A DNA stretch of 20,792 bases from an uncultured archaeon (GTDB lineage: Archaea; Iainarchaeota; Iainarchaeia; Iainarchaeales; 0-14-0-20-30-16), in NCBI GenBank assembly GCA_964565725.1, contig CAZMGA010000010.1, forward strand, positions 1,733 through 22,524, in the 5' to 3' direction. The translations under genes were made by a program, and so were the position numbers. Positions within the stretch are counted from its first letter, which is position 1. The number at the start of each line of letters is the position of its first letter. Of the stretch, positions 1 to 20,792 are shown piece by piece. Below the pieces are notes generated by a model. The model saw nothing but the letters and a program-made list of their open reading frames with translations. It had not been told where the DNA came from and did not search any database.

Positions 1-3000
1 AACAATGAAGGATTTATATTACCAAAATTACCATATCCTGAAAACATACTTTGATAATTTTGAACTCCTAAAATTACAGGATCAAAAGCATTACTACCCA
101 TGATAGTTCCATTTGAAGATATTATTTGTAAACATCTTGACAAATCACTAACAGAATTTTCTTTTTCTAACTTAGTAGTTATTTCTTGTAAACCATTATT
201 TGTAGGATAATAAGCTTTAATAGTAAAAATTACTTTTGAAGTCTCAGAAATTACATCACTAGACTCTTTAAAATTCAAATCAAAATTATTATTTCCTGTT
301 TTTAATACTTCAAATAATTCTAATCCTTCTTCTTTAATTTCTAATTTATCATTAGTATATTTACCTAATTCTTTACCATCCCATTCAACAAAGATTTTAA
401 CATTATTTAATTTTGCAGGGTTAGTATTATAATTACAATTATTAATTAAATTATATTCATCATCTTTTATATTTTTTAAAGTTAAACAATCAACAGAATC
501 TAAAGAATCTCCTAATTTTATATAAATATTCAAAGGGATTTTTGCATTCCAACTTGTGTTTACTTCTTCACTAGTTAAAACTAAATCTAAATATGTTGTA
601 AAAGATTTAGGTTCTAATAAATTTTCACCAAATTCAGTTAATTTTGCATTTAAATCCAAATTTATATTTCCATCAATATACATATTAGTATGTAAATTAG
701 TTTTTAATTCCATATATTTACCAAAAGAATTATCTACAAAACCAAATTTAGTTATTTTTAATTTATATGGTAAAGGTGTACTTAAATTTATAGTCTTAAA
801 TGCTTTATCATTATTTTCTTTATCAATAGAAAAAATTATTTCAGGTAAACTAGAAATTAAAATATTTTCATTTATTTTTATTTCTGAATTTATCACATTA
901 TAACTTGGAGCGCTCACATTAATTTTTAAAGTATCCCCAACATTAGGTTTTTGAATTTCAAAACTATATTGTCCAAAATCATTTGTTTTTCCACTACTTA
1001 ATAAAGTATCATTCAAATACAAATTTACTTTTGCATTATTAATTAAAGAATTATCATCTAAACTTTTAACTTCAATATATCCAGTATTATTTACAAAAGG
1101 AACAATTACTTTAGGATATAAATCAACAGTTAAATTATAAGGATTTTCTACACTTACAGTTATATCTTGTTCAAATAAAATTTCTGATTTATTTGATTCT
1201 AAACCTATTTTCAAAATACTATTTCCAGTTTTTGTAGTATTTATTTTAAAATTACCTATTAATTCAGCATTTTGATTAAATTCAGATAATTTTGCAATAT
1301 ATTTTGTACCTGATTTTTCAAATTTAATATTTGTATTATTTAAAGTTCCAACAACAGAAGAAATATCTAATGCGTTAGTTGAATCAATTACTAATTTTAA
1401 ATCTGTAAAATTAGTTTTTTTAGCATTAATTAAATTAAAATTAAAATTTGTTTCTGTATTATATGAAGAATATAATTCATCATAAACTTTTGTAGATACT
1501 AAATCATCAGTAGCAGTCATATCTATACAAGCAATATCTTTACAAATTAAATCTCCTGATTTTAAAGGGATAGACAAAGTATTTGCATAAAAGCTCATTT
1601 TTTCAGAAACACTTTCACTTTGCCCTAAAACAGTATCTAAAGGCAATCTAATAAAAGAACTTCCTGCTTTTAACATAGCCCTATAATTTAATCTAAATAA
1701 ACTAGCTTCACTATCATTAACTGAAAATTTAACTTTAACTAATGTAGCACCAGCATTAATTTTACTTAATTTAGATTGTATCCATAAAGCATCATCATTA
1801 GTTTTATTTTGAACATCTGTAGCATAACCATTAGGATAATTATAAGTTGTTCCTTTTACATTTGAACCATAAACTACTTCTACATCTTTCAATATAACAT
1901 CGCTTTCACCAAGATTTACAGCATTACCTAAAAAGAATAATTCTCCTTCTGAATAAGCAGTTTTTGGAACATTCAATACAAAAACAGCATAATATTCATT
2001 ATTTCTTAATACATTATAAGGTACAGAAGTTATTTCGCTACCATCAGCATTATAAATACCCAATAAATTAAAACTTAAATTAGTATTATATGCTGTAAAA
2101 TAAGTATTAATATTTACTGTTTGATTTGTTTCTAAATTTACAAATAAAGAATAACTTGCACCAGTATCACTATATGCTTTTGCATAAACTGTTTTATCAG
2201 CACTTATACCATAAAAATGAGCAATTCCTAATTCATCAGTTATAGTAGTATTTGATACTTTTTTATTAGAATATAAATCATATAAATCTACACTCAAATT
2301 AGTAATAGGCAAACCTTTTAAATCTAAAACTGAAACATCTACATTTCCCCTACCAACTATTAAATTAACATTAATTTTATTTATTTGTCTAATATCTAAA
2401 ATTAAAGGGGTAGAAGTTTGTGAATAATCACCTTTATTTACTACAACATAATATGCAACATTAGATTCTAATCTATCAAATACAACTGAACCTTCGGCAC
2501 CAGTTAATTTTGTAGAAATTAAAGCTTCATCTTTGTATAATTTCACAGTAGCATTTGCAGAAATTTCATCATTAGCTGTAACATTAACTGTTAGAGAAAC
2601 ATTATCTTTAACAGGTTGTAATATAATATTTAAAGGTACATCAGAAACAGTAATTTTACTATTATAATACATATATCTTGCATCATCAACTACAATATTG
2701 TATTCTCCCAATTCACTAACAGGTAATTCAAATAAACCTTTATCAGATTCTAATAAAATATATTCTTTTAAAATATAATTATTTTTAGAAATAATTATTT
2801 TTGCACCATTAACTGTAGAAACACTATCCATTACTTTTACTTTTAATTTACCTACATTAGTATTTGATAATTGTACTCTACAACTTATAGTATTATTTTC
2901 TATAACCTCTCTATTACATTCTGAATCAACATTAATAGTATTTAATACACTATATTGTCCTTCAGGATCATTAATAATAAAATAATATTCTTTATTTGCA

Positions 3001-3869
3001 GGCAATTCTAAATTTATAGTTCCCGATTCATCAGTATAACCTTGACCTTGTAGATTATCATTGGAAACAAAATAAGCAGAAACTTCCATATTTGGCAAAA
3101 TTTCATTATTCATGTTTTCAACAGTTATACTTACATTTCCTTTTATTTTTTCAGAATCAACTACAACAGTTAAATCACCATTCAAAGATAAATCTTTTTC
3201 AATATTATATTCTTCTGATGAAATATGTATACTTTTACAGTCGTTAGGTAAATTAGTTAAGTCTAAAGTACCATTATTTACAGTATATATATCATTATAA
3301 TCTATTTCATTACAACTTACATTTAATTCTATTAATTCAGAAAACATAGCTGTTGTATCTTCATCTTTATATAATGTTAAAATTTTGTTAGATAATAAAT
3401 TAGATGAATCTAAAACATAAATAATATAATCAGAATCTTCTTCAAAAATTAATTGATCAGTTGAATCTAATATATAATTATCATTTAATAATTTTAAAGA
3501 AACAATTTCATTTTTCGGAACTCTCATTTTAATATATCCCGAATAATCAGTAGTTTCTGTTATATAATCGTTGCCATAAGATAATTTTACTTCTAAATTT
3601 GGCACTGCAACATTATTTGTGGTGTCTATAAAATATAAATTTGCAGTTATACTTTGGTGTCCTACAACCCCAGTAAAAAACAAGATTAAAAATATAATCA
3701 AACATAATACAAGAATATTAAAAATCCCCATAAAAACAACAGGATTTATGTTTTTTTCTTGCAACCAATTGTCAATCTTATAAGGAAAATGCATTCCTTT
3801 TGAATCAAACCAATCTAACAAAGCATAATGCTTTTCTTCTAACTTGTAATATAAGTCAGATAATCCCAT
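1..3869 (-). CDS. Giant membrane-anchored surface protein, N-terminal 1289 codons (C-terminus lies beyond the window start); tandem carboxypeptidase-regulatory-like / Ig-like beta-sandwich repeats
   Basis: The ORF track misses it because its stop lies outside the window. Reading the reverse complement from ATG 3869-3867 stays open to position 3. I checked plus-strand triplets in register 3,6,9... for tta/cta/tca over 3-62, 600-659, 900-962, 1980-2042 and 3240-3302 and found none; the rest I translated by eye without meeting a stop. The N-terminus is MGLSDLYYKLEEKHYALLDWFDSKGMHFPYKIDNWLQEKNINPVVFMGIFNILVLCLIIFLILFFTGVVGHQS, with one TM helix at about nt 3740-3663. Repeat units follow, e.g. GNVSITVENMNNEILPNMEVSAYFVSNDNLQGQGYTDESGTINLELPANKEYYFIINDPEGQY. 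GGTG (3876-3879) sits 6 nt upstream of the ATG and a TATA-like run lies at 3882-3893. Confidence 0.85.
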   Translation of the reverse strand, partial: MGLSDLYYKLEEKHYALLDWFDSKGMHFPYKIDNWLQEKNINPVVFMGIFNILVLCLIIFLILFFTGVVGHQSITANLYFIDTTNNVAVPNLEVKLSYGNDYITETTDYSGYIKMRVPKNEIVSLKLLNDNYILDSTDQLIFEEDSDYIIYVLDSSNLLSNKILTLYKDEDTTAMFSELIELNVSCNEIDYNDIYTVNNGTLDLTNLPNDCKSIHISSEEYNIEKDLSLNGDLTVVVDSEKIKGNVSITVENMNNEILPNMEVSAYFVSNDNLQGQGYTDESGTINLELPANKEYYFIINDPEGQYSVLNTINVDSECNREVIENNTISCRVQLSNTNVGKLKVKVMDSVSTVNGAKIIISKNNYILKEYILLESDKGLFELPVSELGEYNIVVDDARYMYYNSKITVSDVPLNIILQPVKDNVSLTVNVTANDEISANATVKLYKDEALISTKLTGAEGSVVFDRLESNVAYYVVVNKGDYSQTSTPLILDIRQINKINVNLIVGRGNVDVSVLDLKGLPITNLSVDLYDLYSNKKVSNTTITDELGIAHFYGISADKTVYAKAYSDTGASYSLFVNLETNQTVNINTYFTAYNTNLSFNLLGIYNADGSEITSVPYNVLRNNEYYAVFVLNVPKTAYSEGELFFLGNAVNLGESDVILKDVEVVYGSNVKGTTYNYPNGYATDVQNKTNDDALWIQSKLSKINAGATLVKVKFSVNDSEASLFRLNYRAMLKAGSSFIRLPLDTVLGQSESVSEKMSFYANTLSIPLKSGDLICKDIACIDMTATDDLVSTKVYDELYSSYNTETNFNFNLINAKKTNFTDLKLVIDSTNALDISSVVGTLNNTNIKFEKSGTKYIAKLSEFNQNAELIGNFKINTTKTGNSILKIGLESNKSEILFEQDITVSVENPYNLTVDLYPKVIVPFVNNTGYIEVKSLDDNSLINNAKVNLYLNDTLLSSGKTNDFGQYSFEIQKPNVGDTLKINVSAPSYNVINSEIKINENILISSLPEIIFSIDKENNDKAFKTINLSTPLPYKLKITKFGFVDNSFGKYMELKTNLHTNMYIDGNINLDLNAKLTEFGENLLEPKSFTTYLDLVLTSEEVNTSWNAKIPLNIYIKLGDSLDSVDCLTLKNIKDDEYNLINNCNYNTNPAKLNNVKIFVEWDGKELGKYTNDKLEIKEEGLELFEVLKTGNNNFDLNFKESSDVISETSKVIFTIKAYYPTNNGLQEITTKLEKENSVSDLSRCLQIISSNGTIMGSNAFDPVILGVQNYQSMFSGYGNFGNINPSL

Positions 3870-3965
3870 ATACAACACCACTAATATATATATGACTACA
3901 AAAGCTTTTAAATACTTCACTCAAAAGGAGAATAATTTATAATCCTTTTGATCTTTTGTAATTAT
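3870..3965. promoter_or_regulatory. Divergent promoter region between the giant surface-protein gene (minus) and the DUF192 gene (plus)
   Basis: A 96-nt A/T-rich spacer. TATA-like TTTATAAT (3936-3943) is centred about 27 nt upstream of ATG 3966, the usual archaeal TATA-to-TSS distance, which would imply a leaderless mRNA. ATATATATATTA on the minus strand (3882-3893) lies upstream of ATG 3869. No experimental support. Confidence 0.35.
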
Positions 3966-4310
3966 ATGTTAAATATAAATAAGAATAAATATATAAATAT
4001 AGAGCTTAAATTTGCAAAGAATTGGTTTCAAAAGGGAATAGGATTAATGTTTTTAAATCCAAAAAAATTTGACTTTGGTTTAGTATTTGAATTAAGGAAA
4101 CAAAAAAAATATTCTAACTCAATACATATGCTTTTTGTATTTATGCCTATATTAGCAATATTTTTAGATAACAATAAAAAAATTGTAGACAAAAAAATAT
4201 TAAAACCATTTAATTTACGTTATACTCCTAAAAAATCTTGCACTTATTTAATAGAACTACCTATAACACATAAAAATAATTTTAAAATAAATGATAAATT
4301 AAATTGGTAA
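3966..4310 (+). CDS. UPF0127 / DUF192 (COG1430) family protein
   Basis: The ORF-track ORF 3948-4310 opens with TTG; the first ATG is at 3966. KGIGLMF, SIHMLFVFMPILAIFLDNNKKIVDKKILKPF and CTYLIELP fit the DUF192 pattern (GLM-aromatic ... M.M ... ipLDi.Fld..g.v ... y.lEl). Confidence 0.7.
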   Translation: MLNINKNKYINIELKFAKNWFQKGIGLMFLNPKKFDFGLVFELRKQKKYSNSIHMLFVFMPILAIFLDNNKKIVDKKILKPFNLRYTPKKSCTYLIELPITHKNNFKINDKLNW

Positions 4311-4341
4311 GATTCATATATATTTGTGTTTTTTATAGTAT

Positions 4342-4899
4342 ATGGTTTCTTTATTATCATTAAGAAAGGCAGTAAACAAAATGATGCCTTATATTTTATT
4401 AGCTTTATTAATCCTTTTAGGTATAGATTTATTTTTTAAAACACATAATGAAAATGTAAAAATCATTTTAGAAATTTTAGATTCTGCAATAATAATTATT
4501 TTTATATTTGATTTAATACTTTTGTTTAAAGAATCAAAAGACATAAGATTTTTCTTCAAAAATTATTGGTTAGATATTATAGCTGTTTTACCATTTGGTT
4601 TAATTTTTAGAACTGCAGATAGTGTTTTGAAAATTGGTTTAGAGGTTGAAAAAATAGTTGCTGGTCAAAAGGTAGTTCATGAATTAGTAAAAGGAGAAGA
4701 TTTAATTAAGTTTTTTTCAAGACTTTTAGAAAAAATTAAAATATTTGAATTTTTAGGAAAATTTACAAAAGGATTTAGATTCATACCTAAAACAATAAAA
4801 TATATTAAAAAAACTGATTCTTTTGCAAAGCTACACGATATTTTTTATTACAACAAATTAGATTATGAATTACCAGAAAAATTTAGATTTAAAAGATAA
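4342..4899 (+). CDS. Membrane protein resembling the S1-S4 voltage-sensor portion of Ion_trans channels, with no pore domain
   Basis: 185 aa. Hydrophobic helices at MMPYILLALLILLGIDLFF, IILEILDSAIIIIFIFDLILLF and NYWLDIIAVLPFGLIF (an acidic residue followed by LP, as in S3). A later segment, KFTKGFRFIPKTIKYIKK, carries a basic residue at about every third position. The ORF ends 3 nt before the convergent aspS stop, leaving no room for S5-P-S6. Confidence 0.55.
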   Translation: MVSLLSLRKAVNKMMPYILLALLILLGIDLFFKTHNENVKIILEILDSAIIIIFIFDLILLFKESKDIRFFFKNYWLDIIAVLPFGLIFRTADSVLKIGLEVEKIVAGQKVVHELVKGEDLIKFFSRLLEKIKIFEFLGKFTKGFRFIPKTIKYIKKTDSFAKLHDIFYYNKLDYELPEKFRFKR

Positions 4900-4902
4900 A
4901 TT

Positions 4903-6189
4903 TTAAGGTAATAATCTATCAGGATCTCTAGGAAATAAAACAGCTTCTTTAGTGTTTTCTAAATCAGTCATTCTTCCAACTATTCTATCTAAACCCATTC
5001 CAAATCCACCATGACTTGGACAACCATATTTTAATAGTTTAGAATATTCTTTTAATTGTTCTAAATCTAATCCTTTTGCTTCTGCTTGTTTTAAAAATAA
5101 ATCTAATTTATGTTCTCTAATTGCACCAGTAGTTATTTCTTGTCCTTTATACAACAAATCAAAAGAGTTAGTTGTTTTATTATCTGAATTATAATTATGA
5201 TAAAAAGGTCTACAAGAAATTGGATAATCAATTACAAAAACAAAATCACTTTTATAGTTTTCCAAAAAATGTTTTCCTAATATAGCTTCAGCTTCTGGAT
5301 CTAAATCATCATCATAAATTTTTTTATTATAATTTTTTTCCAACAATTCTAAAGCATCATAAAATTTTATTATAGGAAATTTTTCAGAAACATTAAAAAT
5401 AATATTCATTTCTTTTAACAATTCAAAATCATTGCTTTGTAATTGTTTAATAATATATTTAAACATGTTTTCTGCAACATTAGTAATATCAGATAAATCT
5501 TTAACAAAAGATAGTTCTGCATCTAAACCAGTAAACTCAGTTAAATGTCTTGATGTTCTACTTTTTTCAGCTCTAAATACAGCTCCTAATTCATATATTT
5601 TTTCAAACCCCGCTGATTGCAACATTTGCTTATAAACTTGTGGACTTTGTGATAAGTATGCTATTTTACCCATATAATCTATTTTAAATAAACTAGCCCC
5701 ACTTTCTGCACCTATAGTTGTAATTTTAGGCGTGTTTACAGCAATAAAATTTTCCTTTTGAAAATATTCATTAACATAACCTATAATTTTACTTCTTAAA
5801 ATAAAAATATTCATATTTTTTCTTTGTCTCAAATCTAAAAATCTATTATCAAACCTAGTAGATAAATCAGATTCTATTTTACCAGAAATATCAATTGGCA
5901 AAGCATCAGATTTAGTTTCAATTACTAACTCTTTTAATAAAATTTCAAAACCATTTCTTGCTTGTTCACTTAATTTTACAATTCCTTTAACATTTACAAC
6001 ACTTTCAATAGTTATTTTATTTAAATCATCAAAATTAGAAAATTCTTTTTTCTTAGCAATTACTTGCAAAGTACCTTCTCTTCTTCTTAAAATAATAAAT
6101 GCCAAATTACCCAATAATCTCAATTCTTCTACAAAACCAGAAATTTCAATTTCGTTATCTACATTTTTTTTTAAATTTTCAAAAGCCAT
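4903..6189 (-). CDS. aspS: Aspartyl-tRNA synthetase, archaeal/eukaryal type (class IIb)
   Basis: OB-fold N-terminus (ISGFVEELRLLGNLAFIILRRREGTLQV), QSPQVYKQ, motif 2 FRAEKSRTSRHLTEFTGLDAELSF, motif 3 GGFGMGLDRIVGRMT, and C-terminal FPRDPDRLLP. The ORF track starts at 6222, but GGTGAT (6193-6198) lies 3 nt upstream of ATG 6189 (MAFENLKK...), so 6189 is preferred. Confidence 0.93.
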   Translation of the reverse strand: MAFENLKKNVDNEIEISGFVEELRLLGNLAFIILRRREGTLQVIAKKKEFSNFDDLNKITIESVVNVKGIVKLSEQARNGFEILLKELVIETKSDALPIDISGKIESDLSTRFDNRFLDLRQRKNMNIFILRSKIIGYVNEYFQKENFIAVNTPKITTIGAESGASLFKIDYMGKIAYLSQSPQVYKQMLQSAGFEKIYELGAVFRAEKSRTSRHLTEFTGLDAELSFVKDLSDITNVAENMFKYIIKQLQSNDFELLKEMNIIFNVSEKFPIIKFYDALELLEKNYNKKIYDDDLDPEAEAILGKHFLENYKSDFVFVIDYPISCRPFYHNYNSDNKTTNSFDLLYKGQEITTGAIREHKLDLFLKQAEAKGLDLEQLKEYSKLLKYGCPSHGGFGMGLDRIVGRMTDLENTKEAVLFPRDPDRLLP

Positions 6190-6269
6190 ATAATCACCAG
6201 TATAATATAAATTATATAACATAAAAGAATTTATAAATCATAAACTTTAAAAAAAGATTAAAAAAACTA

Positions 6270-6551
6270 TTATCTTAATCTAGGTCTTTTTCCAGAAATG
6301 CTTGTAGGTTTTTTTGATTTAGGTTTTAAAGATTCTTTAGGTTTAAATCCATAAGAGATTCGTCCATTAATTCCCAAATCTATTTTTCCATGCTTCTTAA
6401 CATACTCTTTATATCTTGATTCCCACGCACTAAATTCTGTTTTTAATTTAGCAAAAATTTTTGGATCTGTAGAACCAGTTGTAGAATTAATTCTTGCTTT
6501 TAATTCTCTAAATTTATTATATAAATACTCTCGCTCTTCAATTGCATTCAT
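6270..6551 (-). CDS. Hypothetical small protein with a Lys/Arg-rich C-terminal tail
   Basis: 93-aa ORF. AGTGAT (6555-6560) lies 3 nt upstream of the ATG, and the start is 7 nt downstream of the preceding gene's stop. I recognise no family; the tail is KPKESLKPKSKKPTSISGKRPRLR. Confidence 0.6.
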   Translation of the reverse strand: MNAIEEREYLYNKFRELKARINSTTGSTDPKIFAKLKTEFSAWESRYKEYVKKHGKIDLGINGRISYGFKPKESLKPKSKKPTSISGKRPRLR

Positions 6552-6558
6552 AATATCA

Positions 6559-7095
6559 CTATAAATATAAATTTAATATATTTTTTAAACTTTTTGTTTT
6601 TTCATTTTCATTTGAAATAAATATATTTTCATCTTTTATTTCTGGCAAATATTTCCATACTTTTTTGAATCCGTTTTTTTTAACATCTTCAATATATTGT
6701 TTTAAAATAGGATAAAAAACTCTAGGATTTTCTTTTTTTAATAAATTATTTTTATCCAATTTACAAAAAGAATATTCTTCATCATAATATTTATAATTGG
6801 GAAATAGTTTACACAATAAAGGGCGTTTTAAATAAATACTACATTCATCATTTTTTAAAAATATACACCCATTATTTTGTTTTAAAGCCAAACTTAAAAA
6901 AAAAGTTTTATTATCAATTTTAAAAAAATTATCATTAGTTATATCATAAAATTCAATATAATAATCCAAATATTTTTCAACAAAATCATTATAATTAATT
7001 TTTAATTTTCTTGCAATTGCTTTAACTTCATCTGGAAATAGATAAATTTTATATTTTTTACAGCATAATGAACAACCATTACATAAATTAGTCAT
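6559..7095 (-). CDS. YkgJ-family Cys-cluster protein (CxxCxxCC, putative Zn/Fe-chelating domain, UPF0153)
   Basis: N-terminal CNGCSLCC, then GCIFLKNDECSIYLKRPLLCKLFP. This matches the CxxCxxCC ... C.f ... C.iY..RP..C..fP pattern. Confidence 0.8.
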   Translation of the reverse strand: MTNLCNGCSLCCKKYKIYLFPDEVKAIARKLKINYNDFVEKYLDYYIEFYDITNDNFFKIDNKTFFLSLALKQNNGCIFLKNDECSIYLKRPLLCKLFPNYKYYDEEYSFCKLDKNNLLKKENPRVFYPILKQYIEDVKKNGFKKVWKYLPEIKDENIFISNENEKTKSLKNILNLYL

Positions 7096-7110
7096 AATAA
7101 AAAACCCATA

Positions 7111-7644
7111 TTATTTTAAAACTTCATACAATTCTTTATTTAAAATAATTTTATTTACTTTACCTAAATTTTGTTTATATATGATTTCTTTATTCTCTAA
7201 ATTTAACAATATTCTATGAGCTTTAATTTTTGAAACACCTTCTAATCTATTTAACTCATATTGATAGATTTCACCATTATTACTTATAATTTTTTCTATT
7301 ATTTGTTTTTCTTCTTTACTTAAAAAATTTAATATGATCTTTGTATTTTTCTTTTGAACGTTTTCGGTTTTAATTAATTTATTAGACAAGAAATAAAATA
7401 TTATTGCTCCAGCTAATAAACCAAAAAAACCCATTATCCCAAAAGCATAAATCCCATTCATAAATCTATTATCAGGGGGTTTCATTCTATTAAAATCATT
7501 AAAGTTATAATCTTTTAAATCAGATTTATTTATTTGTACAGTATTATTTATTTGTTTATAACTAATTAAAAAAATAATTAAAAAAATAATTATTACAAAA
7601 ACAAATATTAAAAGCACATTAAATCTATTTTTTAAAAAAGTCAT
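7111..7644 (-). CDS. Membrane-tethered winged-helix transcriptional regulator (2 TM helices + C-terminal wHTH; COG2512-like architecture)
   Basis: TM1 NVLLIFVFVIIIFLIIFLISY, a loop of about 45 aa, TM2 IYAFGIMGFFGLLAGAIIFYFL, then LSKEEKQIIEKIISNNGEIYQYELNRLEGVSKIKAHRILLNLENKEIIYKQNLGKVNKIIL (wHTH pattern). The ORF track extends to 7749, but that extension translates the A/T repeat array and overlaps the divergent gene. ATG 7644 (MTFLKNRF...) is preferred. Confidence 0.75.
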   Translation of the reverse strand: MTFLKNRFNVLLIFVFVIIIFLIIFLISYKQINNTVQINKSDLKDYNFNDFNRMKPPDNRFMNGIYAFGIMGFFGLLAGAIIFYFLSNKLIKTENVQKKNTKIILNFLSKEEKQIIEKIISNNGEIYQYELNRLEGVSKIKAHRILLNLENKEIIYKQNLGKVNKIILNKELYEVLK

Positions 7645-7668
7645 AATTATATAAAGGACATTTAATTT

Positions 7669-7748
7669 AAAAAACAATCGTTTCAAAAAAAAGAAACTAA
7701 GTTTCACAAAAAAAACAATCGTTTCAAAAATTAATATATATGGTTTCA
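7669..7748. promoter_or_regulatory. Candidate operator array: 21-nt perfect direct repeat x2, central GAAAC-N3-GTTTC palindrome, four GTTTCA motifs phased at about 21 bp
   Basis: AAAAAACAATCGTTTCAAAAA occurs at 7669-7689 and 7710-7730. GAACTAAGTTTC-type palindrome GAAACTAAGTTTC lies at 7693-7705. GTTTCA occurs at 7680, 7701, 7721 and 7743. TATA-like TTAATATATA lies at 7731-7740. The array sits between divergent genes, one of which encodes a wHTH protein. Confidence 0.5.
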
Positions 7749-8498
7749 AATATAGATATATTTGGTGAAAGATTGAAAGAATTAAAATCTAATGTTATTT
7801 TAGAATTAAAAAACATATATAAGACATATAAAATTGGGGATACTGAAATAAAAGCAAATAATGGTATAAATTTAAAAATTTTAGAAGGTGAATTTATATC
7901 TATTATAGGAGCATCAGGTTCAGGAAAATCTACTACATTATCCTTAATAGGTTTATTAGATTATCCTACAAAAGGAGATATATTTTTAGATAATACAAAT
8001 ATAACAAAAAAACCAGAATCTGAAATTGCTAGAATCCGTGGTTCAAAAATAGGTTTTATATTTCAAACATTTAATTTATATCCTTCCCTAACTGTTTATG
8101 AAAATATAACCTTGCCTATGAAAATTCACAATATTTCAGAAAATATAATCAAAAAAAGAGTTCCTGAATTAATAAATGTAGTAGGATTAAATCACAGAAT
8201 AAATCATATTCCTAAAGAATTATCTGGCGGAGAAAGACAAAGAGTAGCAATAGCTAGAGCTTTAGCTACAGATCCAAAAATAATTTTGGCAGATGAACCT
8301 ACTGGTAATTTAGACTCTAAAACAAGTATTGAAATAATAAAGCTTTTAACAAAATTAAATAAAGATAATAACAAAACAATCATATTAGTAACACATGAAT
8401 CTGAAATTGCAAAATATACTAATAGAACTATCGAAATAAAAGATGGTAAAATAATTTACGATGGTTCTACAAAAAAAAGATATGAGGTGAAAAAATGA
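7740..8498 (+). CDS. ABC transporter ATP-binding protein, MacB/LolD/FtsE-like (COG1136)
   Basis: Walker A GASGSGKST, Q-loop FIFQTFNL, signature LSGGERQRVAIARAL, Walker B ILADEPTGNLD, H-loop VTHE. An alternative start is the in-frame TTG at 7773, preceded by GGTGA (7764-7768). Confidence 0.93.
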   Translation: MVSNIDIFGERLKELKSNVILELKNIYKTYKIGDTEIKANNGINLKILEGEFISIIGASGSGKSTTLSLIGLLDYPTKGDIFLDNTNITKKPESEIARIRGSKIGFIFQTFNLYPSLTVYENITLPMKIHNISENIIKKRVPELINVVGLNHRINHIPKELSGGERQRVAIARALATDPKIILADEPTGNLDSKTSIEIIKLLTKLNKDNNKTIILVTHESEIAKYTNRTIEIKDGKIIYDGSTKKRYEVKK

Positions 8499-9778
8499 AA
8501 TTTATTAATAAAAATATACTATTAGGATTATTTGTAATATTGTGTTTAACATTTTCTTTTTGCACAACAACAGATCCAGCACATTTAATAAATATTAATA
8601 GTGTAAATTATTTACCTAACACTATTTATCCTGGGGATGTTGTGAGTTTAGCAATAAATATAGAAGATATTGGTACAATAAATTACATTAAAGATTTAAC
8701 TGTGAGTTATGAATTAGATGATGCTTTTACAAATGTAGAAAATTCATATTTTATAGATGAAATAAAACCAAAAATGCAAAAAACAGCAATATTAAAATTT
8801 AAAGTAAATGAAAATACTATTGCAGGATATTATCCCATATTATTAAATTTTGATTATTATAGAAATGGAAATAAAATAAATGAAACACAAGAATTAACAA
8901 TTCCAATAACAAAAACATCTAAAAATATATTATTAACAGTAAGCCCTAAAAAAATAAATCCAGGAAAAGAATCAGAATTACAATTAACTTTAACTAATTC
9001 AAATAATTCAACAATCTCAAATATTGAAGTTTCATGGTATGAAGAAAATAATTTGATTTTACCTTTAGGTTCTGATAATATAAAATCTATTAAAAGTATA
9101 GAAGGAAATACTTTTGAAACTGTTTATTATAATGTAGCTACAGACCCGAATTTAAGTCCAGGAATATACACCTTAAAAACAACAATTAAATTTAATGATT
9201 CTAATGGTATAAAAACACAAACATCTAATATAGGAATAATAATTGGTGGAGAAACTGATTTTGATGTTAGTGTGGAATATGAAGGCAACAACGAATATTC
9301 CTTTAGTATTGCAAATATAGGAACAAACGATGCAGAATCTACTTTAATAGAAATTCCTGAACAAACTGGAATAAAAACTATAGGTACAAATCAAGCAATA
9401 TTGGGAGGCATAGATAGAGGAGATTACACTATGGCTACTTTTACCATAATAAACTCTAATATGACTATGCAAAAAATAGATCCTAACAATATATCAAAAG
9501 ACGAAAATTTTAGAAAACTTGAAAATAAAAATAACGATTTAAATATAATTTTATATTATACAGATACAACAGGAAAAAGACAAACAATAACTAAAACTGT
9601 AAATTTAAATAACAATACATTAACATCTAATACAAACTTAAAACCTCAAAAAAATAATAATAATTGGTTATTTGTGATTATAGGCATAATAATAATTATT
9701 TTTACAAGTGTAATTTTTACAAAAAGAGAATATATTAAAACATTAATAATTAAATTTAAAAAAAGAGGATTTAAATGA
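8495..9778 (+). CDS. Bitopic extracytoplasmic protein with three CARDB/COG1361-like beta-sandwich units, an N-terminal signal/anchor and a C-terminal TM anchor
   Basis: ATGA overlap with the ATPase stop (8495-8498), and GAGGTGA (8484-8490) 4 nt upstream. The N-terminus is hydrophobic (ILLGLFVILCLTFSF). Three units of about 100 aa follow (YPGDVVSLAINIEDIG...; INPGKESELQLTLTNSNNSTISNIEVSW...; EYSFSIANIGTNDAESTLIEIP...). The C-terminus is WLFVIIGIIIIIFTSVIFT plus a KR-rich tail. The family call rests on motif pattern only. Confidence 0.8.
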   Translation: MKFINKNILLGLFVILCLTFSFCTTTDPAHLININSVNYLPNTIYPGDVVSLAINIEDIGTINYIKDLTVSYELDDAFTNVENSYFIDEIKPKMQKTAILKFKVNENTIAGYYPILLNFDYYRNGNKINETQELTIPITKTSKNILLTVSPKKINPGKESELQLTLTNSNNSTISNIEVSWYEENNLILPLGSDNIKSIKSIEGNTFETVYYNVATDPNLSPGIYTLKTTIKFNDSNGIKTQTSNIGIIIGGETDFDVSVEYEGNNEYSFSIANIGTNDAESTLIEIPEQTGIKTIGTNQAILGGIDRGDYTMATFTIINSNMTMQKIDPNNISKDENFRKLENKNNDLNIILYYTDTTGKRQTITKTVNLNNNTLTSNTNLKPQKNNNNWLFVIIGIIIIIFTSVIFTKREYIKTLIIKFKKRGFK

Positions 9779-11019
9779 AACTTTTAGATACTTTCAAATT
9801 ATCAATTAATAGTATTTTAAATAGAAAATTAAGATCTTGGTTAACTCTATTAGGAATAATAATTGGTGTTGCGGCAGTAGTATCTATAGTTTCAATAAGT
9901 CAAGGTGCACAAGAAAGCATTGAAGATCAAATGAATAGTTTTGGTGCAGATTTAATAACAATTAATCCTGGTTATTCTAGAAGTATGAATTTTAGCATGG
10001 GCCCACCAGGAATGAATAATACAAATAACAAAACTACCAATAATGAAGATCCTGTTTTAACAAAAAAAGATTTAACAAAAATAATTGGAAATTCAAATAT
10101 TATTATTGCAAGTCCAATAGTATCTGAAAGATTAGAGTTATATTATGGGTCTGAAAAAATAAATATTAATTTAACAGGTATTGATCCATTAGCATCTAAA
10201 GATATATTTGATATTATTTTAAGTTCTGGAAGACTACTAACAACAAGTGATACTTCGGCAATAATAATTTCTTATGATTTAGCAAATTCAACCTTTGATA
10301 GACTAATTACAATAGGCAAAAAATTAACAATTGGTTCTGAAAATTTTATAGTTGTAGGAATATTAGAAAATAATGAAACAAGAAATACTGTTTATATGAA
10401 TTACAAAACAGCTTGGTCTATAACAGAAGATACAGAAAAAGGAAATTTTACTTCAATTAAAGCAAAAGTTGATGACTTAAATAATATTGAAAATACTATA
10501 GAAAATATTACAAAAACATTAGCAATATCTCGAAGAGTTTATGGAAAAGATTATGACTTTTCAATTAGTTCTCCATCAAGTATGAAAGAAAGATTAGAAG
10601 AAATGACAAATACTATGACTTTATTTTTAGGGGGTATAGCAATTATATCTTTATTGGTAGGCGCAATAGGCGTTGCTAATTCCATGTTCACATCCGTATT
10701 AGAAAAAACAAAAGAAATAGGAATTTTAAAATCTTTAGGAGCTACAAATAAAGAAGTATTAATTTTATTTTTAATAGAATCCGGATTATTTGGGTTAATT
10801 GGAGGAATATTAGGCGTATTATTAGGAGCATTAGTTTCTTTAGGATTTTCAGGAATTGGAATTAGAATGATTATGAATGGAAACACTTCTGCACAAATAT
10901 CTCCAGAAATAGTAATTATAGCTATATTAATTTCGACAATAATAGGAATAATTTCGGGTTTAATACCAGCAATTAAAGCCTCAAAATTACGACCTATAGA
11001 AGCATTAAGATATGAGTAA
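9775..11019 (+). CDS. ABC transporter permease, MacB/FtsX family (COG0577)
   Basis: ATGA overlap with the upstream stop (9775-9778), and GAGGA (9764-9768) upstream. TM1 WLTLLGIIIGVAAVVSIVSI is followed by an extracytoplasmic domain of about 240 aa. The FtsX-type C-terminal bundle then follows (LFLGGIAIISLLVGAIGVANSM..., GILKSLGATNKEVLILFLIESGLFGLIGGILGVLLG..., PAIKASKLRPIEALRYE). Confidence 0.9.
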   Translation: MKLLDTFKLSINSILNRKLRSWLTLLGIIIGVAAVVSIVSISQGAQESIEDQMNSFGADLITINPGYSRSMNFSMGPPGMNNTNNKTTNNEDPVLTKKDLTKIIGNSNIIIASPIVSERLELYYGSEKININLTGIDPLASKDIFDIILSSGRLLTTSDTSAIIISYDLANSTFDRLITIGKKLTIGSENFIVVGILENNETRNTVYMNYKTAWSITEDTEKGNFTSIKAKVDDLNNIENTIENITKTLAISRRVYGKDYDFSISSPSSMKERLEEMTNTMTLFLGGIAIISLLVGAIGVANSMFTSVLEKTKEIGILKSLGATNKEVLILFLIESGLFGLIGGILGVLLGALVSLGFSGIGIRMIMNGNTSAQISPEIVIIAILISTIIGIISGLIPAIKASKLRPIEALRYE

Positions 11020-12198
11020 TTAAATTATATCTTTTATTTCTTTTACTATTTGTAATTCTTCATTTGTAGGAATTACTAATCCTATAATTTTAGAATTTTC
11101 ATTTGTTAAAAATGTTTTATTTGCTTCATTATTTTCATCATTCAAATCTAATCCTAAATATCTAAAATGTTCTAAAACTAATTTTCTTAAATAAGGTGAA
11201 TTTTCTCCTATCCCACCAGTAAAAACTATAGCATCAACACCTTGCATTTCTGCGATGTATGAACCTATAATTTTAACAATTCTATTTACTAAAATATTAT
11301 TTGCTAATAATGCTATTTCATCTCCTTCTTTAGATTTAGTTTCAATAACATAATGATTAGAGCTTATATTACTTATACCCAATAATCCTGATTTTTTATT
11401 TAATGCATTTTTAATATCTTCTTTTGTTAATCCTTGTTCCAATAAAAATAATATTATTTCAGGATCAAAACTTCCGGATCTTGTCCCCATAGGCAAACCT
11501 TCTAAAGGAGTAAAACCCATTGAAGTATCATAACTTTTTGCATCCTTTATTGCAGTAATACTTTGACCATTACCTAAATGGCAAGTAATTATTTTTAAAT
11601 CTCTTAAATTTTTATTTAAAATATTTGCACATTGATTTGCAACATATTTATGACTTATTCCGTGAAACCCATATTTTCTAATTTTATATTTTTCATAAAA
11701 TTCATAAGGTAAACCATAAAGATAAATTTCTTTTGGCATAGTACTATGAAAAGCAGTATCAAATACAGAAAATTCTTTAACATTAGGTAATTTTTCTAAA
11801 AATATATTTATACATTGTAAATTTATTGGATTATGTAATGGAGCTAAGAAACTCATTTGTTCTAAAGTTTCTAAAACATCATTATTTATTTCAATAGTTT
11901 TATTATATTTTTCTCCACCATGTACAACTCTATGACCTATATATTTTATATCATCTAAAGAATTTAATAAATTTTTTTTTATTATTAAATTTAAAAAGTC
12001 ATCTATTGCTTCTTTATGCGTATTAAAATTTAAAATTACTTTTTCTTTAACATCATTAATTATTATTGCTCGATTAGCATTAGGTGCATTTAATAAACAA
12101 CTATAATTTGCACTTACAATACATTTTTCACTTTCAAATTCAAAAACTTGTGCCTTTAAGGAACTACTACCGGCATTAATTACTAATATATAATTCAT
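11020..12198 (-). CDS. ackA: Acetate kinase
   Basis: ILVINAGSSSLKAQVF, GHRVVHGG, VFDTAFHSTMP, YGFHGISHKYV, CHLGNGQS, DTSMGFTPLEGLPMGTRSGSFDP, FTGGIGENS. The ORF-track start 12207 is a GTG inside GGTGA (12204-12208). ATG 12198 (MNYILV...), 5 nt downstream of that motif, is preferred. Confidence 0.92.
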   Translation of the reverse strand: MNYILVINAGSSSLKAQVFEFESEKCIVSANYSCLLNAPNANRAIIINDVKEKVILNFNTHKEAIDDFLNLIIKKNLLNSLDDIKYIGHRVVHGGEKYNKTIEINNDVLETLEQMSFLAPLHNPINLQCINIFLEKLPNVKEFSVFDTAFHSTMPKEIYLYGLPYEFYEKYKIRKYGFHGISHKYVANQCANILNKNLRDLKIITCHLGNGQSITAIKDAKSYDTSMGFTPLEGLPMGTRSGSFDPEIILFLLEQGLTKEDIKNALNKKSGLLGISNISSNHYVIETKSKEGDEIALLANNILVNRIVKIIGSYIAEMQGVDAIVFTGGIGENSPYLRKLVLEHFRYLGLDLNDENNEANKTFLTNENSKIIGLVIPTNEELQIVKEIKDII

Positions 12199-12244
12199 GT
12201 TATTCACCTTTAAAAAATAGATAACTAATTTATAGTCAATATAT

Positions 12245-12865
12245 TTAAATATCCTTTTTAATATTGTTTAAATCTTTATTTTTGCCAATTAAATACAAAT
12301 TTCTCAAAAAGTCAAAACATCTTAATATTAATTCAAAAAATATAATAAATAAAAAGTAATAAAATATTAAATTCCAATATGATAATAATTTATAAAATAT
12401 ATCTAAAGAATAACTTAATGGATTAAAATTCATACTTATTAAAAAAATAGCTAATAAAGAAAACGGCAATAGTTTAGCAATTTCTTTAGATAAATCTTCA
12501 GAAAAATAAGATATGATTCTAATTGTTGCAATTAAAGACATTGAAATTAATAAAATATATTCTATGTTTAATTCTGAAAAGAATACTAAAAAAGAACCAA
12601 AAACAAGGAACCACAAAAAAACAAATAATGGAAATAAAATTAAATATTTTAAAATGTAAATTAAGATTGCAAAAAACAATTTTAATAACTTATGTTCAGA
12701 TAAATTATATTTATCTAAATCAAAATTAAAAATATCTTTCCTACCAATAAATTTATAGAATTTAAATATAAAAACAGAATATAAAATTAATCCTAAAACA
12801 AAAAAAACCATTGGTTTTAAAGTATAAATAAAATCATTAAAAATTAAAGTATTTAAATTAAGCAT
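12245..12865 (-). CDS. Hypothetical polytopic membrane protein (about 5-6 predicted TM helices)
   Basis: 206-aa ORF that is strongly hydrophobic throughout (e.g. MVFFVLGLILYSVFIF, LFPLFVFLWFLVFGSFLVFF, LLPFSLLAIFLISM, LIFYYFLFIIFFELIL). A TATA-like run lies 18-30 nt upstream of the ATG. No family recognised. Confidence 0.6.
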   Translation of the reverse strand: MLNLNTLIFNDFIYTLKPMVFFVLGLILYSVFIFKFYKFIGRKDIFNFDLDKYNLSEHKLLKLFFAILIYILKYLILFPLFVFLWFLVFGSFLVFFSELNIEYILLISMSLIATIRIISYFSEDLSKEIAKLLPFSLLAIFLISMNFNPLSYSLDIFYKLLSYWNLIFYYFLFIIFFELILRCFDFLRNLYLIGKNKDLNNIKKDI

Positions 12866-12909
12866 ATAAATACAAAATACACAAAATATATAAAATAATA
12901 ACTAAAATA

Positions 12910-12981
12910 TGCCCCTGCCGGGAATTGAACCCAGGTCATTAGAGTGAGAGTCTAATATGATAACCACTACACTACAGGGAC
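12910..12981 (-). tRNA. tRNA-Glu (anticodon CUC), no intron, CCA not encoded
   Basis: The reverse complement folds by hand as GTCCCTG TA GTGT AGTGGTTA TCAT A TTAGA CTCTCAC TCTAA TGAC CTGGG TTCAATT CCCGG CAGGGGC A. That gives a 7-bp acceptor stem (one G-U), a 5-bp anticodon stem, a 5-bp T stem and a T-loop TTCAATT. Anticodon-loop positions 34-36 are CTC, and the discriminator is A. Confidence 0.9.
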
Positions 12982-13024
12982 TAAATATATAATTATGAAT
13001 AATTAGATTTATAAAAAGATTATT

Positions 13025-13620
13025 TTAAACTAATTGTTTTTGACAATTTACTAATAAGAATTTTTGCTTATTATGATCTAAATTTATGATTATATCTAAT
13101 ATTTTAAATCTTTTAAAAAAATACTTTGTAAAATAATCTTTTTCAACTGAATTTGGTTCAAATAAAAATATATTTTCTTTCAACCTAAATTTATGGTATT
13201 TGGAATTAATTCTTGTAACTAAAGGCACTAAAAAAACAAATTGTCCATTGTTTTTTAATAATCTAAAAACCTCTTTAAATATTTTATTTTTGTTAGGAAT
13301 ATATTGAATAGCATATCTTGAATAAATAATATCAAAAAAATTATCTTTAAAATGAGTATTAATTATATTTTTCACAAAATATCTTATCTTAGAATTATTA
13401 CATTTTGCAATATTAATTAAATTTTTAGAAATATCTACACCATATACTTTTAATCCTTTATTAAAAAAGAATTCACAATCCAAACCAAATCCAATATTTT
13501 TATATTTGACAAAAAATTAATTTTTGAATATAATAATGAACGAGTAACACTTTTAGAGGAATTTTTATTTGAGTAATAAAAATTAGCTATTGTATCATAT
13601 TGTTTAAAATCTAATTGCAT
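13025..13620 (-). pseudogene. Class I SAM-dependent methyltransferase (Methyltransf_11-like) interrupted by a frameshift at a T6 run
   Basis: The upstream frame (ATG 13620 to stop 13450-13452) gives MQLDFKQYDTIANFYYSNKNSSKSVTRSLLYSKINFLSNIK.... The downstream frame (to 13025) gives ...VKYKNIGFGLDCEFFFNKGLKVYGVDIS...FDIIYSRYAIQYI...LLKNNGQFVFLVP, i.e. motifs I, post-I, II and III. The frames join if the T6 run on the coding strand (13511-13516) were T7, or by a -1 slip on AAT TTT TTG. Confidence 0.7.
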
Positions 13621-13780
13621 AAAGAAATACGATAATTAAATTTATAAAATAATCACTAATAAAAGTAAAAATACAAAAAAAGAAGAAGATTAAAATTTTA
13701 CTTCAATTATAAAATATACTTAGCCTCAAAATAGCACATGAATATGAGACTTTTGAGATTATTGGTTTTTGTTGTTGAAC

Positions 13781-14089
13781 TTATTTAAGTTCAATCTCAA
13801 CATAAACTTTGTCAGGCATTTCTAATTGCATTATTTTTTTTAGAATTAATTCATTAGCATGTATATCTAACATTCTTTTATGCACTCTCATTTGCCATCT
13901 TTCATAAGTTTCAGTTCCACCACCATTAGGTGCTTTTCTTGTAGGAACTATCATTTTTTTAGTAGGCAAATAAATTATACCAGTATGTTTTATACCAGCT
14001 GTTTCAGCAATTTTTAGAACATTAGTACTTATTTTTTCTAATAAATTAATATCAGGACTACTTAATTTAATTCTAGCATAGGAAGTCAT
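13781..14089 (-). CDS. rps10: 30S ribosomal protein S10 (uS10)
   Basis: ARIKLSSPDINLLEKI...TRKAPNGGGTETYERWQMRVHKRMLDIHAN is typical uS10. GGTGAT (14094-14099) lies 4 nt upstream of ATG 14089 (MTSYARIKL). The ORF-track start at 14119 adds a hydrophobic and probably spurious extension. Confidence 0.92.
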   Translation of the reverse strand: MTSYARIKLSSPDINLLEKISTNVLKIAETAGIKHTGIIYLPTKKMIVPTRKAPNGGGTETYERWQMRVHKRMLDIHANELILKKIMQLEMPDKVYVEIELK

Positions 14090-14124
14090 CAGAATCACCA
14101 AAAAAATAAAAATTAACAAGGTAT

Positions 14125-15393
14125 TTATACCTTGTCAGTTATTTGTATAATTACTCCTGCAGCAACTGTTTTACCCATATCTCTAATAGCAAATCTACCT
14201 AAAGGAGGGTATTCTTTATAACTTTCAACACACATTGGTTTTAATGGTTTTATTTTAACTATTGCAGCATCTCCAGCTTTTAAGAATTTAGGATTTTCTT
14301 CTAAAACACCACCAGTTCTAGGATCCAATTTTTTAACTAATTCTATAATTGTACAAGATTGTTGCAAAGTATGTATGTGGAATACAGGTGTATAACCAGC
14401 AGCAATTGCTGTTGGGTGTTGTAATACAACAATTTGAGCTAAAAATTCTTTAGCAACTGTTGGAGGATTACTTGCTAAACCAACAACATCACCTTTAGTT
14501 AAATCATCTTTAGTCCAACCTCTTACACTAAAACCAACATTATCTCCAGGTAATGCTTGAGGTAATTGAGTGTGATGAGATTCAACACTTTTTACTTCAC
14601 CAGTTTTTCCTGAAGGCATTACAATTACTTTATCATTTGGTTTCATAATTCCTGCTTCAACTCTTCCAACAGGTACTAATCCAATACCTTTTATGTTATA
14701 AACATCTTCAACAGGTAATCTTAATGGTTTATCTGTAGGTAATTTAGGTGGATCTATATCATCTAAAATTTCTAATAATGTTTTTCCTTTATACCAAGGT
14801 AATTTATCAGATTTTTTTGCAATATTATCTCCCATCCATGCTGAGAAAGGCATAGGGATTAATTGTTCTTCTTTAAATCCTGAACCAGTTAATAATTTTT
14901 TAGCAGCTAAAACAATTTCATTATATTTTGCTTCATCATAATTTACTGCATCCATTTTATTTACACCAATAATTAATTTTTTTATACCCATTACTTGTGC
15001 AATAAATGCGTGTTCTTTTGTTTGTGGCATTATACCATCAGTAGCAGCAATTACTAATACAGCAGCATCAGCTTGTGCTGTTCCTTTTATCATGTTTTTA
15101 ATAAAATCACTGTGGCCAGGAGCATCAATAACAGTTATACTTTTGTGAGCAGTTTCTAATTTTTTATAATTAATATCTATAGTTACTCCTCTTTCTCTTT
15201 CTTCTTTTAAGTTATCCATCATGTAAGCAAATGCAAATGAACCTTTACCTCTTGCTTCTGCTTCTTCTTTTAATTTTCTATATTCAGTTTCAGGTAATGC
15301 ACCAGAATCGTACATTAATCTTCCAACAGTAGTTGATTTTCCATTATCTACATGTCCTATGAATACTATATTATAGTGACCTTTTTCAGCCAT
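14125..15393 (-). CDS. tuf: Translation elongation factor aEF-1alpha
   Basis: [14 protein letters not shown] (G1), DAPGH (G3), NKMD (G4), full length 422 aa. GGAGGG (15400-15405) lies 6 nt upstream of the ATG. Confidence 0.97.
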
Positions 15394-15491
15394 TTATATC
15401 CCTCCAAATAAAAAAATTGAATATTTTAAAAAAAATTCTTATATATTATTATATGATAAGCTTTTTAAAAGCCTATGCATATAATTTAAAT

Positions 15492-17687
15492 TTAATCCAT
15501 ATAATAGGATGCATCTTTTGGTGTTACTTCCATTCCTTTTCTAGTTCTTATTTCACTAACAACTTTCTTTTGTAAATCAAAAGGCAACATTTCATAACCA
15601 GCATATTCAGCAGTCCAAACTGCTTTACCTTGTGTTACGGATCTAGAAGCTTGACTAAAACCAATTAATTCTTTTACAGGAGCAATACCTGTAATTATTG
15701 TTTCTCCACCATTAGTTTTTATATCTTCTAATCTTGCTCTTCTATTCTGTAATTCTTTAGTCATTGCACCCAAATAATCGTTAGGGAATGAAATATATAA
15801 TTTTTGTTTAGGTTCTATTATTACTGGATTTGATGACATAATCATAGCGCATAATCCTCTATTAATTGCAGGAATTACTTGTGCAGGACCTCTATGTATT
15901 GCATCTTCGTGTAATACAGCATCATCTATATAAAATATAGCTTTTACTACTTTTTCACCAGCTAATGGACCTTTATTTGTAGTTTCAATAAAAGATTGTA
16001 TAATTAATTCTCTAATTTCACCTAAGTGAATTATTCCTCTAGTTCTATTTACAATTACGCAACCATTATTTACAGCCCATATTTTTTTAGCAATATCTCT
16101 ATCAAAACCTATTTCAATTAACTTTTGAACTTTATCTTCATCTTTATTATCTCTAATTTTTCCAGTTATTCCTGTTTCAATTAAAGCGTCGTACATTTCA
16201 TCAGACATTTTTTCACAAATTAATTTAAATTTATTATGTTTATTTGGAGTTTTTGCTTCAATAATTGGTGATTCTTTTTGGATTGCTTCTTGGTAAACAA
16301 CAATTGGAGGACTAACTGTAATAGGTATACTATTATCATGTTCTATTCTATATTTTACAATTTCCAAATGTAATTCTCCCATTCCACTAATTAAAATTTC
16401 ACCAGTAGTTTGATTTAAATCAGATCTCACATTAGGATCTTCTTTTACAATTTGTTTTAATACTTCAATTAATTTTGGTAAATCTTTTGGGCTTTTAGGC
16501 TCAACAGACATAGTTATTACTGGTTCAGCTTTACTCATAAAATTTTCAAATTCTTTAATTTCTTGTTCTGCAACAGTTTCACCAGCATAAGTTTCTTTTA
16601 CACCTATAATTGCAGCAATATTTCCTGCAGATACTTCATCAACTAAAACTCTTTCAGGACCCATATATAAAGCAACTTGTTGTATTTTTACTGTTTTTTT
16701 AGTTCCAACTAAATAAATATCTTTACCTTTGGATATAGTTCCAGAATAAATTCTTCCTGTTGCTACATCTCCTGCATGAATATCATGAATTACATCTGTA
16801 ACCATCATTGCAAAAGGACCTTTTTGATCACAATTTCTCATAGATTTACCATATTCATTTTCCTCTTTACCCCAAATATGATCTATTCTATATTTTTGAG
16901 CTTCTAAAGGACTAGGTAAATTTTTAACAACCATATCTAATAAAGCTTGTGCTAAATGAGATTTTTGTGATAATTCTTTTTGATTTTCAGATTTACAATA
17001 TTCATAAACTTCTTTAAAAGTAATACCTGTTTTTTTAATAGAATCAAAAGTTAATGCCCAATTATTATAAGCAGATCCAAAAGCTACACTACCATCTTGT
17101 ACTGCCACATTCCATTTATTTTTAAATTCTTTAGGAGAATAATTATCTATTATATTATTTACTTCGTTTATTACTTCTATAAATCTTTTTTGCATTTCTT
17201 CAGGAGTTACTTTTAATTCGTTAACTAATCTATCAACTTTATTTAAAAATAAAATAGGTTTTACATATTCTTTTAATGCTTGTCTAATTACTGTTTCAGT
17301 TTGAGGCATTACACCTTCTACAACATCTACAACTAAAATTACACCATCAACAGCTCTCATAGCTCTAATTACATCTCCACCAAAGTCAACATGACCAGGA
17401 GTATCAATTAAATTTACTAAATAATTTTCACCAGAAGATGCATTATATACTAAAGAAATATTTGACGCATTTATAGTAATTCCTCTTTCTTGTTCTAAAT
17501 CATAAGAATCCATAAATCTTTGTTTTCCAGCTAAATTTTCAGAAATCAAACCAGATGCTGCAATTAAATTATCTGATAAAGTTGTTTTACCATGATCAAT
17601 GTGTGCAACAATACCTAAATTTCTAATATTTTTTTGATTTTTCATCATTTCTACTGCAATTTTTGCAATATCTTCTTTCTTTGCCAT
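15492..17687 (-). CDS. fusA: Translation elongation factor aEF-2
   Basis: AHIDHGKTTLSDNL, DTPGHVDF, NKVDR, and the diphthamide-site context LHEDAIHRGPAQV. 731 aa. GGTGGT (17691-17696) lies 3 nt upstream of the ATG. Confidence 0.97.
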   Translation of the reverse strand: MAKKEDIAKIAVEMMKNQKNIRNLGIVAHIDHGKTTLSDNLIAASGLISENLAGKQRFMDSYDLEQERGITINASNISLVYNASSGENYLVNLIDTPGHVDFGGDVIRAMRAVDGVILVVDVVEGVMPQTETVIRQALKEYVKPILFLNKVDRLVNELKVTPEEMQKRFIEVINEVNNIIDNYSPKEFKNKWNVAVQDGSVAFGSAYNNWALTFDSIKKTGITFKEVYEYCKSENQKELSQKSHLAQALLDMVVKNLPSPLEAQKYRIDHIWGKEENEYGKSMRNCDQKGPFAMMVTDVIHDIHAGDVATGRIYSGTISKGKDIYLVGTKKTVKIQQVALYMGPERVLVDEVSAGNIAAIIGVKETYAGETVAEQEIKEFENFMSKAEPVITMSVEPKSPKDLPKLIEVLKQIVKEDPNVRSDLNQTTGEILISGMGELHLEIVKYRIEHDNSIPITVSPPIVVYQEAIQKESPIIEAKTPNKHNKFKLICEKMSDEMYDALIETGITGKIRDNKDEDKVQKLIEIGFDRDIAKKIWAVNNGCVIVNRTRGIIHLGEIRELIIQSFIETTNKGPLAGEKVVKAIFYIDDAVLHEDAIHRGPAQVIPAINRGLCAMIMSSNPVIIEPKQKLYISFPNDYLGAMTKELQNRRARLEDIKTNGGETIITGIAPVKELIGFSQASRSVTQGKAVWTAEYAGYEMLPFDLQKKVVSEIRTRKGMEVTPKDASYYMD

Positions 17688-17740
17688 TATACCACCAATT
17701 AATTAATAAATTTATTTAACAATTTTTAAATAAATACAAA

Positions 17741-17758
17741 TCTGCCTAAAAAGGCAGA
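17741..17758 (-). terminator. GC-rich hairpin followed by a T-rich tract between rps7 and fusA (terminator/attenuator or processing-site candidate)
   Basis: TCTGCC-N6-GGCAGA is a perfect 6-bp stem. On the transcribed strand it is followed by TTTGTATTTATTT. It stands out in an otherwise GC-poor spacer. Function untested. Confidence 0.3.
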
Positions 17759-17794
17759 AAAGTTAGAAATTATTTTTGTTTCATAACTTTTTAT

Positions 17795-18394
17795 TTATCT
17801 TGAGGATTTTGCAATTCTTTCAACTTCATCTTTTCTTTTTATAGCATAACTCTTAGTATCTTTTGATGATGCCAAAATAATTTCATTTGCTAAAACTTGT
17901 GCAAAATCTACATTCTTATTAAAAGTATTAGCAAATACTGCTAAAACTATATTTTTTAATGCTTCATCTAATTTTTTTATAGGCGCAATATCTACAGATT
18001 CTGCAGATGCAACTCCACCTTTTGTTATTCTTGTAACATCTTCATTAGGTGTTGAATTTTCAATAGCATTTATTAAAATTTGTACTGGATTTTGTTTTGT
18101 TTTCATAGCAACAATATCAAAAGCCTCGTCAACAGTTTTAATACAAACTAATTTTTTACCACAATTTTCTCTACCTCTATAAAATTTTCCACCTAATTTT
18201 TTCTTACCTTGACCAGATCTCATTAATTTATTAATTAATCTTTCAACAATATTTATATTTTCTTTAGGTTTATGATTTGAGATAATAATTCCATTTGTGT
18301 GTAAACTCATTTGATTTGACAAATTCAAATAAGGAACTAAACCCATATCTTTTACTTTTACTTCAGTAGCATCCCATTTTCCAAAAACTTTCAT
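17795..18394 (-). CDS. rps7: 30S ribosomal protein S7 (uS7)
   Basis: KVFGKWDATEVKVKDMGLVPYLNL ... ERIAKSSR is typical archaeal uS7. The ORF-track start 18403 is the GTG of GTGAT (18399-18403). ATG 18394, 4 nt downstream, is preferred. Confidence 0.93.
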   Translation of the reverse strand: MKVFGKWDATEVKVKDMGLVPYLNLSNQMSLHTNGIIISNHKPKENINIVERLINKLMRSGQGKKKLGGKFYRGRENCGKKLVCIKTVDEAFDIVAMKTKQNPVQILINAIENSTPNEDVTRITKGGVASAESVDIAPIKKLDEALKNIVLAVFANTFNKNVDFAQVLANEIILASSKDTKSYAIKRKDEVERIAKSSR

Positions 18395-18411
18395 AACCAT
18401 CACTTTTAATT

Positions 18412-18840
18412 TTATCTCTTAGATTTTTCTTTTTTACCTAATCTCAACATTTCTAAAGAAACATTATTTACTTTTTCAACCTTATATGACACACCCCAAA
18501 GGTCTCCTTTTGGTCCTCCTTTTGAACCATTAATTCCACTAACTGTAACTTCATCATGTTGATCAATATATTTTATAGCCCCATCTTTTGGTGCTAAAGC
18601 AGTTATTTTTTTACCATTACTTAATTGTATTCTTACACATTTTCTTAATCCTGAATTAGGCTGTTTTGCTTCAACAGTTCTTTTAGCTAAAACAATACCA
18701 CTTCTCATTGGAGCTCCTTCTAAAGGATCTTTTAATCTACCTGTATCTCTTTTCCATTTTTTATTTTTCTTAGCAGATTTTTTACCCCACTTTTTACTAT
18801 CTTTTAATATTTTTCTTCCTGAAAATTCACCATTACTCAT
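18412..18840 (-). CDS. rps12: 30S ribosomal protein S12 (uS12)
   Basis: [36 protein letters not shown]...[38 protein letters not shown]. The ORF-track start 18849 is the GTG of GTGAT (18845-18849). ATG 18840 ([10 protein letters not shown]) is preferred. Confidence 0.93.
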
Positions 18841-18869
18841 TAAAATCACTCTATAAAATTATATCTTTC

Positions 18870-18899
18870 AAAAAAAAGGTTAAATAAATAGCACCTTTT
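18870..18899 (-). terminator. Hairpin plus T8 tract downstream of rpl30e (candidate terminator separating the rpo and ribosomal-protein transcription units)
   Basis: The transcribed strand reads AAAAGGT-gctatttattta-ACCTTTTTTTTG. The 7-bp stem pairs 18893-18899 with 18874-18880 and runs into an 8-T tract, starting 21 nt after the rpl30e stop. Oligo-T tracts are the usual archaeal termination signal. Confidence 0.35.
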
Positions 18900-18920
18900 C
18901 TTTTTAAAAAGCTATCATAT

Positions 18921-19220
18921 TTACTCCTTAATTTCATTTAAAATTTTTGACTTACCTTCATCAATTACTGTTAAAGCATTAACTGGATAAGACAAACCAA
19001 TTAATTCTCCTAAAGCTAAAGGTATTTCATCTACTTCTAAAAAAGGAATTTTTCCTATTTTTGCATAATATTCTAATTTTAATAATTCTTCTCTTTTTGC
19101 AGATTTTGAAACAATTAATCCTTTTGCATTACCAAAAAGAATAGCTTTTTCTGAATCTTTAATACCTATTATAATTTTTCCTGTTTTATATGCTCTTTTT
19201 AACTCTATATCTAATGTCAT
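18921..19220 (-). CDS. rpl30e: 50S ribosomal protein L30e (eL30, L7Ae superfamily)
   Basis: KTGKIIIGIKDSEKAILFGNAKGLIVS...YYAKIGKIPFLEVDEIPLALGELIGLSYPVNALTVIDEGKSKIL. The position between rpoA2 and rps12 is the canonical archaeal one. GAGGG lies upstream of the ATG. Confidence 0.85.
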   Translation of the reverse strand: MTLDIELKRAYKTGKIIIGIKDSEKAILFGNAKGLIVSKSAKREELLKLEYYAKIGKIPFLEVDEIPLALGELIGLSYPVNALTVIDEGKSKILNEIKE

Positions 19221-19237
19221 AATTTATCCCTCTTTAT

Positions 19238-20371
19238 TTATTTCTTTTTAATTTCTTTATTTTCTTTTGGTATTTTATCAAAGTCAACAGCTAATTCAAC
19301 TTTTCCAGCACCTACATTTATAGGCAAACCAGCCATAACATTTTCTACAACACCTTCAAATTCATCATGTTCACCATATAAAGAAGCATTAAACAAAACT
19401 TTTTCTGTTTGTTCAAATGCAGCTCTTGCTAATGGACTTTTTTTAGTATTTACTATTCCACTTCTTACAACACCTAATACTTCACCATCATAACACATAG
19501 AATCTACTAATAATAAAATATGTCTTAAATCAACACCAAATGAAGCATATACTTGTGCAATTTCTTTAAATAATAATTTTCTTGCAGCTTCAATACCAAA
19601 CATTTTATGTATTTCAAAAATATCGTTAGTATAACTTCTATAAACATCTACAAAATCTAAGTTAAAAACTTCTTTTAAATTTGAACCTTGTGTTTTTATT
19701 ACAATTTCATCATCTTCATTTGAAATTATAGCATCATTAATACCATATATTCCAACAAAACCCAAATCTAATAATTTCATAAAATATTTTCTTATTGTTA
19801 ATGGTGTTTGACCTTTAAATAAAATTTCAAAACCGTTTTTTATTTCTTTAATAGAACTTAATTTTAAAGCTGATTTTAATTGTTTTTGTAAATCTTCAAC
19901 AGTTAAATCATATTCTTCTAAAACTTTAGTTATATAATTAACCTCTATTTTTTCATTTTCAATATCTTCTTTAATAGTTACCAAATCAGACAATTTTTTA
20001 TAAATTAAAGAATTCAAATATTTTTTTAATGCTTTATCATCTTTTTTAAAATCATCTCTTATAAAAATAGTCATTACAGGATTCTTTGTTTTTGTTCTTG
20101 CATCAATTAATTCTTCTAATCTTTTTATTCCAGAGCCTACAGATACTTCTAATGCACCCGCATAGTGCTTTGTTCTTAAAGTCATTTGTGTTGCAGGTTC
20201 ACATAAAGATTGTGCAGCAACTATTCCTACAGGTTCATAATTAGGAATTAAATTATTTTCATAAAATAATTCACATTCTTTAATGAACTTAGCTTTTTGT
20301 TTTTCATCTAATTTCTGTTTTGCTAAAAAATTATTTATTTTTTCTAAATCATATTCTGGCAATTTAGTCAT
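19238..20371 (-). CDS. rpoA2: DNA-directed RNA polymerase subunit A'' (Rpo1C)
   Basis: GIVAAQSLCEPATQMTLRTKHYAG, HILLLVDSMCYDG, and ARAAFEQTEKVLFNASLYGEHDEFEGVVENVMAG match the C-terminal third of the largest RNAP subunit, which is split as in archaea. GAGGT lies 8-12 nt upstream of the ATG. Confidence 0.93.
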   Translation of the reverse strand: MTKLPEYDLEKINNFLAKQKLDEKQKAKFIKECELFYENNLIPNYEPVGIVAAQSLCEPATQMTLRTKHYAGALEVSVGSGIKRLEELIDARTKTKNPVMTIFIRDDFKKDDKALKKYLNSLIYKKLSDLVTIKEDIENEKIEVNYITKVLEEYDLTVEDLQKQLKSALKLSSIKEIKNGFEILFKGQTPLTIRKYFMKLLDLGFVGIYGINDAIISNEDDEIVIKTQGSNLKEVFNLDFVDVYRSYTNDIFEIHKMFGIEAARKLLFKEIAQVYASFGVDLRHILLLVDSMCYDGEVLGVVRSGIVNTKKSPLARAAFEQTEKVLFNASLYGEHDEFEGVVENVMAGLPINVGAGKVELAVDFDKIPKENKEIKKK

Positions 20372-20390
20372 AATAAAACCTCTAAAAATC

Positions 20391-20792
20391 CTATTTTATA
20401 TTTTCTAAAATATTTTGTAATCTATTTTCTGTAAATAATTCACCAGTAACTGTTTTTACAGGATTTACTCCATCATCACCATATTTAAATTGAATTATTT
20501 TTCCATCAGCAGTTCTTACAGATTTATCTTCAAATATAGATATATCTCTTAAAGCATTAGATATTCTTCTATAAACATATCCGGAAACTTTTGTTGCAAC
20601 AGCAGTATCAACTTCACCTTCTCTTCCACCCATAGAATGGAAAAAAGCTTCTCTAGATGATAATCCACCATAGAAATTTTTTGTTAAAAAACCTCTTGCT
20701 AATGCACCTTCATCTCCTTTTTCATACATAGATAATACTCTACCAGTATAACCTCTATTAGGTCTTTTTTCTCTAACTGCTACTTGTCCCCA
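20391..20792 (-). CDS. rpoA1: DNA-directed RNA polymerase subunit A' (Rpo1N), C-terminal 133 codons; the N-terminus lies beyond the window end
   Basis: The frame is open from 20792 (WGQVAVREKRPNRGYTGRVLSMYEKGDEGALARGFLTKNFYGGLSSREAFFHSMGGREGEVDTAVATKVSGYVYRR...), a conserved RNAP largest-subunit segment. The stop is at 20391-20393, 19 nt before rpoA2. Confidence 0.92.
   Translation of the reverse strand, partial: WGQVAVREKRPNRGYTGRVLSMYEKGDEGALARGFLTKNFYGGLSSREAFFHSMGGREGEVDTAVATKVSGYVYRRISNALRDISIFEDKSVRTADGKIIQFKYGDDGVNPVKTVTGELFTENRLQNILENIK

What the first reader, a model, noticed from the sequence alone, without database searches (positions are those of the whole stretch)
7111..11019. 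Divergent membrane-tethered wHTH regulator and a translationally coupled MacB-type ABC pair enclosing a bitopic triple beta-sandwich protein: candidate uncharacterised archaeal envelope machine
Seen in the sequence: three plus-strand genes are chained by ATGA start/stop overlaps (8495-8498, 9775-9778). The two downstream genes each have an SD-like motif (GAGGTGA 8484-8490, GAGGA 9764-9768), so the three are almost certainly made together. The ATPase has all ABC motifs. The permease has the MacB/FtsX layout: TM1, a large extracytoplasmic domain of about 240 aa, then 3 C-terminal TMs. The gene between them encodes a protein anchored at both ends (N-terminal hydrophobic segment, C-terminal TM plus KR tail) with three beta-sandwich-like units of about 100 aa. 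A wHTH protein with two TM helices and an external loop of about 45 aa is transcribed divergently from the same control region. Established knowledge: MacB/LolCDE/FtsEX-type (type VII) ABC systems do work outside the membrane by mechanotransmission to an extracytoplasmic partner (MacA, LolA, EnvC/PcsB). No homologue of any such partner is present here. Inference: the triple beta-sandwich protein is the extracytoplasmic partner or client of the ABC motor, for example an adaptor analogue spanning the space beneath the S-layer, or a surface module that is extruded or remodelled. The membrane-tethered regulator would then couple envelope state to expression. I do not know of a characterised function for this four-part arrangement.
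Basis: partly seen in the sequence, partly recalled or inferred. Interest (0 to 1): 0.72.

Follow-up and report, generated by a model that had tools for sequence, protein, structure and literature searches.

The report
Archaeal MacB-type pump with Ig-like partner
This is a conserved but unstudied four-gene membrane module of (mainly) archaea: an ATP-driven MacB-type pump whose two genes always enclose a gene for a surface protein made of Ig-like domains, controlled by a neighbouring membrane-anchored DNA-binding sensor. It matters because it looks like a new kind of partner for a well-known pump family, and its job is not yet known.

Summary
Window 7111-11019 holds a divergent membrane-tethered winged-helix regulator (Reg, real start probably ATG 7644) and three genes chained by ATGA overlaps. 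These are a LolD/MJ0796-like ABC ATPase, a COG1361/CARDB-type protein (Mid) and a MacB-type permease.

AlphaFold models Mid (pLDDT 87) as three beta-sandwiches, a stalk and one C-terminal TM helix. Its N-terminal hydrophobic segment is a cleavable signal peptide, not a second anchor.

The arrangement is not a one-off:
- In about 80 genome loci from DPANN phyla, Methanosarcinales, Bathyarchaeia and Hydrothermarchaeota, Mid relatives always lie between the ATPase and permease genes, usually within 15 nt. A Clostridia MAG has the same trio.
- A Reg homologue lies just upstream in 36 of 70 loci. Twenty others carry a split membrane-protein plus wHTH pair.
- The control regions hold co-oriented, helically phased GTTTCA repeats (25/kb against 1/kb; four copies in the window). 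This is a likely Reg operator.

No paper, solved structure or curated family describes the module.

Best reading: an inducible type VII ABC machine with Mid as a dedicated extracytoplasmic accessory subunit. Whether Mid is partner or client, and what the substrate is, remain untested.

Verdict: a new variant of a known kind, of moderately high interest.

The parts
7111..7644 (-). Reg: membrane-tethered winged-helix regulator (177 aa, DUF7343 family). TM1 is about residues 9-28 and TM2 about residues 63-86. The external loop between them contains DFNRM. The cytoplasmic wHTH covers residues 110-176 (window 7114-7317).
   Evidence: ORF. Independent gene calls of 177 aa. Pfam DUF7343 27.4 bits. 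All 25 relatives carry PF24034. AF2 model. Foldseek matches to MarR/ArsR/CodY winged helices.
7645..7760 (+). Shared divergent control region. It holds four co-oriented GTTTCA hexamers at 7680, 7701, 7721 and 7743 (spacing 21/20/22 nt). It also holds an exact 21-nt direct repeat, AAAAAACAATCGTTTCAAAAA, at 7669-7689 and 7710-7730. This is the putative Reg operator array.
   Evidence: Four copies in 116 nt against 0.13 expected (Poisson P=1e-5). The same hexamer occurs at 24.8/kb in 29 homologous intergenic regions against 1.0/kb elsewhere, with 72 of 78 copies co-oriented. It is absent where a different regulator type replaces Reg.
7740..8498 (+). ABC ATPase of the LolD/MacB/FtsE clade (252 aa; possible alternative start at TTG 7773).
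   Evidence: Pfam ABC_tran E=1.3e-33. NCBIfam LolD 242.7 bits, below the equivalog cut-off. Best PDB match MJ0796 E=3.5e-65.
8484..8498 (+). SD-like GAGGTGA (8484-8490) and the ATGA stop/start overlap (8495-8498) between ATPase and Mid.
   Evidence: An SD-like motif lies upstream of Mid in 54 of 77 loci against 12% background, and 36 of 77 junctions overlap.
8495..9778 (+). Mid: a COG1361/CARDB/NEW3-type type I membrane protein (427 aa). Signal peptide, residues 1-23. Beta-sandwich D1, residues 32-138 (window 8588-8908). D2, residues 145-250 (8927-9244). D3, residues 256-370 (9260-9604). N/T-rich stalk. TM, residues 391-409 (9665-9721). Basic tail.
   Evidence: AF2 pLDDT 87.3. Family-level Pfam: CARDB in 35 of 48 relatives and NEW3 in 33 of 48. 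Sources name relatives 'COG1361 S-layer family protein'. Generic Ig-like PDB matches. Conservation runs D3 > D2 > D1 > TM.
9764..9778 (+). SD-like GAGGA (9764-9768) and the ATGA stop/start overlap (9775-9778) between Mid and the permease.
   Evidence: The Mid-to-permease gap is 15 nt or less in 57 of 79 loci.
9775..11019 (+). MacB-type (type VII ABC) permease (414 aa). TM1 is about residues 21-43. The extracytoplasmic domain is about residues 44-283 (window 9904-10623). TM2-4 are about residues 284-405.
   Evidence: Pfam MacB_PCD E=8.7e-31 and FtsX E=5.2e-20. Full-length alignment to MacB (5GKO, 5LIL, 5NIK) and Spr0695 (5XU1).

Best explanation
The locus encodes an inducible type VII (MacB-type) ABC machine with a lineage-specific accessory subunit.

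Shown:
- The ATPase and the four-TM permease with a roughly 240-aa external domain are standard MacB-class parts.
- The gene wedged between them encodes a signal-peptide-bearing, C-terminally anchored protein with three CARDB/NEW3 beta-sandwiches.
- The three genes are translationally coupled and are inherited as a fixed unit across many archaeal phyla and at least one Clostridia genome.
- A divergently transcribed two-TM winged-helix protein and a phased array of GTTTCA repeats accompany them.

Inferred:
- Mid is made in step with the transporter. It sits beside the permease's external domain through its conserved membrane-proximal domains D2-D3, while the variable distal domain(s) reach outward.
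- ATP-driven movements of the permease (mechanotransmission, as in MacB, LolCDE and FtsEX) are passed to or through Mid. This would expel or extract an amphiphilic or peptide substrate from the outer face of the membrane. Mid would then play a role analogous to MacA, LptC, MlaD or EnvC.
- Reg binds the GTTTCA array, which flanks the ABC promoter and, in relatives, runs into Reg's own first codons. It would switch the operon according to an envelope signal sensed by its D-x-N-rich external loop or by contact with the transporter. This resembles BcrR or BceS with their ABC transporters.

The substrate is unknown.
For: - Domain identities.
- Mid model with three beta-sandwiches, a stalk and a TM helix.
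- Family-level CARDB/NEW3 matches.
- Invariant ATPase-Mid-permease order in about 80 loci across DPANN, Methanosarcinales, Bathyarchaeia and Hydrothermarchaeota. Also in Thermoclostridium.
- Short or overlapping junctions and SD-like motifs.
- Family size of 1371 clusters at E<=1e-30.
- Conservation gradient D3 > D2 > D1, with the distal domain lost or multiplied in relatives.
- Reg homologue adjacent in 36 of 70 loci, and a functionally analogous split membrane-protein plus wHTH pair in 20 more.
- wHTH fold of Reg.
- GTTTCA array enriched about 25-fold, co-oriented, spaced at 10 or 22 nt, and present only with the DUF7343-type regulator.
- No MFP, LolA or EnvC-like gene nearby.
- Co-evolution of the three proteins as a unit.
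Against: - No direct evidence of a Mid-permease interface. Multimer modelling could not be run.
- No Mid-ABC fusion proteins were found among the best 150 relatives.
- The Mid TM helix is poorly conserved, so an LptC-like intramembrane contact is not indicated.
- The mirror-tree signal is no stronger for the permease external domain than for its TM part.
- Reg-type proteins also occur next to unrelated genes, and half of the loci lack this exact regulator.
- DNA binding to GTTTCA is inferred from co-occurrence only.
- It is not known whether the system transports anything.
Confidence: 0.55

Rival explanations
1. Mid is the client rather than a subunit. The MacB-type motor would extract, release or position this C-terminally anchored surface protein, in the way LolCDE removes lipoproteins from the membrane. 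The goal might be to build or renew a surface (S-layer-like) coat.
For: - Sources name relatives 'COG1361 S-layer family protein'.
- Mid has a signal peptide, an N/T-rich stalk and a single weakly conserved TM anchor, like many archaeal surface proteins.
- The closest ATPase relatives include LolD.
- Some loci add a small lipobox protein to the operon.
Against: - A cargo is expected in large excess over its transporter. Here Mid's gene sits between the two transporter genes with overlapping stop/start codons in most lineages, which argues for matched synthesis.
- The most conserved parts are the membrane-proximal domains, not the distal surface.
- NCBIfam LolC/E and LolD scores are far below the equivalog cut-offs.
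Confidence: 0.2
2. The system is FtsEX-like and transports nothing. ATP hydrolysis would switch the conformation of Mid (or of a protein Mid binds) to control an extracellular activity such as adhesion, cell-cell contact or envelope remodelling. Reg would report the state back to transcription.
For: - Type VII ABC systems such as FtsEX act purely as mechanical switches for external partners (established knowledge; MacB family review PMC8277102).
- CARDB-type modules are viewed as adhesion modules in DPANN surface proteins (PMC5498576).
- The module is retained in small DPANN genomes.
- A Clostridia version lies next to an NlpC/P60 hydrolase gene.
Against: - The permease is much closer to MacB and Spr0695 (E=1e-42 to 1e-35, full length) than to FtsX (35-40 bits, C-terminal part only).
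- No enzyme or adhesin partner is conserved next to the trio. The accessory genes vary by lineage.
Confidence: 0.15
3. The adjacency is incidental. Mid would be an independent surface protein that merely happens to lie between two ABC genes, and Reg would regulate something else.
For: Reg-family proteins occur in other gene contexts. CARDB/NEW3 proteins are very common (12431 clusters at E<=1e-3).
Against: - Every relative of this Mid subfamily with enough flanking DNA lies between the same two genes, across phyla separated by deep divergence.
- The junctions are overlapping or very short.
- The three proteins co-vary as a unit.
- The operator-like array tracks the regulator type.
Confidence: 0.03

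Closest known systems
MacAB(-TolC), and the Gram-positive MacAB-like pump Spr0693-0694-0695 / YknXYZ
   Same: - The permease has the MacB layout (TM1, large external domain, three C-terminal TMs). It aligns full length to MacB and Spr0695.
- The ATPase belongs to the same clade.
- An operon-encoded single-pass accessory protein with a beta-rich external part accompanies the pump.
   Different: - No membrane-fusion protein (HlyD/MacA family) is present.
- The accessory is a C-terminally anchored chain of CARDB/NEW3 Ig-like domains, encoded between the ATPase and permease genes.
- There is no outer membrane and no TolC.
- The ATPase is a separate polypeptide.
LolCDE lipoprotein extractor
   Same: LolD is the best-scoring NCBIfam model for the ATPase (242.7 bits). 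The permease C-terminal half matches LolC/E. Both do their work on the outer face of the membrane.
   Different: Scores are well below the equivalog cut-offs (307.75 for LolD, 362 for LolC/E). There is one permease gene rather than two, and no LolA or LolB. Mid has no counterpart.
FtsEX with EnvC, PcsB or CwlO
   Same: Type VII ABC motor that drives an extracytoplasmic partner by mechanotransmission.
   Different: FtsE and FtsX models score below their cut-offs (213 against 264.85; 35-40 against 250). The partner here is membrane-anchored and Ig-like, not a coiled-coil hydrolase activator. Archaea of this kind have no peptidoglycan.
LptB2FG-LptC and MlaFEDB (ABC transporters with a bitopic beta-rich accessory subunit)
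   Same: This is an analogy of concept. A single-pass protein encoded in the operon places a beta-rich external domain on top of or beside the transporter.
   Different: These are different ABC classes and different folds (beta-jellyroll, MCE). LptC is N-terminally anchored. The Mid TM helix is not conserved.
BcrR and BceS-BceAB (membrane-bound sensors that control an ABC transporter); ArnR (archaeal membrane-bound wHTH regulator)
   Same: A one-component, membrane-embedded DNA-binding or signalling protein is encoded next to, and presumably controls, an ABC transporter. Membrane-tethered wHTH regulators are known in archaea (from my own knowledge, not tested here).
   Different: Reg has its two TM helices at the N-terminus and a DUF7343 winged helix at the C-terminus. 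It has no kinase and no HAMP domain. Its ligand and DNA site are untested.
COG1361 / CARDB / NEW3 surface proteins of archaea
   Same: The fold and family-level Pfam matches agree. Sources use the same name for relatives.
   Different: This subfamily is defined by its fixed position inside an ABC operon and by a conserved D2-D3-stalk-TM core. There is no evidence that it forms an S-layer.

Membership tests
Type VII (MacB/FtsX-type) ABC transporter | Permease with four TM helices and a large extracytoplasmic domain between TM1 and TM2 (MacB_PCD plus FtsX domains) | tested here: met
   Pfam MacB_PCD E=8.7e-31 (residues 21-247) and FtsX E=5.2e-20 (288-405). Full-length alignment to MacB structures.
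Type VII (MacB/FtsX-type) ABC transporter | Cognate NBD of the LolD/MacB/FtsE clade with complete ABC motifs | tested here: met
   ABC_tran E=1.3e-33. Top NCBIfam hits are LolD, DarD, FtsE and MacB. MJ0796 E=3.5e-65. The motifs are read directly from the translation.
Type VII (MacB/FtsX-type) ABC transporter | Homodimeric assembly and mechanotransmission to the external domain | not testable with these tools
   Needs biochemistry or multimer modelling.
MacAB-TolC / MFP-dependent tripartite pumps | Membrane-fusion (HlyD/MacA-type) adaptor encoded with the pump | tested here: not met
   No HlyD-family match among the window ORFs or among the annotated neighbours in related loci.
LolCDE | Proteins reach the NCBIfam equivalog scores for LolD and LolC/E; two permease paralogues; LolA chaperone present | tested here: not met
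   LolD 242.7 against 307.75. LolC/E 81.2 against 362.45. There is one permease gene and no LolA-like gene.
FtsEX | Proteins reach the FtsE and FtsX equivalog scores | tested here: not met
   FtsE 213 against 264.85. FtsX 34.6-40.1 against 250-255.
BceAB-type resistance transporters | Ten-TM permease with an external domain between TM7 and TM8; paired with a BceRS two-component system | tested here: not met
   The permease has 414 aa and the four-TM MacB layout. No histidine kinase or response regulator is present in the window.
COG1361 / CARDB / NEW3 beta-sandwich surface proteins | Tandem Ig-like CARDB/NEW3 domains, secretion signal, membrane or surface attachment | tested here: met
   - The window protein alone is below the Pfam cut-offs (NEW3 15.6 against 24.4 bits).
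- Of 48 relatives, 35 match CARDB and 33 match NEW3.
- The AF2 model shows three beta-sandwiches.
- Signal-peptide features.
S-layer protein (as implied by the COG1361 name) | Forms the paracrystalline surface lattice; very abundant | not testable with these tools
   This is only a database name. The operon position argues against coat-like abundance, but that is inference.
DUF7343 winged-helix proteins | Match to PF24034 and a winged-helix fold | tested here: met
   27.4 bits against a 27.6 cut-off in my scan. PF24034 is precomputed for this protein and all 25 relatives. The AF2 model plus Foldseek gives MarR/ArsR/CodY wHTH matches at prob 1.0.
Known anti-phage defence systems (PADLOC) | Specific match to a defence-system protein model | tested here: not met
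   Only generic ABC-ATPase and LolE-TM similarities appear. Reg and Mid have no match.

The most novel reading that the evidence does not exclude
The trio would be the monoderm and archaeal counterpart of the envelope-spanning ABC machines of diderm bacteria.
- Several copies of Mid would assemble around the MacB-like dimer into a beta-sandwich scaffold or conduit. Its length would be set by the number of distal domains, so that it crosses the space under the S-layer or cell wall.
- Through it the motor would move a lipid-linked or amphiphilic molecule to or from the cell surface. In host-dependent DPANN cells this could possibly include material exchanged with the host.
- Reg and the small operon-encoded proteins would share D-x-N repeats because they compete for the same site on the Mid/permease ectodomain. 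That would give the cell a direct read-out of transporter occupancy.
Probability: 0.15. Interest if true: 0.85.

Novelty: new variant of a known kind. Interest (0 to 1): 0.6.

Why it matters
MacB-type ABC systems are understood almost entirely from bacteria, where each works through a known external partner (MacA, LolA, EnvC). Archaeal members are essentially unstudied.

This analysis defines a large family (more than 1300 sequence clusters) that is phylogenetically broad. In it the partner slot is filled by an Ig-like, C-terminally anchored protein that has been annotated only as a generic 'S-layer family' protein.

It also supplies a candidate regulator, a candidate operator sequence and a candidate sensing motif. 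Several concrete experiments therefore become possible: complex purification, EMSA on GTTTCA repeats, and mutant phenotypes in a Methanosarcinales relative or in Clostridia.

The module is retained in tiny DPANN genomes, which hints at a role at the cell surface that these host-dependent archaea cannot do without.

Tried and rejected
2. A sequence-profile search of the PDB with the Mid family found nothing significant (AbpX at E=0.03).
3. A paired Mid-linker-permease alignment (69 pairs) was built for a pseudo-multimer AlphaFold run. I did not submit it, because the predictor accepts only window or database proteins. The interface test remains undone.
4. The first search for related loci attempt with the 48-sequence alignment failed for lack of a conserved stretch. 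A 12-sequence alignment worked.
5. A profile search of the word-indexed protein database did not reach cultured archaea, so no experimentally tractable host was identified.
6. I looked for natural fusions of Mid with ABC parts among the long relatives. They only carry extra beta-sandwich domains.
7. The bacterial sigma-70 promoter and terminator scan was no better than shuffles and is irrelevant for an archaeon.
8. PADLOC gave only generic ABC similarity, so the defence-system idea was rejected.
9. The mirror-tree test gave significant but non-specific co-variation. It cannot separate a physical contact from joint inheritance.
10. I tested whether the GTTTCA enrichment is an artefact of the conserved Reg N-terminal peptide MKxxET. 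Restricting to strictly non-coding positions left the enrichment intact.
11. Nine literature searches (COG1361, COG0577/COG1136, CARDB/MacB/FtsX/archaea, arCOG, 'archaeal genomic dark matter', mechanotransmission, DUF7343) found no description of the module.

Full report
**What is in the sequence**

The window is very AT-rich (GC about 20-26% around the locus). It carries archaeal housekeeping genes: aspartyl-tRNA synthetase, acetate kinase, EF-1alpha, EF-2, ribosomal proteins and RNA polymerase A subunits.

The four ORFs of the finding are present as described:
- 7111-7749 on the minus strand
- 7740-8498 on the plus strand
- 8495-9778 on the plus strand
- 9775-11019 on the plus strand

Both plus-strand junctions are ATGA stop/start overlaps, each preceded by the quoted purine-rich motif. 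These are GAGGTGA at 8484-8490 and GAGGA at 9764-9768. The permease stop codon (11017-11019) abuts the stop of the convergent acetate kinase gene. The operon therefore has exactly three genes.

**The four proteins**

*ATPase.* It matches ABC_tran (E=1.3e-33). Its best curated models are LolD, DarD, FtsE and MacB, all below their equivalog cut-offs. Its closest solved relative is the archaeal MJ0796 (E=3.5e-65).

*Permease.* It has MacB_PCD (residues 21-247) and FtsX (288-405). It aligns over its full length to MacB from three species and to the pneumococcal Spr0695 (E=1e-42 to 1e-35). To LolC/E, YtrF and FtsX it aligns only through its C-terminal part.

*Mid.* On its own it has no significant Pfam match. 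It has 111 database relatives at E<=1e-3 in a word-indexed search. An exhaustive profile search finds 1371 clusters (50% identity) at E<=1e-30. Of 48 diverse relatives, 35 match CARDB and 33 match NEW3. Some sources name relatives 'COG1361 S-layer family protein'.

The AlphaFold2 model, built on a 48-sequence alignment, is confident (mean pLDDT 87.3). It shows:
- three beta-sandwiches (residues 32-138, 145-250, 256-370)
- a low-confidence insert in the third sandwich
- a disordered N/T-rich stalk
- a C-terminal helix at 391-409, followed by a basic amphipathic tail

Foldseek against the PDB returns only generic multi-Ig proteins. A profile search of PDB sequences finds nothing significant.

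*Reg.* It most likely starts at ATG 7644 (177 aa). Independent gene calls on two other assemblies and the N-termini of 23 homologues agree on this. Its model has two long helices (3-35 and 60-106) separated by an unstructured loop, and a C-terminal domain that Foldseek matches to MarR, ArsR and CodY winged helices. All detected relatives carry Pfam DUF7343.

**Correction on the topology of Mid**

Across the family the N-terminus has about two K/R residues. A hydrophobic core with a median of 15 residues follows, and then a small-x-small site (VSA, AFA, AYA, AQA; SFC in the window) just before the first beta-sandwich. This is the signature of a cleavable Sec signal peptide, not a stable anchor. 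The mature protein is therefore a type I membrane protein with one C-terminal anchor. This rests on sequence rules, because no signal-peptide predictor was available.

**Conservation of the arrangement**

I fetched 80 genome loci that encode Mid relatives and five more through exact-protein look-ups. I then annotated their ORFs with the four window proteins.

- *Gene order.* In every locus with enough flanking DNA the order is ATPase, Mid, permease on one strand.
- *Mid-to-permease gap.* It is 15 nt or less in 57 of 79 cases.
- *ATPase/Mid junction.* It overlaps in 36 of 77 cases.
- *SD-like motifs.* One precedes Mid in 54 of 77 loci, against 12% background.
- *Taxa.* Iainarchaeota, Micrarchaeota, Woesearchaeota, Nanoarchaeota, Aenigmatarchaeota, Nanohaloarchaea, Methanosarcinales (including Ca. 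Methanoperedens and ANME-3), Bathyarchaeia and Hydrothermarchaeota.
- *Bacteria.* A Thermoclostridium MAG has the same overlapping trio with an 812-aa CARDB protein. The module is therefore not strictly archaeal.
- *Domain number.* Relatives carry from two beta-sandwiches (about 300 aa, Woesearchaeota) to five or more. The longer ones only add sandwiches, with no fusions to ABC parts.
- *Conservation within Mid.* It falls from the membrane-proximal D3 (1.4-1.6 bits column entropy) through D2 (1.8) to D1 (2.4). The TM helix is poorly conserved (2.5).

**The regulator and its likely operator**

An iterated profile finds a Reg homologue immediately upstream of the ATPase in 36 of 70 loci with enough sequence. 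Of these, 33 are divergent.

In 20 of the remaining loci the same position holds a divergent pair instead: a multi-TM protein of about 230 aa with no Pfam match, followed by a 91-aa HTH_45 winged-helix protein. This looks like a split version of the same idea, a membrane part plus a wHTH.

In the window, the 95-nt intergenic region and the first bases of the ATPase ORF contain four co-oriented GTTTCA hexamers, at 7680, 7701, 7721 and 7743. Two of them lie in an exact 21-nt direct repeat. That is four copies in 116 nt where 0.13 are expected.

The same hexamer is found in 29 homologous divergent regions:
- It occurs at 24.8 per kb in strictly non-coding sequence, against 1.0 per kb elsewhere in the same loci.
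- 72 of 78 copies point the same way as the ABC operon.
- The preferred spacings are 10 and 22 nt.
- In many relatives the array continues into the first codons of Reg.
- Loci with the split regulator lack the array (1.7 per kb).

This pattern is what one expects of the operator of the DUF7343 regulator, but binding itself is inferred. Reg-family proteins also occur beside unrelated genes, so the family is a general membrane-tethered regulator type with one branch dedicated to this operon.

**Accessory genes and a shared motif**

Sixteen Iainarchaeota loci insert a small gene between the ATPase and Mid genes. It encodes an N-terminal TM segment or lipobox, a G/P/N/F-rich 'RDFNG' spacer and a duplicated 'LGLPxDAT' motif. 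The window has no such gene. Other lineages add different small secreted proteins, and none has a Pfam match.

D-[FALIVM]-N triplets are about ten-fold over-represented in two places. In the external loops of Reg proteins there are 39, against 3.5 +/- 1.9 in shuffles. In the small proteins there are 14, against 1.7 +/- 1.3. The window's Reg loop has DFNRM. A shared short motif in two external segments suggests a common docking site, but this is speculation.

**How it most likely works**

*Shown.* A MacB-class ATPase-permease pair, an Ig-like type I membrane protein and a membrane-tethered wHTH protein are encoded together. The first three are translationally coupled and are inherited as a fixed unit. 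Their pairwise divergences correlate at r=0.79-0.89. With the ATPase as control, the partial correlations are 0.32-0.46, close to the intra-permease control of 0.51.

*Inferred from established knowledge of type VII ABC systems* (MacB, LolCDE, FtsEX; review PMC8277102). These motors lack a transmembrane channel and do their work outside the membrane through a partner. No MFP, LolA or EnvC-like gene is present. The invariant middle gene is therefore the obvious candidate for that partner. Its conserved membrane-proximal domains would lie at the height of the permease's external domain, and its variable distal domains would point outward.

The placement of the gene between the two transporter genes, with overlapping codons, favours matched synthesis. 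That points to a subunit rather than an abundant cargo. I rate the 'accessory subunit of an inducible extruder or extractor' reading at 0.55. The rivals are 'Mid is the client' at 0.2, 'FtsEX-like switch without transport' at 0.15, and coincidence at 0.03. The substrate is unknown.

**Comparison with known systems**

The ABC pair is a member of the type VII class. The defining features I could test are met. It is not LolCDE, FtsEX, BceAB or an MFP-dependent MacAB pump, because defining features of each were tested and not met (no MFP).

Mid belongs to the CARDB/NEW3 (COG1361) fold class. 'S-layer' is only a database label.

In function, Mid may resemble MacA, LptC, MlaD or EnvC. Reg may resemble BcrR, or the BceS-BceAB pairing. 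These are analogies, not homologies.

PADLOC gives only generic ABC similarity.

**Novelty**

Nine full-text searches found no description of this arrangement, of DUF7343, or of a function for COG1361 beyond 'S-layer domain'. The library does not cover most subscription-journal papers, so a prior comparative-genomics mention cannot be excluded.

I classify the finding as a new variant of a known kind: a MacB-type system with a new class of partner, a dedicated membrane-tethered regulator and a candidate operator.

**Limits**

- No multimer modelling, signal-peptide predictor, transcript data or cultured host was available.
- The locus survey started from Mid. The fraction of archaeal MacB-type pumps that lack Mid is therefore unknown.
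- The ATPase start is ambiguous. ATG 7740 gives a 19-residue extension that does not align to LolD or MJ0796. TTG 7773 is preceded by GGTGA at 7763-7767.

Noticed in passing
L009:1980-2288, L010:4559-4969, L011:4402-5001, L023:4648-4989, L035:4615-4977 and 11 further loci: An extra small gene (about 100-150 aa) lies between the ATPase and Mid genes in 16 Iainarchaeota loci. It encodes an N-terminal TM segment or lipobox, an 'RDFNG'-type G/P/N/F-rich spacer and a duplicated 'LGLPxDAT' motif. It has no Pfam match and is absent from the window.
   Followed up: partly
window 7459-7560 (Reg external loop) and Reg homologues in L006-L041: D-[FALIVM]-N triplets are about ten-fold over-represented in the external loops of Reg proteins and in the small accessory proteins. 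This suggests a shared docking motif.
   Followed up: partly
L003:2500-3508, L023:2201-3206, L043:3123-4114 and 17 further loci: Where the fused TM-wHTH regulator is missing, a divergent pair takes its place: a multi-TM protein of about 230 aa (no Pfam match) plus a 91-aa HTH_45 winged-helix protein. These loci lack the GTTTCA array.
   Followed up: partly
L008:3616-4140, L023:3383-3877, L054:3688-4227 and 12 further loci: A helical protein of about 150-180 aa, with a signal peptide and a G/R/F/N-rich tail, lies next to the trio in 15 loci. It has no Pfam match.
   Followed up: no
L092:4304-8803: A Thermoclostridium (Clostridia) MAG carries the same overlapping trio with an 812-aa CARDB/NEW3 protein. 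An NlpC/P60+SH3 cell-wall hydrolase gene lies about 350 nt upstream.
   Followed up: partly
L087:3797-6911 and L088:1931-5045: A distant NEW3-domain membrane protein is encoded directly upstream of an ABC ATPase and an ABC-2-type permease. A similar beta-sandwich partner is thus combined with a different ABC class.
   Followed up: no
L086:372-3684: A distant Mid relative (412 aa) lies next to a divergent TrmB/DUF7436 regulator gene and is followed by an unannotated gene that runs off the contig. This may be another regulator swap.
   Followed up: no
window 3-3920 (minus strand): An open reading frame of more than 1306 aa runs off the start of the window. Its only Pfam match is a CarboxypepD_reg domain. 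It is probably a giant surface protein of the kind common in DPANN archaea.
   Followed up: no
window 7740-7775: The ATPase may start at TTG 7773, preceded by GGTGA at 7763-7767, rather than at ATG 7740. In that case the fourth GTTTCA and a TATA-like TTAATATATA (7731-7740) would lie in the promoter or leader.
   Followed up: partly
window 11017-11022: The stop codons of the permease gene and of the convergent acetate kinase gene are directly adjacent, with no spacer. A T-rich run follows inside the acetate kinase 3' end.
   Followed up: no
L007, L067, L069: Three contigs are labelled as bacterial MAGs (Gammaproteobacteria, Cloacimonadota, Nitrospirae). They carry modules that resemble those of Iainarchaeota (L007) or of the Methanosarcinales/Methanoperedens loci (L067, L069). 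This is probably binning contamination.
   Followed up: no
L023 (contig JAFGDB010000104.1): This contig has exactly the window's length (20792 nt) and carries the same module, but blastn finds no nucleotide similarity to the window. The match in length is a coincidence.
   Followed up: yes
window 12910-12981 (minus strand): A tRNA gene (Rfam RF00005, 63.4 bits). It is the only RNA family match in the window.
   Followed up: no
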